A stretch of 64,000 bases of DNA, from sequence record KX130862; one strand, given 5' to 3'. The translations under genes and the position numbers were made by a program. Under the pieces are notes generated by a model. It was not told where the DNA came from. It ran no database searches and saw nothing but the letters and a program-made list of their open reading frames with translations. Origin of the DNA: Shigella phage SHFML-26. Position 1 is the first letter of the stretch. Every line of letters starts with the position of its first letter. Positions 1 through 64,000 of the stretch are shown here, one piece after another.

Positions 1-159
1 TTTAATTTTGTTCTGAATAACTTCCATTGCGTTATCAGAAAGAGACAAAACCCATGCTCGACGAATTTTATTTTGGTTTTGTGGATTTGATTCAGAACGC
101 ACGTGTTTTGGCTGAATATCTTTTACATCAACAGTATAATTCACAGTAATTTTAGTCAT
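1..159 (-). CDS. hypothetical protein, N-terminal part (gene continues beyond window start)
   Basis: Minus-strand ORF starting at an ATG near 159 and still open at position 1; same orientation as the gene 46 operon; not in the ORF track because it is partial. Confidence 0.25.
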
Positions 160-168
160 AATACACCT

Positions 169-357
169 TTAGTCATAATAATCAGTAACAGTCCAAGCTT
201 CATTTCTATTGGACATTATTTTTGTATATTCTGCTTTAAATGCATTCTTAAGCATAGATTCAGTAACTATATGCTCTTCATTAGAAAAATTATTTCTCAG
301 AATATATCGTTTTATTTCAGGAATAGTTAATAGATGCTGTCCAGTTGAATATTCCAT
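169..357 (-). CDS. small hypothetical protein immediately downstream of gene 46
   Basis: 62-aa minus ORF with GGAGG Shine-Dalgarno about 7 nt upstream of the ATG; co-oriented with gene 46. Confidence 0.45.
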   Translation of the reverse strand: MEYSTGQHLLTIPEIKRYILRNNFSNEEHIVTESMLKNAFKAEYTKIMSNRNEAWTVTDYYD

Positions 358-412
358 GTTTTTCCTCCATAGAGATTATACTCTAATAAATTAAAGCATA
401 ATCTCTTATAAA

Positions 413-2095
413 TTAAACCATTACAGTAAATCGACCAACTTTCTTCATTTGAAGATGCTGACCATATGCTTGCGGGTCGTGGTCTCTATGTGAAATAACA
501 AAAACATTAGTATTTTTTAAACTATCTAAAATAGTTGAAATAGCTTTTACACCTTCAACATCGGTTGCTGAATCAAAAACTTCGTCAAGAATTAACGTGT
601 TTATTTTAACACCTGAAACTTTTTCAGCAATATCACGCCAAGTAAATAAAAGAGCAATATCAATTCGTGCTTTTTCGCCTTGACTGAATGAAGCATAACT
701 AAAATCTTCACGACCGCGGGATTTAATTGTCTCATTAAATTCTTCATCTAATGTAAACACATAATCCGCTTCCATTATTTTAAGATAATGGTTAATCTGC
801 TTATTAAATAATGGAATGTACTTTTTAATAATAGCACCTTTAATACCAGAATCTTTGAGCATATCAGTCAAAATTCCTCGGTGGTATTTTTCCATTACTA
901 AATTAGTTTTTGTCTTAACAATTTTATCAAGTTCTTCTTGAAGCAGTGCTATTTCATCAGCATGGTCAATAAACTCGGATGATGCTTTTTCTATAGCTGC
1001 TTTAACTTTTTTAGCTTTATCTACAGTCGTGATTAGAGATTGCTTTTTATTGCGAATATCATTCGCCAACGTCTGCTGAGTTTTAATATTATCTCGGTAT
1101 TCATCAACAAGAACTTTTAAATTATCACGATGTGTTGAAAGCTGTTCAAACGAATGCGTACATTCAGAAACTTTATCTTTAATTTTAGAAACAACTTTAT
1201 CACCGGAACTCAATTGTGACAAACAGGTTGGACATAATCCACCTTCGTGATACATATTAATGACTTTATTATACGAGTCAATTTTTGATTTAATTAAAAC
1301 TGCTTCTTGACCGATTTTATTAAATGCATCAGTCGGGTCTTCATCTAAAACAATATTAACTAATCTTTCATTAGCTTTTTCTATTTCCGATTTTAGCGTT
1401 CTAGCTTCTTTTGCCAAATCATCATACATATTTTGCAGACGAGTAAGATTGTCACCCGTTAATTTTTTCTGGCGTTCAACGTTATCATTATATATTTTAA
1501 TTTGTTGGATAATACTATCTTTTTTAACGTCAAGCACTTGGTTTTGTGAATTTAATTCACGTATTAGTGCTTTATTAAGCTTATCCATTTCAGCTAATGT
1601 TCCTACCTCAAGCAGGTCTTCCACAAGCTTTCTTCGCGCAGGGGTCGACAAACCCATGAAAGGGGTATACCCTGCTGTACCAAGGACAACAATCTGCTTG
1701 AAACTGGCATATGACATTCCGATAAGCTGTTCAAATTCTGCTTGGAAATCTTTACTGCTGGCAGATTCATTAAGACGTGTACCGTTAACGGTGATTTCAA
1801 AAACGTTCGGTTTTTGTCCTCTTTTGATATAGTACTTTTTCTCATCATATTCCATCCACAGTTCAACTAAAAGTTCTTTCTTATTTGTGCTGTTTATTAA
1901 TTGGCCTTTCTTTACATCACGAAATGGCTTGCCAAAAAGCCCAAATGTGATGGCTTCTAACATAGTAGACTTACCACCGCCATTTCGTCCAGTAATAAGA
2001 GTTTTTTGAACCTTATCTAATTGAATGTCAACTCCATTTTGACCAACTGACATTATATTTTTATATTTTACTCTATTAAGTTTAAATGATTTCAT
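413..2095 (-). CDS. 46: recombination endonuclease subunit gp46 (SbcC/Rad50-like ATPase)
   Basis: 560 aa; N-terminal Walker A (GRNGGGKST), long coiled-coil with CPTC zinc hook, C-terminal signature and Walker B (LILDEVFD); size equals T4 gp46. Confidence 0.95.
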   Translation of the reverse strand: MKSFKLNRVKYKNIMSVGQNGVDIQLDKVQKTLITGRNGGGKSTMLEAITFGLFGKPFRDVKKGQLINSTNKKELLVELWMEYDEKKYYIKRGQKPNVFEITVNGTRLNESASSKDFQAEFEQLIGMSYASFKQIVVLGTAGYTPFMGLSTPARRKLVEDLLEVGTLAEMDKLNKALIRELNSQNQVLDVKKDSIIQQIKIYNDNVERQKKLTGDNLTRLQNMYDDLAKEARTLKSEIEKANERLVNIVLDEDPTDAFNKIGQEAVLIKSKIDSYNKVINMYHEGGLCPTCLSQLSSGDKVVSKIKDKVSECTHSFEQLSTHRDNLKVLVDEYRDNIKTQQTLANDIRNKKQSLITTVDKAKKVKAAIEKASSEFIDHADEIALLQEELDKIVKTKTNLVMEKYHRGILTDMLKDSGIKGAIIKKYIPLFNKQINHYLKIMEADYVFTLDEEFNETIKSRGREDFSYASFSQGEKARIDIALLFTWRDIAEKVSGVKINTLILDEVFDSATDVEGVKAISTILDSLKNTNVFVISHRDHDPQAYGQHLQMKKVGRFTVMV

Positions 2096-2110
2096 TTTGT
2101 ATCCAATTGT

Positions 2111-2965
2111 TCACAATGAAGAAAATTCTTTAACTAAAGCCTGTAATGAAGCCTCTATTGGATATCCATTCTTAACTAACATTTTCCTAAACATCACATG
2201 TTTAGGACGATTATATGATATCCACAATTCATACAATTTATCTTTATTATCCCAATGATAGCCTTTTCGTCGAGATGCTATATGAGCTTTTCTAATCTCC
2301 GGATTTTTCCAACTAGCAGCTACTGAATTTGATATAGCTATTTTATATTCAGGTTTTGATAAAGCAGCACGAACAGCCTTTTGGTGTTTAATTTTATTTT
2401 CTTCGTTATTAAACCATTCCCTTGAAGCCATTGAAATTTTTTGTTTTGTTTTAAAATTATTTAATCTTTCTTTGTTATCTTTCCTATTTTTTGCTACTGA
2501 AAAATATTTTAATGCCCTTTCTCTAGCAGCATTTCTATTTTGCGGATTTGAATAATATTGTTGAAGCCTTTTTGATATTGTGTCACTTACATCTTGTTTT
2601 ATAAAACTATATTCAGCAGCTATTAAATCAACTTCGGCTAAAGATAAATTTTTATATGTTTTTCCTGACATCATTCTATTTAAAGCATTTAGCATTTTTC
2701 CATTTTTACCTTTTGCTAATAAGAAATGTGCTTTAAAATGATTAAAATGACTTAAATTAACTAAATTCCATGTAGATTTTAAATATTCAGGAAATATTGA
2801 TTTAGGAAGCACGTGATGTGCTTCCGTTTTACCTGGAGTTTTAACAGTTGAATTCATAGAAATAAAATTAATGTAAGACTTGGCGTCTTCTTCACTCAAC
2901 GCTAATTTTTCAACTAATTCCTTTATTAAAAATTCATCATTAATGTCAAGTTTAAAATTCTTCAC
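2111..2965 (-). CDS. HNH-family homing endonuclease (free-standing)
   Basis: 284 aa; HNH motif (EAHHVLPKS...NLVNLSHFNHFKAH); basic C-terminal region; apparent GTG start overlapping the upstream stop (GTGA). Confidence 0.75.
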   Translation of the reverse strand: MKNFKLDINDEFLIKELVEKLALSEEDAKSYINFISMNSTVKTPGKTEAHHVLPKSIFPEYLKSTWNLVNLSHFNHFKAHFLLAKGKNGKMLNALNRMMSGKTYKNLSLAEVDLIAAEYSFIKQDVSDTISKRLQQYYSNPQNRNAARERALKYFSVAKNRKDNKERLNNFKTKQKISMASREWFNNEENKIKHQKAVRAALSKPEYKIAISNSVAASWKNPEIRKAHIASRRKGYHWDNKDKLYELWISYNRPKHVMFRKMLVKNGYPIEASLQALVKEFSSL

Positions 2966-2967
2966 AA
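2931..2967 (-). repeat. direct repeat copy 1 (about 37 bp, roughly 85 percent identical to 3134-3170)
   Basis: aattcatcattaatgtcaagtttaaaattcttcacaa versus aattcatcattaatgtcaaatgtcgaaaacttcacaa; encodes the N-terminus of the HNH gene. Confidence 0.6.
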
Positions 2968-3177
2968 AAGATTCCTTTTAATGTATCTTTTAGACCATTC
3001 TATCATATCATCATAATCTAAAAAGTATTCATCAAATTCAGCCATGCAAACAACGCCTTGTGCTGTTTTTGATGTAATATAAATTATTCCAACATATCTA
3101 GAATCTTCTTCGGTATAATCAATATTTGCTATGAATTCATCATTAATGTCAAATGTCGAAAACTTCACAATACGCAT
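2962..3177 (-). CDS. small hypothetical protein (gene 46.1 position)
   Basis: Track ORF 2962..3225; internal ATG (MRIVKFSTFDINDEF...) is the more likely start; lies between genes 47 and 46. Confidence 0.45.
   Translation of the reverse strand: MRIVKFSTFDINDEFIANIDYTEEDSRYVGIIYITSKTAQGVVCMAEFDEYFLDYDDMIEWSKRYIKRNLL
3134..3170 (-). repeat. direct repeat copy 2 (encodes the N-terminus of the 46.1-position gene)
   Basis: See copy 1; gives the two adjacent genes similar N-termini (..KFSTFDINDEF versus ..KNFKLDINDEF). Confidence 0.6.
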
Positions 3178-3412
3178 CCTTAATACAAGATACAGCCATA
3201 TCTCGTAATGATTTAAGTGTGTCATTATCTAAAATGTTGAAGTTAAAAGATACAGCCCAATCTGTACAGACCGTAACCTTTTTAATACAATTATCTTCAA
3301 CCTCTAACGGTTCAAACCAATATTCAATAATTTCTTTATGACCAATATCATCTTTTACTTCGCATTCAAAATGCTGACTCATCATAACATTTTTAAATTC
3401 ATCAAAAGTCAT
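3149..3412 (-). CDS. small hypothetical protein (gene 46.2 position)
   Basis: 87-aa ORF; ATG start overlaps the gp47 stop (ATGA). Confidence 0.5.
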   Translation of the reverse strand: MTFDEFKNVMMSQHFECEVKDDIGHKEIIEYWFEPLEVEDNCIKKVTVCTDWAVSFNFNILDNDTLKSLRDMAVSCIKDAYCEVFDI

Positions 3413-4428
3413 TGTGTTGCCTCTACATATAGCTGATTTGCATATTGAATAAGTGCTTCACGGTCAGAATCAGTGATGTCTGGAATTGCATTAATGTATT
3501 CTTCCATCAATGTCTGAAGCGATTGAACTTCAACTTCTTCACTGTCATCTGACTCGACAGAGTTATCAATCTTTGACACAACTCGTAATGAATGCACAAC
3601 TTTTTCTAGTTCAGATTCGAACTTCGTTAGATTTTTGTCTACTTCAGTTACTATAACACGTACTGATAGATTTGTAAAATCTTTATAGTCAATTTTTCCT
3701 TTAAATGGATAATGAATTCTACGATGCCAGGTAGTATTGTTTGGAATAAATTCCATTCGTTCTGTTTCTGTATCAAACATCCAGAACCCACGAGGGTCAT
3801 TCTCGTCACCTGCAGTTAGTGTCCATGGTGTCCCAATATATCTAACGTTAGCAGCCTCAGAGATAGTATGGAAGTGACCAGACCACACTTCTTTATAAGT
3901 CTTAAGGAAATCAGGTTCAAGACCGTGAGATTTCATTCCTTTATAAAAATAAAATCCATTCAGTTCCCAGTGACCAACACAAAAAGAAGCAGATGAAGTT
4001 TTGATGTGCTCAAGAATTTCACCAGTATTTTCTTCGCACATCCAAGGAATTAAATCAATTAAACATCCGTCAAAATCTACTGTAGTAGGCTTATCATATA
4101 CTTTAACATTAGGATATTTAGCCAAAAGCTCAGTAGAAGCATTTGGATGCATTACATTTTTGTAGTGGAGATCGTGATTTCCTACAATAGTATGTAATGT
4201 GATTCCAGCACCATCAAGCATTTGAACTATTTCACGGGCAAACTCCATAGTTTTATGCGTGATCGCTTTTCGTACATCAAAAATATCACCGTATTGAATC
4301 CATACCGTAATTCCATTTTTCTTAGAATATTCTATCGCTTGCTTAATTCCATCAATTTGAATACCGCGAATCCACTCATCATCAGCTTTAACGCCTAAAT
4401 GCCAATCACCCAAGTTTAGTATTTTCAT
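3409..4428 (-). CDS. 47: recombination endonuclease subunit gp47 (SbcD/Mre11-like phosphoesterase)
   Basis: 339 aa; calcineurin-like phosphoesterase motifs (GDWHLG, GDIFD, GNHD); size equals T4 gp47. Confidence 0.95.
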   Translation of the reverse strand: MKILNLGDWHLGVKADDEWIRGIQIDGIKQAIEYSKKNGITVWIQYGDIFDVRKAITHKTMEFAREIVQMLDGAGITLHTIVGNHDLHYKNVMHPNASTELLAKYPNVKVYDKPTTVDFDGCLIDLIPWMCEENTGEILEHIKTSSASFCVGHWELNGFYFYKGMKSHGLEPDFLKTYKEVWSGHFHTISEAANVRYIGTPWTLTAGDENDPRGFWMFDTETERMEFIPNNTTWHRRIHYPFKGKIDYKDFTNLSVRVIVTEVDKNLTKFESELEKVVHSLRVVSKIDNSVESDDSEEVEVQSLQTLMEEYINAIPDITDSDREALIQYANQLYVEATQ

Positions 4429-4565
4429 ATATCAAGAACCGTCATTGAAATGCAAAATAAAATTATTGAAATAAATCCATCTGGAGTGCTAAAGAACCCA
4501 ATCCAACATGCTCTAGTGAATAGATAAAATGCGAGAAAAAGTATCACATATCCAAGAAATATCAT
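4425..4565 (-). CDS. small hydrophobic ORF (about 46 aa), possible membrane peptide
   Basis: ATG-initiated minus ORF between a-gt and gene 47; stop overlaps the gp47 ATG (ATGA); below the ORF-track size cutoff. Confidence 0.3.
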   Translation of the reverse strand: MIFLGYVILFLAFYLFTRACWIGFFSTPDGFISIILFCISMTVLDI

Positions 4566-4604
4566 TATATCAAACTCCGTATAAAGCTAAAGGGCCGAAG
4601 CCCT

Positions 4605-5807
4605 TTATTTTGTAATAATGTCAAACTGTTCTTTAAAGCAGAAGCTTGAATCTTGATGCTGATACAAAAATTCATAAGCTTTTTCTCGCTCACGGTCATA
4701 AAGAGCTCGGTCAGATGACAGTTCTTTAATACGTTCAAATGTTGATTCCATGTCATTTTCATCAAACCAAATGATACCGCTATCATGCGAGGTCAAAGGA
4801 GTATTATCAACACGGAATTTTAAATTTTCGCCAGTAGATTTCCAAAATACCGGAATTGTTCCACATGCACCAAGCTCGAGATGAGTATATTCTAAAGAAC
4901 GTTGTAGATATTTTTTGTCCAACTTACTCAACTGATAACCAAATCCGGATTTACTCATGCGTTCAAGCATTTCGCTATTTACATAACGGTCAAGAATTTG
5001 CGTTGGCAAATTAGGAGCAATTTTAATTTGGTCTACTTGATGAAGACGATAATACTCATATGGAATTCCTTTTTCTTTAATAGGAATGAACGCTGGAGAA
5101 CGTTCCAGACCTTCCATAATAGTACTTAGCCCAGCAGGTTTAAGATGTTTTTCGTGAAAATCAAACATCTGATAAAAACCTTTCCATGTAGTCGTACGAC
5201 CAATCCAGCGGTTGACATTCATGTTAATTTCAGAAACATCTTTCCAGTAGGTTGATCGAACCTTCGCAATATCCATAGGAGGCTGAAAGTTGTATACAGT
5301 CGGTGCTTCTTCAATATCATCAAACAAAGAAACAGTTTCTGGATACCATTCTTTCATCAGAACTTTATTAAAATCACCATTATCAGAATGACTAAAAATA
5401 ACATCAGCTCGACGAACAGTTTCTTCTAATCCCAAATTTCGGCGCAAAGAAAGAGAAGAATGGTCATGTTGATAAACTACAACACGAACTGAAGGTTTAA
5501 TGTTATCAATAATTTTTTTATAGTTATTAATAGTGTCTTCTTCGACTGAAGTAGCAGGAACTGAATTGATAATTAGAATATCACAATCATTTACCAGCTT
5601 AAGTGTTTTATCGTATTCTTTTGCCAATAAAACCGGAATTGAAAATGATTTATAATCATGTGCACAGTTACGAGTAAATGATTTATCTTTAGCATAAACC
5701 AAAGTTACTTCATGACCATTTTTAATAAACCAATCACGTTGCTCAAGAGAAAATTTAGTTACACCGCAACCTTCAAGACCTCGAGCCATAAAAATACATA
5801 CTTTCAT
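4605..5807 (-). CDS. a-gt: DNA alpha-glucosyltransferase
   Basis: 400 aa, same length as T4 alpha-gt; N-terminus MKVCIFMARGLEGCGVTKF; sits between gene 47 and gene 55 as in T4. Confidence 0.9.
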   Translation of the reverse strand: MKVCIFMARGLEGCGVTKFSLEQRDWFIKNGHEVTLVYAKDKSFTRNCAHDYKSFSIPVLLAKEYDKTLKLVNDCDILIINSVPATSVEEDTINNYKKIIDNIKPSVRVVVYQHDHSSLSLRRNLGLEETVRRADVIFSHSDNGDFNKVLMKEWYPETVSLFDDIEEAPTVYNFQPPMDIAKVRSTYWKDVSEINMNVNRWIGRTTTWKGFYQMFDFHEKHLKPAGLSTIMEGLERSPAFIPIKEKGIPYEYYRLHQVDQIKIAPNLPTQILDRYVNSEMLERMSKSGFGYQLSKLDKKYLQRSLEYTHLELGACGTIPVFWKSTGENLKFRVDNTPLTSHDSGIIWFDENDMESTFERIKELSSDRALYDREREKAYEFLYQHQDSSFCFKEQFDIITK

Positions 5808-6050
5808 TTAATATCCTCTTTGTTTTGGTTTATTTTACCAAAAATTTATAAAGCAATATAGGAGCCGAAGCTCCTATCCACATAATACGCCATACAGAGG
5901 CTCGTTAGAACTTTTAAATTTTATGCGCTTATATTTTATAGTTCCTTCTGCTTTAGCTTTATCATGAGACTCTTTAAAGCGTCTCATCATTTCCTCTTTA
6001 GAGAAACGAATTTTATTATAATCTATTTCAGAAGTCTGGGTGTTCATCTT

Positions 6051-6257
6051 TCATAACTGCCACCATTTTTTGACTTGATAAGAATCAACCCACACTTTCA
6101 TATTAGGGTCTGCTCTTACAATAGGAGGATTAACTTCTTTAATTGAACTATCATGGTATTCTTTTTCAGAAATTTTCACACAAAGATGACCATTCAAAGA
6201 TTCAGTAAATCCTGCATTAATTTTAAGACGCTTGAATTTTACGTGTGTAAGCATCAA
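6051..6257 (-). CDS. hypothetical protein
   Basis: 68-aa ORF co-oriented with neighbours; start uncertain. Confidence 0.4.
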   Translation of the reverse strand: MMLTHVKFKRLKINAGFTESLNGHLCVKISEKEYHDSSIKEVNPPIVRADPNMKVWVDSYQVKKWWQL

Positions 6258-6540
6258 TCATATCCTCAATTTGCGATCTAGTAGTCTTCCAAAGAATACT
6301 GATGAGTTCATCGTTATATGGCTGTTTTAGAATATCCCGACTTTTCTTGATAGCATATTCGTATTGAGCAAAATTATTATTTTCAGCTGCAATCTGAGCG
6401 TGCTTATAAAGACGATTCAGTTCGCGTTTGTTTTTAGACAATAACTTATTTGCTTTTCTTTCTGCTTCAAGACGGTTCTTTTCTTCAATAGAAGAAATAA
6501 GCTTTTCCACTTCATTATTAATTTCGGGTTTATCAGTCAT
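6223..6540 (-). CDS. hypothetical coiled-coil protein
   Basis: 105-aa ORF, charged and helical. Confidence 0.5.
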   Translation of the reverse strand: MTDKPEINNEVEKLISSIEEKNRLEAERKANKLLSKNKRELNRLYKHAQIAAENNNFAQYEYAIKKSRDILKQPYNDELISILWKTTRSQIEDMIDAYTRKIQAS

Positions 6541-6541
6541 A

Positions 6542-6760
6542 TTATTTCTCTAATATAAAATAAAAATCATCATCTGTTAAATGATACCGATAGTTTAATT
6601 CTACACCATTAGATTTAAAAGCGGTATCATACGGATTTTCTGGATCAATATCAATGTCAAGAGCTAAAACTTCCCTGAGATACATTTTAAGTAAATAGGG
6701 AATAGCTTCAACTTCAGGTATTTCTTCCAAGAATCCGGAGAGGTTAATCGTTAGCCTCAT
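6542..6760 (-). CDS. hypothetical protein
   Basis: 72-aa ORF tightly packed between gene 55 and the downstream gene. Confidence 0.5.
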
Positions 6761-7301
6761 ATAAAAAATCCAAACTAGGAGAATCGTCTACAACACTTTT
6801 CTTTTCAGCCCCCGGTGTTCTATAGGTTGATTCTTCGTAATGCGTCATTTTATCGTAGATGTCTTGAATAAAAGTTTCATCTACTAACGCAACCATATCG
6901 TCGTCACGACTGTCATAGACATTGTGAACGAAGTAACTGTATTTCTTTGCAACTTCCTTACGTTCTTTTTTAATACGTTGGACGAATGCATTAAAACAAG
7001 CTTGAGTTATATACGCATGTGGGTTTTTATATTTCGTTTCATCAAAATTATGAAGCCCCTTAATAGAAGCTTCTATACCATCTGCAATCATTTCTTGTTT
7101 CCAAGACTGGGTGTATCCTGAAAAGTTGAAACGTTTAGATAAGCCTTCTGCAATAAGCATAATGGCTAATCCGATAGTATCATTCTGACGAACTACTTTA
7201 TTTGGGTCTTTATTATTTGCTAATTCTGTTTTCCAATCAATAATAGCTTGTAAAAGCTCTTTATTGTTTACGTAATTATATTTAGGCTTAGTTTCTGACA
7301 T
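6744..7301 (-). CDS. 55: late-transcription sigma factor gp55
   Basis: Track ORF 6744..7307; starting at [24 protein letters not shown] gives 185 aa, matching T4 gp55. Confidence 0.9.
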
Positions 7302-7379
7302 TTTCACCTCTTAGCTCAATTCATAGATCTATTATATCATAATATTTGAAGATCTATCTTAAAGCATAGAGGATATCAG

Positions 7380-7649
7380 TTATCTAAGTAAACAATATGC
7401 TTGGAACACTTTCTCCATCATCTTTTTAAATTCATGAATATCTATATAATGACTAGTTAAATCAGCATGATATAAAAAGTCTAAAAACTTTTCATGTGTG
7501 CTAACATATTCACTTTCATTTAATTCAGAAACATGACTTTCCCAATATCCAACACCAGTCTTATTTGGGAAAAATGAAATTTTCATGTATTGGTCAACAT
7601 AGAAAATGCCATAATTTTCAATAGTAATAGAAATATTAATAAATTTCAT
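7380..7649 (-). CDS. hypothetical protein
   Basis: 89-aa ORF in the gene 55 to nrdH block. Confidence 0.5.
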   Translation of the reverse strand: MKFINISITIENYGIFYVDQYMKISFFPNKTGVGYWESHVSELNESEYVSTHEKFLDFLYHADLTSHYIDIHEFKKMMEKVFQAYCLLR

Positions 7650-7861
7650 ACATTCATCAACTTAGCCGCTTCAAGAGCTGCATCTAGTGAATCAAATTGG
7701 TCAACATATTCAATCAATTCGCCGTAATTGGCATATAACCACCATTGGCTAAATTCATACTCAAGGATGAATCCGTTTCCTTCAATTTGAGTTAAACCAA
7801 TGCCATTTGTATTTACTTCATATCCAGCAAGACGCAAATCGTTAATAAGAGCTTCGTTCAT
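7646..7861 (-). CDS. hypothetical protein
   Basis: 71-aa acidic ORF; 4-nt overlap with the next gene. Confidence 0.5.
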   Translation of the reverse strand: MNEALINDLRLAGYEVNTNGIGLTQIEGNGFILEYEFSQWWLYANYGELIEYVDQFDSLDAALEAAKLMNV

Positions 7862-7863
7862 AA

Positions 7864-8190
7864 TTATACCTTAGTAATTTTCAGGTCTGCAAATTTTTTC
7901 TTACGTTGATTTTTCATGCGACGAATAGTTTTATCGGAAATTTCATGCTTTTGATAAGCTTTAGATTCTACACCAAAAGCTTTAACATCAAATTCTGACA
8001 AGATATATTGAACCAACAATTCACGGACAGTATTGCGTCCAATCTTCTGATCATTCTGTTTCATCGTCTGATGAAGCTCTTTTTCCCATTTATCCAAAAT
8101 TTGAGGAGTTACAATATCGCCTTTTTCTAGCAAAGAAACTACTTTATCATATGCGTAAGAATTGATGGCGTTTTTAATTTGAATAGTCAT
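7864..8190 (-). CDS. hypothetical protein
   Basis: 108-aa ORF, basic C-terminus. Confidence 0.55.
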   Translation of the reverse strand: MTIQIKNAINSYAYDKVVSLLEKGDIVTPQILDKWEKELHQTMKQNDQKIGRNTVRELLVQYILSEFDVKAFGVESKAYQKHEISDKTIRRMKNQRKKKFADLKITKV

Positions 8191-8225
8191 ACATTATCCT
8201 CAATTACGTTAAAATTTTATTATCC

Positions 8226-8245
8226 AAAAAGGGCCGAAGCCCTTA
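8226..8245 (-). terminator. intrinsic terminator (UUCG-loop hairpin plus U-tract)
   Basis: Minus strand AAGGGCUUCGGCCCUU followed by UUUUUGG after the 8243..8443 gene. Confidence 0.55.
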
Positions 8246-8443
8246 GCTAAACTTTTTGGCACCCTTCCAGCCTTCGTACATCATTGCGACTGACAATGAC
8301 AAAGCTCCTTCACATGCTGCATACTTATTATTCCAGAACCAATTTAGAAAAACTTCATCCTCAATACCATTGTGTTTCATGTTCTGGAAAAATTTGGCGC
8401 GTTCTTCAGCAATTCGCTGCGATAATTTAGATTCAGGATTCAT
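8243..8443 (-). CDS. hypothetical protein
   Basis: 66-aa ORF followed by a UUCG hairpin and U-tract. Confidence 0.5.
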   Translation of the reverse strand: MNPESKLSQRIAEERAKFFQNMKHNGIEDEVFLNWFWNNKYAACEGALSLSVAMMYEGWKGAKKFS

Positions 8444-8578
8444 TTAAATTTCCCAATTACCATTTTCATCAATAAATTTAATCCAGTCATTTACTGACCA
8501 CTTAGTTGTATCACCTTTTGGAGTAACATTTAAAATATATAGCCCTTGCTTAAAAAGCATTCGTTTGATATTCATATT
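8444..8578 (-). CDS. small hypothetical protein
   Basis: Track ORF 8444..8659 trimmed to the internal ATG (MNIKRMLF...) that abuts the upstream stop. Confidence 0.3.
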   Translation of the reverse strand, partial: NMNIKRMLFKQGLYILNVTPKGDTTKWSVNDWIKFIDENGNWEI

Positions 8579-8582
8579 TTCC

Positions 8583-8876
8583 TCAGCTGTAACGATAGCG
8601 CTCGTTTGATTTACGTTTAGCAACTCGTTGAGAAATATTATAATCAAAATCATCGTCAATGTAAACTGATTTTTTCAACTTTCTTACTTCACCACGTAAT
8701 TGACGATTCAATTCATTCTTAACCTCTGAATCAACACCTCGCATACGTCGCCATTTATCTGAGCGAAAAATGTTTTCAACCATATCTTTATGACTTACAC
8801 CATCAGGAGCTTTACGCTTTCCGAAATAGTCATAATCACGCACTTTTAAGTCTTTACGACGATACGTTTTACCCAT
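8583..8876 (-). CDS. hypothetical basic protein
   Basis: Track ORF 8583..8921 appears to begin with GTG; the ATG at MGKTYRRKDL is the more likely start. Confidence 0.45.
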   Translation of the reverse strand: MGKTYRRKDLKVRDYDYFGKRKAPDGVSHKDMVENIFRSDKWRRMRGVDSEVKNELNRQLRGEVRKLKKSVYIDDDFDYNISQRVAKRKSNERYRYS

Positions 8877-9051
8877 GGAGTTTAATTTCCTTAGCAACTG
8901 AACTAAATACAGCACGGTCACAAATCATGTGTTTATGTAACTTAAGTATAAGATAATAAACATCATAACCATTTACGTAAGTAACGCGAACAGCATTACC
9001 ATTAATAAGATAATACTGTCCCTTTTTAATTTCTTTATCAATCATAACCAT
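8869..9051 (-). CDS. hypothetical protein
   Basis: 60-aa ORF directly downstream of an early-type promoter (about 9082-9111). Confidence 0.45.
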   Translation of the reverse strand: MVMIDKEIKKGQYYLINGNAVRVTYVNGYDVYYLILKLHKHMICDRAVFSSVAKEIKLHG

Positions 9052-9081
9052 ATCAATTCCTCAAAGGCAATTCATGTGTTA

Positions 9082-9111
9082 ATAATACCACAGTTTGAGC
9101 TCGTTGTAAAC
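9082..9111 (-). promoter_or_regulatory. T4-type early promoter (GTTTAC -35, TATTAT -10)
   Basis: Minus strand GTTTAC, 18 nt, TATTAT upstream of the 8869..9051 gene, with AT-rich upstream element. Confidence 0.5.
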
Positions 9112-9209
9112 AACTTTGTGAAAATTATTTTAGGGAATGATAAGAAAGGAACGATAGCTTAGAATGGTAATATACAGAATGTGAGAAAGAAAGGCCCAGA
9201 GGGCCCGTC

Positions 9210-9533
9210 TTAATCTTCTATGATATCTCTATCATATCCAAGTGAAATGAGAGTTTCTTTGAAGTGTTTAATGTTCTTTTGTCTAGAATCATTAATGAAA
9301 ATGACTGGATAACGAATGTTAAGAGATGTGAATCCAGCGCGTTTAGCAAGAGATACAATCAGCGGACGATCATACTCAATCTTACCGTTATTTGTAAGAA
9401 CTTTATAGAAAGTAAAAGGAGCATTGAGCTCCTTTAGAAGTTTTGTAACTGATTGACATCCAGGACAACGACCTACTTCTTCGGGGATGCCATAGATTTC
9501 AATCTTATTCTTTAAGTTCGAGTTTTGTTCCAC
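9210..9533 (-). CDS. nrdH: NrdH-like glutaredoxin
   Basis: CPGC redox motif after a beta-strand (KIEIYGIPEEVGRCPGCQ); track ORF 9210..9662 is N-terminally over-extended; the start is probably a GTG near 9533 and is uncertain. Confidence 0.65.
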   Translation of the reverse strand: MEQNSNLKNKIEIYGIPEEVGRCPGCQSVTKLLKELNAPFTFYKVLTNNGKIEYDRPLIVSLAKRAGFTSLNIRYPVIFINDSRQKNIKHFKETLISLGYDRDIIED

Positions 9534-9816
9534 GAGAAATAATTCCTTGATAAGCCCAGTATGGCGGGTTAACAGAATCCTCACCAGAGTTTTCTTCAGG
9601 AAAATAAACCTGGATAACGAAGCCGGATTCATCAAAGGTGAAATAAGTAGTAGGCAGTTCACCTAACAAATCGGCACGAGCGTTGATTTCTTCGAGGTCT
9701 TGTTCACGTCCAGCCCAGAAGCTTGGGTTCAGACTACATTCATAGAAATAATAGTCATTACCGAACATATCAAAACCATTCCAACTCTCTACTACATACC
9801 GCTCAAAACTAATCAT
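9505..9816 (-). CDS. hypothetical protein
   Basis: 103-aa ATG-initiated ORF. Confidence 0.5.
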   Translation of the reverse strand: MISFERYVVESWNGFDMFGNDYYFYECSLNPSFWAGREQDLEEINARADLLGELPTTYFTFDESGFVIQVYFPEENSGEDSVNPPYWAYQGIISRGTKLELKE

Positions 9817-9818
9817 AA

Positions 9819-10034
9819 TTAAGCCTTTTTATCAAGAACAGCATTCAGCTTGTTAGTAATTTTATCCAGACGCTCATTAAACTCACTAGAAGATAAGCCC
9901 TTTTCTGGAGAAATTAAACTAATCACGAAAAATATAGCAATAAAAGGAATAAGGAAAATAGCTCCAACTGCCATAAACAGAAAGAATGTTACAGTTGTAA
10001 GAAAATCAGCTAAACCTTTACGAAATTTATACAT
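9819..10034 (-). CDS. small membrane protein
   Basis: 71 aa with a central hydrophobic helix (VTFFLFMAVGAIFLIPFIAIFFVISLI). Confidence 0.5.
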   Translation of the reverse strand: MYKFRKGLADFLTTVTFFLFMAVGAIFLIPFIAIFFVISLISPEKGLSSSEFNERLDKITNKLNAVLDKKA

Positions 10035-10149
10035 ATTTTACCCTTAATTAATTAACCAAGCATTGATAAGCACTAAACTATATTGGGAATAAAATTCTGG
10101 ACCAAAATGAAAAATCATATCATTTATAGTATCCATAATGTAATTCAGT

Positions 10150-10620
10150 TTAATCATGTTTCCACACCCCATCGGTATTTGACCAAAGTCGCTGATTATC
10201 TGATCCTCGCCACAGCTTTTTAGTCGGAAGATTTTTCTCATACTTCCCATCAATAATAACATCAACATATTTAAGCATTTCTAGCTGTTTAATATCTTCA
10301 AACTTATATCCTGTCCACAACCAAATGCTTTTATTGGGATAAAGATTTTTAATAGTTTGAACCACAGAGTGAATCACGTCTCTGTTATCAGGATAAAGAG
10401 GGTCTCCTCCAGTTATAGTTAATCCTTCTATATAATCATTATTCAAACATTCAATCAATTGTTCTAGTGTTTCACCGGTGAATGGAATACCATTTCTAGC
10501 ATTCCATGTTGATTTATTATAACACCCTTCACATTTATGCAAACAACCTGTAACGAAAAGAACAGTTCTGCAACCAGGGCCATTCACAAAGCAGCACGGG
10601 TATATTCTGTCATAATTCAT
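10150..10620 (-). CDS. nrdG: anaerobic ribonucleotide reductase activating protein NrdG (radical SAM)
   Basis: CxxxCxxC radical-SAM motif (CLHKCEGC); starting at MNYDRIYP gives 156 aa as in T4 NrdG; track ORF starts at an upstream TTG. Confidence 0.9.
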   Translation of the reverse strand: MNYDRIYPCCFVNGPGCRTVLFVTGCLHKCEGCYNKSTWNARNGIPFTGETLEQLIECLNNDYIEGLTITGGDPLYPDNRDVIHSVVQTIKNLYPNKSIWLWTGYKFEDIKQLEMLKYVDVIIDGKYEKNLPTKKLWRGSDNQRLWSNTDGVWKHD

Positions 10621-11447
10621 AATAATATCCAATTTTTCCAAGCTTCATCAGTAGAATTACAGCGTTTTAGTATAAGATGTCTAGAAACTTTTATGGCATT
10701 TGAGCACTTTTTAATTGAATCATATTTAATACCGTCAACTGAAACGGTTTTGCTAGTTGGAGAAATTTTTCCATACATTGGATTTTTTGAACCAACTTGA
10801 AGTCCTTTTAAAGCTTTTGAAAGCTTTTGTCTAGATTCCAATGACATGGGAGAATTCTTTTTACCTTCAATAATTCGCTTGCGATGAAGTTCGCGTTCTT
10901 CTTCACTCAAAGAATTGTAATATTTTTTAACACCGTTTGATATAGATAATTTATCTTTCTCAGACCGCTCTCCAGCTAATTTACTTCTAACATCTTTTCG
11001 CTTCATAGCTATGCTTACGGCTTTATTTAAATTTGCTTGATGCTCTGGCGTACGTTTATATTTCTTTAAAGCACGTGAAATAGCTATTTTAGTTTCTTCT
11101 GTTCTCTTTTTACCTTTATTTGCTAAACTATTTTTGTGGCGATGTTCAAGTGTCTGTTCATAGGCAGTTCCACCTTTTCCACCAGGTTTAATATTATATG
11201 TATTTTCTTTTAGACAATACTCTTCAGTTACAAGTTCAGCTTCTTTATCATACATTTGCTTTTCATTATCAAAAACATATAAAATTTCTTTATAAAAATT
11301 TTTTCTACCATATTTTAATAAAGCAGCACGAATCAATGTTCCTGATCCCATATAACCGTCATTTATATTATCGGTGCTATGCGCACCGATATATTCCTTT
11401 GAATTAATTATATTTGTTATTTTATAAATTATATAATACCTATGCAT
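10617..11447 (-). CDS. GIY-YIG homing endonuclease (Seg-like)
   Basis: 276 aa; N-terminal GIY-YIG module (YYIIYKITN...EYIGAHST...GYMGSG); C-terminal NUMOD-like DNA-binding repeats; overlaps the nrdD stop and the nrdG start. Confidence 0.85.
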   Translation of the reverse strand: MHRYYIIYKITNIINSKEYIGAHSTDNINDGYMGSGTLIRAALLKYGRKNFYKEILYVFDNEKQMYDKEAELVTEEYCLKENTYNIKPGGKGGTAYEQTLEHRHKNSLANKGKKRTEETKIAISRALKKYKRTPEHQANLNKAVSIAMKRKDVRSKLAGERSEKDKLSISNGVKKYYNSLSEEERELHRKRIIEGKKNSPMSLESRQKLSKALKGLQVGSKNPMYGKISPTSKTVSVDGIKYDSIKKCSNAIKVSRHLILKRCNSTDEAWKNWILL

Positions 11448-13257
11448 GTTTTACTCGTTTTACCATTTCTTTCATTTTACCTAAATTCCATGGAACAACG
11501 CTAGGAGTTCCAAGATATCCGCATGTTCTTCTTATTGTATTCATCTTTTTAGGATCAGTTTCTCCACAAATAGAACAAACAAATCCGTTTTCAGTAGGAG
11601 TCATTTCATGGGTACTTCCGCATGTAAAACACTTATCTACTGGCATGTTAACACCAAAATAATCTAAATGTTGTACAGCATAATCCCATACAGCCTCAAG
11701 ACCTTTTAGGTTATTTTTCATATCAGGAAGTTCAACATAAGAAATGTGACCACCTGTCGCAATGAAATGATATGGCGCTTCACGAGAAATTTTTTCAAAC
11801 GGAGTAATATTTTCTTCTACTGAAACGTGGAAACTATTAGTGTACCAGCCTTTATCGGTAACATCTTTTACACTTCCATATTTTTCTGTATCAAGTTTAC
11901 AGAAGCGATAACAAAGGTTTTCAGCAGGAGTCGAATATAAACTAAAAGCAAATCCAGTTCTTTCAGTCCACTGTTTAAGATGAGCATTCATTTTAGTTAA
12001 AATTTCTTGTCCAATATCACGACCGACAAGAATATTCAATTCGTGAATACCAATGTATCCTAGGGACACTGAACTTCTACCATTTTTAAATAACTCAATT
12101 ATATCGTCATCAGGTTTAAGACGAACCCCGAATGCACCTTCTTGGTAAAGAATAGGAGCAACAGTCGCTTTAACTCCTTTTAAGGAACTAATTCTACACA
12201 TCAAAGCTTCAAAACATAAATCCATTCGTTCATTGAATAATTCAACAAATTTCTGTTCATTGAACTGTGTTCCAATATAAGAATCTAACGCGATGCGAGG
12301 AAGATTCAGTGTTACAACACCAAGATTATTACGTCCATCAAGAATTTCATTACCAGTCGAATCTTTCCATACGCTCAAGAAACTACGGCAACCCATTGGA
12401 GAAACAGGAATAGATGAACCAGTGATAGCTTTATTGTTCTTAGCTGAAATAATATCAGGATACATTCTTTTGCTTGCACACTCTAGAGCAAGCTGCTTAA
12501 TATCATAGTTCGGATCGTCTTTATAAAGATTAACACCTTCTTCAACAAACATAACAAGCTTAGGGAAAATAGGAGTTATCCCATCACGACCAAGACCTTT
12601 AATACGATTTTTCAGAATTGCTTTCTGAATCATTCGTTCAGTCCAGTCAGTTCCTGTACCAAATGTAATTGTTACAAAAGGAGTCTGTCCGTTTGAACTA
12701 AAGAGAGTATTTACTTCATATTCATAAGCTTGGAATGCATCGTATACGTCTTTTTCTGTTTTAGATTGAGCATAATTTAACGCATCAGCGATTTGCCATT
12801 TTTCTGCATCCTCAATATGTTTTGCATAGGTGCGTTTAACATAAGGAGAAAGTACTTTATCTACATTAGCAAAAGTCGTTCCGCCGTATTGGTGAGAAGC
12901 AACCTGTGCAGTAATTTGTGCCATAATTGCAGTAGCAACGCCAATTGATTTAGGAGTTTCAATCTGCGCATTACCTAGCTTAAATCCGTTCTCAAGCATT
13001 CCTTTTAAATCTACTAAACAGCAATTAGTAAATGGAAGAGCAGGGGAATAATCAATATCGTGGAAATGAATAATTCCGCTTTCATGCGCTTTCATAATAA
13101 AAGACGGGACCATATTTTTGGCAATGTGTTTAGACACAATACCAGCCATAAGGTCCCGTTGAGTTGGAAAAACACGAGAATCTTTATTAGCATTCTCGTT
13201 TAAAAGGTCTTTATTAGTTTTATGAATCAATCCTTCAATTTCTTTTTCAATTGTCAT
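11440..13257 (-). CDS. nrdD: anaerobic ribonucleoside-triphosphate reductase NrdD
   Basis: 605 aa continuous ORF; C-terminal glycyl-radical region and Cys-rich zinc site (CFTCGS...CSICGE); no intron interruption. Confidence 0.95.
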   Translation of the reverse strand: MTIEKEIEGLIHKTNKDLLNENANKDSRVFPTQRDLMAGIVSKHIAKNMVPSFIMKAHESGIIHFHDIDYSPALPFTNCCLVDLKGMLENGFKLGNAQIETPKSIGVATAIMAQITAQVASHQYGGTTFANVDKVLSPYVKRTYAKHIEDAEKWQIADALNYAQSKTEKDVYDAFQAYEYEVNTLFSSNGQTPFVTITFGTGTDWTERMIQKAILKNRIKGLGRDGITPIFPKLVMFVEEGVNLYKDDPNYDIKQLALECASKRMYPDIISAKNNKAITGSSIPVSPMGCRSFLSVWKDSTGNEILDGRNNLGVVTLNLPRIALDSYIGTQFNEQKFVELFNERMDLCFEALMCRISSLKGVKATVAPILYQEGAFGVRLKPDDDIIELFKNGRSSVSLGYIGIHELNILVGRDIGQEILTKMNAHLKQWTERTGFAFSLYSTPAENLCYRFCKLDTEKYGSVKDVTDKGWYTNSFHVSVEENITPFEKISREAPYHFIATGGHISYVELPDMKNNLKGLEAVWDYAVQHLDYFGVNMPVDKCFTCGSTHEMTPTENGFVCSICGETDPKKMNTIRRTCGYLGTPSVVPWNLGKMKEMVKRVKHA

Positions 13258-13727
13258 TTTAAACTCTTTCTAAGCTGCTTCTTAAATGAAGCTATTAACT
13301 GTGTTTTGGTGTCAGATTCATTATATTCAAATCCTCTTTGAAGCATCTCGGCCATCATTTCCTCTTTTCCTAAACGAGAAAATTCCTTTGATTTATCTCC
13401 AACAAAGTTAGGGTGAATATTATTTTGGGTGTAATCGGATTTTAAATAAGTAAGTAAATTTTCTAACCATTCAAGATAATCAACACCTTGACCCTTTAAG
13501 CCAGAACGATTAAATTTGTGCTTCATTTGACCTTCTGCAGCATTGCAGAGATTACAAAGCAATCCACGTACCTTTCCTGCTTTTGGTCCATTTAATTCAT
13601 GGTCATGATCGAGGTGATTAGATTGAACATCAGGATTTAATTCTCGTTGGCAAATTAAGCATTTACCGTTTTGTGCATCATAAAATTTCTGTTTTTCTTC
13701 TTTGTATAATTTGCCAGTCAATAACAT
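13254..13727 (-). CDS. 49: endonuclease VII (Holliday junction resolvase)
   Basis: 157 aa; N-terminus MLLTGKLYKEEKQKFYDAQNGKCLICQREL with the zinc-binding Cys cluster; length equals T4 gp49. Confidence 0.95.
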   Translation of the reverse strand: MLLTGKLYKEEKQKFYDAQNGKCLICQRELNPDVQSNHLDHDHELNGPKAGKVRGLLCNLCNAAEGQMKHKFNRSGLKGQGVDYLEWLENLLTYLKSDYTQNNIHPNFVGDKSKEFSRLGKEEMMAEMLQRGFEYNESDTKTQLIASFKKQLRKSLK

Positions 13728-13767
13728 AATAAAACCCTTACCTTAAATAGATAAGGGTATTTATTAT

Positions 13768-13816
13768 TTAAGTATTGTAAAACATTCGATGCAATCGTTT
13801 ATACTGTCGAATCATC
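13768..13816 (-). repeat. direct repeat copy 1 of the pin 3' end (about 48 bp)
   Basis: aagtattgtaaaacattcgatgcaatcgtttatactgtcgaatcatc versus aagtattataaaacatttgatgcaatcgcttatattgccgaatcatt at about 13983-14030; a second shorter repeat (cagaaaaagaattttg) near 13957 and 14037. Confidence 0.6.
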
Positions 13817-13944
13817 TTTTTAGTAGGACGAGAATAGGTTCCTACGCAAGTGGTCATATGAGGGTCCGTAGAATGTCCTTTAATAAAAAGTTTCCAAACC
13901 TTACCGCCATTTAACTTTTCAGTATAAACCAATTCGGTTTTCAT
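13768..13944 (-). CDS. small ORF (58 aa) sharing its last 15 residues with Pin
   Basis: ATG-initiated minus ORF MKTELVYTEKLNGG...MIRQYKRLHRMFYNT; the C-terminus is encoded by a direct repeat of the pin 3' end; below the track cutoff. Confidence 0.3.
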   Translation of the reverse strand: MKTELVYTEKLNGGKVWKLFIKGHSTDPHMTTCVGTYSRPTKKMIRQYKRLHRMFYNT

Positions 13945-13980
13945 TAAAATGCCTTGTCAGAAAAAGAATTTTGAGTTTTT

Positions 13981-14466
13981 TCAAGTATTATAAAACATTT
14001 GATGCAATCGCTTATATTGCCGAATCATTTGGTCAGAAAAAGAATTTTGTGTTTCAAGCCATTCAATGTACTCTGCGGCAGCTTGCATTAAATTTCCTTC
14101 ATAACCATCAATATCTTTTTTCAATGCCACTTTAGCTAATGCATATGAAATACGTTCACCTTGAAAAGCGGCTTTAGGCTTCTGAGCATCTTGGCTAGTT
14201 CTCTCTACAACTTCTTCAATTTCGCCATTTTCAACGGATTCAGTATTCCACAAGCACCAATACGTAATTGGCTTATCATAGATGTTAATAATCTTTCCGT
14301 CGGAAAGTTCAATTTCAATAATTCCAGTATCAGGCTCTATATCATCTTCACATTCTTTTGTAAGTTCACGAACTTTAAAGACAGTACCTGCACTAAGTTC
14401 CGGCCAGTAATTACATAGCCCTGTATCAACACGATTAATTCTAAACCACTTATCTACTGTAATCAT
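13981..14466 (-). CDS. pin: Pin, inhibitor of host Lon protease
   Basis: Track ORF 13981..14484 begins at TTG; the ATG at MITVDKWFRINRV gives 161 aa as in T4 Pin; positioned next to gene 49. Confidence 0.7.
   Translation of the reverse strand: MITVDKWFRINRVDTGLCNYWPELSAGTVFKVRELTKECEDDIEPDTGIIEIELSDGKIINIYDKPITYWCLWNTESVENGEIEEVVERTSQDAQKPKAAFQGERISYALAKVALKKDIDGYEGNLMQAAAEYIEWLETQNSFSDQMIRQYKRLHQMFYNT
13983..14055 (-). repeat. direct repeat copy 2 (3' end of pin)
   Basis: See copy 1. Confidence 0.6.
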
Positions 14467-14617
14467 GTCCCATCTCCATATCAATTAAGTCATTTATCGT
14501 TGGTTCATTATATACTGTTTCTTCATCAGTGTAAACCGGTTCTTCCGGCTCTGGCTCTACAGTTTCCCATCTAGCCGCCCACCAGGGTTTAACCCCGAAG
14601 CTTATTAAGTTCTTCAT
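14450..14617 (-). CDS. small ORF (about 55 aa)
   Basis: ATG-initiated minus ORF MKNLISFGVKPWW... filling the gap upstream of pin; below the track cutoff. Confidence 0.25.
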   Translation of the reverse strand: MKNLISFGVKPWWAARWETVEPEPEEPVYTDEETVYNEPTINDLIDMEMGHDYSR

Positions 14618-14759
14618 AATCAATCCAGGATTCTAGTCCTGATGGCAAATCAGATTCAATTTCCCAAAGAAGCTCTTCAATTTTCTGAAGACGATCTAGT
14701 TCTTCAGCTGGAATAGTAACCATTGATGGAGTTCTTGATACACTAATATCGTAAATCAT
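14589..14759 (-). CDS. small hypothetical protein
   Basis: Track ORF 14589..14798 starts at GTG; the internal ATG (MIYDISV...) abuts the upstream stop. Confidence 0.4.
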   Translation of the reverse strand: MIYDISVSRTPSMVTIPAEELDRLQKIEELLWEIESDLPSGLESWIDYEELNKLRG

Positions 14760-14761
14760 AT

Positions 14762-14977
14762 TTACCCCAGTTTGACCATGCAATCGCCGTATTTCCACTT
14801 AGAAATAGACTTTTCGCCATTAGAATAATAAACTTCGAGTTTAGCACGGTTATTTTTAATTTGAATAACCTTGGCTGTCATTAAAGTTCCATACCCATAG
14901 TAAACTGCAACTTCATCACCTACATATACCGCGCTTCCGCGGTAATCATGGATATAATCAGTTCCTTCGAGCATCAT
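14762..14977 (-). CDS. hypothetical protein
   Basis: 71-aa ORF; ATG overlaps the nrdC stop (ATGA). Confidence 0.5.
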   Translation of the reverse strand: MMLEGTDYIHDYRGSAVYVGDEVAVYYGYGTLMTAKVIQIKNNRAKLEVYYSNGEKSISKWKYGDCMVKLG

Positions 14978-15237
14978 TTAAAGTATTCCCGCAATTGGTC
15001 AAATCCACCAATATGACTTCCATCAGGAGCAAATACCTGAGGCATTGTTAAGCCGATTTGAGTATCACGACCTAGTTTAGTCAGAAGCTCAGCGATTTTC
15101 TCATCATCAAAAACACCTTTTTCCGGCATAATGTTGATAAATTCAAACGGCTGTTTCTTCACGGTCAAAAGACGTTTTGCATTATCGCAATACACGCATT
15201 TGTGGATGTTGCTATCATAACCATATACTTTAAACAT
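14974..15237 (-). CDS. nrdC: glutaredoxin (phage thioredoxin) NrdC
   Basis: 87 aa; MFKVYGYDSNIHKCVYCDNAKRLL with CVYC active site; matches T4 NrdC. Confidence 0.9.
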   Translation of the reverse strand: MFKVYGYDSNIHKCVYCDNAKRLLTVKKQPFEFINIMPEKGVFDDEKIAELLTKLGRDTQIGLTMPQVFAPDGSHIGGFDQLREYFK

Positions 15238-15238
15238 A

Positions 15239-15481
15239 TTATTCCTTAATTCCTAATACTTGTTTAAAAGTCTCGTCGTAATCAAGACTTTGGCCTGTTT
15301 GTTCTTTATGTTTGTATATAATATCACTTACTTCTGATAGCATATTTTTATATGAACGAGTTAAAGCAGATTTAAGCACGCTGTATCTATCAGGAAATTT
15401 ACCGTGTTCATTATAATAAGCTATTGCTAATTCACGGACTGCCTTTTCAGCAGCCTCCATATATTCTTTACGCTTTGTCAT
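15239..15481 (-). CDS. hypothetical protein
   Basis: Track ORF 15239..15622 trimmed to the internal ATG ([15 protein letters not shown]...). Confidence 0.45.
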
Positions 15482-15782
15482 TTTCTTCTCGGTCAAATCG
15501 GTGTTTACAATGGCGACATTTATAACGAAGATTACTAGTCTGCCAATGGACCAATTGCACCTGTTCAGTTCCACATTCAGGGCAATTAGGAACGTTTTTA
15601 GAAGCACGTTCGCGGCGTTCAACCATGACCATTACAGAATCCCAATTAATAGGGCTGCTATAATCATCACAACCATGAATCTTTCCACGCATTTCCAAAT
15701 CGTCTTCTTCACCGGCCATAATAATTTTAATTAAACTGGAATTACTTGAAGCTGCAATGTCTTCTAATAGACGCTTTTTCAT
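15468..15782 (-). CDS. zinc-ribbon protein
   Basis: 104 aa; CPEC...CRHC four-Cys motif near the C-terminus. Confidence 0.55.
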
Positions 15783-16708
15783 TTCAATACCTCAATAGCA
15801 TTACGTAAACCATTTGCTTTTGCATTAAGAGCTTTTAACAATTTGGTGTGTTCTGCAATTTGGGCTTCAACTTCAATCAAACGAGCATTGAGATATTCGC
15901 GTTCTTCACTCAGATTATCAGCCTTTTCTGCTTTAGGTTCTTTTACAACTTGCTTATATGTATTAGGGTTCTTCAGTTTAATTAGAATGCGTGAACTGTA
16001 CAGCATTGAACCATTATCTTCGGTTTCGTCATACATTTCCACTACGTCCATCATCTCCACCATCGTGCAGAGTTTATAAGACAACGAACGAATAATTTTG
16101 TTGTGCTTATTAATTTCTCTAGCTGTCATGGTGCCGAGATTACGTGAGTAATAATAAGGAACCTGGATATTAATTAATACTGATGAACCACCTGGCTTGT
16201 GTGTTACTTCATCAGCAATAACCCAATCCTTAACATGAACTGTATTTGTACGGTCATCGCCCGCGGTAAATAGTTTACGAGCATGCTTAAAAAGCATATT
16301 CACTTGGTCATTGAATTGACAAGCGAATTTATCAGCAAATTTAGTTTCGGGAATGGTAGATAACCAATCAGCCAAATGGGTCCTTTTAACATCGTTAACA
16401 ATAGTAAATTCAACCAAATCGGTTATAGATGTCTCAGATTTAATGAAGCTCGGCTTCATAAAGTTTTTAATGTTATCACTAGCTACAGTAGAAGATAACA
16501 GACGAGAACGTTTAAACCATTGAAGCAAATTGCCTAACGAATGAGAATAAGCGTTCTGAGTATCTTTACAGATATGATTTTCCTGGCCAACATATTGAAG
16601 GAAATCACGAAGAATATTATTGATTACTGCCCTGTGTCCTATCTGATAATTACGATGTTTAGTAATAAGACTGTCAAAATAATCAATATAATGTTTACGA
16701 GTTTTCAT
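15779..16708 (-). CDS. hypothetical protein with C-terminal coiled-coil
   Basis: 309 aa; last 40 residues are a heptad-repeat helix; first of four similar tandem genes. Confidence 0.6.
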   Translation of the reverse strand: MKTRKHYIDYFDSLITKHRNYQIGHRAVINNILRDFLQYVGQENHICKDTQNAYSHSLGNLLQWFKRSRLLSSTVASDNIKNFMKPSFIKSETSITDLVEFTIVNDVKRTHLADWLSTIPETKFADKFACQFNDQVNMLFKHARKLFTAGDDRTNTVHVKDWVIADEVTHKPGGSSVLINIQVPYYYSRNLGTMTAREINKHNKIIRSLSYKLCTMVEMMDVVEMYDETEDNGSMLYSSRILIKLKNPNTYKQVVKEPKAEKADNLSEEREYLNARLIEVEAQIAEHTKLLKALNAKANGLRNAIEVLK

Positions 16709-16760
16709 GTTCTTCTCACTTTGTTAATGGTTTATACTCCGAGCCATCCTTGGCTTTAAA

Positions 16761-17762
16761 TTACTTAATTAACTGTAAAGCTTGTTCAAGACGATCCAGG
16801 CGATTAACAGATTCTTCCCAAATCCTTTTAGCCTGCTCATATTCTTTCTGTGCTTTATTAGAAATTTCTAGAACTTCTTTATAAGCTTTTTCTAGTGCAA
16901 TAACTTCTGGACGAATTTCTATCGGTTCAGGTGAATCGTCAAGACATTCCATTAGTTCCTCAAGGGTAGTTTCTTCTTTAGGAGTATTCACAATTTCATC
17001 ACATTTTTGTTGGTAAATTTCTTTATCAGTCGGTGAGTACGCGCACTTTACTTCACGAAGACTAACTACAATTTTATATCCTTCCCAACCACCCATATTT
17101 TTGAAAGGATATGTATGAATACTTTTTACAGTTTCCATACAATCCAAAGCCGTCTCTAATTGATGAGTTATAGTGCTAGCAATTGAGAAAAATTTATTAA
17201 TATTCTTTTGGTTAGCTTCTGGTGTAAAAAATTCGTAATTCACAAAAATAGCTACTTTATTTTTATCAAGCTCATATTCTTTTACGATAATCATATCAGA
17301 AGCCAAAGGATGAATTTGACGATAATCGCCATAACATAATTTAGAAGCTGATTTTAGAATTTGTCCTTTAAAAAGTCTGAAATTACTAATCCAACGACGA
17401 GTAAAAATATTCTTAGGGTCTTCTTTGATATTAAGATGATAAGAATTAACATCACCGAACCAATTGTATCCTATTACACCTTTAGTTCGTTTAATTTCTT
17501 TCCCAAAATTATCAAGAATATCCCGATTAACCAAATATGAAAGAAGACGAGACCCTTTAAAGGTTTTCTTGATAACATCTTTATCTACACGGCTAGAAAT
17601 TTTACGAATTTCATGAATAAATTTAGTAGAAGAAACAATACTTGCATCAATACTACTGAGCCATTGATTGATAATAGAAAGAACAGCGTTCTGACTAGAC
17701 ATGGGTTTAACTTTATCATCAATAACCCTATTGAATGATTTGATATATTCGTTACGAGTCAT
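16761..17762 (-). CDS. hypothetical protein with C-terminal coiled-coil
   Basis: Track ORF 16761..17792; the first ATG sits inside the promoter -10 element, so the ATG at MTRNEYIKSF with a GAGGAG SD is preferred. Confidence 0.6.
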   Translation of the reverse strand: MTRNEYIKSFNRVIDDKVKPMSSQNAVLSIINQWLSSIDASIVSSTKFIHEIRKISSRVDKDVIKKTFKGSRLLSYLVNRDILDNFGKEIKRTKGVIGYNWFGDVNSYHLNIKEDPKNIFTRRWISNFRLFKGQILKSASKLCYGDYRQIHPLASDMIIVKEYELDKNKVAIFVNYEFFTPEANQKNINKFFSIASTITHQLETALDCMETVKSIHTYPFKNMGGWEGYKIVVSLREVKCAYSPTDKEIYQQKCDEIVNTPKEETTLEELMECLDDSPEPIEIRPEVIALEKAYKEVLEISNKAQKEYEQAKRIWEESVNRLDRLEQALQLIK

Positions 17763-17790
17763 ATTAATCTCCTCAGTAGAAAGTAAGAAC

Positions 17791-17820
17791 ATTATACCAC
17801 ATCCTTGTGGAAAAGTAAAC
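17791..17820 (-). promoter_or_regulatory. T4-type early promoter (GTTTAC -35, TATAAT -10)
   Basis: Minus strand GTTTACttttccacaaggatgtggTATAAT upstream of the 16761..17762 gene. Confidence 0.55.
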
Positions 17821-18842
17821 TAGTTCAGTGCATTTAGTGCATTGTTCAGTTTAGAACGTTGCTTCGTAAGATTTTTGACTTTTTCTTGAGCTTTTTCCAG
17901 CATCTTTTCAGCTTCTAACACTTCATTAGTTGCTTTAACAAGTTCATCATCTACTGCCTTGATAGACTTCTCAATCGCATCCGCGTGCCATTTTTCAACA
18001 GGTTTAAGACTCGGATTTTCAACAGGAAGAAAATTCACTTTATTAAATTTCCATGCGTCTTTATTACCTGAGCTATACATCCAAAATTTAGGATCGTTTG
18101 ATGAGCAATTAGATAAATTTAAGTTATCTTGCACTTCCTGCTTTTTCTCTTGCGGGACTTCGTCCTTTCTCAAAAAATCGTATTTAAATGAAACGATCAT
18201 ATCAAGTTCATATGTTGTTGTATGTTCCCAATTTCGCTCAAAACGAGGTAAAATCTTAGATTGAACAGCAGCAACAACATCCATATACTTAAATGCTTCT
18301 GTCAGCTGTGATTTAAGACATTCACAAATTGAAAGAGAATTTTTAGTATTAGGCTTAAAGCTAATTCGTGCAGTTCTATTATTTTCTTTTAATGGTCTTA
18401 CTTCCATCTGAAGAGTATAACCATCAAATTTCAGATTCTTTAAGTTAATATCAGAGCCTTTTAATCGACTAGCAGTAGACAAAATTTGCTTTAATTGTCT
18501 ACGGAACAGAGCAATAAATCTCCATTCAATACGATAATGATTTGGATTGAAAAATCCAGATGATAAATCGACCTTACTTTGACCAACGCCTTGAACAATC
18601 AAAGGATTTTTATAATCAATAGTTTTACAGAAATCGGTGAGCTGTTCACGAGCAGTCATTTGCGTAATATACCCTGCTTTACTAAAATTACGCACCCATT
18701 CGCTGCTATTCAGATATTTAAAGTGATGAATAGCACGATTAACTTTATCAGGGTCTAAATTATTTTCACACAAAAATGTCATAACATCACGAGTATAGCT
18801 GGCATTACGAACCATATCTTCAATTTGAGAACGAGTTTTCAT
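17820..18842 (-). CDS. hypothetical protein with C-terminal coiled-coil
   Basis: 340 aa; C-terminal helix ...VLEAEKMLEKAQEKVKNLTKQRSKLNNALNALN. Confidence 0.6.
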   Translation of the reverse strand: MKTRSQIEDMVRNASYTRDVMTFLCENNLDPDKVNRAIHHFKYLNSSEWVRNFSKAGYITQMTAREQLTDFCKTIDYKNPLIVQGVGQSKVDLSSGFFNPNHYRIEWRFIALFRRQLKQILSTASRLKGSDINLKNLKFDGYTLQMEVRPLKENNRTARISFKPNTKNSLSICECLKSQLTEAFKYMDVVAAVQSKILPRFERNWEHTTTYELDMIVSFKYDFLRKDEVPQEKKQEVQDNLNLSNCSSNDPKFWMYSSGNKDAWKFNKVNFLPVENPSLKPVEKWHADAIEKSIKAVDDELVKATNEVLEAEKMLEKAQEKVKNLTKQRSKLNNALNALN

Positions 18843-18850
18843 AGTGTTCC

Positions 18851-19741
18851 TTAAGATTTAAGTAAATCGACAATTTTAATTAACTTTTCACGCTCAGATT
18901 TAGCTTTACTACTCAGTCCAGATAGTCTGAAAATTTCATCATCATATTGTTGAATAGAAATATTTAGCTCTTCAATCTGCTTATTAAAATAAGCAATTTG
19001 TTCAGAATGTTTTTCATTACTACGAACTGGTACAGGTTTTGTAGGCAATTTAGTTGAACTGGATTCATCTGGGCGATAAATTAAAATACAACTTGAACCA
19101 ATCGGACATTTAGCACCAGACACATATTCTAATGTTCCGGCTTCTTTTAAAACTTCAAAAGCTAAACAGAGATGATGCCCCATATTAACATAATCAGTAG
19201 AGCGAGCTCTGATGTAATAATCATCTCCGCGAATACTAAATTTAAAGCATTTAAGGTCTTCTGTATTATTGGTCTTAAAAATCATTTGTTTATCTAGACC
19301 TTTAGCTAATCGAGCGCCTAATGCTAATAATCGTCGTTGATTTTCCCACAAATCCGCAATCATTTGATCGAATGACAATTTCGGCATTAGTCTACCATAA
19401 AGGTCATATCCTTTATTATAATTGCGAAGAATTTCACTCGCGTTAATACGAGACAACGCTCCAATTTTATTAAGGGCTTTCATGATGCGATTAGATAAAC
19501 TCATTCCAGACCCGTTTGTTCGCTGTAAATGTTTTTCTAATCCAAATCCAATATCAACTTTAAATTTATCTAAAATTTTGGCATGAACATCTCTGTCAAT
19601 AACATTCAAATCCAAAGTTGGGTTAAATCTATGAAAAAATTTATCTGGCTCTCCACGACGAAGTACAGTCCATTCATTCATCATTTTTTTATTAACTAAA
19701 GATTTAATTACTGCATTGACATTATTAATTACTACTGACAT
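18851..19741 (-). CDS. hypothetical protein with C-terminal coiled-coil
   Basis: Track ORF 18851..19756 starts at TTG; the ATG at MSVVINNV is the likely start. Confidence 0.6.
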   Translation of the reverse strand: MSVVINNVNAVIKSLVNKKMMNEWTVLRRGEPDKFFHRFNPTLDLNVIDRDVHAKILDKFKVDIGFGLEKHLQRTNGSGMSLSNRIMKALNKIGALSRINASEILRNYNKGYDLYGRLMPKLSFDQMIADLWENQRRLLALGARLAKGLDKQMIFKTNNTEDLKCFKFSIRGDDYYIRARSTDYVNMGHHLCLAFEVLKEAGTLEYVSGAKCPIGSSCILIYRPDESSSTKLPTKPVPVRSNEKHSEQIAYFNKQIEELNISIQQYDDEIFRLSGLSSKAKSEREKLIKIVDLLKS

Positions 19742-19752
19742 ATTTTCCTCAC

Positions 19753-20157
19753 TCAATTTTCAATTTTACTAAATACACAGAATATGATGGAAAAGACTAT
19801 ATAAGCACCGCACACAGATTGAACTAATACCATTCCAAAGAACCAAATAATATTATCAAACAGTGTCTGTTTTACGTCGAAAGGACGTAAACTTACAGTA
19901 ATATTATCACCTTTTTCTATTGAAGAATACATCTCTGGGGAAATATATTCACTAAATCTATAACCGTCTTTGAGTTCATATACAGCAATAAACGATAAAC
20001 TAGACCCCTTTCCTTGAGTTCCTGTAAGGGTATTAACTACAGTAACATCATAATCTTTATAATGCATATAATCATTAATTGCGTAATAACCATATGCAAC
20101 TACTACACATAAACAACATATCAATAAATTCAATCTTTTAATTATCAACTGTTTCAT
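19753..20157 (-). CDS. membrane protein
   Basis: 134 aa with N-terminal and C-terminal transmembrane helices. Confidence 0.55.
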   Translation of the reverse strand: MKQLIIKRLNLLICCLCVVVAYGYYAINDYMHYKDYDVTVVNTLTGTQGKGSSLSFIAVYELKDGYRFSEYISPEMYSSIEKGDNITVSLRPFDVKQTLFDNIIWFFGMVLVQSVCGAYIVFSIIFCVFSKIEN

Positions 20158-20212
20158 AATAATCTCAATTAAAAGGGCTTAGAACCATTATACCATCCTT
20201 GGTATAAAGCGG

Positions 20213-20740
20213 TTATGCGAGTACCGTCTTTAACCGTTCTTCAAACTTCCGAAGAGTATTCTGGCGTTCAGCTCTTTGCTTTTTGTAAGTTTCAATACGC
20301 TCTGAAATGAGAGTGTATCGTTCATTTACTGATTCTTTCATAAAATCAGGAATTTCACGAGAAGCTTTAATCTCATCAAATTTATCAATAACAGCTTGCT
20401 CTTCAGCAATTAAGTTATCATACATCAAAATATCTTTCTTGATGAACTCAATATCTTCTTGAGTTACACGAGATAATTTAGATGCTTTATCCTTTTTGTA
20501 TTGTTCGTTAGTATCACGAGACCAGTGTAATGTACGATTTTTATTCGTATTCTTGTAAATTTCTACAATACCAATCTCATCAATAATAACGATCCAATTC
20601 CAACGGGATTTGTAAATTTGTCCTCCATCAACTGTAATTTCACCTCCGATTGAGATGTCATTAAAGAACTTGCTTTGTGCTTCAGATTTAAATTTACCAT
20701 CGTTGTAATTTACCAGGTTGAAAATATCTTTAGCGTTCAT
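20213..20740 (-). CDS. hypothetical protein
   Basis: Track ORF 20213..20800 runs into the conserved promoter leader (TIQLSTTEE); true start is the ATG at MNAKDIFNL after a GGAGGA SD. Confidence 0.55.
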   Translation of the reverse strand: MNAKDIFNLVNYNDGKFKSEAQSKFFNDISIGGEITVDGGQIYKSRWNWIVIIDEIGIVEIYKNTNKNRTLHWSRDTNEQYKKDKASKLSRVTQEDIEFIKKDILMYDNLIAEEQAVIDKFDEIKASREIPDFMKESVNERYTLISERIETYKKQRAERQNTLRKFEERLKTVLA

Positions 20741-20768
20741 TTTGTGTTCCTCCGTAGTTGATAGTTGT

Positions 20769-20798
20769 ATAGTACCACAGAGGAACGGTCTTGTAAAC
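20769..20798 (-). promoter_or_regulatory. T4-type early promoter with conserved leader
   Basis: GTTTAC, 18 nt, TACTAT, then conserved leader ACAACTATCAACTA and GGAGGA SD before the ATG near 20740. Confidence 0.55.
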
Positions 20799-20800
20799 AA

Positions 20801-21115
20801 CTAAAAGAAACTTCTTTCACAATTTTTTCCACTGAACCAAGCGCTCACTGCTTTCTTAGTCTCAGGAGCGGTGTTATCCATAAACCATTCAAAGGCAGCC
20901 TTTTTATGATTCTGGAGGGCTTCTCGGGCTTTAATCTGCTCACGGTCTATTAACACTAACATATGAGCCTTTCTTGTCACCATGGGCTTCTTATGATTTT
21001 TTGAATACTCCCAATCATTTGTCCATCGCATTGTCGTTGCGAACTGAAATACTGCTTCTTTAATTTTAGTTTCGTAAATTTCACGAGCCTTTGAGTATAA
21101 CATCATTACCTCCAT
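20801..21115 (-). CDS. hypothetical protein
   Basis: 104-aa ORF. Confidence 0.5.
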   Translation of the reverse strand: MEVMMLYSKAREIYETKIKEAVFQFATTMRWTNDWEYSKNHKKPMVTRKAHMLVLIDREQIKAREALQNHKKAAFEWFMDNTAPETKKAVSAWFSGKNCERSFF

Positions 21116-21205
21116 TTACCAGTTTAATTCTAGTCATCTTTTTAATGGCAGTCCATATAATCTATTTCTGAACTGCCTTTTTGTCTTAGAAGTCCTCTTA
21201 TGAAT

Positions 21206-22174
21206 TTATTTCAGAAGAGTAACCTCAGCGATTTCTTCCCAACCGTTTTTGTCGGTCATAATAAAGTCAGCAAGATAAAGAGCAGTACGCAGTGAAACAT
21301 TACGTAAACGGTTAACATTGACTTTCATCCATGATAATGCTTTATAAGTTTCTTCATCAGAAAGACCGCGCTTTTGCATCATGTCGGTTGAAAGAATAAC
21401 ATCTTCAACCCTGACCATAATTTCTTCATTAGTGTGAACACCCAAATCTAAATAAACTGAGCGGGACACTAATGCTTGTAAATGTGGAGCAAGTTTAGTA
21501 CCACGGTCTAATTCGCGGTCAATATCAACGTTTGTGATAAAAACAATTGTTCCTTTAAATTCAAACTCACGGTCAATGCCTTTTTCTTCTAAGTAAGAAG
21601 ATGCAGTGCTCCAGCAGACTTTACGGGTCTCTCCAGTGTCCAGAGCAGCTTTCAGAAGATTAAGAATGTCCATATCAGAGAAAACATCCACATCATCAAT
21701 CAAAAGGACAGAATTCTCTTCACGATTATTCCAAAGCTGCTCATAAAGACCAATACCAGAGATTTTACCATTAATGCTTTTATATTCAATGTATCCAATA
21801 TCATTTGCTTTATTCAAAGCTTTATCTAAAGAATACGTTTTACCAATACCCGCCGCACCAGAGATAATTAATGAACGAATGTTTCCGTTAATAATACCAT
21901 TCGTCATCATTCCCATAACATTAAATCTTTTATTAATGCGGGTTTTCATATCTTCATACGATTCTTTAACTTCTTCAACTTTTACACCATCATATGAAAT
22001 GTCTGATTTGTAAACCCAAACACCGCGACGCTTACCGTCAATTTCAACAAAAACTTTACCATCTCCTTGTGCATCTACCGGAGCATTATCTGGGAACCAT
22101 TCGCCTAAGAGCTCAAAAGTTCCAGAGATTTCTTTACCGAAGTAGATACCCTTATTGATAGTTACAGTTTTCAT
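21206..22174 (-). CDS. P-loop NTPase (AAA-like ATPase)
   Basis: Walker A GAAGIGKT and Walker B VLLIDDVD; own early promoter upstream; track ORF 21206..22186 begins at TTG, ATG at MKTVTINKG preferred. Confidence 0.7.
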   Translation of the reverse strand: MKTVTINKGIYFGKEISGTFELLGEWFPDNAPVDAQGDGKVFVEIDGKRRGVWVYKSDISYDGVKVEEVKESYEDMKTRINKRFNVMGMMTNGIINGNIRSLIISGAAGIGKTYSLDKALNKANDIGYIEYKSINGKISGIGLYEQLWNNREENSVLLIDDVDVFSDMDILNLLKAALDTGETRKVCWSTASSYLEEKGIDREFEFKGTIVFITNVDIDRELDRGTKLAPHLQALVSRSVYLDLGVHTNEEIMVRVEDVILSTDMMQKRGLSDEETYKALSWMKVNVNRLRNVSLRTALYLADFIMTDKNGWEEIAEVTLLK

Positions 22175-22208
22175 TTTATTCTCCAAATCCGTATTAGTTG
22201 ATAGTTGT

Positions 22209-22238
22209 ATAGTACCATAAAGCTTTATGCTTGTAAAC
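22209..22238 (-). promoter_or_regulatory. T4-type early promoter with conserved leader
   Basis: Same module upstream of the ATPase gene (start 22174). Confidence 0.55.
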
Positions 22239-22261
22239 CGTTTTGTGAAAAATTTTTGAAA

Positions 22262-22288
22262 TAAAAAAGGGAGCCCGAAGGCTCCCTA
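22262..22288 (-). terminator. intrinsic terminator (UUCG-loop hairpin plus U-tract) after the nucleotidyltransferase-like gene
   Basis: Minus strand AGGGAGCCUUCGGGCUCCCU followed by UUUUUUAUUU. Confidence 0.65.
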
Positions 22289-23302
22289 TCATTTATAATA
22301 ACTTCGGTGGTTTTCAAGATAGACCTTCTCAAGGAAGTCATCCCAGAAACCCATGTCTACTTTTTGCTGCATACCGTTCTTAGAAGCTTCAGTAGATGCT
22401 GCTTCTACTTGATCGACCACATCTTCCAAAAACTCTTGAACCGTTTTAAATGGATGTTTACCCAACTTCACGTCGAGAATAAATGGAGCGTCTTGAAGTG
22501 GATAAATCAAGTCGCCAGTTTTGTAAATTTCCAATAGTTGGAGTCCACCACGACAAGCATGGCTCAGAGCTTTCCAGTCAATACCTTCATTGGCTTCAGC
22601 CTTACGAGCGCGTTCACCATATTCAGCATCTAATTTGTTCAGTGACTGCTTAAGCTCAATAAGAGAAAGAGTTGTCTGATATTTACGACCCAACACTGTG
22701 TAAAACGTCTGTGGGCCTGTTTTCTCATGATTATGGAACACCCATTCACAGAATTCGTTTTCTGGAAGACGATGCTTAATATCTTCAACTTTAGTGCGAC
22801 GCTGCTTAATAGAACCATCTTCTTGATAATCAATCCATTGCTCAGGGATTTGATTAACTACTTTCAATACATCACGTAATGCAGCCAAACGAGAACCCTT
22901 GACACCGTATTTAGAAGCTTGCTTACGGACATATCCTAAATAGGATTTCATGTTAGTCGTATAAAAACGAGAACGGTTGTCTTGAATAAACTTCCATACA
23001 TCAGGCAAATCGGATTTAACCACTAGTTCAGGTGGAGTGTGAAGCATATCCAACGCTACAGTTTCACCATCTGCTGCTAATTTAAAGAAATACTTAAGAC
23101 TGTATAGTTCATGGTCAATATCATCTTTAGTGTTTTTAGATGATGTGTTGTTAGTGTTTTTACTCATATGCTCTTTAACATTTCCGATAAGAATATCGCG
23201 AGCAGGAGGAACAAAGATTTCTTTAAAATCTACATCAGATTCTGGGGTAGAAGTTCCATAAAGATGACTACCAAAATAGCTTTTCATTACTGTTTTCATC
23301 AT
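22289..23302 (-). CDS. nucleotidyltransferase-fold protein (Pol-beta superfamily-like)
   Basis: 337 aa; N-terminal GS-x10-DxD motif (GSHLYGTSTPESDVDF) with a further acidic cluster (KDDIDHE) about 35 residues later; followed by an intrinsic terminator. Confidence 0.6.
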   Translation of the reverse strand: MMKTVMKSYFGSHLYGTSTPESDVDFKEIFVPPARDILIGNVKEHMSKNTNNTSSKNTKDDIDHELYSLKYFFKLAADGETVALDMLHTPPELVVKSDLPDVWKFIQDNRSRFYTTNMKSYLGYVRKQASKYGVKGSRLAALRDVLKVVNQIPEQWIDYQEDGSIKQRRTKVEDIKHRLPENEFCEWVFHNHEKTGPQTFYTVLGRKYQTTLSLIELKQSLNKLDAEYGERARKAEANEGIDWKALSHACRGGLQLLEIYKTGDLIYPLQDAPFILDVKLGKHPFKTVQEFLEDVVDQVEAASTEASKNGMQQKVDMGFWDDFLEKVYLENHRSYYK

Positions 23303-23760
23303 TCAGCCTTATATTCAATAACAGGACATACTTTAGCTTTACGAGCTTTTAAAAATTCAACGATAATCGATTTCTTGGGTTGAATAGGAGGTAAACCTTT
23401 ATACGCCCTATCAATATTTTCTACGTGTAAAGCATAATCCTTTTTCCATTTATAATCTTTATATTTTTCACGCAAATGTGCAGGAATAACAAATGAACCG
23501 ATAATAAGTAAAACAACCAAAAGCGCAAGTATAAATGCCGATGGAAGAAGAGTCCATAAACTACCGAAAATAAGCCAACGTTGTAGGCTTTCTGCACAAA
23601 TAATTGTTAGCCCTACGAGTATAGCACATCCAAAAATAGAAACGAAAAATGTAGGAATGGCAATAGACCAAAAATATGCGCATAGTGTCTTAGGTCGTTG
23701 CCATTCATCGTTAAATAGTTTAAATAATTTATAGTGCCAAGAGTTTTCATTAATAATCAT
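23299..23760 (-). CDS. integral membrane protein
   Basis: 153 aa with three predicted transmembrane helices. Confidence 0.55.
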   Translation of the reverse strand: MIINENSWHYKLFKLFNDEWQRPKTLCAYFWSIAIPTFFVSIFGCAILVGLTIICAESLQRWLIFGSLWTLLPSAFILALLVVLLIIGSFVIPAHLREKYKDYKWKKDYALHVENIDRAYKGLPPIQPKKSIIVEFLKARKAKVCPVIEYKAE

Positions 23761-23762
23761 AA

Positions 23763-24284
23763 TTATCCTTTCATTGAAGGCGTAACAGTTGTTAAATACT
23801 TAATCATAGCCTCAGCTTCTGATTTTGATAATGAAATTTCTCCATTGTTTTGACGAATAGAAATAAAATCCGGATGACGGTCACCACCAGCTTTTAAAAC
23901 ACACATATAAGTATCAGTTTCATCTTCAATATTTGAAATGATTGAAGCAGTTCCACATGAATGCGGTTTTTGATAAATCAATACAGCTTTTCTTCCGCCA
24001 TTTGACTGTTCATAAACTTTTAATACATCAAACAAATCACTTCTTTTATCAATAGCTAAAATGTTATTTTCATCTTCAATGTTAAATCCTTCGGATACTT
24101 CATAAAGTGTCACCCATAAATCGCCAATATCAATAACAGCGTTCACTTTTCCATGACTTTCAAGAGCATGACAAATTTTCTTGATTTCGTCATAACTCAT
24201 TTTAATAATATCATCTCCTTGAATAAGAAAGATGTCATTTTTAAATTCAACACGAATTAAACCACTTCCACTTGAAATAAACAT
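23763..24284 (-). CDS. hypothetical protein (tandem paralog A)
   Basis: 173 aa; C-terminus SKSEAEAMIKYLTTVTPSMKG resembles that of the adjacent gene. Confidence 0.55.
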   Translation of the reverse strand: MFISSGSGLIRVEFKNDIFLIQGDDIIKMSYDEIKKICHALESHGKVNAVIDIGDLWVTLYEVSEGFNIEDENNILAIDKRSDLFDVLKVYEQSNGGRKAVLIYQKPHSCGTASIISNIEDETDTYMCVLKAGGDRHPDFISIRQNNGEISLSKSEAEAMIKYLTTVTPSMKG

Positions 24285-24290
24285 ATTTCC

Positions 24291-24848
24291 TCACTTTGAA
24301 ATCATAGTTGGAATGACAGAATCAAGATAAGTCTTTAGTGCAATAGCTTCGTCTTTGGTAAATGTGACAATATGTGATCGAAAATCGTCGATTTGGCGAA
24401 TAGTTAAGACATCTCCCTCTTCATAACATTTTGATACATTTAAAAGAGTTTCATCATTCTGATTGCAAGCGTTAGTAATAATAGCATTGCAATTTTTGAG
24501 CCATTTTAAACTATGTTTTCTTTCATTAGAATAATAAAAATATTTAATCTTAGCTATAAAACTATCCCAATGGATAACTGATAAACACATTGACTCACTT
24601 TTAATATTAAATCCTGGGCATGAAGAATAAAAATGAATTTTGTGCTCATCATTGATACTTACTATTTTATCAGTATAAGGATATTCAATTTGGGTTAAAT
24701 GAATGATTTCACTAGGCGTAAAATATAGCATATCGTCTTCTTGCGTCAAACGATACATGTTATTTACTTTTTCTATAGCCAATTCACCAAAAAGCGGACT
24801 AACTTCTAATACTAATCGTTTCATATTGATTCTCTTCGACTCACTCAC
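24291..24848 (-). CDS. hypothetical protein (tandem paralog B)
   Basis: 185 aa; C-terminus TKDEAIALKTYLDSVIPTMISK; early-type promoter upstream. Confidence 0.55.
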   Translation of the reverse strand: MSESKRINMKRLVLEVSPLFGELAIEKVNNMYRLTQEDDMLYFTPSEIIHLTQIEYPYTDKIVSINDEHKIHFYSSCPGFNIKSESMCLSVIHWDSFIAKIKYFYYSNERKHSLKWLKNCNAIITNACNQNDETLLNVSKCYEEGDVLTIRQIDDFRSHIVTFTKDEAIALKTYLDSVIPTMISK

Positions 24849-24983
24849 AATTACATACTCCTTTGAATAATATCAATAATGTTGTTCATCAGATTATAAG
24901 TAAACATTGGGTAATTATATTGAATCATTACATACACAACAAACAAAACTTTCATTCTCTTCTCCTTGACAGTTGACAAGATT

Positions 24984-25013
24984 ACTATACCATAACCTTG
25001 CCAACTTGTAAAC
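24984..25013 (-). promoter_or_regulatory. T4-type early promoter
   Basis: GTTTAC, spacer, TATAGT upstream of the 24291..24848 gene. Confidence 0.45.
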
Positions 25014-25015
25014 CG

Positions 25016-25189
25016 TTAAATGTTGTTTTCAATAAAATTCTGAAGCTTTGTGTGAGCATCAACCATGATTTTCATTTCTTCCTTTGCGAAAGCTGTACCT
25101 CTTTCCCGAGCAGAATACTCATAGTCAGAAACTGCATTAGCATATTCTTCAATTAGCTTCATTAAAAACATCTGCTTTTCAGTTTTCAT
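25016..25189 (-). CDS. small ORF (57 aa) beginning MKTEKQ
   Basis: ATG-initiated minus ORF whose ribosome-binding site and first six codons repeat those of the gene at 25376..25576; below the track cutoff. Confidence 0.3.
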   Translation of the reverse strand: MKTEKQMFLMKLIEEYANAVSDYEYSARERGTAFAKEEMKIMVDAHTKLQNFIENNI

Positions 25190-25373
25190 TATTCCACCTA
25201 ATCATTTCAAGATATTGGACTAACTTAGCTTTAGATTTATCCAAATCCCTTTTAGCTGATTCTATACCATCGTATGAATATCCTTCACAATGCTCAACTG
25301 CTAATTGATATGAATCTATTTCAACATCACGTGCTAATTTAATGATTTTTTCAAACTGTTCGTGCGTTAGCAT
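25179..25373 (-). CDS. hypothetical protein
   Basis: 64-aa ORF. Confidence 0.4.
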   Translation of the reverse strand: MLTHEQFEKIIKLARDVEIDSYQLAVEHCEGYSYDGIESAKRDLDKSKAKLVQYLEMIRWNNEN

Positions 25374-25375
25374 AC

Positions 25376-25576
25376 TTAAACTCTCGTATTATGATCGATA
25401 ATTTCATCAAGAAACATATCTAACGCTTCTAAAGCATTATCGACTTTAGTTTCAAAGTCTTTAATGCCTTTATTCGAAATACCCGATGAATACCAAGCAA
25501 AGTCAATCAGCTCTTCATCTGCTTTACGAATTGAAGCCACTAATTCCTTAATTTTATCCGCTTGCTTTTCAGTTTT
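25376..25576 (-). CDS. small hypothetical protein beginning MKTEKQ
   Basis: Track ORF 25376..25615 trimmed to the internal ATG ([13 protein letters not shown]...). Confidence 0.45.
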   Translation of the reverse strand, partial: KTEKQADKIKELVASIRKADEELIDFAWYSSGISNKGIKDFETKVDNALEALDMFLDEIIDHNTRV

Positions 25577-25578
25577 CA

Positions 25579-25767
25579 TTATTCCACCACATATGACAGA
25601 GAGAATATTGCACACGCCATATGAGTTGCAGCTTCATCACACATATCATAACGTTTCTTAAGAAGTTCTACAAGTTCTTCACTAGTAACTTCATCCATGT
25701 CGACGAAAAAATCACCATTAATGATGACGTAGATATTTCCTTCTTGATTAAGTGCTTCAATTTTCAT
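25579..25767 (-). CDS. hypothetical acidic protein
   Basis: Track ORF 25579..25812 includes promoter-leader translation; ATG at [10 protein letters not shown] follows the conserved leader and SD. Confidence 0.45.
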
Positions 25768-25795
25768 GATGTTCTCCTCTTTATCCGATAGTTGT

Positions 25796-25825
25796 ATAGT
25801 ATCACAGTTCAAATGGAAAGTAAAC
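25796..25825 (-). promoter_or_regulatory. T4-type early promoter with conserved leader
   Basis: GTTTAC, spacer, TACTAT and leader ACAACTATCGGATAAAGAGGAGAAC before the ATG near 25767. Confidence 0.55.
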
Positions 25826-25834
25826 CGGTAAAAT

Positions 25835-25858
25835 GAAAAAAGTCTCCCGAAGGAGACT
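25835..25858 (-). terminator. intrinsic terminator (UUCG-loop hairpin plus U-tract)
   Basis: Minus strand AGUCUCCUUCGGGAGACU followed by UUUUUUC after the 25863..26249 gene. Confidence 0.6.
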
Positions 25859-25862
25859 AATG

Positions 25863-26249
25863 TTATTCGAGGGAAAGAAGATATTTACTCTGGTAAAACA
25901 TCCCAGTAATATCATCTATCGTGCTTTGAATGGCTGGAGGCATTTCTTTATAAATGCTGTTAGATTGGTCTAGTATGCGATCAATCATTTTAATTGTGTC
26001 GGTAGGAAGTTTACTGGCATCTGGAATAGAAGGCGTGTATTTTCTACCAGAATACCCCAAATATTGCTCACCAAATTTATCAATCAAATCTGGCAACTCA
26101 GAGAAAATAAAATCGTATGCTTTGTGTCTAGCATAACTTTTAGTTTCAAAATGCGCAGAATGAAAATAAGCTTGTGCAGCCATTAATAAACCTAAGTATT
26201 CATCTGCCTTTGAAGGTTTTCCACTTTGTGAAAAGTCGCTGAATTTCAT
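25863..26249 (-). CDS. hypothetical protein (position upstream of rI)
   Basis: 128-aa ORF; stop followed by a UUCG hairpin terminator. Confidence 0.55.
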
Positions 26250-26539
26250 TCAGTCTCCAATTTAATGTTCATAATTCTAGCGTATGATTGTGCCATCTCC
26301 GCGCCTCGCTCTATACATTCAAAATCAGAAGAGCACGGGTCATTTTTATAAGTCGTTCGCATAAAACTATAGAACTGTTCAGATGATTCTACGCTTTTAT
26401 TTTCAAAAAGCATATAAACGTGTCTAATACCAGATTCCATAAATTTATCAAAATGAGGATCGACATTCGCTTCAATTGGTGGAGATAAAGCAAACGCTAA
26501 TCCTAGCATGGCAAATAGTGCCGTTGCTTTTAAGGCCAT
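26246..26539 (-). CDS. rI: lysis inhibition regulator RI
   Basis: 97 aa; N-terminal signal-anchor MALKATALFAMLGLAFALSPPIEA; length and sequence match T4 RI. Confidence 0.9.
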   Translation of the reverse strand: MALKATALFAMLGLAFALSPPIEANVDPHFDKFMESGIRHVYMLFENKSVESSEQFYSFMRTTYKNDPCSSDFECIERGAEMAQSYARIMNIKLETE

Positions 26540-26551
26540 AAAGGCCTCCTA

Positions 26552-26764
26552 TCATTTTTGTCCTGTATTTACTTTATGCCGATGCACGGCCTTAACTTTA
26601 TCAAGGTATTTTTCAAAATTTCGCAATCTAGTATAGTCTGCCGGAGATTGGTTGAGTGATACTTCTCGACGCAAAGCTGAAATGATATTTCCAACTTCCC
26701 TACGAATTTCATCTAATTGAAGAACAGTAAGATTGCGAAGTTGCTTTTCAGTTAATTGTAGCAT
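26552..26764 (-). CDS. hypothetical protein
   Basis: 70-aa ORF between rI and tk. Confidence 0.5.
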
Positions 26765-26806
26765 ATATACCCCTTTAGTTAGATAAACCTATTTATAACT
26801 TTTGCA

Positions 26807-27388
26807 CTAACCGAGCTTTTTAGTTAATTCGTTCCAATGTTTTCTACACAAAGAAACATAAATTTCATCACCAATACAGATTTGATTACCTTCTTTAACT
26901 GGTGTTCCATCTTCCATTAATCGAGCTGTCATAATAGCTTTTTTACCACAATGACAAACTGCCTTTAGTTCAATAAGTTTATCTGCAATCGCCAAAAGTT
27001 CTTTAGAACCTTCAAATAATTTTCCAGCGAAATCAGTCCTTAGCCCATAAGCCATAACAGGAACATTATATGTATCAACAATTCGACTTAATTGATGCAC
27101 CTGTTCGGTTTTTAAAAACTGAGCTTCATCTACAAATACACAATGAATATCTTTTTGTGCTTCAGCCCATTTATAGAACTCAAAAATATCCATATCATCC
27201 GTAATAATATTCGCTTCCTGCTTAATTCCAATGCGAGAAACGACTTCACAGACAGAATCACGAGTATCAATAGCAGGCTTAAGAACTAATACACCCATTC
27301 CGCGTTCTTTATAATTATGTGCAGCAGTCAAAAGAGAAGCAGATTTTCCAGCATTCATTGCTGCGTAAGTAAAAATTAAACTCGCCAT
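26807..27388 (-). CDS. tk: thymidine kinase
   Basis: 193 aa; P-loop AMNAGKS, FVDEAQF, C-terminal zinc-binding cysteines; length equals T4 Tk. Confidence 0.95.
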   Translation of the reverse strand: MASLIFTYAAMNAGKSASLLTAAHNYKERGMGVLVLKPAIDTRDSVCEVVSRIGIKQEANIITDDMDIFEFYKWAEAQKDIHCVFVDEAQFLKTEQVHQLSRIVDTYNVPVMAYGLRTDFAGKLFEGSKELLAIADKLIELKAVCHCGKKAIMTARLMEDGTPVKEGNQICIGDEIYVSLCRKHWNELTKKLG

Positions 27389-27397
27389 ATCACCTTC

Positions 27398-27583
27398 TTA
27401 AAGCGTATTCACATAAGCTATTAATTCGTTTTCTTTCTTATCAAACCGATCAGCAAATTCTTCTTGCTGATCGGGAGATAGCGGGCCGTATTCATCATAA
27501 AAGGTGTTTGCTTCTGTATGCTCATCTAGAAGTTCATGGATAAGCTCAAACAATTTATCTTTTTGTTCTTTACTCAGACTCAT
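27398..27583 (-). CDS. small acidic hypothetical protein
   Basis: 61-aa ORF. Confidence 0.5.
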   Translation of the reverse strand: MSLSKEQKDKLFELIHELLDEHTEANTFYDEYGPLSPDQQEEFADRFDKKENELIAYVNTL

Positions 27584-27753
27584 ATATTAATTTCCAGGAG
27601 TTTTAAAATAATTCGCTTTTGCTTAAATATTTCCATAGTTAAATGACCAGTATCTTTTTGACCGATTCCAATGGCAAAACCTTTATTGACAGCGAGTTCA
27701 ATTAAATTATCAAGCTCACGTAACACTTCATATTGTAACTCAAAACTATTCAT
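27580..27753 (-). CDS. small ORF (about 57 aa)
   Basis: ATG-initiated minus ORF coupled to neighbours by ATGA overlaps at both ends; below the track cutoff. Confidence 0.3.
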   Translation of the reverse strand: MNSFELQYEVLRELDNLIELAVNKGFAIGIGQKDTGHLTMEIFKQKRIILKLLEINI

Positions 27754-27977
27754 TTTGGTTTACCTTCTTTAACGAAATCAGGATAAGGATAAAATCCTGA
27801 ATAAAATCCTTCACCTTTATGATTGATGCATCCTTTATTAGAACAATAGCACCAATAATCGAAATCACAAGCCATTTCATCATTACATAAAGCAAAAACA
27901 ATCGGCCATTCACACTTTTCGCAGTGGGCATTTTTAAGAATACTAGTTTGGCTCATAACCATGTAACCTTTAAACAA
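27750..27977 (-). CDS. Cys-rich small protein (putative zinc binding)
   Basis: 75 aa with 8 cysteines (HCEKCEW...CDFDYWCYC...GC). Confidence 0.45.
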   Translation of the reverse strand: MFKGYMVMSQTSILKNAHCEKCEWPIVFALCNDEMACDFDYWCYCSNKGCINHKGEGFYSGFYPYPDFVKEGKPK

Positions 27978-28165
27978 TATTCTTCTACATGTTGTTTACG
28001 ACCTTTCCTATCAATAAAGGTATATTCAACGAATGTTCCAATATAGTCTTTATCTACATCATGTGGACTATTAATTGGGCATTTAGTACGGCAAATGCGT
28101 TCCCATTGACGAATAATTTCCACTTTGTTTTTAGGATCAAACGGATGCGGGTAATGTACTTTCAT
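27953..28165 (-). CDS. hypothetical protein
   Basis: 70-aa ORF. Confidence 0.45.
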   Translation of the reverse strand: MKVHYPHPFDPKNKVEIIRQWERICRTKCPINSPHDVDKDYIGTFVEYTFIDRKGRKQHVEEYCLKVTWL

Positions 28166-28616
28166 AATCCACCACTATTAAATCAATATCAGGAGTAAAC
28201 ATGTCGATTAATTTAGAAACCTTATCCCAATCGCCGCCAGCAATACCGCAACCTATGCGTGGAATGTAAATTACTGGTTTAAACAAAAGGGTTTCTGCCT
28301 GTAGATTTAATTCTATCATGCAGTTTACTAAAGCACCATAATCAAGATTAGGACCCGGTTCGTATTGTGTATACAGGTTATAGCATATACCAAATCCCGT
28401 AGGACTATGTTTAAAAACAATAGACATATCGCCTAATTTATCACGAGAACCGTACTCGGTAGTGGTTTTATCTATTTCTAAAATTTTGGGATAGGCTCTT
28501 GCTAATTGACCTGCTACGCCAGAGCCCATTGTGTGGAAGCAATTGCACCCGTGCGCAATAATATTACCTTGAAGAAATAGGGCGACAATATCGCCCTTGA
28601 TATATTTTACAATCAT
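28137..28616 (-). CDS. macro-domain protein (TARG1/OARD1-like ADP-ribose processing fold)
   Basis: 159 aa; motifs GDIVAL...IAHGCNCFHTMGSGVAG and PRIGCGIAGGDW resemble ADP-ribose binding/hydrolysing macro domains. Confidence 0.65.
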   Translation of the reverse strand: MIVKYIKGDIVALFLQGNIIAHGCNCFHTMGSGVAGQLARAYPKILEIDKTTTEYGSRDKLGDMSIVFKHSPTGFGICYNLYTQYEPGPNLDYGALVNCMIELNLQAETLLFKPVIYIPRIGCGIAGGDWDKVSKLIDMFTPDIDLIVVDYESTLPASV

Positions 28617-28954
28617 CTAGTACTCAATCCTCGATTATAAGAATCTACTAAACGGTCAACCATTGAATGACAAGCGGCTTTATCTTTCTCCTCCGCAACT
28701 GAACATTCTAAGGTATTCCACTTTTTAGCATATCGTTTTAACAATGTATCATTTTTGTATCTGCTTGATTTATCTCTTTCTCCGTCTTTATATGCATATA
28801 TTAATTTCTGCGCAAATTCAGCTTGGCATGCTTTATTTTTCCCGCAATAATCCGCTGCAGTACGGTTTACATACTCTCTAATTTCAGTATATGATGTATC
28901 TGCTAACGCAGAAAATGAAATTAATCCTATACATAAAACCAAAATTTTAGTCAT
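28613..28954 (-). CDS. secreted or periplasmic hypothetical protein
   Basis: 113 aa; N-terminal signal peptide MTKILVLCIGLISFSALA; several cysteines. Confidence 0.55.
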   Translation of the reverse strand: MTKILVLCIGLISFSALADTSYTEIREYVNRTAADYCGKNKACQAEFAQKLIYAYKDGERDKSSRYKNDTLLKRYAKKWNTLECSVAEEKDKAACHSMVDRLVDSYNRGLSTR

Positions 28955-29309
28955 TTACTATTTCCAAAAGTTTATTATTTTTAAGGTAATTAGCCTTTTC
29001 TAGGACTTCAGAAGCATATTTAGAACCTGCTTTAACATTCCATCCCGAATTATAAGAGGATATTGCTTTTCTTATATCGCCCTTATGTATATTTAACCAA
29101 TAAGAAAGTTCAATGTACGCCCAGGAAGCTGAATTGGACCGTTTATTCAACATTCTTTTTATTTCAGCATCGGTCATATTATAACCAAGTTCCTTGACTC
29201 TCGCTCGCATAGTAGGCAAATAATTTTGGAACATTCCATAGGCATGATGCTTTGGTTTAGATTTTAAATTAACTCCGGCAGAGCTTTCTTGCCACAAAAT
29301 AGCAGCCAT
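28947..29309 (-). CDS. lytic transglycosylase-like (SLT) domain protein
   Basis: ILWQESSAG, YGMFQ and SYNSG motifs resemble SLT catalytic motifs; track ORF 28947..29321 starts at TTG, ATG at MAAILWQ overlaps the upstream stop (TAATG). Confidence 0.6.
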   Translation of the reverse strand: MAAILWQESSAGVNLKSKPKHHAYGMFQNYLPTMRARVKELGYNMTDAEIKRMLNKRSNSASWAYIELSYWLNIHKGDIRKAISSYNSGWNVKAGSKYASEVLEKANYLKNNKLLEIVND

Positions 29310-29491
29310 TATATGACCCAATCCGCTCTTATGGATGTTTTTGTGTGTTTTATATTTTCCATCCTTAGAAAATTGTTCCCGAATTGATACGCGTAACGCA
29401 TGTTATCGAGTTGGACATTACTGAAAGTATGCTCGGAGCTATGTGCCATCATTGAAATGGCCAATAGACCAGCGAGTAGTGCTTTTCTCAT
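29309..29491 (-). CDS. small protein with signal peptide
   Basis: 60 aa; MRKALLAGLLAISMMAHS signal-like N-terminus; translationally coupled to the SLT gene. Confidence 0.45.
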   Translation of the reverse strand: MRKALLAGLLAISMMAHSSEHTFSNVQLDNMRYAYQFGNNFLRMENIKHTKTSIRADWVI

Positions 29492-29498
29492 GCTTACC

Positions 29499-29960
29499 TC
29501 ATTGAGTTTTAATTACTGCTTTAGAAGCCTTTCCTGGTAAACGACGACTGTTGATAATTGCCATCCTGCATTGAAGTGACGGGTTTTTGAACTTCTCATT
29601 AGGCTTACAAACCGTAAATCCAAGCCAAAGATTTCCATCTGTGATTTCTAAACGTCCAGGACGATATTCAACCCCATCAATAAAATCCTCGTCAATGTCA
29701 GGACGCGGAGGCATACTCAGGAATTCATTAACTTCTAAAACATGGTCTTTTATTTTATGGAATAATTCAAAAACATATGTCTCATCAATCTCCCGTTGAA
29801 TTGCACGATCAAGAAGATGTTGAGAATATTTTAGATGAAACGATGAGACTCCTGCTGCTTTTGATGCCTCACGAATCTCATTGTTAATTTGACGAAACTC
29901 CGACTCAAAATGACGACGAAGCTTATTTCGACGGATAAAAACTTCTGTATTGATAGTCAT
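29499..29960 (-). CDS. regB: RegB sequence-specific endoribonuclease
   Basis: 153 aa; MTINTEVFIRRNKLRRHFESEFRQ; early promoter (GTTTAC -35, TATAAT -10) and GAGGAG SD upstream; matches T4 RegB. Confidence 0.95.
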   Translation of the reverse strand: MTINTEVFIRRNKLRRHFESEFRQINNEIREASKAAGVSSFHLKYSQHLLDRAIQREIDETYVFELFHKIKDHVLEVNEFLSMPPRPDIDEDFIDGVEYRPGRLEITDGNLWLGFTVCKPNEKFKNPSLQCRMAIINSRRLPGKASKAVIKTQ

Positions 29961-29988
29961 GTTGTTCTCCTCTTAACTGATAGAAAAA

Positions 29989-30017
29989 TTATACCACAGT
30001 CAAGAGGAAAAGTAAAC
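29989..30017 (-). promoter_or_regulatory. T4-type early promoter of regB
   Basis: Minus strand GTTTACttttcctcttgactgtggTATAAT followed by GAGGAGAA SD and the regB ATG. Confidence 0.65.
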
Positions 30018-30019
30018 AG

Positions 30020-30298
30020 TTATTCTTTAAATCTAATCAATTTATTCATAGACTTTGAAACTTCTGCACGAACCTCATGTAGATTTTTGAGCTGTTCAAG
30101 ACGCTGCGTATAGTAAGCAATTTCATCTTCTTCGAGACAGTCCTGTGAATCTTCTTTAAGATAACGTGCATAGTCCTGGAAAGCGTTACGGACTACTTCC
30201 TGGAAATCATCAAGACTTTGAATTTTCTTAGGAGCAACAGATACACGACGAGGGGCAGTATAATACTCATAACCAAACCCTGCGCTTAATTGAGCCAT
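30020..30298 (-). CDS. hypothetical helical protein
   Basis: Track ORF 30020..30340 trimmed to the ATG ([13 protein letters not shown]...) that abuts the upstream stop. Confidence 0.5.
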
Positions 30299-30600
30299 TA
30301 GTATTTTTCCTCTGGTTGGAACACTGCACGACAAGCCCACATACTGGATTCTTTGAGTTTCGTTTTAGCAATAGTTAACTGATCGAGGCTTTCGGCGTAA
30401 TTCTTCGCGAGTTCATCATCTTCACAGCTATCAAATGCTTCCCAAAATTCATCGTATAAAGCATCAAAGATAAGTCCTAAACGAACTTCAGCGTCTTTAA
30501 TAGCATTTACTTTACCGATTTTTTCGTCGGTATGTGGCTTATAACCTTTAATATCTTCAATCATATTTGACTTCCTCACCAGTACATAAATCGTATTCAA
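30298..30600 (-). CDS. hypothetical helical protein (vs.4 position; possible Acb2-like cyclic-nucleotide sponge)
   Basis: 100-aa ORF (start may be the internal MIEDIKG); second gene after regB, the position of vs.4 in T4; assignment by synteny only. Confidence 0.45.
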
Positions 30601-30778
30601 CTAAACGAATAGGTTCATGAATGCCATATCCCTGAACAGAAATTTCTGTAGTAGGATAAATTCCATTAATATCACCCATGTTCCATGCTTCGTTAAATTG
30701 CTGTTCGCCTGAATTACTAAACCATTCGGCGAAAGCATTTAGCACATCTTCAGAACCTTCAATAATTATCTTTGCCAT
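30557..30778 (-). CDS. hypothetical acidic protein
   Basis: 73-aa ORF. Confidence 0.45.
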   Translation of the reverse strand: MAKIIIEGSEDVLNAFAEWFSNSGEQQFNEAWNMGDINGIYPTTEISVQGYGIHEPIRLVEYDLCTGEEVKYD

Positions 30779-31140
30779 TACAAACTCTCGGTAAAGGTAC
30801 GAGCGATAACATCGCGCTGCTGTTCCGGAGTCAGAGAGTTAAAGCGAACTGCATAACCGGATACACGGATGGTCAGCTGCGGATATTTTTCCGGATGCTT
30901 AACTGCATCTTCCAGAGTTTCACGACGCAGAACGTTAACGTTCAGGTGTTGACCACCTTCAATTTTAACTGTAGGCTGTTGCTCAATTTCAATTTCACGG
31001 GCATGCAAACCGTAGAAAATTTCTGGGTCTACAAAAGAGTCCTCTTTAAAGGTTTTAGAGACAATAATTCGTGCTTGAATACCATCTTCAAAATAAATAG
31101 TACCTTTATGTGTGCCTTCAAGAATTTGATATGCTTTCAT
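30778..31140 (-). CDS. autonomous glycyl-radical cofactor (GrcA/YfiD-like)
   Basis: 120 aa; C-terminal half ([61 protein letters not shown]) is essentially identical to enterobacterial GrcA, including the RVSGYAV glycyl-radical site. Confidence 0.9.
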
Positions 31141-31147
31141 ATAAACC

Positions 31148-31477
31148 TCAATTAGAAAATAAATTTATCCAAGATTGTTCTTTAATTAAAAACGGCTCAG
31201 AATCATATGCCATTAAACTTTGCGTAATTAATCCTTTAAAAGGTCCATCAATAAATTCCATGGTAAAATATGGAATTTTATTCATTAGCCGTGCATTAGG
31301 AGCAGTGCACAAAACTCTGCATCCTTTGAATACGCCTTTTTGTAATTTGTATTGCTTAGGATAAAATTCGCTTAAAATGTTATTTTTTGCCAAAATTTCA
31401 AAATGATTCACCAATTTATTTTTAATAGTTTTTGGCGAAAAATAAAGATATTCGAAAAGCTGAGTGTCTGTCATCAT
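31148..31477 (-). CDS. hypothetical protein
   Basis: Track ORF 31148..31528 trimmed to the ATG at [10 protein letters not shown] to avoid a long overlap. Confidence 0.4.
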
Positions 31478-32061
31478 TGCATTCCGATTACGAAAAACTG
31501 CGGACGAGTAATACCACCAATGCAACATTTACTATTACAGCAGTGTTGCACAGTTTCAATATGAATATCGTAAATTTTATCCATATCAGGAGATTTAACA
31601 GGCTCATCGATTATATACAAAATTCGCGAAAGAGATAAACCTCTGAACTTGCTTCCTTTATTACCGATAAAACTACGGACAGAATCAGTAAATAAGCGGA
31701 ATCGAATATCATCACTAGAATAACGAGAAAATTCTTTTTTAATGTGGCCTGCAGAAATTTTAGCGTAAGCTGAAGTATTAGAAAGAACAATAACTGTTCC
31801 ACCGTCATACAGCCAATTAGCAGCAAAGTTAGTCACAGCAGTTGATTTACCAGATTGGCGTCCACCATCTAGTCGAAGTGTACAATATTGTTTAAGCAAG
31901 TCTTCAAATGGTGGGGTATAATCGTTTTTACAAATTTCTTCTACTCTAGCATCAGAATGGTGTGTAAAAGCATTCATCAGGGATAGATAAGGACCAGTTA
32001 AAAATGTTCTCATTTTATTCTCTCTAAATTTGGGCCATTCCATGGCACATGAATTGTCCAT
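31474..32061 (-). CDS. small P-loop NTPase
   Basis: Walker A GGRQSGKST and Walker B ILYIIDEP; start ambiguous (M1, M7 or M17). Confidence 0.55.
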   Translation of the reverse strand: MDNSCAMEWPKFRENKMRTFLTGPYLSLMNAFTHHSDARVEEICKNDYTPPFEDLLKQYCTLRLDGGRQSGKSTAVTNFAANWLYDGGTVIVLSNTSAYAKISAGHIKKEFSRYSSDDIRFRLFTDSVRSFIGNKGSKFRGLSLSRILYIIDEPVKSPDMDKIYDIHIETVQHCCNSKCCIGGITRPQFFVIGMQ

Positions 32062-32166
32062 TTCTGTATTTACCTATTACCGCACTTGGGCTCGACCTTA
32101 TTACAGGTTGGCGGGAATCCCTCATAGAATCATGAGGTCCAGCTTGTTCCCATATTTCTTATTTGC

Positions 32167-32640
32167 TTATTTGAATGATTTGACGTACTGAATAGAGCCT
32201 TTGCTATTCACGAAAGCGATTTTACCATTTTTATTATACATGGTAGCATTACGCTGATAACCATAAGTTTGTTTACCAGATTGATAACCAACTAATGCAA
32301 AATTATCTTCACCCATTTTATTCTGTTTAGCGCGAATGCGTTCATGACCATGTGCCATAAGAACCTTAGCATCACCAGTTGCAATGGATCGACGAGTTTT
32401 TTCATCTTCAACTGTATTAACAAAGTCGTCAAATGAATCAAATTTAGCATGAGATTTATTATACAATTTTCCATCTACTGCATAATTATATCCCTGTACA
32501 TCCATCTCAACTTCTGTACCATCATCCAATACAGCAGTAATTTTTTGACCTTTTTTAAATTTCAAAAGATCAGTAAAAGATTCAGCAATAATTTGAGAAT
32601 TAATAGCTGCTTCAGTGATAAATTCTTGATATGTTTTCAT
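32167..32640 (-). CDS. internal protein (head-packaged) with capsid targeting sequence
   Basis: 157 aa; N-terminus MKTYQEFITEA matches the T4 internal-protein targeting sequence that is cleaved by the prohead protease. Confidence 0.7.
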   Translation of the reverse strand: MKTYQEFITEAAINSQIIAESFTDLLKFKKGQKITAVLDDGTEVEMDVQGYNYAVDGKLYNKSHAKFDSFDDFVNTVEDEKTRRSIATGDAKVLMAHGHERIRAKQNKMGEDNFALVGYQSGKQTYGYQRNATMYNKNGKIAFVNSKGSIQYVKSFK

Positions 32641-32649
32641 GGGTTTCCT

Positions 32650-33066
32650 TTAAATGTAAATATTTTTACCGTAATACTTATACCAATGTGGTTTCATTAA
32701 AATTTTTTCATCAAGTCGTTGTTGACTCAATTTAATAGCTGATTTGCATGGATTATAATCATTTTTCCATTCTACTGGAATATCGCTGATGTCAGGAACT
32801 TCAGTATCTTTTATACTGAACCTGCGTTTTAAGCATTCCGTTATAATGTCTGATTGACGCTTTCGCAAAAATTCTAACTTATCGTAAAAGAACGTAACAT
32901 GACCAGAACCTAAAATAAACTTGGAAGATATTTTAAAATCTTTAACCCGTTTACCATTTGCCACATGTTTACGAACTATACCAAAAACACGTGGCAATTC
33001 ACGGTATTCTGCGATTAAATGTTGATCAGCAAGTTCAGATACTAAAGTCAAATTAATACGAGTCAT
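32650..33066 (-). CDS. denV: endonuclease V (pyrimidine dimer DNA glycosylase)
   Basis: 138 aa; [17 protein letters not shown]...; length equals T4 DenV; early promoter upstream. Confidence 0.95.
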
Positions 33067-33091
33067 TTTATCCCTCCAAGTAACTGTGAAT

Positions 33092-33121
33092 ATACTATCA
33101 CAATTCTAGGAGAAAGTAAAC
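33092..33121 (-). promoter_or_regulatory. T4-type early promoter of denV
   Basis: GTTTAC, 18 nt, TAGTAT, then GGAGGGA SD before the denV ATG. Confidence 0.55.
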
Positions 33122-33125
33122 AACT

Positions 33126-33656
<531 letters not shown>

Positions 33657-34097
33657 TTAAAAGAGGCTGTTCATTATTCGGTAAAGTGAAGGACCCATCA
33701 CATATTGCCACTGAGTACGAGGAATAAGAGCAAAAGCATCCATCTCTGGAATCATAACGCCATCTTTATTTTCAAAATAAGACTCGCAGCGGCAATTTCT
33801 AAACATCTCATGCTCTACTGGAATCGTATAGTAAAATAGCTGTAAGTCTTTATTACTAGAATATTTAAATACACCTAGGTCTTCTAGAAGGTCTGGATTA
33901 TAATTGCTAAAGCCAGTCTCTTCTAAACATTCTCTTCGTGCTGCATCTAGCGCGCTTAAATCAGAATTTTCTACACGGCCCTTTGGAATATCCCAGCGAT
34001 GGGCCATCATTCCAGGCTTACGAGAACCGGTAACCCGACCCATAAATAAATCTTTATCTTCTGTCATAAAGATAATACCAGCTGATAATGTTTTCAT
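33657..34097 (-). CDS. nudE: Nudix hydrolase
   Basis: Nudix box GRVENSDLSALDAARRECLEETG; track ORF 33657..34112, ATG at MKTLSAGIIF preferred; sits beside e as in T4 (e.1). Confidence 0.85.
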   Translation of the reverse strand: MKTLSAGIIFMTEDKDLFMGRVTGSRKPGMMAHRWDIPKGRVENSDLSALDAARRECLEETGFSNYNPDLLEDLGVFKYSSNKDLQLFYYTIPVEHEMFRNCRCESYFENKDGVMIPEMDAFALIPRTQWQYVMGPSLYRIMNSLF

Positions 34098-34582
34098 TTT
34101 AATTTCCTGCATTCAGTGATAAAGTTATTTAAATTTTGAGTATATTTCTTTTCATCAAAAATCTTTTGTTGTCTGCGTAGCCGCCATGGCATTTCAATGA
34201 ACATACGCCATATTCCTGATAATACTGCTGCTGTAAAAATATTAACAAGTATAGTTAAAAGAACCCAATCTCCTATTCTGTCCATTGGATTTTTTATAAA
34301 AAAGTAAAATACGAACGATGATATAGGAAGACTAATGATATACCACAGAAGAACCTTCTTATCTGTGAACCAATCAGCATTCGTTAACTTAGCGCGACCG
34401 TTTTGAATACATACGAACTTATCATCTGTTACAGTAAATGGCTTAGCTGCTTGATATCCCATTCTAAACTCCCTAATCAACAAATTTTTCATATCTTCGG
34501 AACAACCATTCCAGTCAACTCTATCAACTGAAATGCCATCATCCCCATCATCTAAATCATACCAGCGAGTTTTTAAAATCAT
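34094..34582 (-). CDS. membrane protein
   Basis: 162 aa with two central transmembrane helices. Confidence 0.55.
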   Translation of the reverse strand: MILKTRWYDLDDGDDGISVDRVDWNGCSEDMKNLLIREFRMGYQAAKPFTVTDDKFVCIQNGRAKLTNADWFTDKKVLLWYIISLPISSFVFYFFIKNPMDRIGDWVLLTILVNIFTAAVLSGIWRMFIEMPWRLRRQQKIFDEKKYTQNLNNFITECRKLK

Positions 34583-34658
34583 TTAATTTTCCTACAATCA
34601 CTCACAAACTCTTCCATTGATTCTTTTTCAATATAAGACATGTAGCTATTATATTCCT

Positions 34659-34940
34659 TTAATTGTATTTTGTAATCTTTTTTCTTTGCCAATTTATTTT
34701 AAAATTATCATAATGAAAATATAATATGGTACCAAAGAATGAAAACAATGAAATAATTTTAGTATAGCGAAGTTCACTCCAAACTTCTATTATATTTACT
34801 GTGCCGTCAATGTTTAAAATAAGACAGTCAATTAACAATCCAAAAAGACTACCCGCAAGAGCTGCAGCCAACGCCACAGCAAAAATTAAAAATGACTCAG
34901 GAAGCGAATATTTGACTTTATTTAGTTTTGGCTTTTGCAT
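34659..34940 (-). CDS. small membrane protein
   Basis: 93 aa with two hydrophobic helices. Confidence 0.5.
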   Translation of the reverse strand: MQKPKLNKVKYSLPESFLIFAVALAAALAGSLFGLLIDCLILNIDGTVNIIEVWSELRYTKIISLFSFFGTILYFHYDNFKINWQRKKITKYN

Positions 34941-35335
34941 CGTGATTCCTTAACAAATTTCATAATTTCATCAAATTCATACGCAGCAAGTTTAAGCTGA
35001 TGTTCCTTTTTAATCTTTTTACACTGTGCTTTCCAATCACGTACGCGTTTACGATAATGCCTTCCTTGATACCAGTATCCTATCCAATTTACAGGTACTA
35101 ATAAAAGCGGAACTACCAATGGAAGAATTAGTGTTGACGCAAATATTACATTAGATTCAATATTAGTCATAACATCTATAATTATTCCAACCCCCAGTAG
35201 AATTACAAATGATACAGCTATTACAGGACCTATTAATACATCAGTAGAAATTAGCTGGCGCTTTAATTCATACTTTAAGGGTTTACTTGGAAGATACATT
35301 GATGGCTTTGACATATTCTCTACATTCCTTAACAA
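34922..35335 (-). CDS. membrane protein
   Basis: 137 aa with two transmembrane helices and a basic C-terminus. Confidence 0.5.
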   Translation of the reverse strand: MLRNVENMSKPSMYLPSKPLKYELKRQLISTDVLIGPVIAVSFVILLGVGIIIDVMTNIESNVIFASTLILPLVVPLLLVPVNWIGYWYQGRHYRKRVRDWKAQCKKIKKEHQLKLAAYEFDEIMKFVKESRCKSQN

Positions 35336-35897
35336 ATTTTTCTAGTAATAAATCACTTTCAAAATTAGGATTTTCCACTAATTTATCAAAAAGATCATCA
35401 ACAATATTCAAGATATTTCTTTTACTAAGAATACGTTTATTTTCATGCTTCGTTTCAGAATCAACTATAAGAGTAAAGAAATATTTCTTTCCCTGAAATT
35501 TTACTGTAGTATCAATATAGAATAAATTTGACTTTTGTAAGTTACGTTTAAACCATGCGTCACTTAAACTATAAACGCCAAGATAATCATAATCGTCGTT
35601 TAAATAACAAACCGTCCATTCAGGAGAAATGAAATCAGTAAATTCAACATCAAAATCACACGTCAATGAATGAATTGATTCAATACTGTTAATGAGTATT
35701 CCAGGACGTATTAAAGACTTTTTACCTCTAGAAAATCTTCCGGAAAGGCTTTCATCAGTTTCATATGAAGACCCCCAATAGTAATTACGTCCTTCTGCCA
35801 TGCGTTTAAGAGCATTTAGTAATTGGTCTGGAACATCAACCTGTCTTTGGAACTCTTCAAACATTGAATTGAAATCACTTTGCATTTTCATTTTCAT
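35283..35897 (-). CDS. hypothetical protein
   Basis: 204-aa ORF; start among several N-terminal Met codons. Confidence 0.5.
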   Translation of the reverse strand: MKMKMQSDFNSMFEEFQRQVDVPDQLLNALKRMAEGRNYYWGSSYETDESLSGRFSRGKKSLIRPGILINSIESIHSLTCDFDVEFTDFISPEWTVCYLNDDYDYLGVYSLSDAWFKRNLQKSNLFYIDTTVKFQGKKYFFTLIVDSETKHENKRILSKRNILNIVDDLFDKLVENPNFESDLLLEKFVKECREYVKAINVSSK

Positions 35898-35938
35898 TCC
35901 TATTTACTCCAAGTATAAGGGGCCGAAGCCCCTTATCA

Positions 35939-36532
35939 TTATTTCAGAGAATTAATATATTCCTGAACATCGGCAGAGGTAGTTTCAACCCCAGAAATAT
36001 TACCATTAAAGGTTTCAACTCGAGCAAGAGTATCTTCAATATCAACCTTAGTCAGTGCTGCAATTTCAACTACATCATCAGCAGTACTAATTCCAAGGGC
36101 ATTCGCTGCACGAGTTTCACGGATATATTCCAATTTAACCGCAAGTTCTTGGCGTGCATCATCCAATTCAACTACTTTCTTAGCGATTTCAATTCGCATT
36201 TCAGCATAACCGTCAGCCTTAGTAGTCAACTGCTCAGCTGTTCGACGATATAGTAAACCGAGTTTAGCATGCATTGTTACATCTTGGCCTTCGGAAAGAA
36301 GTTTACGAATTTCACGCTCTTTTGATTCGGCCTGTCGATTCTTTTCGACAATAAGTTCACGAATACGTTTTTCTTCATTAATAGATTTAACAGAAGCAGT
36401 TTTTAGATCTTTAATTTTATCAAGTAGTTTTGCTGCTGCAGCAGTATACTGTTCTTCAACAGATAAATTTTTAGCCATAGCAGAACCAAGTTTAGTGCGA
36501 ATAAACTCAACAATTTTCTTCAGTGTGTTCAT
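35939..36532 (-). CDS. coiled-coil protein (weak PspA-like character)
   Basis: 197 aa, almost entirely helical heptad repeats. Confidence 0.5.
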
Positions 36533-36633
36533 AGTATTTCCTTAGGTTAATTGAGATTTAAAATCCGTAGGAGTATAATACTCTATCGTCAAATTATAGG
36601 CTCATAATATCTCAATCATGAGCCTGTGTAAAC

Positions 36634-36897
36634 TTATTTCATATTATTGAAATATTCTTCTGCGATTTCGTCGTTATCATGGTAAACTTTAGAAGACAGT
36701 TTAACATAACCTTCTGCTGTGAACATATTAATCACAACTTTTACAGTATACCACTGACCGTCTTCATTACCCATTACTGCGTAAGTTTCAAACATCGGAT
36801 GATCAGGACCGATAACTTTAATATCATTCACTGTACGACCGAAATCTTCTGAAACGCATTTCATAAAGAAGTTGAACAGTTCGCCGTAATTATCCAT
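36634..36897 (-). CDS. hypothetical protein
   Basis: Track ORF 36634..37017 includes promoter-leader translation (GTIQLSTTDTEN); ATG at MDNYGELF preferred. Confidence 0.5.
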   Translation of the reverse strand: MDNYGELFNFFMKCVSEDFGRTVNDIKVIGPDHPMFETYAVMGNEDGQWYTVKVVINMFTAEGYVKLSSKVYHDNDEIAEEYFNNMK

Positions 36898-36940
36898 TTC
36901 ATTCTCCAAGTTGTTTTCTGTATCAGTAGTTGATAGTTGT

Positions 36941-36970
36941 ATAGTACCATGGAAGAACAGAGATGTAAAC
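36941..36970 (-). promoter_or_regulatory. T4-type early promoter with conserved leader
   Basis: Same module (GTTTAC, TACTAT, leader ACAACTATCAACTACTGATACAGAAAAC) upstream of the 36634..36897 gene. Confidence 0.55.
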
Positions 36971-37092
36971 AGTTTTGTGAAAAAATTTTTAGGGAATTCT
37001 AGGGCAGGGATGGGCAATTAAAGGATAGGATAATATATTATAAAGAGTAGAAACTAAATGATGTCTAGAGAGGCCCGGAAAGGCCTAGATAC

Positions 37093-37122
37093 CAAAAAGC
37101 CCCAACCTTTCGGTCGGGGCTA
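37093..37122 (-). terminator. terminator of the tRNA/stable-RNA transcription unit
   Basis: Minus strand hairpin AGCCCCGACCGAAAGGUUGGGGCU followed by UUUUUGG; a second hairpin GGCCUUUCCGGGCC lies just downstream. Confidence 0.5.
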
Positions 37123-37126
37123 AGCC

Positions 37127-37433
37127 TTGCGGCAACCTTGTCGGGGTTCTACCTGCTAAGGCAAGTGTTTGTACGAAACGCCGGGATTCGAACCCGGTTA
37201 TTAAGCAGTTGACGCTACTCAATATTTTTAAAAGGCCATATCTCGACCATATCCGAACGTTCCGTCAAAAACGCTACTCGGCTTATGGCAAAGATATTTC
37301 CTCGAATCGATAATTCGGTGCGCCGTTTCTGTTGTGATAGTAAAGAGCCAGAACATAGTAAAACTGTGGGAGGAACTATACTCCAGGGAACATCAGTCCG
37401 ACGACTTGCCGGTAGCGACCCGGCTTCTTGTCT
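37127..37433 (-). ncRNA. putative small stable RNA region (like T4 species 1/2 RNAs rnaC/rnaD) downstream of tRNA-Arg
   Basis: Non-coding stretch with a tRNA-like T-arm (CCGGGTTCGAATCCCGG on the minus strand near 37181-37197) and strong hairpins; position matches the stable RNAs after tRNA-Arg in T4; boundaries approximate. Confidence 0.3.
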
Positions 37434-37435
37434 GG

Positions 37436-37508
37436 TCGAGGCAGTAGGGATCGAACCTACGACCCAGGACTTAGAAGGTCCTTGCTCTTCCTTCTGAGCT
37501 ATGCCCCG
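37436..37508 (-). tRNA. tRNA-Arg (anticodon TCT)
   Basis: Minus-strand cloverleaf: acceptor CGGGGCA/TGCCTCG, T-loop GGTTCGATCC, anticodon loop CTTCTAA. Confidence 0.8.
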
Positions 37509-37511
37509 TAA

Positions 37512-38177
37512 TTAAAATTTCATTTTTCGACCTTTAAACCATCCTTCTGGAATTGGGTCAGTTTTCTTAATACGTTTAGAAACTTTTTCATCTAATGAAT
37601 GAATCCACATCATACCAAATTGGGAATTCTTTTCACCTTTCTGGTGATTATTTTTAGCGTGAATTTCTTTCATTTTATTAATAGTTTCATCTGAATGGGA
37701 CTTACCCAAGAAAGATTTAGTATTTGAAAATTTCTCTCTATACTTAGGATTATCCCAAAGCTGTTTAAACCTTTCTGAACCCATTTTACGATATTTTTCT
37801 TTAAGGTCTGGGTCGTTCTCAAATCTGGTTTTAAAAGCGGCAGCTCCTTTTAAGGAAGCTTCTTTCTTTTTATCCAAATATTCTTTAGTGTTTAAATGGT
37901 CCCAACCACCTTCACCACCTAATTTCAAATTATAAACATCAGGGCGCTTTAAAAACTCTTCAGTCACAATATTCTTTTCTGACTCAAACATAGAGGTTTT
38001 ATCGTCAAAGAACTCTAATATTTCTTTAGAAAAATTTTCTATACCATACTTATCTTGGGCTCTTTTTAATAATTTACCAGAACCCATATATCCATCATCT
38101 AAATTTTCAGTTGAATGGGCGCCTATATAAATTTTATTATTAATTTTATTTGTTATTTTATAAGTGTAATAGAACAT
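37512..38177 (-). CDS. segB: GIY-YIG homing endonuclease SegB-like
   Basis: 221 aa; GIY-YIG module (YYTYKITN...IYIGAHST...GYMGSG); embedded in the tRNA cluster as segB is in T4. Confidence 0.8.
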   Translation of the reverse strand: MFYYTYKITNKINNKIYIGAHSTENLDDGYMGSGKLLKRAQDKYGIENFSKEILEFFDDKTSMFESEKNIVTEEFLKRPDVYNLKLGGEGGWDHLNTKEYLDKKKEASLKGAAAFKTRFENDPDLKEKYRKMGSERFKQLWDNPKYREKFSNTKSFLGKSHSDETINKMKEIHAKNNHQKGEKNSQFGMMWIHSLDEKVSKRIKKTDPIPEGWFKGRKMKF

Positions 38178-38219
38178 AAATATCTCCTATTTCTAAGAGT
38201 ATTTATGTTCTCAAAATAT

Positions 38220-38290
38220 GGCCCTGGGTGGAATTGAACCACCATCTGGCGATTATGAGTCGCTTGCTTGAACCTTCCAGCTACAGGGCC
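38220..38290 (-). tRNA. tRNA-Ile (anticodon CAT, Ile2-type)
   Basis: Minus-strand sequence GGCCCTGTAGCTGGAAGGTT...CTCATAA...GGTTCAATTCCACCCAGGGCCA. Confidence 0.75.
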
Positions 38291-38296
38291 TTGATA

Positions 38297-38369
38297 TGCT
38301 GATTGACGGAATCGAACCGCCGACCTTCTCATTACAAGTGAGTTGCTCTACCTACTGAGCTAAATCAGC
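38297..38369 (-). tRNA. tRNA-Thr (anticodon TGT)
   Basis: Minus-strand GCTGATTTAGCTCAGTAGGTAGAGC...CTTGTAA...GGTTCGATTCC...AATCAGCA. Confidence 0.8.
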
Positions 38370-38376
38370 GAAATTA

Positions 38377-38463
38377 CGGAGGCGATAGGATTTGAACCTA
38401 TGAGTCGCCGGAGCGACTGCCGGTTTTCAAGACCGGTGCATTAAACCACTCTGCCACGCCTCC
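38377..38463 (-). tRNA. tRNA-Ser (anticodon TGA)
   Basis: Minus-strand GGAGGCGTGGCAGAGTGGTTTAATGC...CTTGAAA...long variable arm...GGTTCAAATCC; G discriminator. Confidence 0.8.
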
Positions 38464-38465
38464 AG

Positions 38466-38539
38466 TCTCCGCGGCAGGATTTGAACCTGCGACATTCTGC
38501 TCCCAAAGCAGACGCTCTACCAAACTGAGCTACACGAAG
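38466..38539 (-). tRNA. tRNA-Pro (anticodon TGG)
   Basis: Minus-strand CTTCGTGTAGCTCAGTTTGGTAGAGC...TTTGGGA...GGTTCAAATCCTGCCGCGGAGA. Confidence 0.8.
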
Positions 38540-38550
38540 TAAATTAAATT

Positions 38551-38623
<73 letters not shown>

Positions 38624-38629
38624 AAACTT

Positions 38630-38716
38630 TGGTACGAGAAGTGGGACTCGAACCCACAAGGAAATCATTCCGCAGCATTTTAAGTGCTGTGCCTTTACCA
38701 ATTTGACCATTCTCGC
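38630..38716 (-). tRNA. tRNA-Leu (anticodon TAA)
   Basis: Minus-strand GCGAGAATGGTCAAATTGGTAAAGGCACAGCACTTAAAATGCTG...long variable arm...GGTTCGAGTCCCAC...ACCA (CCA encoded). Confidence 0.8.
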
Positions 38717-38717
38717 G

Positions 38718-38790
38718 CTGGGAATAAAGGACTCGAACCTTTGCATCCTGGAATCAAAATCCAGTGCCTTACCAACTTGGCTAATTCCCA
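38718..38790 (-). tRNA. tRNA-Gln (anticodon TTG)
   Basis: Minus-strand TGGGAATTAGCCAAGTTGGTAAGGCACTGGATTTTGATTCCAG...GGTTCGAGTCC...ATTCCCAG. Confidence 0.8.
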
Positions 38791-38876
38791 ATTATTAACA
38801 AAGGCTCTTAAGCAAGAACCCTTGATGATAGAGGGTATTAATCAGTGCGGTATGAGTTAATAATAACAAATAATTC

Positions 38877-39401
38877 TTAAAGCAAATTAAACATTTTAAC
38901 GGTCGGCAAAACAATTTCTTCTTCTATATAAGAGTATTTAACACTCTCAACTACACGCAAAAAATCATAATCATAATACTCAGAAGCATTACCTAAAATA
39001 TTAATAAGTCCTTCAAGCACTTTATTACCATTCACAAAGAATAAGTCAAATACACGTTCTTCATCTTCTTCAGATTTATTACCAAGATCAACTTCTATGC
39101 GAAAGACCTTTTTAATGAATTCTGGATAAAGCTGGTCTGAGAACAGTCCTTCAACTAAGTATTCATAAATAAAAACAGATTGCTCGCTGAACAAACCATT
39201 ACCACAATAGCGCTCAATTTTAGTACTAGAATATCTGCTTTTAAATTTCTTTAAAAGATACTGAAATTGTAAGATTTCATGCTCTTCTACGCCAAACAGT
39301 GTTTTAGTTTTATAGTTGTCACCATCATTTTCCCAGGTAGTGACATCAATTACGTAACCCTGCGGAATTGTAGTACCCAAACAAATATTCATTTTCACCA
39401 C
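38877..39401 (-). CDS. hypothetical protein
   Basis: 174-aa ORF between the tRNA cluster and the internal-protein genes. Confidence 0.5.
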   Translation of the reverse strand: MVKMNICLGTTIPQGYVIDVTTWENDGDNYKTKTLFGVEEHEILQFQYLLKKFKSRYSSTKIERYCGNGLFSEQSVFIYEYLVEGLFSDQLYPEFIKKVFRIEVDLGNKSEEDEERVFDLFFVNGNKVLEGLINILGNASEYYDYDFLRVVESVKYSYIEEEIVLPTVKMFNLL

Positions 39402-39685
39402 GCTGCATTAATGTAAGTATATTTAATACATTCAAGACCCAAAGGATTCTTGAAAATATCATATTCAAGAAGACCTTTTTCTGTTTCAATAAAGAAATCA
39501 AAATTTACTGTATTAAATTTACGTTCTTCCTTCACTAATTTAACTTGTGAAGATGAACGGTCAATGTAAACCTTTTCAACTTCAAAACATGTTAAAATGC
39601 CATAATCATCAATCAAGGCTTTAGCTGCTTCTTGATCATATTTATATCCATTTTCAATGGATGATACTTTAGCATAAAGAATCAT
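39395..39685 (-). CDS. hypothetical protein
   Basis: 96-aa ORF. Confidence 0.5.
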   Translation of the reverse strand: MILYAKVSSIENGYKYDQEAAKALIDDYGILTCFEVEKVYIDRSSSQVKLVKEERKFNTVNFDFFIETEKGLLEYDIFKNPLGLECIKYTYINAAW

Positions 39686-39687
39686 TA

Positions 39688-40086
39688 TCAGCCTTCATCA
39701 ACAATAGTGTGAGTATTAGCATTTACGATTTGCCACCAATCAAAGCGATTAGAATCCATAGGTTTGTTTTCATTTTCTTTGATAATGTCACGGAGTTCAT
39801 CTTCAGAGAATGCTTTAGCAATTAAATCGGTATACCCACCACGGGGATAATAATTATCACCTGCAAACAAAAGGAAATTTACCTTCCCGGAAGGAACATA
39901 CGCTTCCTTAGGATACTTGTTTCCTGCGTGGTCAACCACTTCAATATAACGGTAAGGAATATCGGTTCTTTCAACCCATTGCCATGCCGCTGCAGGGGAA
40001 TCGAAAGCATCTACACCTAAACGATTATCTTCATCTTTAGACGGATTATTTTCGTAATCCGCATATACATAATATTCAACGTTCAT
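39688..40086 (-). CDS. hypothetical protein
   Basis: 132-aa ORF. Confidence 0.5.
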   Translation of the reverse strand: MNVEYYVYADYENNPSKDEDNRLGVDAFDSPAAAWQWVERTDIPYRYIEVVDHAGNKYPKEAYVPSGKVNFLLFAGDNYYPRGGYTDLIAKAFSEDELRDIIKENENKPMDSNRFDWWQIVNANTHTIVDEG

Positions 40087-40271
40087 TATTCACCTTTAGA
40101 AATTTTATCCATAACGATAGCAATTAAACCAATTAAAAATGCTACTACAAGTGAAAAAACATTTTCTGCCGTAGTCAATAATCCGCATATAAATCCAACA
40201 AACATTGAAAAACTGAAAGCGGAAGCAGAAATTGCAATAGCAACATTTCGAATTAATTCACAACGTTTCAT
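40086..40271 (-). CDS. small membrane protein (61 aa)
   Basis: Track ORF 40086..40412 includes promoter-leader translation; ATG at MKRCELIR follows the conserved leader and SD; two hydrophobic helices. Confidence 0.45.
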   Translation of the reverse strand: MKRCELIRNVAIAISASAFSFSMFVGFICGLLTTAENVFSLVVAFLIGLIAIVMDKISKGE

Positions 40272-40298
40272 TTTATTCTCCTCAGTAGTTGATAGGGT

Positions 40299-40328
40299 AA
40301 TAGTATCACTACCCCATCTAAAAGTAAA
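40299..40328 (-). promoter_or_regulatory. T4-type early promoter with conserved leader
   Basis: Upstream of the small membrane-protein gene (start near 40271). Confidence 0.5.
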
Positions 40329-40329
40329 C

Positions 40330-40563
40330 TTATTTTTTACGAAAAATTGATTTATTTTCTGCTGCCCATTTTTCAATAACTGCAGCAGGACCAGTAACAA
40401 CAATTTTATCACCGTAATCTTCTGCGGCGAGTTGACCGAAATTATCTAATGCATCACGAAGAACTCCATGAGGCATTTCACCCATTTTATCTTTCTTGCC
40501 GGTGTAAATAAACTCAACTTTTGCATCAGAAGATTCAGCGATAAATTCTTTGAAAGTTTTCAT
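40330..40563 (-). CDS. internal protein with capsid targeting sequence (IPI-like)
   Basis: Track ORF 40330..40575; starts MKTFKEFIAES, the internal-protein targeting consensus; own early promoter. Confidence 0.65.
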   Translation of the reverse strand: MKTFKEFIAESSDAKVEFIYTGKKDKMGEMPHGVLRDALDNFGQLAAEDYGDKIVVTGPAAVIEKWAAENKSIFRKK

Positions 40564-40600
40564 TTTAGTTTCCATTCGATTGTTTTGTTTTGATAGGGTA

Positions 40601-40630
40601 ATAGTATCACAACTAAAACCCTATGTAAAC
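40601..40630 (-). promoter_or_regulatory. T4-type early promoter of internal-protein gene 40330..40563
   Basis: GTTTAC, 18 nt, TACTAT; about 60 bp block nearly identical to the one at 40921-40950. Confidence 0.55.
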
Positions 40631-40642
40631 AACTTTGTGAAA

Positions 40643-40900
40643 TTATTTTAAATCTTCTAATCGTTTCTTCATCTTAGAACCATTTTTAGCAATTTCTCCT
40701 GCATCGGAGCATAATGCTAAAAGTGCTTTAACTTTCGTTTGGTCTCCTTTAAAAGATGAAGGATCTACTGCAGCAGCAAGTTCTTTAATACGAGAGAAAA
40801 GACGCTCAGCTTCAGCTAAAGCCATTCCAAGCTTTACTTCCATACCGTGGGAAGATTCAGTGATAGTAGTTTTTGTAGCAAACTCTTTGAAAGTTTTCAT
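40643..40900 (-). CDS. internal protein with targeting-sequence-like N-terminus
   Basis: 85 aa; starts MKTFKEFATK; preceded by a near-identical copy of the promoter module of the neighbouring internal-protein gene. Confidence 0.6.
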   Translation of the reverse strand: MKTFKEFATKTTITESSHGMEVKLGMALAEAERLFSRIKELAAAVDPSSFKGDQTKVKALLALCSDAGEIAKNGSKMKKRLEDLK

Positions 40901-40920
40901 TTTATTTTCCTAATTAATTT

Positions 40921-40950
40921 TGATGAGGTAATAGTATCACTACCTCATCA
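40921..40950 (-). promoter_or_regulatory. T4-type early promoter of internal-protein gene 40643..40900
   Basis: Duplicate promoter module (ttgtgaaattattttaaat ... gtaaac ... atagta). Confidence 0.55.
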
Positions 40951-40972
40951 GCATGTAAACAACTTTGTGAAA

Positions 40973-41657
<685 letters not shown>

Positions 41658-41658
<1 letters not shown>

Positions 41659-42383
41659 TATAGTACCTTTAGTGTATTTTTAATTTTAGAAAAAAGTTCT
41701 TCAAGAGAACCATCGTTTGTAATTACTAAATCGCCATCACGAATTGGCAATCCAGCTTCTGTAATATGTGTATCATTGGATTTTTGACCAGGACGAACTA
41801 CATGAATTACTGTAGCACCCATCGCCCTAGCCGCATCCATTTCATGATCTTGACGAGTATCAGGAACGATATAATAATCATAACCTGAGTTAAATTTATC
41901 AAGATAATCTAAAGCAAATAATTTTACCCAGTACATGCGATCGAAGTTATTAACAATCAAATCCGTACCTAGGGCTTGCATCAGACGACGGACTGACCAT
42001 TGATCTTCAATATTATTTATAACGTCAATAATCTTGTTAAATGATACGGAATTAACTGATTCTTGTCCTTCGTCATCAAAAACAAACACACCTTTAATTG
42101 GGCTTTTACCATTAAGATAGCAAAATGCTTGTTCCATAATCGTGATTACTTCTAATTTAGTCAGATTTAAATTAGTCTCACGATCATAGTCAATTCCTTC
42201 AAACTCTTTACGAGTTAAGCAAGGATAGTCAGTGTTTGCTGCAAATACGCCCCATGCATAAGCCAATGCATCCTTAATAGGACCAGCAAGTTGGTATTTA
42301 ACTGCAGAATAATTGCTCATGATAAAATCAGCAGTAGTATCTTTTCCACTACGCTTTACACCGCTTAAAAAGATTAGTTTCAT
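41658..42383 (-). CDS. 1: deoxynucleoside monophosphate kinase gp1
   Basis: Track ORF 41658..42422; starting at MKLIFLSGVKRSGKDT gives 241 aa as in T4 gp1; P-loop GVKRSGKDT. Confidence 0.92.
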
Positions 42384-42432
42384 GTGTTTCTCCTCAAATT
42401 TAATTAAGATTATAACACACAAAACTGAAGCA

Positions 42433-42963
42433 TTAAACTTCTGCTATAATTTTACCATCTTTTTCTACTTGAAAATAGGTGTAAGGAATCGTGGCTGTAC
42501 ATACTAAAGCCGGGTCTGAATCTTCTGTGTAGCTAAATTCTACTTCAGATAGGTCAGAAACCCAAGGCTTATAAAAATTTATTGACATCACGATTTCAGT
42601 TTTGCTATTATCTAAGATGTAAAGCGTAATGTACTCAGGACCTGTTTTTTGGGCAGTATTTTCGCCTGTAAGATAGTTACTAGTTCCTAGCATCCATTCA
42701 TACATTCCTATCCACGACTTAAGCTCTTCGTCAACTATAAATCTCACGATGAGTGGATCGTATTCAAATGTAACTCCTGGACGTTGTGCTCTGCCTAGTC
42801 CAAACGGCCCAGTCACGGTATCAGTAACAGGTATTCTAATTCCCGGAATAGGAACTGACTGAGCATTTAAAGTAAAAGCAGATGTAGTATTACTATGTGG
42901 TATTGATACTACAAAGTTAGTTGTATTTGCTTGGTTAAAAATTTGTTGCAGTGCTTGCGACAT
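42433..42963 (-). CDS. 3: tail completion and sheath stabiliser gp3
   Basis: Track ORF 42433..43044; starting at MSQALQQIFNQ gives 176 aa as in T4 gp3. Confidence 0.85.
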   Translation of the reverse strand: MSQALQQIFNQANTTNFVVSIPHSNTTSAFTLNAQSVPIPGIRIPVTDTVTGPFGLGRAQRPGVTFEYDPLIVRFIVDEELKSWIGMYEWMLGTSNYLTGENTAQKTGPEYITLYILDNSKTEIVMSINFYKPWVSDLSEVEFSYTEDSDPALVCTATIPYTYFQVEKDGKIIAEV

Positions 42964-43069
42964 ATATTCCTCATAATGCTTTATAACTGTTGGTGGTATA
43001 ATGGGTCTAAGTCCCTTCCATTCAATTCCATTTAGAACAAACAACAGAAAAGAATGGAAGATAATAGAA

Positions 43070-43894
43070 TTAGATATTTGACCAGACTTTGTTTGCAGAG
43101 AAACGTTTTCCTTTTGAAACGAACTGCTGAAGTGGCATTAACACAACGTTCTCCCAGTCTTTCGGGGCGATTTCAACAAGGCTACCCATAATATTACCGG
43201 GGATATATGCCTTAATCATTTGGTCTGCACCCCTAAATCCTTTCACTTGACTCCAATCAATTTTTAATTTCGTTTTATTAGTAATAGTAGGTGTATTTGC
43301 ATATTGCTTTAAAAGCTCTTCTAGAAATTGCTGACGAGCTTTAGGTGGAATATAGTGCAAGTTCAATCCGTACATTAAATTATGTTTACCTAAACCAAGG
43401 TAAATTATTAAAGGAAATTTATCCCAGTAAGGAAGAGTTTCCTTGTGTTTAGCATCATAAGCAAAAGCATATATTCGTCCCGGCTGCGGGCGAACAACTT
43501 TATGTCCTTTTACTTGCTTAATAGTTTCGGCAAACCACTTTCTTGTTTTATTATTAATTGCTGCACCTTCATTACGAATTTTATCACGCAATGTTTGTCT
43601 GAATGAATTTATCATAAGCAGTTGTCTTTCTTGCTTATTGAGTTTATTCATTGGTTTTGATTCAAGCTTTTGAATCTTTTCAGCCGTTTTAATTCCTGAA
43701 GCATATTTTGACATTGCTGAAGTAAACGTAGAGTATTTGATTCCTCTTTCTTCAGCAAATTGCTTTCCTGTCATTCCTTTTGCTTTGGCCTTTTTATATT
43801 CAAGACCTATCTGAATCCATTTCTTTTCGTTTAATGATTGCTTAACCTTTGGAACTTGGGGAGTGCTTTCATTAATTATTTGAAAAATAGCCAT
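43070..43894 (-). CDS. 2: DNA end protector gp2
   Basis: 274 aa, basic; length and position (between genes 3 and 4) equal T4 gp2. Confidence 0.85.
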
Positions 43895-44346
43895 TATGCC
43901 CCCTTAAAGCCAAGAGCTCGTAATCCATCTTCTGTTAAAATTCTAAATTTTATTCCACGCTTTTCAGCTAAAGATTGTGCTGCTTTCCATTTGTCGGTAT
44001 TAACAGAATATGTATAAATTTCATTCATAAATCTTTTCTTCGCTGCAGTTGTTAGATGTGCCGGTTTAACTGGTGGTTGTGTTTCTTTTTTAGGTTTTAT
44101 TTCAATAAAAAATTCTTGTCCAGAAGAATCTTTCATCCAAATATCCATGAAGTATCTACGTTTTTTCCCTTCTGCATTACAAAAATAAGGAATTACTGCT
44201 GTTTCACTACCCCATGCAATAATTTCTGGATTTTTATCTAACCATTCAAAAAAGAATTTTTCCCAATTTGATCTATACGTAATTTTTTTAGGGTCACCTC
44301 TATACTTTGATATATTTTTAGGAACCCATTTTCCAGAATATGCCAT
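43894..44346 (-). CDS. 4: head completion protein gp4
   Basis: 150 aa; length and position equal T4 gp4; divergent from gene 53 across a late-promoter region. Confidence 0.85.
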
Positions 44347-44357
44347 TGGATTCTCCT

Positions 44358-44365
44358 TATAAATA
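44358..44365 (+). promoter_or_regulatory. late promoter TATAAATA for gene 53
   Basis: Exact TATAAATA about 30 nt upstream of the gene 53 ATG. Confidence 0.6.
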
Positions 44366-44372
44366 GATAATA

Positions 44373-44380
44373 TATTTATA
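44373..44380 (-). promoter_or_regulatory. late promoter TATAAATA (minus strand) for gene 4
   Basis: Reverse-complement TATAAATA about 27 nt upstream of the gene 4 ATG; divergent from the gene 53 promoter. Confidence 0.5.
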
Positions 44381-44393
44381 AACAGGAGGGCCC

Positions 44394-44984
44394 ATGCTCT
44401 TTACATTTTTTGATCCGATTGAATATGCGGCCAAAACGGTGAATAAAAACGCGCCGACTATTCCTATGACAGATATTTTTAGAAACTATAAAGACTATTT
44501 TAAACGTGCTCTTGCGGGATACCGCTTACGTACTTATTATATTAAAGGTTCACCACGCCCGGAAGAATTAGCAAATACTATATATGGAAATCCACAGTTG
44601 TATTGGGTTTTATTGATGTGTAATGATAATTATGATCCGTATTATGGATGGATTACTTCACAAGAAGCTGCTTATCAAGCATCTATACAAAAATATAAAA
44701 ATGTGGGTGGAGACCAAATAGTATATCATGTGAATGAGAACGGTGAAAAATTTTATAATTTAATATCATACGATGATAATCCATATGTTTGGTATGATAA
44801 AGGTGATAAAGCTAGAAAATATCCTCAATATGAAGGAGCACTTGCTGCTGTTAATACGTATGAAGATGCTGTTCTTGAAAATGAAAAACTTCGTCAAATA
44901 AAAATAATAGCAAAATCAGACATTAATTCATTTATGAACGACCTTATACGTATAATGGAGAAATCTTATGGAAATGATAAGTAA
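44394..44984 (+). CDS. 53: baseplate wedge protein gp53
   Basis: 196 aa; TATAAATA late promoter and AGGAGGG SD upstream; length equals T4 gp53. Confidence 0.9.
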   Translation: MLFTFFDPIEYAAKTVNKNAPTIPMTDIFRNYKDYFKRALAGYRLRTYYIKGSPRPEELANTIYGNPQLYWVLLMCNDNYDPYYGWITSQEAAYQASIQKYKNVGGDQIVYHVNENGEKFYNLISYDDNPYVWYDKGDKARKYPQYEGALAAVNTYEDAVLENEKLRQIKIIAKSDINSFMNDLIRIMEKSYGNDK

Positions 44985-46695
44985 TAACCTTAATTGGTTT
45001 GTCGGTGTTGTTGAAGATAGAATGGACCCATTAAAATTAGGTCGTGTTCGTGTTCGTGTGGTTGGTCTGCATCCACCTCAAAGAGCACAAGGTGATGTAA
45101 TGGGTATTCCAACTGAAAAATTACCATGGATGTCAGTTATTCAACCTATAACTTCTGCAGCAATGTCAGGAATTGGAGGTTCTGTTACTGGACCGGTAGA
45201 AGGAACTAGAGTTTATGGTCATTTTTTGGACAAATGGAAAACTAACGGAATTGTCCTTGGCACGTATGGTGGAATAGTTCGCGAAAAACCGAATAGACTT
45301 GAAGGATTTTCTGACCCAACTGGGCAGTATCCTAGACGTTTAGGAAATGATACTAACGTACTAAACCAAGGCGGAGAAGTAGGATATGATTCGTCTTCTA
45401 ACGTTATCCAAGATAGTAATCTAGACACCGCAATAAATCCCGATGATAGACCACTATCAGAGATTCCAACCGATGATAATCCAAATATGTCAATGGCTGA
45501 AATGCTTCGCCGTGATGAAGGATTAAGACTAAAAGTTTATTGGGATACCGAAGGATATCCGACAATTGGTATTGGTCATCTTATCATGAAGCAGCCAGTT
45601 CGTGATATGGCTCAAATTAATAAAGTTTTATCAAAACAAGTTGGTCGTGAAATTACTGGAAACCCAGGTTCTATTACGATGGAAGAGGCGACGACTTTAT
45701 TTGAGCGTGATTTGGCTGATATGCAACGTGACATTAAATCACATTCTAAAGTAGGACCAGTCTGGCAAGCTGTCAACCGTTCTCGTCAAATGGCATTAGA
45801 AAATATGGCATTTCAGATGGGTGTTGGTGGTGTAGCTAAATTTAACACAATGTTAACTGCTATGTTAGCCGGAGATTGGGAAAAAGCATATAAAGCTGGT
45901 CGTGATTCATTGTGGTATCAACAAACAAAAGGCCGTGCATCCCGTGTTACCATGATTATTCTTACGGGGAATTTGGAATCATATGGTGTTGAAGTGAAAA
46001 CCCCAGCTAGGTCTCTATCAGCAATGGCTGCTACTGTAGCTAAATCTTCTGACCCTGCTGACCCTCCTATTCCAAATGACTCGAGAATTTTATTCAAAGA
46101 ACCAGTTTCTTCATATAAAGGTGAATATCCTTATGTGCATACAATGGAAACTGAAAGCGGACATATTCAGGAATTTGATGATACCCCTGGGCAAGAACGA
46201 TACAGATTAGTTCATCCAACTGGAACTTATGAAGAAGTATCACCCTCAGGAAGAAGAACAAGAAAAACTGTTGATAATTTGTATGATATAACAAACGCTG
46301 ATGGTAATTTTTTGGTAGCCGGTGATAAAAAGACTAACGTCGGTGGATCAGAAATTTATTACAACATGGATAATCGTCTTCACCAAATAGATGGAAGCAA
46401 TACAATATTTGTACGTGGCGATGAAACTAAGACGGTTGAAGGTAATGGAACTATCCTAGTCAAAGGTAATGTTACTATCGTAGTTGAAGGTAATGCTGAC
46501 ATTACAGTTAAAGGAGATGCTACCACTTTAGTTGAAGGAAATCAGACTAATACAGTAAATGGAAATCTTTCTTGGAAAGTTGCTGGGACAGTTGATTGGG
46601 ACGTTGGTGGTGATTGGACAGAAAAAATGGCATCTATGAGTTCTATTTCATCTGGTCAATACACAATTGATGGATCGAGGATTGACATTGGCTAA
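44968..46695 (+). CDS. 5: baseplate central spike and tail lysozyme gp5
   Basis: 575 aa; N-terminal OB domain, central T4-lysozyme-like domain (MLRRDEGLRLKVYWDTEGYPTIGIGHL), C-terminal VxGxxxxx beta-helix repeats. Confidence 0.97.
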   Translation: MEMISNNLNWFVGVVEDRMDPLKLGRVRVRVVGLHPPQRAQGDVMGIPTEKLPWMSVIQPITSAAMSGIGGSVTGPVEGTRVYGHFLDKWKTNGIVLGTYGGIVREKPNRLEGFSDPTGQYPRRLGNDTNVLNQGGEVGYDSSSNVIQDSNLDTAINPDDRPLSEIPTDDNPNMSMAEMLRRDEGLRLKVYWDTEGYPTIGIGHLIMKQPVRDMAQINKVLSKQVGREITGNPGSITMEEATTLFERDLADMQRDIKSHSKVGPVWQAVNRSRQMALENMAFQMGVGGVAKFNTMLTAMLAGDWEKAYKAGRDSLWYQQTKGRASRVTMIILTGNLESYGVEVKTPARSLSAMAATVAKSSDPADPPIPNDSRILFKEPVSSYKGEYPYVHTMETESGHIQEFDDTPGQERYRLVHPTGTYEEVSPSGRRTRKTVDNLYDITNADGNFLVAGDKKTNVGGSEIYYNMDNRLHQIDGSNTIFVRGDETKTVEGNGTILVKGNVTIVVEGNADITVKGDATTLVEGNQTNTVNGNLSWKVAGTVDWDVGGDWTEKMASMSSISSGQYTIDGSRIDIG

Positions 46696-46729
46696 TATAC
46701 TTCCAATGAGCGCTGATTTAGGAGAATCC

Positions 46730-47224
46730 ATGGAAGGTTCTTCTATCGACGTCACCTTTACCGCTCAATTAGAAACAGGTGAAACGTTAGTATCTATAAA
46801 TATAACTAGTTACGAAGAAACTCCTGGGGTTTTAGTAGAAGAAAATCGCTTATATGGAACATATGAATCTGTGTTTGGATTTGGAAATGACGCGTTGAAA
46901 TATCGACTAGGCGATGAATTTAAAACTGCTGCTTCATGGGAAGAACTTCCTACTGATTCTGATACTCAGTTGTATTTGTGGAAAGCTCCTCAGAACCTCC
47001 AGAAGACATTCACTTACGAAGTAACATTAATATATGACTACCAAGAACAAAGTGAATCTGGAGGTTCTGGCAGTAATTCTAGGTCATCCTCTGATACTAC
47101 TGAACCGACGGATCCTCCTGCTCCAGTAAGAAAAACTCTAGTTAAAAATTATACTAAAACTATAGTTGGAAATTGGAGTCGTTGGGCTAATAAATTGAGA
47201 GAATATGCCTATGCAAGACCATAA
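46730..47224 (+). CDS. hypothetical protein (gene 5.1 position)
   Basis: Track ORF 46667..47224; the ATG at MEGSSIDVTF has an AGGAGAA SD and avoids overlap with gene 5. Confidence 0.6.
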   Translation: MEGSSIDVTFTAQLETGETLVSINITSYEETPGVLVEENRLYGTYESVFGFGNDALKYRLGDEFKTAASWEELPTDSDTQLYLWKAPQNLQKTFTYEVTLIYDYQEQSESGGSGSNSRSSSDTTEPTDPPAPVRKTLVKNYTKTIVGNWSRWANKLREYAYARP

Positions 47225-47801
47225 ATATTTTTATTTGTATTCAATAACTAATAAAACAACAGGAAAAATTTATGTAGGCGTCCACAAAACTTCAAATTTG
47301 GATGATGGGTATATGGGTTCTGGCGTTGCCATTAAAAATGCCATTAAAAAATATGGCATAGATAATTTTTATAAGCATATTATAAAATTCTTTGAATCTG
47401 AAAAAGCTATGTATGACGCAGAGGCAGAAATAGTCACAGAGGAATTTGTTAAATCTAAGAAAACTTATAATATGAAACTAGGCGGTATCGGTGGCTTCCC
47501 AAAACATAACACAGCGGGTGCTAAAAATGGATTTTACGGTAAATCTCATTCGCGTGAAACTAGATTGAAAATTAGCATTAAATCGTCTAGAAAAAGAGGG
47601 CCTAGAGGGCCTAGAGGTAAAACTCTGAAGATGTGTGGCGCCAATAACCCAAGGTATGGCAAAATAGCCCCTAATGCTAAATCTGTTATTATCAACGGCG
47701 TTTTATATAAAAGTATTAAAATCGCAGCTAAAGCTCTTAATATAAATTATAGTACCTTAAAGGGGCGAGTTAAAGCGGGGTATTATAAATGTCAGGATTG
47801 A
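47205..47801 (+). CDS. GIY-YIG homing endonuclease (SegC-like)
   Basis: 198 aa; GIY-YIG module (YFYLYSITN...IYVGVHKT...GYMGSG) and NUMOD-like C-terminus similar to the nrdG/nrdD-junction endonuclease. Confidence 0.8.
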
Positions 47802-48082
47802 GTTATGATAAGTGTGTTACTGCTGGCCATGAAGCGTGGCCTCCAACAGTTGTGAATGCTACGCAAAGTAAAGTATTCACTGGAGGAATTGCTGTTCTAG
47901 TAGAAGGCGATCCAATTACAGAACATACAGAAATTAAAAAGCCATATGAAACACATGGCGGAGTGACACAACCCAGAACTTCTAAGGTATATGTCACTGG
48001 AAAGAAAGCTGTTCAAATGGCTGATCCAATATCATGTGGTGATACTGTGGCTCAGGCATCATCTAAAGTATTCATTAAATAG
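47789..48082 (+). CDS. 5.4: baseplate spike tip protein gp5.4 (PAAR-like)
   Basis: 97 aa; [43 protein letters not shown] matches T4 gp5.4. Confidence 0.9.
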
Positions 48083-48090
48083 GATTTAAA

Positions 48091-50073
48091 ATGGCAAATA
48101 CCCCTGTAAATTATCAATTAACAAGAACAGCAAATGCTATTCCCGAGATATTCGTCGGGGGTACGTTTGCTGAAATAAAACAAAACCTCATTGAATGGCT
48201 TAATGGCCAAAATGAATTTTTGGATTATGATTTTGAAGGCTCAAGATTAAACGTTCTGTGTGACCTTTTGGCTTATAATACGCTGTACATTCAGCAGTTT
48301 GGTAATGCTGCTGTATATGAAAGCTTTATGCGTACTGCTAACTTACGAAGCTCAGTTGTTCAAGCTGCACAAGATAACGGATATTTACCTACTTCAAAAT
48401 CCGCTGCGCAAACCGAAATTATGTTAACATGCACCGACGCATTGAATAGGAATTACATTACTATTCCTCGTGGTACTCGCTTTTTAGCATATGCAAAGGA
48501 TACTTCTGTTAATCCATATAACTTCGTTTCTACCGAAGACGTTATTGCTATTCGTGATAAAAATAACCAATATTTTCCACGTTTAAAATTGGCCCAGGGA
48601 CGTATAGTAAGAACTGAAATCATTTATGATAAATTAACACCTATTATCATTTATGACAAAAATATAGATAGAAACCAAGTTAAACTATATGTCGATGGAG
48701 CAGAATGGATTAACTGGACAAGAAAGTCAATGGTTCATGCTGGTTCTACATCAACAATTTACTACATGCGTGAAACTATTGATGGAAATACTGAGTTTTA
48801 TTTTGGTGAAGGCGAGATTTCTGTTAATGCGGCAGAAGGAGCATTGACTGCTAATTATATTGGAGGTCTTAAACCTACCCAGAACTCTACGATTGTTATT
48901 GAGTACATCAGTACTAATGGTGCTGACGCGAACGGAGCAGTCGGATTTTCATACGCAGATACATTAACAAATATAACTATCATCAATATTAATGAAAATC
49001 CAAACGGTGACCCAGATTTTGTTGGGGCAGATGGAGGCGGTGATCCAGAAGATATTGAGCGTATTCGCGAATTGGGTACTATTAAACGCGAAACCCAGCA
49101 ACGATGCGTAACTGCGACTGACTATGATACATTCGTTTCAGAGAGATTTGGTTCTATTATTCAAGCTGTTCAAACTTTCACTGATTCTACTAAACCCGGG
49201 TATGCATTTATTGCTGCTAAACCTAAATCAGGACTGTATTTAACTACTGTACAGCGTGAAGATATTAAAAATTATCTCAAAGACTATAATTTAGCTCCTA
49301 TTACGCCATCAATTATTTCTCCTAATTATCTTTTTATTAAGACTAATTTAAAAGTCACATATGCTTTAAATAAACTACAAGAATCCGAGCAGTGGCTTGA
49401 AGGTCAAATAATTGATAAAATTGATCGCTATTATACCGAAGATGTAGAAATTTTTAACTCGTCTTTCGCTAAATCTAAGATGTTAACTTATGTAGATGAT
49501 GCAGATCATTCTGTCATTGGTTCATCAGCGACTATTCAAATGGTTCGTGAAGTACAAAACTTCTATAAAACACCTGAAGCAGGTATTAAATACAATAATC
49601 AAATAAAAGATCGTTCTATGGAATCTAATACGTTTTCATTTAATTCTGGACGAAAGGTTGTAAATCCTGATACTGGTTTAGAAGAAGATGTATTATATGA
49701 TGTTCGTATAGTATCAACAGACCGAGATTCTAAAGGAATTGGTAAAGTTATTATTGGTCCATTTGCTTCTGGCGATGTTACAGAAAATGAAAACATTCAG
49801 CCATATACAGGCAATGATTTTAATAAATTAGCAAATTCTGATGGACGCGACAAATACTATGTTATCGGTGAAATAAATTATCCGGCTGACATGATTTATT
49901 GGAATATCGCTAAAATTAATTTAACATCTGAAAAATTTGAGGTTCAGACTATTGAATTATATTCTGACCCAACCGATGATGTTATCTTTACCCGTGATGG
50001 TTCACTGATTGTATTTGAAAATGATTTACGTCCGCAATACTTAACTATCGATTTGGAGCCTATATCACAATGA
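48091..50073 (+). CDS. 6: baseplate wedge protein gp6
   Basis: 660 aa, equal to T4 gp6; position after 5.4. Confidence 0.95.
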   Translation: MANTPVNYQLTRTANAIPEIFVGGTFAEIKQNLIEWLNGQNEFLDYDFEGSRLNVLCDLLAYNTLYIQQFGNAAVYESFMRTANLRSSVVQAAQDNGYLPTSKSAAQTEIMLTCTDALNRNYITIPRGTRFLAYAKDTSVNPYNFVSTEDVIAIRDKNNQYFPRLKLAQGRIVRTEIIYDKLTPIIIYDKNIDRNQVKLYVDGAEWINWTRKSMVHAGSTSTIYYMRETIDGNTEFYFGEGEISVNAAEGALTANYIGGLKPTQNSTIVIEYISTNGADANGAVGFSYADTLTNITIININENPNGDPDFVGADGGGDPEDIERIRELGTIKRETQQRCVTATDYDTFVSERFGSIIQAVQTFTDSTKPGYAFIAAKPKSGLYLTTVQREDIKNYLKDYNLAPITPSIISPNYLFIKTNLKVTYALNKLQESEQWLEGQIIDKIDRYYTEDVEIFNSSFAKSKMLTYVDDADHSVIGSSATIQMVREVQNFYKTPEAGIKYNNQIKDRSMESNTFSFNSGRKVVNPDTGLEEDVLYDVRIVSTDRDSKGIGKVIIGPFASGDVTENENIQPYTGNDFNKLANSDGRDKYYVIGEINYPADMIYWNIAKINLTSEKFEVQTIELYSDPTDDVIFTRDGSLIVFENDLRPQYLTIDLEPISQ

Positions 50074-53000
50074 CAGTAAAAGCACCTTCAGTCACTAGTC
50101 TCAGAATTTCCAAGTTATCCGCAAATCAGGTGCAAGTACGCTGGGATGACGTTGGTGCTAATTTCTACTATTTTGTAGAAATCGCTGAGACAAAAACAGA
50201 CTCGGGGGAAAATCTCCCGAGTGATCAATATCGTTGGATTAATTTAGGATATACAGCAAACAATAGTTTCTTTTTTGATGATGCTGATCCACTAACATCA
50301 TACATCATTAGAGTAGCTACAGCTGCACAAGATTTTGAGCAATCTGATTGGGTTTATACGGAAGAGTTTGAAACTTTTGCTACGAATGCTTACACATTTC
50401 AAAACATGATTGAAATGCAATTAGCCAATAAATTCATTCAGGAAAAGTTTACTCTTAACAATTCTAATTATGTCAATTTTAATAATGACACTATAATGGC
50501 TGCATTGATGAATGAATCGTTCCAATTCAGCCCATCATATGTTGATGTTTCATCAATCAGTAATTTTATTATTGGTGAAAATGAGTATCATGAAATACAA
50601 GGTTCCATTCAGCAAGTATGTAAGGATATTAACCGAGTTTATTTGATGGAATCAGAAGGGATTCTATATCTTTTTGAGCGTTATCAACCCGTGGTTAAAG
50701 TATCTAATGATAAAGGACAAACCTGGAAAGCTGTAAAGCTCTTCAATGACCGTGTAGGATATCCTTTATCTAAGACAGTATATTACCAATCTGCAAACAC
50801 AACATACGTTCTAGGATACGACAAGATTTTCTACGGCCGTAAATCTACTGATGTTAGATGGTCAGCTGATGATGTCAGATTTAGTTCGCAGGATATAACA
50901 TTTGCTAAACTTGGTGACCAATTGCATCTAGGATTTGATGTAGAAATTTTTGCCACTTATGCGACTTTACCAGCGAATGTATACCGCATTGCAGAAGCTA
51001 TTACTTGCACCGATGATTACATTTACGTTGTCGCCAGAGATAAAGTTAGATACATAAAAACGAGTAATGCACCTATAGATTCTGATCCATTATCTCCAAC
51101 ATATTCGGAAAGACTTTTTGAACCTGATACAATGACTATAACTGGAAATCCTAAAGCAGTATGCTATAAAATGGATTCTATCGGTGATAAAGTTTTTGCT
51201 CTTATTATTGGTGAAGTTGAAACATTAAATGCCAATCCGAGAACTTCAAAAATAATTGATTCTGCTGATAAAGGAATATATGTTTTAAATCATGACGAAA
51301 AAACATGGAAAAGAGTTTTCGGTAATACCGAAGAAGAAAGAAGACGTATTCAACCCGGATATGCGAATATGTCAACTGACGGTAAATTAGTTTCTCTATC
51401 TTCGAGTAATTTTAAATTTTTAAGTGATAACATTGTTAATGACCCTGAAACTGCAGCAAAATATCAGTTAATCGGTGCTGTTAAATATGAATTTCCTCGT
51501 GAATGGTTAGCTGATAAGCATTATCATATGATGGCATTTATAGCGGATGAAAAATCTGATTGGGAGACTTTTACTCCTCAACCAATGAAATACTACGCAG
51601 AACCGTTCTTTAACTGGTCTAAAAAATCTAACACACGCTGTTGGATAAACAATTCTGATAGAGCTGTAGTAGTTTATGCTGATTTAAAATACACTAAAGT
51701 TATAGAAAATATTCCGGAAACATCACCAGATAGATTAGTTCATGAATACTGGGATGATGGTGATTGCACTATAGTAATGCCAAATGTTAAATTCACTGGA
51801 TTTAAAAAATATGCATCAGGAATGCTTTTCTATAAAGCCTCCGGTGAAATAATTTCTTACTATGATTTTAACTATCGTGTGAGAGATACAGTAGAAATTA
51901 TTTGGAAGCCGACTGGAGTATTTTTAAAAGCATTTTTACAAAACCAAGAGCATGAGACTCCTTGGTCACCAGAAGAAGAGCATGGATTAGCTGATCCTGA
52001 TTTAAGACCATTAATTGGCACAATGATGCCTGATTCTTATTTGTTGCAGGATTCGAATTTTGAGGCATTTTGCGAAGCATATATTCAGTATCTTTCTGAT
52101 GGATATGGAACTCAGTATAACAATTTACGAAATTTAATTCGTAATCAGTATCCACGAGAAGAGCATGCATGGGAATATTTGTGGTCAGAGATATATAAAA
52201 GAAACATTTATTTGAACGCGGATAAGCGAGATGCTGTTGCAAGATTTTTTGAATCACGTAGCTATGATTTTTATTCTACTAAAGGAATTGAAGCATCATA
52301 CAAGTTTCTTTTTAAAGTTCTTTATAATGAAGAAGTTGAAATTGAAATTGAATCTGGGGCTGGTACTGAATATGACATAATCGTTCAATCTGATTCTTTG
52401 ACTGAAGATTTAGTAGGACAAACGATTTATACAGCCACAGGAAGATGTAATGTTACTTATATAGAAAGAAGTTATTCTAATGGTAAATTGCAATGGACCG
52501 TAACTATTCATAATCTTTTGGGAAGATTAATTGCTGGTCAAGAAGTTAAAGCAGAAAGACTCCCTAGTTTTGAAGGCGAAATTATTCGTGGAGTTAAAGG
52601 AAAGGATTTGCTTCAAAACAATATAGACTATATTAATAGAAGTAGATCATACTATGTAATGAAAATTAAATCCAATTTACCTTCTTCCCGCTGGAAATCT
52701 GACGTTATTCGTTTTGTTCATCCAGTAGGATTTGGATTTATAGCAATTACCCTTTTAACGATGTTTATTAATGTTGGTTTAACTCTTAAACATACAGAGA
52801 CTATAATTAATAAATACAAAAACTATAAATGGGATTCTGGATTGCCTACTGAATATGCTGATAGAGTAGCTAAATTAACTCCAACCGGTGAAATTGAGCA
52901 TGATTCAGTAACAGGCGAAGCAATTTATGAGCCTGGCCCAATGGCTGGTGTAGAATATCCTCTTCCTGATGACTATAATGCTGAAAATAATAATTCAATA

Positions 53001-53168
53001 TTTCAAGGTCAATTGCCGTCTGAACGACGTAAATTAATGAGTCCCCTATTTGATGCTTCTGGAACAACATTTGCGCAATTTAGGGATTTAGTTAATAAAC
53101 GTCTAAAAGATAATATAGGAAATCCAAGAGACCCTGAAAATCCAACACAGGTTAAAATAGATGAATGA
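50070..53168 (+). CDS. 7: baseplate wedge protein gp7
   Basis: 1032 aa, equal to T4 gp7; overlapping start/stop with neighbours. Confidence 0.95.
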   Translation: MTVKAPSVTSLRISKLSANQVQVRWDDVGANFYYFVEIAETKTDSGENLPSDQYRWINLGYTANNSFFFDDADPLTSYIIRVATAAQDFEQSDWVYTEEFETFATNAYTFQNMIEMQLANKFIQEKFTLNNSNYVNFNNDTIMAALMNESFQFSPSYVDVSSISNFIIGENEYHEIQGSIQQVCKDINRVYLMESEGILYLFERYQPVVKVSNDKGQTWKAVKLFNDRVGYPLSKTVYYQSANTTYVLGYDKIFYGRKSTDVRWSADDVRFSSQDITFAKLGDQLHLGFDVEIFATYATLPANVYRIAEAITCTDDYIYVVARDKVRYIKTSNAPIDSDPLSPTYSERLFEPDTMTITGNPKAVCYKMDSIGDKVFALIIGEVETLNANPRTSKIIDSADKGIYVLNHDEKTWKRVFGNTEEERRRIQPGYANMSTDGKLVSLSSSNFKFLSDNIVNDPETAAKYQLIGAVKYEFPREWLADKHYHMMAFIADEKSDWETFTPQPMKYYAEPFFNWSKKSNTRCWINNSDRAVVVYADLKYTKVIENIPETSPDRLVHEYWDDGDCTIVMPNVKFTGFKKYASGMLFYKASGEIISYYDFNYRVRDTVEIIWKPTGVFLKAFLQNQEHETPWSPEEEHGLADPDLRPLIGTMMPDSYLLQDSNFEAFCEAYIQYLSDGYGTQYNNLRNLIRNQYPREEHAWEYLWSEIYKRNIYLNADKRDAVARFFESRSYDFYSTKGIEASYKFLFKVLYNEEVEIEIESGAGTEYDIIVQSDSLTEDLVGQTIYTATGRCNVTYIERSYSNGKLQWTVTIHNLLGRLIAGQEVKAERLPSFEGEIIRGVKGKDLLQNNIDYINRSRSYYVMKIKSNLPSSRWKSDVIRFVHPVGFGFIAITLLTMFINVGLTLKHTETIINKYKNYKWDSGLPTEYADRVAKLTPTGEIEHDSVTGEAIYEPGPMAGVEYPLPDDYNAENNNSIFQGQLPSERRKLMSPLFDASGTTFAQFRDLVNKRLKDNIGNPRDPENPTQVKIDE

Positions 53169-54165
53169 TTCAAGTGTTATCTATCGTGCGATAGTTACTT
53201 CAAAATTTAGAACAGAAAAAATGTTGAATTTTTATAATTCAATTGGAAGTGGTCCGGATAAAAACACTATCTTTATCACATTTGGAAGATCAGAACCGTG
53301 GTCATCAAATGAAAATGAGGTGGGCTTTGCCCCACCTTATCCAACCGATTCTGTATTAGGCGTAACTGACATGTGGACGCATATGATGGGAACAGTAAAG
53401 GTTCTTCCATCAATGCTTGACGCAGTTATTCCTCGTCGAGATTGGGGAGATACTAGATATCCGGATCCATACACATTTAGAATTAACGATATTGTAGTGT
53501 GTAACTCAGCTCCTTACAACGCTACTGAATCAGGCGCAGGCTGGTTAGTATATCGTTGTTTAGATGTTCCTGATACTGGAATGTGTTCAATCGCATCTTT
53601 AACTGATAAGGATGAATGCCTTAAATTAGGCGGAAAATGGACACCTTCTGTTAGGTCAATGACTCCTCCTGAAGGTCGAGGAGATGCTGAAGGAACAATT
53701 GAACCTGGGGACGGGTATGTATGGGAATATCTTTTTGAGATTCCACCCGATGTATCTATAAATAGATGCACGAATGAATATATTGTGGTTCCTTGGCCTG
53801 AGGAATTAAAAGAAGACCCGACTAGATGGGGATATGAAGATAATCTCACTTGGCAGCAAGATGATTTTGGATTAATTTACCGGGTTAAGGCAAATACTAT
53901 CCGTTTTAAAGCATATTTAGATTCAGTTTATTTTCCTGATGCTGCATTGCCAGGAAATAAAGGATTTAGACAAATATCAATAATCACGAATCCTCTTGAA
54001 GCTAAAGCTCATCCAAATGACCCAAACGTTAAAGCTGAAAAGGATTATTATGACCCAGAAGATTTAATGAGGCATTCGGGCGAAATGATTTATATGGAAA
54101 ATAGGCCACCTATTATTATGGCAATGGATCAAACAGAAGAAATCAATATTCTGTTTACATTTTAA
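53161..54165 (+). CDS. 8: baseplate wedge protein gp8
   Basis: 334 aa, equal to T4 gp8; followed by a strong intrinsic terminator. Confidence 0.95.
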   Translation: MNDSSVIYRAIVTSKFRTEKMLNFYNSIGSGPDKNTIFITFGRSEPWSSNENEVGFAPPYPTDSVLGVTDMWTHMMGTVKVLPSMLDAVIPRRDWGDTRYPDPYTFRINDIVVCNSAPYNATESGAGWLVYRCLDVPDTGMCSIASLTDKDECLKLGGKWTPSVRSMTPPEGRGDAEGTIEPGDGYVWEYLFEIPPDVSINRCTNEYIVVPWPEELKEDPTRWGYEDNLTWQQDDFGLIYRVKANTIRFKAYLDSVYFPDAALPGNKGFRQISIITNPLEAKAHPNDPNVKAEKDYYDPEDLMRHSGEMIYMENRPPIIMAMDQTEEINILFTF

Positions 54166-54169
54166 ATTA

Positions 54170-54196
54170 AGGGAGCCCATGGGCTCCCTTTTTTCT
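54170..54196 (+). terminator. intrinsic terminator after gene 8
   Basis: Perfect hairpin GGGAGCCCATGGGCTCCC followed by TTTTTTC. Confidence 0.7.
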
Positions 54197-54197
54197 T

Positions 54198-54205
54198 TAT
54201 AAATA
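54198..54205 (+). promoter_or_regulatory. late promoter TATAAATA for gene 9
   Basis: Exact TATAAATA about 25 nt upstream of the gene 9 ATG. Confidence 0.6.
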
Positions 54206-54229
54206 TTATAAACTCATAAGGAAACCGCT

Positions 54230-55096
54230 ATGTTCATTCAAGAACCAAAGAAATTGATTGATACCGGCGAAATTGGTAACGCTTCTACTGGTGATATCTT
54301 ATTCGACGGTGGTAATAAAATTAATAGTGATTTTAACGCAATTTATAATGCGTTTGGCGATCAGCGTAAAATGGCAGTAGCAAATGGCACTGGAGCAGAT
54401 GGTCAAATTATCCATGCTACTGGGTATTATCAAAAACACTCTATTACAGAGTACGCAACTCCAGTGAAAGTTGGCACTAGACATGATATTGATACCTCTA
54501 CTGTAGGTGTTAAAGTTATTATTGAAAGAGGCGAACTCGGCGATTGTGTTGAATTCATTAACTCTAATGGATCAATATCAGTTACTAATCCTTTAACAAT
54601 TCAAGCTATTGATTCAATTAAAGGTGTTTCAGGTAATTTAGTAGTAACTAGCCCATATAGTAAAGTTACTTTACGATGTATTTCATCTGATAATTCTACA
54701 TCTGTTTGGAATTATTCTATTGAAAGTATGTTTGGACAAAAGGAATCACCAGCTGAAGGTACATGGAATATTTCTACATCTGGATCAGTTGACATTCCAC
54801 TATTTCACCGTACTGAATATAACATGGCTAAATTGTTAGTTACGTGCCAATCGATAGATGGAAGAAAAATTAAAACAGCAGAAATAAATATTCTTGTGGA
54901 TAATGTTAATTCAGAGGTCATTTCTTCTGAATATGCTGTCATGCGAGTTGGGAATGAAACCGAAGAAGACGAAATCGCTAATATTGCATTTAGTATTAAA
55001 ACCAACTATGTAACGGCGACTATAAGTTCTTCTACCGTTGGCATGAGAGCAGCAGTTAAAGTTATCGCTACGCAGAAAATCGGGGTGGCTCAATAA
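54230..55096 (+). CDS. 9: baseplate wedge, long-tail-fibre attachment protein gp9
   Basis: 288 aa; MFIQEPKKLIDTGEIGNASTGDILFDGGNK matches T4 gp9; TATAAATA late promoter upstream. Confidence 0.95.
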   Translation: MFIQEPKKLIDTGEIGNASTGDILFDGGNKINSDFNAIYNAFGDQRKMAVANGTGADGQIIHATGYYQKHSITEYATPVKVGTRHDIDTSTVGVKVIIERGELGDCVEFINSNGSISVTNPLTIQAIDSIKGVSGNLVVTSPYSKVTLRCISSDNSTSVWNYSIESMFGQKESPAEGTWNISTSGSVDIPLFHRTEYNMAKLLVTCQSIDGRKIKTAEINILVDNVNSEVISSEYAVMRVGNETEEDEIANIAFSIKTNYVTATISSSTVGMRAAVKVIATQKIGVAQ

Positions 55097-56901
55097 TGAA
55101 ACAAAATATTAATATCGGTAATGTTGTTGATGATGGTACCGGTGACTACCTGCGTAAAGGTGGTATAAAAATAAATGAAAACTTTGATGAACTTTATTAT
55201 GAACTTGGCGATGGAGATGTTCCATATTCAGCCGGTGCCTGGAAAACTTATAATGCTTCATCTGGTCAAACATTAAAAGCTAAGTGGGGAAAATCATACG
55301 CTATTAATACCTCTTCTGGAAGAGTAACTTTACAACTTCCTAAAGGAACTGTTAATGATTATAATAAAGTAATTAGAGCTAGGGATGTATTTGCAACATG
55401 GAACATTAATCCAGTTACTTTAGTAGCTGCTTCTGGAGATACAATTAAAGGGTCGTCATCATCGGTTGAAATTAATACTCAATTTAGTGATTTAGAGCTC
55501 GTTTATTGCGCTCCAGGACGTTGGGAGTATGTCAAAAACAAACAAATTGACAAAATTATTAGTTCAGATATTAGTAATGTAGCACGTAAAGAATTTTTAG
55601 TCGAAGTTCAAGGACAAACGGACTTTTTAGATGTTTTCCGCGGAACTAGCTATAATGTTAATAACATCCGAGTAAAACACCGTGGTAATGAATTATATTA
55701 CGGCGATGTATTTAGTGAAAACAGTGACTTTGGCTCTCCTGGGGAAAATGAAGGAGAATTGATTCCTCTTGATGGATTTAATATTAGGTTAAGACAGCCT
55801 TGTAATATTGGTGACACTGTTCAAATTGAAACATTTATGGATGGTATATCACAATGGAGAAGTTCATATACAAGACGCCAAATAAAAGTATTAGATTCAA
55901 AATTAACGTCAAAAACTTCTTTAGAAGGAAGTATTTACGTTACTGATTTATCAACAATGAAATCAATTCCATTCTCTGCATTTGGATTAATTCCTGGAGA
56001 ACCTATTAATCCTAATTCTCTTGAAGTTCGTTTTAATGGAATTTTACAACAACAAGCTGGAACAGCAGGATATCCTCTGTTTTTGTGTGAAGGTGCTAAC
56101 TCAGATACGCAAGCAGGATGTATATCTCTTGGTGGTGAATGGAAAGAATCGAACACAGATTATTCTATAGAATATGAAGATGGAAAACCTGTCAGTCTTT
56201 TATTTGATAGAAAATTTGAATCAGGTGATATAATCGTTATAACATGGTTTAATAATGATTTAGGAACTCTTTTAGAAAAAGATGACATTATTGAATTAAC
56301 TGATGACCGTTATGTTAGTAAAGGATCATCTACTGAAGTTACTGGGGATGTAGCCTTAACAGATTTTGATAAAATCGGTTGGCCAAATGTTGAAAAAGTT
56401 GATTCTTATACTAGAACGTATAATTCAATATCATCTATTTTCGACAGCATTTATCCTGTTGGTTCAATTTATGAAAATGCTATAAACCCAAATAATCCGG
56501 TGACTTATATGGGATTTGGTTCATGGAAATTATTTGGTAAAGGACAAGTTTTAGTAGGATGGAATGATGATGTTACGGATCCAAACTTTGCTTTAAACAA
56601 TAATGATTTAGATTCTAGCGGAAATCCTTCACATACTGCCGGTGGAACAGTTGGTACAACATCAGTAACGCTTGAAAACGCAAATCTTCCTGCGACTAAA
56701 ACTGATGAAAGAGTTTTAATTGAAGACGAAAATGGATCAGTTATTATTGGAGGTTGCCAATATGACCCAGACGAAACTGGTCCTATATATACAAAATATC
56801 GTGAAGACTACGCAACAACAAACTCTTCACATACTCCTCCTGCTAATATTAGTAATATTCAACCGTCTATTACTGTATACCGTTGGATAAGGATTGCATA
56901 A
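55096..56901 (+). CDS. 10: baseplate wedge protein gp10
   Basis: 601 aa, close to T4 gp10 (602 aa). Confidence 0.95.
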
Positions 56902-57560
56902 TGAGTTTACTTAATAATAAAGCGGGAGTTATTTCCCGCTTAGCAGATTTTCTTGGTTTTAGAACTAAGAAAAATGATATTTCGGTTATGAATAATCAAC
57001 CGGTAGGCGCTGTAACAATTTCACAAATAGCAAAAGGTTTTTATGACTCAAATGTAGAATCTGCTATCAATGATGTTAGAAATATGGCAGAGCAACAGGT
57101 TGGAGCTGTATTAATTAATATAAGCGGCGTATCTCCTACTGGCGTGCAACAAACCGACTATTGGTCATTTGAAGGAACTGTTACTGATACTTCAGCCAAA
57201 CCAGGTGACCCAGTTATTGTTAACATGTTTGGTATTCCAGTTAAAGCTACTAATGGAATGACTTCAATTGAATTTACTAGTGCTGTTAGAACAGCTCTAC
57301 AGGAAATGGTTGTAAAATTTATTGCAATTGATTCATTTGAAGACCATCCTACTATAGGGAATAAAATACAAGTTAAGTATTTAGATAACCAAGAACATAT
57401 CTTAGAGCAATACTCTGATAAAGGAATTACTTTCAAACAAGAAATAATTTCTCCTTCTAAACCCGGGTATGGAACTTGGCAATTATTAGGTGCGCAAACT
57501 GTTACGCTAGATAGTCACACACAACCTACAGTATTTTATTATTTTGAGAGAATAGCATGA
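56901..57560 (+). CDS. 11: baseplate wedge, short-tail-fibre attachment protein gp11
   Basis: Track ORF 56883..57560; ATG at [20 protein letters not shown] gives 219 aa as in T4 gp11 (TAATG overlap with gene 10). Confidence 0.93.
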
Positions 57561-59113
57561 GTAACAATACATATCAGCACGTATCAAATGAATCAAAATA
57601 TGTTAAATTCGATCCTACTGGATCGAATTTTCCTGGCACTGTTACGACAGTACAGTCTGCATTATCAAAAATAAGTAATATCGGCGTAAATGGTATTCCT
57701 GATGCAACTATGGAAGTTAAAGGAATAGCAATGATTGCATCAGAGCAAGAGGTTTTAGATGGAACAAATAATTCTAAAATCGTTACACCAGCTACATTAG
57801 CAACAAGATTATTGTATCCAAACGCTACTGAAACTAAATATGGTTTAACGCGCTATTCAACAAATGAAGAAACATTAGAAGGCTCAGATAATAATTCATC
57901 AATAACGCCTCAAAAACTGAAATACCATACTGATGATGTGTTCCGAAATAGATATTCATCTGAGTCATCAAACGGGGTTATTAAAATATCATCTACGCCT
58001 GCAGCTTTGGCTGGTGTCGATGATACTACGGCGATGACTCCGTTGAAAACCCAAAAACTTGCAATAAAATTAATTTCACAAATAGCTCCTTCAGAAGACA
58101 CTGCAACAGAATCTGTGAGAGGAGTAGTTCAATTATCTACTGTTGCACAAACTCGTCAAGGAACTCTCCGTGAAGGATATGCAATTTCCCCGTATACCTT
58201 TATGAATTCTGTTGCAACACAAGAATATAAGGGTGTTATACGTCTAGGAACACAAGCAGAAATTAATAATAATTTGGGGGATGTTGCAGTAACAGGTGAA
58301 ACACTAAATGGTCGAGGAGCTACTGGTTCTATGCGTGGAGTAGTAAAATTAACGACGCAAGCTGGTATTGCTCCTGAAGGTGATAGCTCTGGGGCATTAG
58401 CCTGGAACGCAGATGTAATTAATACTCGTGGTGGACAAACTATTAATGGTTCTTTAAATTTAGACCATCTTACAGCAAATGGAATTTGGTCGCGCGGCGG
58501 AATGTGGAAAAATGGCGATCAACCTGTTGCCACTGAAAGATATGCGTCCGAACGGGTTCCGGTTGGAACTATTATGATGTTTGCGGGTGATTCAGCACCT
58601 CCAGGTTGGATTATGTGTCATGGTGGAACTGTGTCAGGAGACCAATATCCTGATTATAGAAACACGGTTGGAACAAGATTTGGCGGGGATTGGAATAATC
58701 CAGGGATTCCTGATATGCGAGGTCTTTTCGTCAGAGGAGCGGGCACCGGCGGTCATATTTTAAATCAACGAGGACAAGATGGTTATGGGAAGGATAGACT
58801 TGGTGTAGGATGTGATGGAATGCATGTTGGCGGTGTTCAAGCACAGCAAATATCATACCATAAACATGCTGGTGCCTGGGGGGAAAATGGAAATAACAGA
58901 GGTTATGCACCGTTTGGCGCATCTAATGGCAATGGATATTTGGGCAATGGTAGAAGCGCCGACTGGGACAACCATTTGTTCTTTACTAATGACGGATTTG
59001 AAATGGGTGGTCCTCGTGACTCGTTCGGCACGTTAAATCGCGAAGGATTAATTGGTTATGAAACTAGACCATGGAATATATCATTAAACTATATTATTAA
59101 AATTCATTACTAA
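57557..59113 (+). CDS. 12: short tail fibre protein gp12
   Basis: 518 aa; repeats and receptor-binding C-terminus typical of T4 gp12. Confidence 0.93.
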
Positions 59114-59122
59114 GGATTACAA

Positions 59123-60580
59123 ATGATTGAATTAAAAGATTTACCTTTTGTTGATAGCGTTCCTGGCGAAGGTCAGGAACGTATTTCATGGATTAAAAAT
59201 GGTGAAGAAATACTAGGAGCTAGTACTAAGTATGGAAACGATGGATCAATGAATAGACCAACTGTTTCCGTGTTTAAAAATGTCGAAGTTCTTGATGAAA
59301 ATGTGGGAATTCTTAAAACTGCCATTGAAACATCGCAGAAAGATATTAAAACAATTCAAGGAGTTTTAGATGTATCAGGAGATATAGAAGCACTATCGCA
59401 GATCAGTGTTAATAAAAATGACATATCAAATTTAAAGACACTTACTAATGAACACACTGATATATTAACTGGAACTAATAATACAGTTGACAAAATTATT
59501 GCTGATATAGGTCCATTTAATGATGAAGAAAACTCTGTTTATAGAACAATTAGAAATGATTTATTGTGGATTAAACAAGAACTAGGGCAATATTCTGGCC
59601 AAGACATTAACGGTCTTCCTGTTGTTGGTAATGCTAGCACAGGAATGAAACATAGAATAATAACAAATAGTACATTATTATCTTCACAAGGCATTCGTTT
59701 AAGTGAATTAGAAAATAAATTTACTGAATCTGACGTAGGATCATTGACGGTTGAAGTTGGTAAATTACGCGATGAACTTGGTAATAAACCAGTAGATTTT
59801 GGGCCAAATATTTATAATAGATTAAGCATTATAGATGATAAACAGTCTTTAATAAATTCTGATATAGCAGAAATTAAATCTTCTATTGGATATCCAGAAA
59901 ATGTTTCTATAATAACAGAAATTAATAATAACAAAAGTAGCATTGAATCTATTAATAATGAATTAAATCAGAGTGAAGGTGTTAAACAGCGCTTAACGGC
60001 TATTGAAACTTCTATAGGTTCAGATGATATTCCTTCTAGTATTAAAGGAAAAATTAAAAATCACACAACTTCTATTGAGTCTTTAAACGGAATTGTTGGT
60101 GAAAACACTTCGTCTGGTTTAAGAGCGAATGTTTCGTGGTTAAATCAAATTGTTGGAACTGACTCCAGCGGAGGACAACCGTCTCCTTCTGGATCTCTAT
60201 TAAATAAAGTTTCAGTGCTTGAAGGAGAAGTTTCAGTTTTAAACAATAATGTTCAAAATATACAAGTTGAAATAGGAAATAATAGAACAGGAATTAAAGG
60301 TCAAGTTATTGAACTTACTTCACTTATAAATGGAAATAATCCTGACGGATCAACTGTTGAAGAACGAGGATTAACTAATTCTATAAAAACGAATGAAACT
60401 AATATTGCGGCAGTCACGCAGGAAGTAAATACAGTTAAAGACGATATATCCTCTTTACAGAGCAGCGTTCAATCTCTACAAGAAGCGGGTTATATTCCTG
60501 AAGCTCCAAGAGATGGGCAAGCTTACGTTCGTAAAGACGGCGAATGGGTACTACTTTCTACCTTTTTATCACCAGCATAA
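59123..60580 (+). CDS. wac: fibritin (whisker antigen control)
   Basis: 485 aa; long coiled-coil with C-terminal foldon ([27 protein letters not shown]). Confidence 0.95.
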
Positions 60581-60583
60581 CAT

Positions 60584-60599
60584 GGGGCCGCAAGGCCCC
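60584..60599 (+). other. GC-rich stem-loop between wac and gene 13 (no U-tract; possible RNA stability or processing element)
   Basis: GGGGCCGCAAGGCCCC immediately after the wac stop. Confidence 0.4.
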
Positions 60600-60611
60600 A
60601 AAGGATTTTAA

Positions 60612-63121
<2,510 letters not shown>

Positions 63122-63162
63122 TAAATATTATAAACTAATTAAAGCCCAAATTAGGAGAAATC

Positions 63163-63981
63163 ATGTTTGGTTATTTTTATAATTCGTCTTTTAGACGATA
63201 TGCTACCTTGATGGGCGATTTGTTTTCAAATATCCAAATCAAACGTCAGTTAGAATCTGGTGATAAGTTTATACGTGTTCCTATTACATATGCGTCAAAG
63301 GAACACTTTATGATGAAATTGAATAAATGGACATCAATAAATTCACAAGAAGATGTAGCTAAAGTTGAAACGATTCTACCTCGCATAAATTTACATTTAG
63401 TTGATTTTAGCTATAATGCTCCATTTAAAACAAACATTTTAAATCAGAATTTACTGCAAAAAGGTGCAACTTCTGTAGTATCGCAGTATAATCCATCTCC
63501 TATTAAAATGATTTATGAATTGAGTATCTTTACTCGTTACGAAGATGATATGTTTCAAATAGTTGAACAGATTCTTCCATATTTTCAACCTCATTTTAAT
63601 ACAACTATGTACGAACAGTTCGGAAATGATATTCCATTTAAAAGGGATATTAAAATTGTACTGATGTCTGCTGCTATAGACGAAGCTATAGATGGAGATA
63701 ATTTATCTCGTCGTAGAATTGAATGGTCATTAACATTTGAAGTAAATGGATGGATGTATCCTCCGGTAGATGATGCAGAAGGATTAATTCGTACTACTTA
63801 TACAGATTTTCACGCCAATACAAGAGATTTGCCTGATGGCGAAGGTGTTTTTGAATCTGTCGATAGCGAAGTTGTTCCTCGAGATATTGACCCAGAAGAC
63901 TGGGATGGAACAGTAAAACAAACTTTCACTAGCAGTGTAAATAGACCAACACCGCCAGAACCTCCTGGCCCAAGAACATAG
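63163..63981 (+). CDS. 15: tail sheath stabiliser and completion protein gp15
   Basis: 272 aa, equal to T4 gp15. Confidence 0.93.
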   Translation: MFGYFYNSSFRRYATLMGDLFSNIQIKRQLESGDKFIRVPITYASKEHFMMKLNKWTSINSQEDVAKVETILPRINLHLVDFSYNAPFKTNILNQNLLQKGATSVVSQYNPSPIKMIYELSIFTRYEDDMFQIVEQILPYFQPHFNTTMYEQFGNDIPFKRDIKIVLMSAAIDEAIDGDNLSRRRIEWSLTFEVNGWMYPPVDDAEGLIRTTYTDFHANTRDLPDGEGVFESVDSEVVPRDIDPEDWDGTVKQTFTSSVNRPTPPEPPGPRT

Positions 63982-64000
63982 AGGTTATTATGGAAGGTCT

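Follow-up and report, generated by a model that had tools for sequence, protein, structure and literature searches.

The two small open reading frames (ORFs) that lie side by side at 28947..29491 on the minus strand of Shigella phage SHFML-26 (KX130862) are pieces of the T4-family gene vs.1. The locus is a broken copy of a known gene and not a new two-gene system: vs.1 and its SLT similarity were already known, and the split is a strain-specific single-base lesion. We put at about 0.64 the probability that there is one vs.1 gene here carrying a genuine slippage-type loss-of-function deletion, in what would be a dispensable accessory gene of a lytic phage. The window, as the term is used below, is the whole 64,000-nt stretch of DNA that was analysed.

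Two reading frames derived from one T4-family gene

The earlier note had described two minus-strand ORFs that share a TAATG overlap, and the sequence bears this out. The locus and its immediate neighbours are as follows.

28947..29491, minus strand: disrupted vs.1 locus, 545 nt as against 546 nt (181 aa) in relatives
29309..29491, minus strand: 5' fragment ORF of 60 aa, with 38 native and 22 out-of-frame residues, then TAA
28947..29309, minus strand: 3' fragment ORF of 120 aa, native M62-D181, the SLT/GH23 core without signal peptide
29378..29380, minus strand: frameshift site, GGG here versus GGGG in relatives
29499..29960, minus strand: regB (Pfam REGB_T4, E 5.9e-69), the upstream gene, in the same predicted transcription unit
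28613..28954, minus strand: vs (valyl-tRNA synthetase modifier), a 113-aa ORF downstream, named from the syntenic genes in relatives

The 60-aa ORF opens with MRKALLAGLLAISMMAHSSEHTF, its signal part being MRKALLAGLLAISMMAHS followed by SEH, and its out-of-frame part corresponds to 29312..29377. Its TAA (29311..29309) overlaps the ATG (29309..29307) of the 120-aa ORF, which opens with MAAILWQESSAG and measures 124 aa if counted from an upstream TTG at 29321. In this genome the signal peptide at 29438..29491 is in a different frame from the SLT core at 28947..29309.

The vs.1 locus is flanked by regB and vs, in the T4 order (regB, vs.1, vs, tk.4), and the order regB/vs.1/vs is identical in T4, DalCa, JLBYU22, Isf-Pm2, OMNI12 and PhiZZ6. 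The vs gene overlaps the stop of vs.1 by 8 nt, and the exact vs protein is present in 48 Tequatrovirus records. A megablast search with 28600-29960 matched 655 phage records, nearly all of them Tequatrovirus, with a top identity of 99.2%. The T4 protein Vs.1 (NP_049725.1; PHROG 600) occupies the same position between regB and vs and has the same length of 181 aa once one G is restored in the SHFML-26 gene; it differs in being encoded by one 546-nt ORF (NC_000866 61726..62271), labelled 'ORF 61.4 (AA 1-181)' in the older T4 entry X04567, whereas the ORF here is broken after codon 38 and no full-length product is encoded. In DalCa, JLBYU22, Isf-Pm2, OMNI12 and PhiZZ6 vs.1 is likewise annotated as one 546-nt gene each, with 'transglycosylase SLT domain-containing protein' or 'putative transglycosylase' as its name in two of the five records.

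Two further genes of the neighbourhood were identified by Pfam: tk.4 (28137..28616, minus strand), which adjoins vs and encodes a Macro-domain protein (E 1.3e-7), and vs.6 (30778..31140, minus strand), a 120-aa stand-alone glycyl-radical domain (Gly_radical, E 2.5e-18) that is known from T4 and is labelled autonomous glycyl radical cofactor (GrcA-like) in relatives.

A one-base deletion private to SHFML-26

Alignment of vs.1 with its counterparts in DalCa, JLBYU22 and Isf-Pm2 gave a mean column identity of 99% and a single 1-nt gap. The gap falls in a GGGG run at gene positions 112-115, formed by codon 38 (GGG) and the first base of codon 39, and the same GGG/GGGG difference is seen against the four relatives OMNI12, DalCa, T4 and PhiZZ6. 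When one G is put back, a 181-aa protein results that is identical to DalCa Vs.1, differs from T4 Vs.1 in one residue (A72 versus G72), is 99% identical to the homologue cluster P0001 and matches PHROG 600 over residues 1-178 (E 5.6e-69). Without it the frame shifts after codon 38, and the 545 nt of vs.1 hold no uninterrupted ORF of about 171-188 codons. As written, the locus reads as a disrupted vs.1 and not as a functional member of the PHROG 600 group.

The TAATG overlap arose by chance through the frameshift and is no coupling signal, since the first stop codon met in that frame happens to overlap the native Met62 codon. M62 itself is an invariant internal residue of the family, and no dedicated start, in an alignment of 45 homologues. 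Neither the TAATG nor 29300-29325, the interval that had been proposed for inspection of the reads, contains the lesion: it sits 70 nt further upstream, and the bases to be checked are 29378..29380.

Searches at several levels show that the deletion is unique to the SHFML-26 sequence. A 71-mer spanning it matched 500 phage records, none of which (0/500) was identical and all of which fell in the 95-99% identity band; among the matches listed (60), all span 72 nt at 98.6%. A 34-mer carrying the deletion was matched exactly nowhere in IMG/VR, the JGI metagenome contigs or the contigs of GTDB genomes, and its intact version had four exact matches in IMG/VR. At the protein level we recovered 77 homologue clusters, down to 40% identity, all of 171-188 aa except one of 119 aa. 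The exceptional sequence (P0072) has the same Met start and was considered as a second split homologue; its contig carries a gap of 10 N just upstream, and we set it aside as a scaffold artefact. The exact 60-aa sequence is missing from a collection of 15 billion proteins, and the exact 120-aa product is annotated in Shigella phage SHFML-26 only (YP_009279109.1 / ANN87008.1). In every other Tequatrovirus record examined vs.1 is intact.

The earlier note had left the choice between two coupled genes and one gene split by a frameshift, to be decided by looking for a continuous ORF in related phages. Such an ORF is what the orthologues have, each being a single frame of 171-188 aa, and the deletion is private; the frameshift half of the proposal stands. 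Two coupled genes were rejected: the orthologues are single ORFs, 0/500 related records carry the deletion, and the 60-aa product occurs nowhere else.

Predicted signal peptide and fold of intact Vs.1

The following elements of the protein can be placed on the DNA.

29438..29491, minus strand: predicted Sec signal peptide, residues 1-18 (MRKALLAGLLAISMMAHS), predicted cleavage after AHS
29286..29288, minus strand: codon of the predicted catalytic Glu, E69 in WQES, invariant in 45 homologues
29226..29240, minus strand: YGMFQ, counterpart of the SLT G-L-M-Q motif; G86, F88 and Q89 invariant in 45 homologues
29043..29057, minus strand: SYNSG, counterpart of the SLT/goose-lysozyme A-Y-N-x-G motif; Y147, N148 and G150 invariant in 45 homologues

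The N-terminus has the layout of a typical Sec signal peptide, as predicted from a basic MRK n-region, a 13-residue hydrophobic core with an 11-residue Kyte-Doolittle mean of up to 2.35, and A-H-S at positions -3 to -1. This agrees with the signal-peptide start that had been ascribed to the 60-aa ORF, whose basic n-region, hydrophobic core and A-H-S are these same residues. The n-h-c layout is kept in all 45 aligned homologues, where a basic part is followed by 12-15 hydrophobic residues and a small-x-small site. In the same alignment the mature N-terminus is strongly conserved (F23, Q27, N30, A34, Y35, G38, K48 and G59), and in WQESS, W67 and E69 are invariant and S70 and S71 nearly so.

The WQESS, YGMFQ and SYNSG motifs and the SLT likeness claimed for the 120-aa product are present, the latter above the Pfam gathering score and marginal. 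Against SLT (PF01464, gathering score 21.3) the 120-aa product scores 23.7 bits (E 3.8e-5), a resemblance that goes beyond chance yet is marginal by sequence alone; the intact protein scores 23.4 bits, which is marginal too. A precomputed PF01464 match is recorded for 14 of the 77 homologue clusters. Neither Vs.1 nor the 60-aa product matched any NCBIfam entry, and the latter had no Pfam match. Searches of PDB sequences returned nothing significant, whether the query was the protein alone or a profile of the 45 sequences. In an hhalign comparison with E. coli MltE (MG1655 sequence), which is weak (E 0.12), WQES pairs with AIES, which holds the catalytic E64, and YGMFQ with AIGLMQ; in the profile search SYNSG aligns with AYNTG of the goose-type lysozyme 3gxk.

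Fold comparison was informative where these sequence-only searches were not. AlphaFold2, run on the 45-homologue alignment, produced an all-helical domain (pLDDT 87.6, pTM 0.82) in which E69 lies at the C-terminal end of a helix formed by residues 59-70. Residues 23-61, conserved in the homologues, form an integral helix and hairpin in the model, and an N-terminal helix of low pLDDT (residues 3-13) is of the kind typical of signal peptides. The model has the lysozyme-like GH23 fold, and goose-type lysozymes, which are hydrolases, match it equally well. On this modelling Vs.1 is best described as a divergent protein of predicted GH23/SLT fold that carries the family-1 lytic-transglycosylase signature of E-S, G-M-F-Q and Y-N-x-G and a predicted Sec signal.

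The intact pre-protein of 181 aa would thus consist of a cleavable Sec signal of ~18 aa and a single GH23/SLT-fold domain of ~163 aa. The prediction is that early in infection it reaches the periplasm by export, where it cuts glycan strands in peptidoglycan with E69 as the acid catalyst; we infer both export and enzymatic activity. As for its chemistry, the modelled fold would be compatible with lytic transglycosylation (leaving 1,6-anhydro-MurNAc ends) as well as with hydrolysis. The marginal SLT similarity of vs.1 has been published before, in a passage of Nolan et al. (PMC1524935), by which vs.1 and this similarity belong to the T4 literature since 2003-2006. Our literature search found only that 2006 comparative-genomics note, and no experimental cleavage, export or signal processing for any Vs.1.

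Expression of the disrupted gene

Signals around the locus were read from the sequence and compared with the annotation of DalCa.

29988..30016, minus strand: sigma-70-like promoter, TTTACT-17-TATAAT with TG, a consensus match only, upstream of regB
29497..29500, minus strand: GAGG Shine-Dalgarno of vs.1, read from the sequence, overlapping the regB stop codon
28579..28597, minus strand: terminator-like hairpin just past vs, within the first 40 nt of tk.4

DalCa has a promoter annotated at the place equivalent to 29988..30016 and a rho-independent terminator at the place equivalent to 28579..28597. The promoter, hairpin and Shine-Dalgarno suggest that regB-vs.1-vs is an early transcription unit. 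Upstream of the internal ATG at 29309, the adjoining 30 nt (AACATCCATAAGAGCGGATTGGGTCATATA) contain no good Shine-Dalgarno.

Initiation at the normal start in SHFML-26 would yield the signal peptide plus 20 residues of the native mature protein and 22 read out of frame, up to the stop at 29309. The catalytic core M62-D181 would lack its signal peptide, the conserved N-terminal helix and hairpin (23-61) and a proper ribosome-binding site, and would be producible only through inefficient reinitiation. With the core deprived of its signal peptide and of residues 23-61, an exported active enzyme is not expected. The claim that, either way, the locus adds a second peptidoglycan-active enzyme therefore went too far: as written no exported enzyme is encoded, and the published support amounts to the marginal SLT similarity (PMC1524935).

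Genuine mutation or consensus error

SHFML-26 is one of the five phages of the ShigActive/ShigaShield cocktail, sequenced by Illumina MiSeq and assembled with CLC (PMC5376334). For a survey of sequence quality we collected all net non-triplet indels of the window relative to OMNI12, DalCa, T4 and PhiZZ6. All four relatives reach across approximately the initial 50 kb, and T4 extends the comparison by about 14 kb. Three coding indels were present against every relative first compared, namely the one in the middle of vs.1, one in e.3 and one in the last codons of nrdC.7. A generally error-prone assembly was rejected, vs.1 being the sole private mid-gene frameshift in the part compared.

The e.3 gene (34579..34940, minus strand), which encodes a predicted membrane protein of 120 aa in T4, is split here into a 93-aa ORF (34659..34940) and a 37-aa remainder by a 1-nt deletion at about 34677, where GG becomes G after a run of six A. 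The exact 93-aa product is annotated in Shigella phage SHFML-26 only. In the Citrobacter phage PhiZZ6 the e.3 locus has the same length and two ORFs are annotated; with the same split in PhiZZ6, the e.3 frameshift is inherited and not private. In nrdC.7 (19753..20157, minus strand) one extra T in a T run (~19757-19760), 11 nt before the stop, distinguishes the window from OMNI12, DalCa and PhiZZ6, and T4 differs by 7 nt there. The product has 134 aa instead of 135 aa, and the same 134-aa protein in RB51 and Ac3 marks it as a shared C-terminal variant.

Were the missing G an artefact of assembly or base calling, the phage would have GGGG and an intact 181-aa vs.1. We regard this as somewhat unlikely, though to be taken seriously: loss of a single base from a homopolymer is the typical form of such errors, the lesion is unique among 500 relatives and met in none of the contig collections, and vs.1 is otherwise intact throughout the family, with flanks here that are 99% identical to intact genes. 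Moreover, the retention of vs.1 in all other Tequatrovirus records examined argues for selection on the gene, so that its knockout in a phage used for production would be somewhat surprising. Against an artefact, no other private mid-gene frameshift is found across the roughly 50-64 kb compared, consensus indels at a 4-nt run are rare in MiSeq data, and the e.3 split common to the independent isolate PhiZZ6 indicates that real accessory-gene frameshifts occur in this lineage. On balance a genuine slippage mutation is favoured over a consensus error by about 2:1; we infer both the reality of the deletion and the loss of function.

A real deletion might also have left something that works. TAATG-type stop/start overlaps support translational coupling in T4-like phages, and the two ORFs could form a functional two-part system in which UAAUG termination-reinitiation supplies a leaderless 120-aa core that acts from the cytoplasm, for example through holin lesions as an auxiliary endolysin, the 60-aa product being a secreted peptide. 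The 120-aa fragment retains E69 and both downstream motifs, still scores as SLT and is annotated as a protein in RefSeq. However, the arrangement is found in no other genome (the other short homologue is explained by its 10 N scaffold gap), and the overlap exists only through the shifted frame. The ATG is not preceded by a good Shine-Dalgarno, the conserved residues 23-61, an integral helix and hairpin in the model, are missing from the fragment, and the 22-residue tail of the 60-aa ORF is out of frame and has no homologue. That the deletion is real and that a leaderless SLT core is both made by UAAUG reinitiation and still active seems to us highly improbable; if true, one mutation would have turned a Sec-exported early enzyme into a cytoplasmic, holin-dependent muralytic protein. 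Less credible still, to the point of being nearly negligible, is recoding, by which -1 ribosomal or transcriptional slippage between 29378 and 29312 would restore some full-length exported enzyme. Starting 10 codons before the deletion, the native frame stays open up to its end, and the out-of-frame stretch contains A-AAA sites, at which low-level -1 slippage of tRNA-Lys is conceivable. Yet no canonical X XXY YYZ heptamer occurs between 29312 and 29380, a conserved stimulatory element is missing, three G in a row are too few for transcriptional slippage to be efficient, and all relatives are single-frame, with no sign of an evolved signal. Programmed frameshifting was rejected likewise, with neither a slippery heptamer nor a shift site common to the orthologues. 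The preferred reading remains a single vs.1 gene inactivated by a slippage-type deletion.

Should that deletion be genuine, a phage of a commercial Shigella preparation is devoid of a gene that is conserved throughout Tequatrovirus and in related T4-like phages. This would argue that Vs.1 is dispensable for lytic growth, and the repaired and native alleles would make a pair for phenotyping. The entry YP_009279109.1 (120-aa 'hypothetical protein') represents only part of a gene, and its annotation should mark it as a disrupted vs.1. Besides this correction to the annotation, the analysis usefully strengthens the fold assignment of Vs.1 and points to a possible natural knockout of vs.1.

Relation to known enzymes

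By size, single-domain architecture and export signal, the closest characterized proteins are small family-1 GH23/SLT lytic transglycosylases of Gram-negative bacteria such as E. coli MltE/EmtA and EtgA, the latter associated with a secretion system, at 13-19% identity. MltE is a lipoprotein, whereas Vs.1 has a plain signal peptide without a lipobox Cys. Vs.1 further differs from MltE and EtgA in a family-specific conserved N-terminal helix and hairpin (FSNxQLDNLxYAYxFGEQF...) and in being a phage-encoded early gene product with no link to a secretion apparatus, its activity being predicted from sequence. Goose-type lysozymes and the GH23 chitinase share the fold of Vs.1 but are hydrolases and not lytic transglycosylases.

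The same window encodes two other phage proteins of the lysozyme superfamily directed at glycan strands, gp e (T4 lysozyme) and the lysozyme domain of gp5. Both belong to GH24, in contrast to the GH23 assignment of Vs.1. The gp e protein lacks a signal peptide and relies on the holin, and gp5 is part of the virion; as a predicted early protein with Sec export, Vs.1 would act with a different timing and by a different route.

Other variable regions of the window

Between nrdG and nrdD, a 276-aa ORF (10617..11447, minus strand) encodes a free-standing homing endonuclease, with a GIY-YIG-like N-terminus and with NUMOD3 and I-TevI-type motifs for DNA binding. Its exact sequence occurs only in Logan/ENA assemblies, and homing endonucleases of T6, ECO4 and other phages fall in the same 90%-identity cluster. 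The position is occupied by a different gene in T4 and OMNI12 and by none in DalCa and PhiZZ6. A 284-aa ORF between genes 46 and 46.1 (2111..2965, minus strand), with no Pfam match, is present in OMNI12 and absent from T4, DalCa and PhiZZ6; its position and patchy distribution suggest the insertion of a mobile, possibly HNH-type, endonuclease. The segment 58356..62347 has no T4 alignment at 85% identity or above; its position is that of the gene 12 / wac region, and it probably holds the usual hypervariable fibre and adhesin genes.

Follow-up and report, generated by a model that had tools for sequence, protein, structure and literature searches.

The locus beside regB in T4-like phages raises the question of whether the small proteins encoded there bind the nucleotide signals of bacterial immunity. 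It was examined here in a 64,000-nt stretch of DNA from a T4-like phage (Tequatrovirus), referred to below as the window. A preliminary description of this DNA had counted genes from regB, placed an open reading frame (ORF) at 30298..30600 in the vs.4 position and proposed, by synteny only, that its product is a candidate cyclic-dinucleotide sponge of the Acb2 type; the adjoining product of 30020..30298 was described as also small and helical, and comparison with Acb2 structures was recommended. Both ORFs lie at these coordinates, on the minus strand, which that description omitted. It is considered highly probable (about 0.93) that these two adjacent early genes encode small helical sponges, Acb2 and TadIV-1, which bind immune second messengers and do not degrade them, each thereby countering an abortive-infection defense of the bacterium. 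For this pair, gene structure, gene order, identity, residue conservation and predicted fold were computed here, and oligomeric state, ligand binding and immune-evasion phenotypes come from the literature on the T4 proteins.

Over the 1.8 kb surrounding both ORFs, the window shares 98-99% identity with many Tequatrovirus genomes, the closest being those of Shigella phages ESH35 and ESh31 (99.0%). Every gene between 27.5 and 33.6 kb is carried on the minus strand; read in the sense of transcription, the genes are the e lysozyme gene (33126..33620), denV (32650..33066), one for an internal protein, vs.8, vs.7, a grcA-like vs.6 (30778..31140), vs.5 (30557..30778), vs.4 (30298..30564), vs.3 (30020..30298), regB, vs.1, vs and tk.4. 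The landmark for this order is the endoribonuclease gene regB (29499..29960), recognized by Pfam REGB_T4 (PF10715; 231 bits) and by the T4 annotation. The T4 reference annotation lists the same succession of regB, vs.3 (279 nt), vs.4 (267 nt), vs.5 and vs.6, with vs.3 and vs.4 identical in length to those of the window; the count from regB was therefore correct, and the ORF at 30298..30600 does occupy the vs.4 position. No literature was found linking vs.3 with regB, or vs.5 with vs.6. Three genes downstream of regB lies a tk.4 homolog (28137..28616, minus strand); the T4 annotation of tk.4 records an A1pp/macro-type phosphatase motif, which would place an ADP-ribose-related domain near a sponge for an ADP-ribose signal.

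The genes vs.5, vs.4 and vs.3 run into each other. The 3' end of vs.5, which lies directly upstream of vs.4, overlaps the vs.4 start (stop and start together read ATGATTGA), and the vs.4 stop overlaps the vs.3 start in TAATG. Ribosome-binding motifs can be read from the sequence within the 3' ends of the preceding genes, namely a Shine-Dalgarno GAGGAAG within vs.5 (30571..30577, minus strand), 6 nt upstream of the vs.4 ATG, and a Shine-Dalgarno-like AGAGGA within vs.4 (30308..30313, minus strand), 9 nt upstream of the vs.3 ATG. This overlapping arrangement suggests a single transcript for all three genes. In an experiment on T4, the vs.8 promoter was used to express the segment running from vs.8 to vs.3; directly upstream of vs.8 in the window, no clear promoter was seen. 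A scan for promoters and terminators returned a number of sites not above that in shuffled sequence, and the conserved site upstream of regB alone was retained. This site, in the spacer between vs.3 and regB (29988..30016, minus strand), lies directly after the vs.3 stop and consists of TTTACT, a 17-nt spacer and a TG-extended TATAAT, scoring 10/12 against the consensus plus the TG extension. The vs.3-regB spacer, promoter-like site included, is identical in T4, and the site would be expected to act as a promoter.

The identity of vs.4 as acb2 is confirmed by sequence comparison together with the predicted fold. The 88-aa protein aligns with T4 Vs.4 without gaps and over its full length, with 82 of 88 residues identical (93%) and 85 of 88 positive. 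Among solved structures it matches the protein deposited as "Vs.4" (PDB 7UQ2) at E = 1.2e-52, and the Acb2 chains of Pseudomonas phage PaMx33 weakly, over the full length (E ~0.09, ~24% identity). Pfam assigns it to Acb2_Tad1_hairpin (PF24729) with a score of 67.1 bits, the cut-off being 27. A single-sequence AF2 model (pLDDT 86.7) predicts a two-helix hairpin formed by helices 13-45 and 50-81, and a Foldseek search of the PDB with this model placed the 7UQ2 chains at ranks 1-3 (E 9e-10 to about 1e-9, TM 0.74) and PaMx33 Acb2 chains (8H2X, 8H2J) at ranks 4-6 (TM ~0.72), all later matches having E > 0.5. Residues that contact cyclic dinucleotides are also kept, namely Y8, F82 and K23, the last being aligned with K26, a residue that is essential in PaMx33 Acb2. 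What had been proposed from gene order is thus borne out by identity, domain, fold and ligand-contact residues. At least one GenBank record of vs.4 already carries the label "anti-CBASS protein 2". NCBIfam has no family for Vs.3, Vs.4 or Vs.5, and PHROGs places the small Vs proteins only in families of "unknown function".

T4 Vs.4, which the preliminary description had noted as a reported Acb2, is a published cGAMP sponge; its crystals show three cGAMP molecules per hexamer, and it restrains the activation of CBASS effectors (PMC10449767; Jenson et al. 2023). T4 Acb2 binds 3'3'-cGAMP with a Kd of ~84 nM and does not bind cA3 (PMC10312549). Its Kd for 2'3'-c-di-AMP is ~62 nM, and binding is abolished by the substitutions Y8A and F82C (PMC12657218); because it binds 2'3'-c-di-AMP, it triggers decoy-based Panoptes. 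The roles of the Tyr and Lys residues of the pocket and of T4 F82 have been described for this family (PMC12657218; PMC10312549). PaMx33 Acb2 (8H2J, 8H2X, 8IXZ; Huiting et al. 2023; Cao et al.; PMC10312549) shares family and fold with the window protein, and its Y11 and K26 correspond to Y8 and K23. It differs in its low identity and in also binding cyclic trinucleotides, through R67 and T74 (PMC10312549), whereas in the window protein D61 takes the place of R67; T68 is present. Since D61 stands at that position, and Y37, A57, L60, D61 and T64 are as in T4 Acb2 (T68, the remaining T4-type position, is retained too), the window Acb2 is by its residues of the T4 subtype and not of the trinucleotide-binding PaMx33/JBD67 subtype. 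Cyclic trinucleotides are thus probably not among its ligands, as with T4 Acb2.

By analogy with T4 Acb2, with which it shares locus, length, the pocket residues Y8, K23 and F82, the residues preventing cA3 binding and the best fold match, the window protein would bind cGAMP without degrading it and inhibit CBASS. That it is 93% identical to the protein of the hexameric 7UQ2 structure points to an interlocked homohexamer, in which three cyclic dinucleotides would be held at dimer interfaces, with Y8 and F82 predicted to stack on the ligand bases. The ligands would include 3'3'-cGAMP, other CBASS dinucleotides and 2'3'-c-di-AMP. Their sequestration would leave CBASS effectors inactive, and the same dinucleotide binding would make the phage visible to decoy-based Panoptes. 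The same strategy, in which small homo-oligomeric proteins sequester immune nucleotides, is used by Tad1, Tad2, Acb4, sequestin and lockin; none of these shows a sequence match to the window proteins, the one exception being the hairpin domain that Pfam assigns to Acb2 and Tad1 alike.

The product of vs.3 is small and helical, as had been noted, and its sequence sets it apart from Acb2. All of its 92 residues are those of T4 Vs.3, which identifies the gene as tadIV-1, a member of an unrelated sponge family. T4 vs.3 has recently been named TadIV-1 and found to be both required for resistance to type IV Thoeris and sufficient to confer it when expressed, its deletion sensitizing T4 to this system (PMC13243611; Chen et al., Nat Commun 2026). 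For N7-cADPR, T4 TadIV-1 has a KD of ~216 nM; the ligand comes off intact when the protein is denatured, and TadIV-1 is thus a non-enzymatic sponge (PMC13243611). The related protein from UPEC07 was crystallized (9WIW) as a dimer, each protomer having an antiparallel pair of helices and ~32 disordered N-terminal residues; the ligand-bound structure was modeled, not solved (PMC13243611). The N-terminal region is required for activity, short homologs of ~70 aa being inactive, and R17, R18 and K24 (T4 numbering) matter for function (PMC13243611). One branch of Tad2 also binds N7-cADPR (PMC13243611; PMC12393519), and TadIV-1 has been described as differing in structure from all the other phage sponges named above (PMC13243611). 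The mechanism of TadIV-1 is drawn from a single paper (PMC13243611).

Because the window Vs.3 is identical to T4 Vs.3, the published features of TadIV-1 apply to it. The window protein matches 9WIW at E = 2.6e-37, although the N-terminal loop of UPEC07 TadIV-1 is longer by an insertion of 9 residues that the window protein is without. With 92 aa it is of the long form (> 80 aa), and, as in T4 TadIV-1, an N-terminal loop containing R17, R18 and K24 is followed by two helices. In a single-sequence model of low confidence (pLDDT 60.6), residues 1-28 are predicted to be non-helical or disordered and helices to span 29-49 and 57-90. By analogy with the T4 protein, TadIV-1 would form a two-helix homodimer whose flexible N-terminal loop, with these three residues, captures N7-cADPR, and this capture would block the caspase-like effector of type IV Thoeris. 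Two further matches of Vs.3 were dismissed, a sub-threshold one to Pfam Tex_N and one to parvalbumin/oncomodulin structures in the PDB (E = 0.03-0.3), the latter as a chance similarity of acidic helical segments.

Several other readings of the two ORFs deserve consideration. Both are short (88 and 92 aa), and the genome is AT-rich with frequent short ORFs, so that one or both might be non-functional or open by chance. There is next to no probability of this. Hundreds of phage genomes conserve both frames. By tblastn, Vs.4 (88 aa) has homologs in 1230 phage records, many Klebsiella phages among them, and is more widespread than Vs.3 (92 aa), which has homologs in 650, chiefly Escherichia, Shigella and Yersinia phages. 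Relative to T4, most codon changes are synonymous (in vs.4, 11 are synonymous and 6 non-synonymous; in vs.3, 3 and none). The wide occurrence of homologs and this bias in codon changes exclude chance ORFs; moreover, orthologs of both have solved structures and published deletion phenotypes. Both ORFs are confirmed as real genes on the minus strand. A second uncertainty concerns the start of acb2, which had been given as yielding 88-100 aa. The mechanical ORF list begins the frame at 30298..30600 with a TTG, which would give a protein of 100 aa with a 12-residue N-terminal extension; the ATG at 30564 gives 88 aa. Translation from TTG 30600 is very unlikely. This codon is not preceded by a Shine-Dalgarno motif, whereas GAGGAAG stands before the ATG; the 88-aa form is the one annotated in T4 and related phages; the crystallized Vs.4, itself this 88-aa form, aligns from residue 1; and the extension would bury Y8, which is needed near the N-terminus. 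Judged by these features of the sequence, the true start is ATG 30564. The 92-aa protein has, for its part, been taken for a RegB-related endoribonuclease. The molecule name of 9WIW is "Endoribonuclease", many automatic GenBank annotations say the same, and several records read "endoribonuclease" or "RegB domain-containing". Such an identity is extremely improbable, since the Pfam REGB_T4 model picks out the 153-aa regB product alone and leaves out both the 92-aa and the 88-aa protein, NCBIfam gives no match to the 92-aa protein, and the paper that deposited 9WIW describes a non-enzymatic sponge from which intact N7-cADPR is recovered (PMC13243611). The names "endoribonuclease" and "RegB" on homologs of Vs.3, and sometimes of Vs.4, look like an annotation error that has spread from the adjoining regB.

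A subtler alternative accepts the window protein as an Acb2 ortholog and proposes that its six substitutions relative to T4 Acb2 (E13D, L44F, N46S, C50D, F52L and A73S) alter ligand range or affinity, for example by weakening binding of the Panoptes decoy 2'3'-c-di-AMP or by the gain or loss of other ligands, so that the T4 data would transfer incompletely. Six non-synonymous differences in 88 codons, four of them (at 44, 46, 50 and 52) clustered around the predicted hairpin turn at 46-49, speak for this idea. Ligand spectrum is also known to vary among Acb2 homologs (PMC10312549; PMC12393519), and decoy systems have been proposed to select for changed sponge specificity (PMC12393519). However, all residues with published functional evidence are unchanged, namely Y8, K23, F82 and the T4-type trinucleotide-pocket positions, and the substitutions are mostly conservative, as the 85 positives in 88 positions indicate. 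In the modeled monomer, the pocket residues near the N- and C-termini would be at one end and the turn at the other. Alleles of close similarity are also frequent, with 178 phage records at 95-99% identity; an identical protein was found by tblastn in no phage record, the closest being 98.9% identical. An altered ligand range is thus unlikely, and an Acb2 that behaves as its T4 counterpart is preferred, though the cluster around the hairpin turn may tune ligand or decoy specificity. The divergence from T4 is itself uneven, Vs.3 being 100% identical with synonymous changes only and the adjoining Acb2 carrying changes of both kinds. The pattern points either to recombination with a junction close to where the two genes meet or to Acb2 being under stronger pressure to diversify.

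The gene that precedes acb2 may also be considered. In the window, vs.5 is intact and encodes 73 aa, with a full-length match to phrog_1986 (7e-44) and homologs in 986 phage records; no meaningful match to Vs.5 was found among solved structures. In the T4 reference (NC_000866 63381..63557), a 1-nt deletion after about codon 16 leaves the annotated 58-aa Vs.5 mostly out of frame, and the gene is intact in another T4-labeled record, OL964735. Because of this second record, the T4 reference vs.5 represents a strain-specific mutation or a sequencing error. As the reference gene is frameshifted, a counter-defense role of Vs.5 could have escaped notice. It is a speculative and unlikely proposition that vs.5, acb2 and tadIV-1, with their overlapping stops and starts, form a single anti-signaling cassette in which Vs.5 is a third counter-defense protein.

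Some features farther upstream differ from T4. The 5' part of vs.8 (~32020..32130, minus strand) has an 8-nt deletion relative to T4, where the sequence is CTTATAGA, and this splits the 219-aa vs.8 frame into a 33-aa ORF (32024..32125) and an ORF of 179-195 aa ending at 31474; related phages annotate the downstream part only. The internal-protein gene (32167..32640, minus strand) encodes 157 aa, beginning with MKTYQEFITEA, the capsid-targeting leader of T4 internal proteins, and matches phrog_3155, "internal virion protein" (3e-101). It sits between denV and vs.8, an unusual position, as T4 ipII and ipIII sit between e and denV. In the window, e and denV are adjacent and ipII and ipIII are absent, and T4 ipI has no match anywhere in it.

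Beyond this locus, the window also encodes Acb1 (gene 57B; 40976..41431, minus strand), with a tblastn identity to T4 57B of 152/152. Acb1 is a cyclic-oligonucleotide phosphodiesterase and the partner of Acb2 against CBASS (PMC12657218; PMC10312549). With an acb1 product 100% identical to that of T4 in addition to acb2 and tadIV-1, the known anti-nucleotide-signaling set is the same as in T4. Acb2 and TadIV-1 have both been characterized previously; nothing in the pair is new, and no new biology follows from it. The practical value lies in annotation repair, as most GenBank records name these products "hypothetical protein" or, wrongly, "endoribonuclease". Altogether, Acb1, Acb2 and TadIV-1 predict that the phage resists type IV Thoeris and many CBASS systems, while Acb2 predicts sensitivity to decoy-based Panoptes, and these predictions are useful for forecasts of host range and for the choice of therapeutic phages.

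Follow-up and report, generated by a model that had tools for sequence, protein, structure and literature searches.

A segment identical to host grcA inside the T4-type vs.6 gene of Shigella phage SHFML-26 suggests gene conversion of a pre-existing phage gene

The vs.6 gene of Shigella phage SHFML-26 very probably encodes a spare part for pyruvate formate-lyase (PFL) of the T4 Y06I type, in which an internal segment was recently replaced, by gene conversion, with the corresponding part of the host grcA gene. The analysis was based on a stretch of 64,000 nucleotides (record KX130862; the whole stretch is referred to as the window) from this T4-like phage, a Tequatrovirus. As a gene, vs.6 adds nothing new since it is annotated, widely conserved and, in the form of T4 Y06I, was biochemically characterised in 2001. 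The gene is confirmed and was known before; what is of modest interest is an evolutionary detail in its DNA. The gene and its immediate surroundings are organized as follows:

30778..31140, minus strand: coding sequence of vs.6 (Y06I), phage autonomous glycyl radical cofactor, 120 amino acids plus stop codon, ATG start
31146..31149, minus strand: Shine-Dalgarno sequence GAGG, read from the sequence, 5 nt upstream of the vs.6 ATG and overlapping the TGA stop codon of vs.7
30557..30778, minus strand: vs.5, the downstream gene of 73 amino acids, taken from the ORF list, its start overlapping the vs.6 stop codon

The window gene is the ortholog of the known T4-type gene vs.6 (Y06I), and both the gene and its function were already known. 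The protein is identical to T4 vs.6 at 118/120 amino acids, which agrees with an earlier, sequence-only reading of this DNA that had assigned the gene to a known class with a homolog in T4. T4 vs.6 (NP_049730) is labelled autonomous glycyl radical cofactor GrcA in RefSeq, and the T4 vs.6 protein group (PHROG 1209, phrog_1209) matches residues 1-120 of the window protein (E = 5.7e-63). At the DNA level, vs.6 and the gene of Tequatrovirus NIC06P2 are 100% identical, 924 phage records identified by a nucleotide search contain 80% or more of the vs.6 sequence, and vs.6 is conserved in >1,500 phage records. The gene order is the same as in T4 (nudE, e, denV, then vs.7-vs.6-vs.5-vs.4, then regB), and the position of vs.6 within the denV-regB early region is conserved, with an order that matches T4 and phage KMB40. 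The TAA stop codon of vs.6 overlaps the ATG start codon of vs.5 (TAATG), and the placement of vs.5 after vs.6 is the same in T4 and related phages. The vs.5 protein has no Pfam match and belongs to no known family. A promoter and terminator scan around vs.6 returned counts that were not above those of shuffled sequence.

Some further features of this region were recorded. The gene at the T4 vs.4 position (30298..30600, minus strand), two genes downstream of vs.6, encodes a Pfam Acb2/Tad1 hairpin domain (E = 2.4e-18), a family of phage sponges that bind cyclic-nucleotide immune signals. The lysozyme gene e (33126..33620, minus strand) is directly followed by denV (32650..33066, minus strand); the ipIII and ipII internal protein genes, located between e and denV in T4, are absent from positions 32167..33620 of the window. 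The next gene after denV encodes a DUF7412 protein (32167..32640, minus strand).

The two halves of the vs.6 protein differ in their relationship to the host protein GrcA (YfiD). Residues 61-120 are identical to residues 68-127 of Escherichia coli GrcA at 60/60 positions, and the preceding residue 60 is Ile in vs.6 and Val in GrcA. Pfam Gly_radical covers residues 60-101 (E = 2.5e-18), and the best PDB match of the protein is E. coli GrcA (6OWR, E = 9e-42). The sequence-only reading had described the C-terminal roughly 60 residues as those of host GrcA, including the radical site; the alignment against host GrcA confirms this with an identity that is not lower than had been claimed, and the radical site falls within the identical part:

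30856..30858, minus strand: codon of Gly95, the predicted glycyl radical site within RVSGYAV, equivalent to Gly102 of GrcA and Gly734 of PFL

The N-terminal half is diverged, as had likewise been noted. Compared on their own, the N-halves of vs.6 and GrcA show 35% identity over 40 amino acids (BLASTP, E = 4.6e-6), and a profile comparison of eleven phage N-halves with 67 host N-halves resulted in an hhalign probability of 96.7% (E = 3.3e-10, 27% identity over 59 columns). Judged by these alignments, the N-half of vs.6 is a true but ancient homolog of GrcA over its full length. The protein displays the GrcA-type architecture: it is small and stand-alone, and its C-terminal end is a PFL-type glycyl radical domain that includes RVSGYAV. 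In a test for the GrcA equivalog family (NCBIfam TIGR04365, InterPro IPR011140), vs.6 scored 154.9 bits, below the 170-bit cut-off, because its N-half is diverged (E. coli GrcA scores 233.9 bits); the alignment reaches residues 20-120 of vs.6 only. The ten-stranded barrel with the catalytic cysteine loop is absent, models of the PFL family matching only the C-terminal ~60 residues.

At the nucleotide level, vs.6 can be divided into three segments:

30963..31140, minus strand: N-half segment with phage-type composition, homologous to the GrcA N-half at the protein level
30812..30962, minus strand: host-derived tract of 151 nt equal to E. coli grcA, codons 60-110, encoding the structured glycyl-radical domain
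30778..30811, minus strand: 3' end of the gene, 34 nt with 5 differences from E. coli grcA, all of them synonymous

The tract (gene positions 179-329) is identical to the grcA gene of E. coli SK1144 at 151/151 nt, and the tract of T4 is identical to E. coli grcA at 182/185 nt. A comparison with the grcA genes of 80 other species revealed 149/151 identical nucleotides in another Escherichia species and at most 138/151 (91%) in any other genus. The dS between the tract and E. coli is 0.024, compared with 0.40 between E. coli and Citrobacter, 0.57 between E. coli and Klebsiella and 1.2 between E. coli and Salmonella. When the whole 64 kb were searched against 5,426 complete E. coli genomes (megablast), the tract was matched in every genome; a weaker match to the paralog pflB was also present in every genome, and otherwise nothing of note was found. 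The match of the tract is well beyond chance. A comparison of the composition of the two gene halves, which the sequence-only reading had proposed as a check, separates them clearly: the C-half has a GC content of 49.4% and a GC3 of 43%, equal to E. coli grcA and within the top 0.15% of all 60-codon windows in the ORFs of the window, and the rest of the gene (the N-half) has a GC content of 34.5% and a GC3 of 22%, matching the phage background. A neighbour-joining tree built from the tract groups the E. coli phages and Escherichia together with 98% bootstrap support; in it, the T-even phages are monophyletic in 0/300 bootstraps, and E. coli grcA is placed with its Enterobacteriaceae relatives as expected. 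As read from the sequences, the transfer went from host to phage, given the host-like composition of the tract and the place of E. coli grcA among these relatives.

A second similarity to E. coli DNA was observed between two long ORFs of the window (22220..22271), where 52 nt are 96% identical to a site in one E. coli genome (BE104). The BE104 site has a truncated msrA on one side and, on the other, a truncated class 1 integron integrase beside aadA1; a piece of phage DNA may here have become part of a resistance or engineering cassette.

The distribution of phage-type and host-type sequence identifies the tract, as far as sequence comparison can tell, as an internal gene-conversion patch in a pre-existing phage gene and not as a fresh capture, because the N-half is an old homolog, old full-length homologs exist elsewhere and the last codons are phage-type. 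The N-half segment has no nucleotide similarity to E. coli grcA and follows phage descent, with 90% nucleotide identity to Mosigvirus and 72% to Jiaodavirus, and it is still recognisable in T5-like and Aeromonas phages. The last codons of vs.6 (GAG AGT CTA/TTG) are common to Klebsiella, Citrobacter and Cronobacter phages; together with the phage-type N-half they make the host tract internal, with phage sequence on both sides. The 5' edge of the tract is the point where any phage-host nucleotide homology begins, and it lies near the place where YfiD passes from its disordered half (1-60) to its structured half (61-127). Full-length homologs with a C-half that is 63-85% identical to the best host gene compared were found in Slopekvirus, Pseudotevenvirus, Karamvirus and Krischvirus as well as in T5-like, jumbo Yersinia and Aeromonas phages. 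In Slopekvirus, Pseudotevenvirus, Karamvirus and the T5-like and Aeromonas phages, the identity of the C-half to host genes is 75-85%. Slopekvirus has the Klebsiella-type residues LLDAVEH, and its nucleotides give no recent donor. A single recent capture, with an unrelated phage ORF joined to the 3' half of host grcA as a new chimera in the ancestor of these phages, would fit the host composition of the tract and its abrupt start at codon 60, upstream of which there is no nucleotide similarity. Such an origin is very unlikely, and the sequences already largely refute it through the N-half, which is by itself significantly homologous to the GrcA N-half along its whole length. Furthermore, the full-length architecture is also found in distant T4-like and T5-like phages with old C-halves, the phage-type last codons are common to those distant phages, and Klebsiella relatives with a homologous N-half bear a Klebsiella-type tract. 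The sequence-only reading had proposed a recent capture from the host; a recent exchange with the host is retained (151/151 nt, dS 0.024) and the fresh capture is given up, the N-half and the last codons being phage-type. At the other extreme, exchange might be denied altogether and the identity attributed to extreme purifying selection for the fit to host PFL and its activase PFL-AE. The protein is indeed very strongly constrained: the 61-residue C-terminus is unchanged in Edwardsiella, Serratia and Pectobacterium and identical across many Enterobacterales, so that protein identity alone does not show recency, and the near-identity of the proteins has to be abandoned as the sign of recency for which it had been taken. 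However, selection on the protein leaves synonymous sites free, and host genera with an identical protein differ at 9-17% of nucleotides, whereas the phage and E. coli differ at 0/151; in nucleotide sequence, the domain of T5 and Krischvirus, which are E. coli phages, is only 68-74% identical to E. coli grcA. These synonymous-site comparisons refute an origin without exchange, which is left with almost no probability.

Gene conversion of an old phage gene appears to have happened more than once, separately with Escherichia and with Klebsiella, as indicated by the tract sequences. Jiaodavirus, a T-even phage of Klebsiella, has a homologous N-half and a Klebsiella-type C-half (LLDAVEH vs LEDAVKH), and its DNA shows the same. 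A query with K. pneumoniae grcA (obtained from chromosomes mislabelled as plasmids in PLSDB) identified 106 phage records that are 95-99% identical in the tract segment, those among the matches listed being Klebsiella phages, and two IMG/VR contigs are 96.6% and 98.1% identical to the same gene. The alignments of K. pneumoniae grcA to the Klebsiella phages end 10-15 nt before the stop codon. For the E. coli phages, the identity to K. pneumoniae grcA is 86-88%, equal to the host-host distance, and the grouping of Jiaodavirus with K. pneumoniae has a low bootstrap value of 33-38% (neighbour-joining). A query with Salmonella grcA revealed no phage tract with >90% identity, and most other phage lineages compared show no recent exchange, so that host tracking does not apply throughout. 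Among the E. coli phages, the Tequatrovirus of the window and Mosigvirus have a dS of 0.38 in the N-half and 0.074 in the tract, with 3 synonymous differences seen in the tract vs 12.7 expected (P ~1e-3), and their flanking genes are only 65-83% identical. There is about an even chance that vs.6 is under continuing, homology-driven conversion by the grcA gene of the current host, the domain evolving in concert and the rest of the gene evolving by phage descent; the pattern suggestive of this is that Tequatrovirus and Mosigvirus have Escherichia-type tracts and Jiaodavirus has tracts of the Klebsiella type. Among the E. coli phages, conversion need not have been recurrent, since one conversion combined with phage-phage recombination would also make Tequatrovirus and Mosigvirus alike. 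Co-infecting T-even phages recombine freely, and the alleles of the E. coli phages share their 5' boundary and differ from E. coli by scattered single changes, both of which are compatible with one conversion, in the ancestor of Tequatrovirus and Mosigvirus or in one of them, that then spread from phage to phage with no ongoing host exchange. This more restricted history is possible but rather doubtful: the synonymous divergence of the tract is five-fold below that of the adjacent N-half; the flanking genes are just 65-83% identical; the 3' limit of E. coli identity differs among T4, the window and Mosigvirus, a variation that is decided by three or four nucleotides only; and a distinct exchange with Klebsiella is required regardless.

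Three observations on the records used in these comparisons are noted separately. A 19 kb IMG/VR contig (IMGVR_UViG_2706794630_000006) that was considered as a Yersinia-tracking phage allele was rejected; it contains a bacterial-type, full-length grcA gene, 91% identical to Yersinia artesiana grcA, and is probably host DNA and not a phage allele. One-base frameshifts within grcA/vs.6 were found in K. aerogenes NCTC10006 (LR134122) and in one further IMG/VR record (L124), and both are probably assembly errors of long-read or metagenome data. In PLSDB, several complete chromosomes of Klebsiella and E. coli are entered as plasmids.

Combining these results, T4-like phages have long held a full-length grcA homolog, the internal domain segment of which was, in Tequatrovirus and Mosigvirus, recently replaced by host grcA. 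The likely mechanism of the replacement is homologous recombination (gene conversion), because T4 readily recombines with homologous DNA in the cell, a well-known property of this phage. The 5' half and the final codons, both of phage type, stayed in place, and the Klebsiella T-even phages did likewise with Klebsiella grcA.

The function of vs.6 can be approached through the T4 protein. According to a report on Y06I, PFL activase activates this protein, which then restores PFL that oxygen has cleaved, and a complex of YfiD/Y06I with PFL cleaved by oxygen at Gly734 is described (Wagner et al. 2001, as cited in PMC8683613). The function was thus shown in vitro, for an ortholog that departs from the window protein at two residues. 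Two spare-part proteins have been validated for PFL, YfiD and T4 Y06I; Gly734 is the radical and cleavage site of the enzyme, and YfiD residues 61-127 have the fold of PFL residues 693-759 while the disordered residues 1-60 help binding and activation (PMC8683613). Because the structured half is unchanged in the phage protein, the same mechanism is the natural reading for vs.6 of this phage, which, going by its identity to these proteins, would work as a PFL spare part like YfiD and Y06I. As studies of YfiD and Y06I suggest, the host radical-SAM activase PFL-AE would place a radical on Gly95 of vs.6, and the C-terminal domain would substitute for the glycyl-radical segment of PFL that is cut off by oxygen at Gly734, restoring the production of acetyl-CoA and formate in an infected cell under trace oxygen. 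The phage might benefit in two ways, by keeping fermentative energy metabolism going and by keeping up the supply of formate, which would serve as reductant for its own NrdD. The reductant of class III ribonucleotide reductases is formate, for which a site in T4 NrdD has been proposed (PMC4493059). Since PFL makes formate and class III reductases use it, formate would provide a metabolic link from vs.6, through PFL, to the anaerobic reductase genes of the phage:

11440..13257, minus strand: nrdD, anaerobic ribonucleotide reductase, Pfam NRDD (E = 3.6e-171) and Gly_radical
10150..10641, minus strand: nrdG, activase of NrdD, Pfam Fer4_12 (E = 1.6e-48) and Radical_SAM

The sequence-only reading had located vs.6 close to these two genes, which turned out to be wrong: nrdD lies 17.5 kb away in the window, dozens of ORFs separate vs.6 from nrdD/nrdG, and the adjacency that would mark an accessory gene of the nrdD/nrdG operon is absent in the window. 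It had further suggested a repair role on either host PFL or phage NrdD, of which the PFL part is in line with the report on T4 Y06I (cited in PMC8683613) and the NrdD part finds no support. That vs.6 is a spare part for the phage NrdD rather than for host PFL is highly improbable. NrdD is likewise a glycyl radical enzyme that is cleaved by oxygen, and in Aeromonas phage Ah1 (367..3947) the vs.6 homolog is contiguous with reductase genes on both sides, with nrdD-nrdG upstream, the nrdG stop codon overlapped by the homolog, and nrdC-nrdH downstream. A comparative paper from 2006 also pointed out that vs.6 carries a Gly_radical domain and suggested a role in nucleotide metabolism (PMC1524935). 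However, a spare part has to reproduce the segment that was lost, and vs.6 has no similarity to the NrdD of the window (BLASTP, E = 3.8) but is identical to PFL at 49/63 and to GrcA at 60/60 positions, which makes NrdD an unlikely client. The 17.5 kb separation in the window also argues against it, and the arrangement in Ah1, the only one among the phages looked at in which the homolog adjoins the anaerobic reductase genes, would be explained equally well by the supply of formate.

A 276 amino acid ORF (10617..11447, minus strand) with a NUMOD3 motif and an I-TevI-type DNA-binding domain is located between nrdD and nrdG and overlaps the end of nrdD by 8 nt. In phage KMB40, nrdG directly follows nrdD, and the ORF looks like the insertion of a free-standing homing endonuclease.

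The DNA pattern of vs.6 shows in clean form how a strictly lytic T-even phage swaps an internal gene segment with the host chromosome. No description of this host-identical mosaic or of a host-tracking tract was found in the searchable literature, the reach of which excludes the older subscription literature on T4; what came up on vs.6 was the work on its function and the 2006 mention of its Gly_radical domain. If conversion is continuing, it would amount to marker rescue in nature, the donor being the host chromosome and the recipient a strictly lytic phage that degrades host DNA, and the tract would be a readable record of the recent host genus of a phage lineage. In that case it might be used as a marker of the recent host genus for T-even phages from metagenomes, and would offer a simple experimental system to measure host-to-phage recombination. 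More generally, vs.6 is a reminder that phage protein domains that are identical to those of the host need a check of synonymous sites before they are called recent.

Among known systems, E. coli GrcA (YfiD, 6OWR) resembles vs.6 as a stand-alone protein of ~14 kDa with a C-terminal domain identical at 60/60 positions and an N-half that is homologous over its full length. The N-half of vs.6 is, however, only 27-35% identical and 7 residues shorter, and vs.6, unlike E. coli GrcA, is encoded by a lytic phage inside an early-gene cluster. The C-terminal glycyl radical domain of PflB (PDB 1H16 and others) is identical to the C-terminal 63 residues of vs.6 at 49/63 positions, including RVSGYAV; unlike PflB, vs.6 has neither the catalytic barrel nor the Cys418/Cys419 site and is no enzyme by itself. 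T4 Vs.6/Y06I occupies the same slot between vs.7 and vs.5 and has the same E. coli-identical C-terminal tract. The window protein differs from it at two amino acids (Q54 vs P and R73 vs H), and the window gene has three more synonymous changes towards its 3' end, so that its unbroken match to E. coli stops earlier than in T4. The closest parallel to the pattern seen in vs.6 may be the mosaic psbA gene of marine cyanophages, in which intragenic recombination between phage and host copies has been described (Sullivan et al. 2006, PMC1484495). By analogy, both cases involve a lytic T4-like phage and a host-derived metabolic gene of which segments are exchanged with the host copy. In contrast to psbA, vs.6 is a different gene in a different host and environment, and its tract is limited to one structural domain and 100% identical over 151 nt.

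Follow-up and report, generated by a model that had tools for sequence, protein, structure and literature searches.

Shigella phage SHFML-26 carries next to denV, on the side opposite to that of ipII and ipIII in T4, a gene whose product begins with a capsid targeting sequence. What this protein is, how its gene came to lie there and what it might do inside a host cell are the questions raised by the locus. We addressed them by a computational analysis of the window, by which we mean the whole stretch of 64,000 nucleotides from sequence record KX130862.

The targeting-sequence gene is ip4

The gene is a 157-aa open reading frame on the minus strand, which starts with ATG and whose product reads MKTYQEFITEAAINSQ... 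/ MKTYQEFITEAAINSQIIAESF...

32167..32640, minus strand: ip4 coding sequence, 157-aa precursor, ATG start; DUF7412 and PHROG 3155 over the full length, 98% identity to K3 Ip4

Profile and structure comparisons agree on its identity. The Pfam family DUF7412, whose curated threshold is 27 bits, matches the open reading frame with 316.6 bits (E 4e-95) over profile positions 1-157 of 158, and PHROG 3155, "internal virion protein", matches it end to end (E 3e-101). The best structural match in a library of viral models is UniProt entry Q38388, "Ip4 [Enterobacteria phage K3]", with a TM-score of 0.91. On the strength of these sequence matches, the gene is Ip4, an already named T-even internal protein. 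Public records call it Ip4 in ime09, RB32, RB51, and Shfl2 and ipIV in Kha5h, and the annotation of the RB32 gene adds "similar to T2, RB70 Ip4". With Ip4 of K3, T2, and RB70 (Q38388; DUF7412; PHROG 3155), the SHFML-26 protein shares 98% identity, equal length, a common locus, and a common leader. The preliminary description, which had presented the gene as a new variant, has to be corrected on this point, since the protein is nearly identical over its full length to the described K3 protein and bears a name in several genomes. Published work already covers the gene with its leader and locus, as well as the notion that proteins of this kind are injected to counter restriction.

Ip4 has a T4-type leader and two conserved protease motifs

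The upstream and N-terminal elements of the gene are as follows.

32641..32668, minus strand: conserved ip leader AAAAATATTTACATTTAAAGGAAAC with ribosome-binding site, doubling as the 3' end of denV (six codons and stop); compared side by side with the upstream region of T4 ipII
32611..32640, minus strand: capsid targeting sequence MKTYQEFITE, codons 1-10, ending in an I-x-E prohead protease site; 10/11 against T4 IPII and IPIII, E10 invariant
32581..32610, minus strand: probable second propeptide segment AAINSQIIAE, codons 11-20, ending in I-x-E (E20); E20 invariant

The very start of Ip4, MKTYQEFITEA, matches the targeting sequence of T4 IPII and IPIII at 10 of 11 residues and conforms to the internal-protein leader pattern MKT[YF][QK]EF... 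at the beginning of the open reading frame, so that the suggestion of a genuine T4-type capsid targeting sequence is borne out. The likeness extends to the DNA, positions 32609-32668 (the codons of the targeting sequence and 28 nt upstream) being 92% identical to the start of T4 ipII and 89% to that of ipIII, which excludes chance and indicates common descent. The body of the protein, which had been described as not recognizably IPII or IPIII, indeed resembles neither. In BLASTP, T4 IPIII aligns significantly only over residues 1-13, of which 10/13 are identical. The match to IPII depends mainly on the first ~11 residues and extends over 77 aa, with gaps, at an overall identity of only 31%.

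The T4 prohead protease, gp21, cuts at a Leu/Ile-x-Glu motif, a pattern that fits both I-T-E10 and I-A-E20 of Ip4. The two glutamates are invariant in 14/14 aligned representatives of Ip4 clusters, each preceded by a hydrophobic residue and one variable position ([ILMV]-x at E20), and the second site persists as LNE-S in distant relatives. In T4, residues -10 to -1 of IpIII are annotated as a removed signal peptide (X04567). The leader of T4 IPI ends in ...ITE19, and the length of its mature form, 76 residues out of a 95-aa precursor, gives a leader of 19 aa. We infer that Ip4 is cleaved after Glu10, and probably again after Glu20. If cut at the latter, its mature form would have 137 aa, a mass of 15.5 kDa, and a basic pI of 9.3.

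The position after denV appears to reflect cassette shuffling

In the window, e (33126-33620), denV (32650-33066), ip4, vs.8 (31474-32061), vs.7, and vs.6 follow one another in this order, all on the minus strand. The synteny that had been noticed at the outset holds: SHFML-26 has e-denV-ip4-vs.8 where T4 has e-ipIII-ipII-denV-vs.8, and ip4 thus lies on the other side of denV. The wording that ip4 comes "before denV" is correct in plus-strand coordinates only, because by transcription ip4 follows denV at a distance of 9 nt. Nor can the position be called non-canonical. Ip4 is always encoded in the internal-protein locus between e and vs.8, one of two polymorphic loci of this kind (the other extends from 57B to trna.4), and a denV-ip4 junction like that of SHFML-26 occurs in at least 163 phage records, among them RB51 at 99.6%. 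Other layouts exist as well. The ip4 gene of T2, RB32, Klebsiella phage Mineola, and Salmonella phage S16 directly follows e and precedes vs.8, with no denV there, in contrast to SHFML-26, where denV intervenes between e and ip4; in ime09, the order is e, a small internal-protein gene, denV, and ip4. According to papers that cite it, the study of Repoila et al. 1994 (EMBO J 13:4181) recognized ten or more ip genes by their leaders and placed them in two polymorphic loci.

The segments that surround ip4 can be delimited by comparison with T4.

33067..33125, minus strand: e-denV spacer with an early-promoter-like box, GTTTAC...TGTGATAGTATATTCACA, overlapping an inverted repeat; from the comparison with T4
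32650..33066, minus strand: denV (endonuclease V), divergent allele whose 3' end is fused with the ip leader; PHROG 1183 (E 4e-61) and Pfam Pyr_excise
32156..32166, minus strand: 3' end of the ip4 cassette; homology to T4 begins again at 32155 with GGGAAC..., the sequence that comes immediately after the denV stop in T4
32062..32155, minus strand: ip4-to-vs.8 spacer, homologous to the T4 post-denV spacer and the 5' coding end of vs.8, frameshifted; 94.5% to T4 63779-64942

The flanks are 94-96% identical to T4, ending at 32155 and resuming at 33077, and what lies between differs. Against these flanks, denV is divergent: its 5' 294 nt are 78% identical to the T4 gene, and blastn leaves the 3' part unaligned. 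Its last six codons and stop (AAA AAT ATT TAC ATT TAA) are the conserved ip leader, which in T4 precedes ipII. T4 carries the same box as the e-denV spacer before ipIII and diverged versions of it before ipII and denV, and positions 33074-33111 match the T4 ipIII-ipII spacer in inverse orientation. At the other end, T4 homology restarts about 18 nt past the ip4 stop. Repoila and co-workers are said to have seen promoter/inverted-repeat boxes flanking ip cassettes as a defining feature; in SHFML-26, the leader is common to ip4 and T4 ipII, and there is a promoter box too, but it precedes denV and not ip4 itself.

Compared with T4, the ip4 cassette, consisting of leader, coding sequence, and about 18 nt, is attached to the 3' end of denV via the shared ip leader, and ipIII-ipII are lacking between two promoter boxes. 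The position of ip4 after denV thus appears to be a product of cassette shuffling, an outcome expected of recombination between shared leaders and boxes.

Several smaller observations concern the same region. The C-terminal KNIYI of denV is encoded by the ip leader, and the SHFML-26 type of denV allele is also found without ip4 in some Yersinia phages. In Klebsiella phage KP179 (MH729874 / NC_055768), at about 91.7-92.8 kb, homologues of Ip4 and IPIII adjoin, so the two are not mutually exclusive at the e-vs.8 locus. The 105-nt spacer at 32062-32166, which contains a hairpin, was considered as a small RNA or terminator and rejected on account of its 94.5% identity to the T4 post-denV spacer and vs.8 5' coding end.

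Ip4 is widespread and strongly constrained

A tblastn search finds Ip4 in 469 phage records, as compared with 261 for IPIII. Identity is at least 95% in 305 of the 469 (T2, RB3, RB18, RB33, and many Escherichia, Shigella, and Yersinia phages) and 60-80% in another 159, which are T4-like phages of Klebsiella, Salmonella, and Serratia. Among the orphan internal proteins of sequenced T4-like phages, Ip4 is the most common. In a collection of 5.8 billion proteins, it forms 14 clusters, all at least 60% identical, and searching 1.84 billion representatives exhaustively with a profile adds only three full-length relatives, at about 35% identity. These three (P0015, P0016, and P0017) are metagenomic and appear to come from T4-like phages missing from the phage collection. 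Two of them start with a variant leader, MNFEQFLNES or MNFKDFLNES, in which Leu-x-Glu is kept, and this suggests that the targeting-sequence system with Ip4-type cargo could extend past the known genera.

Selection on the gene was estimated by the Nei-Gojobori method. The dN/dS of ip4 is 0.01-0.05 within Tequatrovirus (dS 0.12-0.23) and 0.12-0.16 against the orthologues of Klebsiella and Salmonella phages. As judged from these alignments, Ip4 is a real and strongly constrained protein under purifying selection, and the diversity of the locus lies in the presence or absence of genes, not in sequence drift.

An AlphaFold2 model of Ip4 is of moderate confidence (pLDDT 75, pTM 0.70), with a disordered leader. 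Sequence and fold searches of the PDB return no significant relative of the mature body, a result that covers the IPI* structure if this is in the library. Mature Ip4 displays no detectable sequence or fold homology to IPI*, IPII, or IPIII, the likeness stopping at the leader. Once the relatives at ~35% identity are included, no invariant acidic or histidine residue is left in the alignment, a pattern more in line with a binder than with an enzyme; an enzymatic role is also made unlikely by the lack of domain matches. An Ocr-type DNA mimic is ruled out by the basic character of the mature form. We regard as noise a PADLOC match to CARF (E 0.008) and an NCBIfam match to a curli synthesis inhibitor, which reaches 18 bits against a cut-off of 300.

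Late synthesis of ip4 probably depends on read-through from e

The start codon of ip4 is preceded by a good ribosome-binding site, AAAGGAAAC. The late promoter consensus, TATAAATA, has no occurrence between e and ip4, and the nearest exact sites, at 33634 and 33647 on the minus strand, are upstream of e. A generic sigma-70 scan yields sites no more numerous than in shuffled sequence. Since the only nearby late-promoter sites lie upstream of e, the late synthesis of ip4 that packaging needs would probably occur by read-through from this gene.

A different picture would follow if the leader were a relic and Ip4 an unpackaged, cytoplasmic early protein co-transcribed with denV. The tight spacing of the two genes, the lack of an own promoter for ip4, with the nearest early-promoter-like box upstream of denV, and the empty late-promoter scan are in keeping with it. 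We nevertheless find this highly improbable in view of the strong conservation of the leader: across the family, the leader and the two Glu sites vary little or not at all, even relatives at 35% identity retaining a variant leader (MNFEQFLNES). Moreover, in T2, RB32, Mineola, and S16, ip4 directly follows the late gene e.

Ip4 as a candidate injected anti-defense protein

Functions are established for several proteins with such leaders. Ip1, Ip2, and Ip3 are inhibitors of GmrSD type IV restriction enzymes. Each acts on a single enzyme, that of E. coli CT596 in the case of Ip1 (IPI*), of ECOR21 for Ip2, and of ECOR17 for Ip3, and there is no cross-protection. The ipIII gene is required for growth of T4 on ECOR17, and leaderless ipIII works when supplied in the host. 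Bas37_0260, a leader-bearing protein encoded at the ipI locus, inhibits McrBC (bioRxiv 10.1101/2025.11.20.689424), and the targets of internal proteins therefore reach past GmrSD. All internal proteins whose function is known thus inhibit type IV restriction enzymes, which makes the proposal that Ip4 is a candidate injected anti-defense effector seem reasonable.

How closely Ip4 resembles these proteins varies. With T4 IPII (Ip2) and IPIII (Ip3), it has in common the 10-aa targeting sequence, the DNA leader, the e-vs.8 locus, and a basic mature form; it differs in that nothing is alike past the first ~11-13 residues, the PHROG families are others, and the two T4 proteins have defined targets whereas the reported GmrSD panel is negative for Ip4. 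T4 IPI* is leader-packaged, is cut after I-T-E at residue 19, and has a compact fold described as novel, and Ip4 parallels these features in having a second conserved Glu site, at residue 20, and a fold without known relative. It is distinguished from Ip4 by its locus (57B to trna.4), its leader subtype (MKTFKEFTST...), and an unrelated sequence. Bas37_0260, which we liken to Ip4 by description only, is also an orphan internal protein that shares the leader alone, and its locus is another.

On this basis, the course of events may be outlined by analogy with T4. The leader would steer the Ip4 precursor into the scaffolding core of the prohead, where gp21 would cleave behind I-T-E at Glu10 and, probably, a second time behind I-A-E at Glu20, and the resulting basic protein of ~15.5 kDa would stay in the packaged DNA and enter the cell with it. 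Once inside, Ip4 could act as a stoichiometric binder that blocks a host nuclease attacking hydroxymethylcytosine-containing or glucosylated DNA. The likeliest target would be a type IV restriction enzyme, or another defense directed at modified cytosine, outside the GmrSD groups already tried. We consider it likely that Ip4 is such a packaged, processed, and injected binder acting against a nuclease of modified DNA, its gene having been placed by cassette shuffling.

Several points run counter to parts of this reading. A late promoter consensus is missing between e and ip4, so that the late expression which packaging needs has to be ascribed to read-through, and the searchable literature yielded no report of virion proteomics or injection for Ip4. 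Silas et al. 2025 assayed 'ip4-10' against representatives of 15 GmrSD groups without reproducible inhibition, the correspondence of their 'ip4' to the present Ip4 being taken from the shared nomenclature (Silas et al. cite Repoila 1994). GmrSD, the most obvious target class, is thus so far negative for 'ip4-10', which speaks against the anti-defense reading. The very strong purifying selection and the conservation across phages of several host genera, for their part, are not what would be expected of a rapid arms race at the surface of the protein. The negative screen and the conservation would both suit an injected effector with a non-nuclease target, be it a conserved host factor (in transcription, the nucleoid, or an exonuclease) or the exclusion system of a rival phage or prophage: the distribution across Escherichia, Klebsiella, Salmonella, Serratia, and Yersinia phages, together with the low dN/dS, is easier to reconcile with a conserved target than with the hypervariable GmrSD, and the GmrSD screen came out negative. 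No domain, motif, or fold indicates such a target, however, and the four targeting-sequence proteins with a defined function all have type IV restriction enzymes as targets, so that we hold this to be fairly unlikely.

The same selection and the same negative 'ip4-10' tests, along with the basic pI and a distribution wider than that of IPIII, could also be accounted for by a protein that is packaged and injected with no anti-defense role, as a basic DNA-associated filler that assists condensation, neutralization, or ejection. This we think unlikely to a still greater degree. In evolution, ip4 is dispensable, T4 doing without it, and it has been swapped with unrelated proteins at the e-vs.8 locus; the compact fold that is predicted exceeds the needs of a charge carrier; and IPII and IPIII, which are also basic and once were without an established function, turned out to be specific GmrSD inhibitors.

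A more novel reading can be put forward tentatively, with less than an even chance of being right. Ip4 might be injected to inhibit a non-GmrSD defense; its unusually strong conservation in phages of several enterobacterial genera would then mirror a conserved and widespread target, and Ip4 would be a broad-spectrum anti-restriction protein with an unseen fold. Candidate targets may include enzymes of the McrBC/McrA type, with unglucosylated hydroxymethylcytosine as their substrate, GIY-YIG CMoRE, glycosylases of the Brig type, and END nucleases. Recent papers on defenses against modified cytosine, of which CMoRE and Brig3-BapA are candidates, make no mention of internal proteins, nor do Yersinia phage papers that include proteomes.

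As a discovery, ip4 of SHFML-26 adds little. Its residual value is practical, in that it encodes the commonest orphan internal protein, with a body that has no detectable relative. Finding the target of Ip4 would fill the remaining gap in the account of how modified T-even DNA is protected on entry, and knowing it could aid the prediction of host range for therapeutic T4-like phages.

Neighboring features of the window

The vs.8 region (31474-32125, minus strand) is frameshifted with respect to T4. A 33-aa open reading frame at 32024-32125 on the minus strand, MRDSRQPVIRSS..., matches the N terminus of T4 vs.8 and then stops, and the rest is in another frame, at 31474-32061. In line with the ime09 annotation, functional vs.8 probably begins at the internal MRTFLTGPY. 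Farther along, vs.6 (30778-31140, minus strand) specifies an autonomous glycyl-radical cofactor resembling GrcA, with a match to Pfam Gly_radical and an RVSGY motif, of a type known in T4-like phages. On the other side of the locus, a cluster of eight tRNA genes lies at 37433-38790 on the minus strand, as in T4. It includes a tRNA with a CAT anticodon that ARAGORN assigns to Met, the T4 annotation having tRNA-Ile at the equivalent position.
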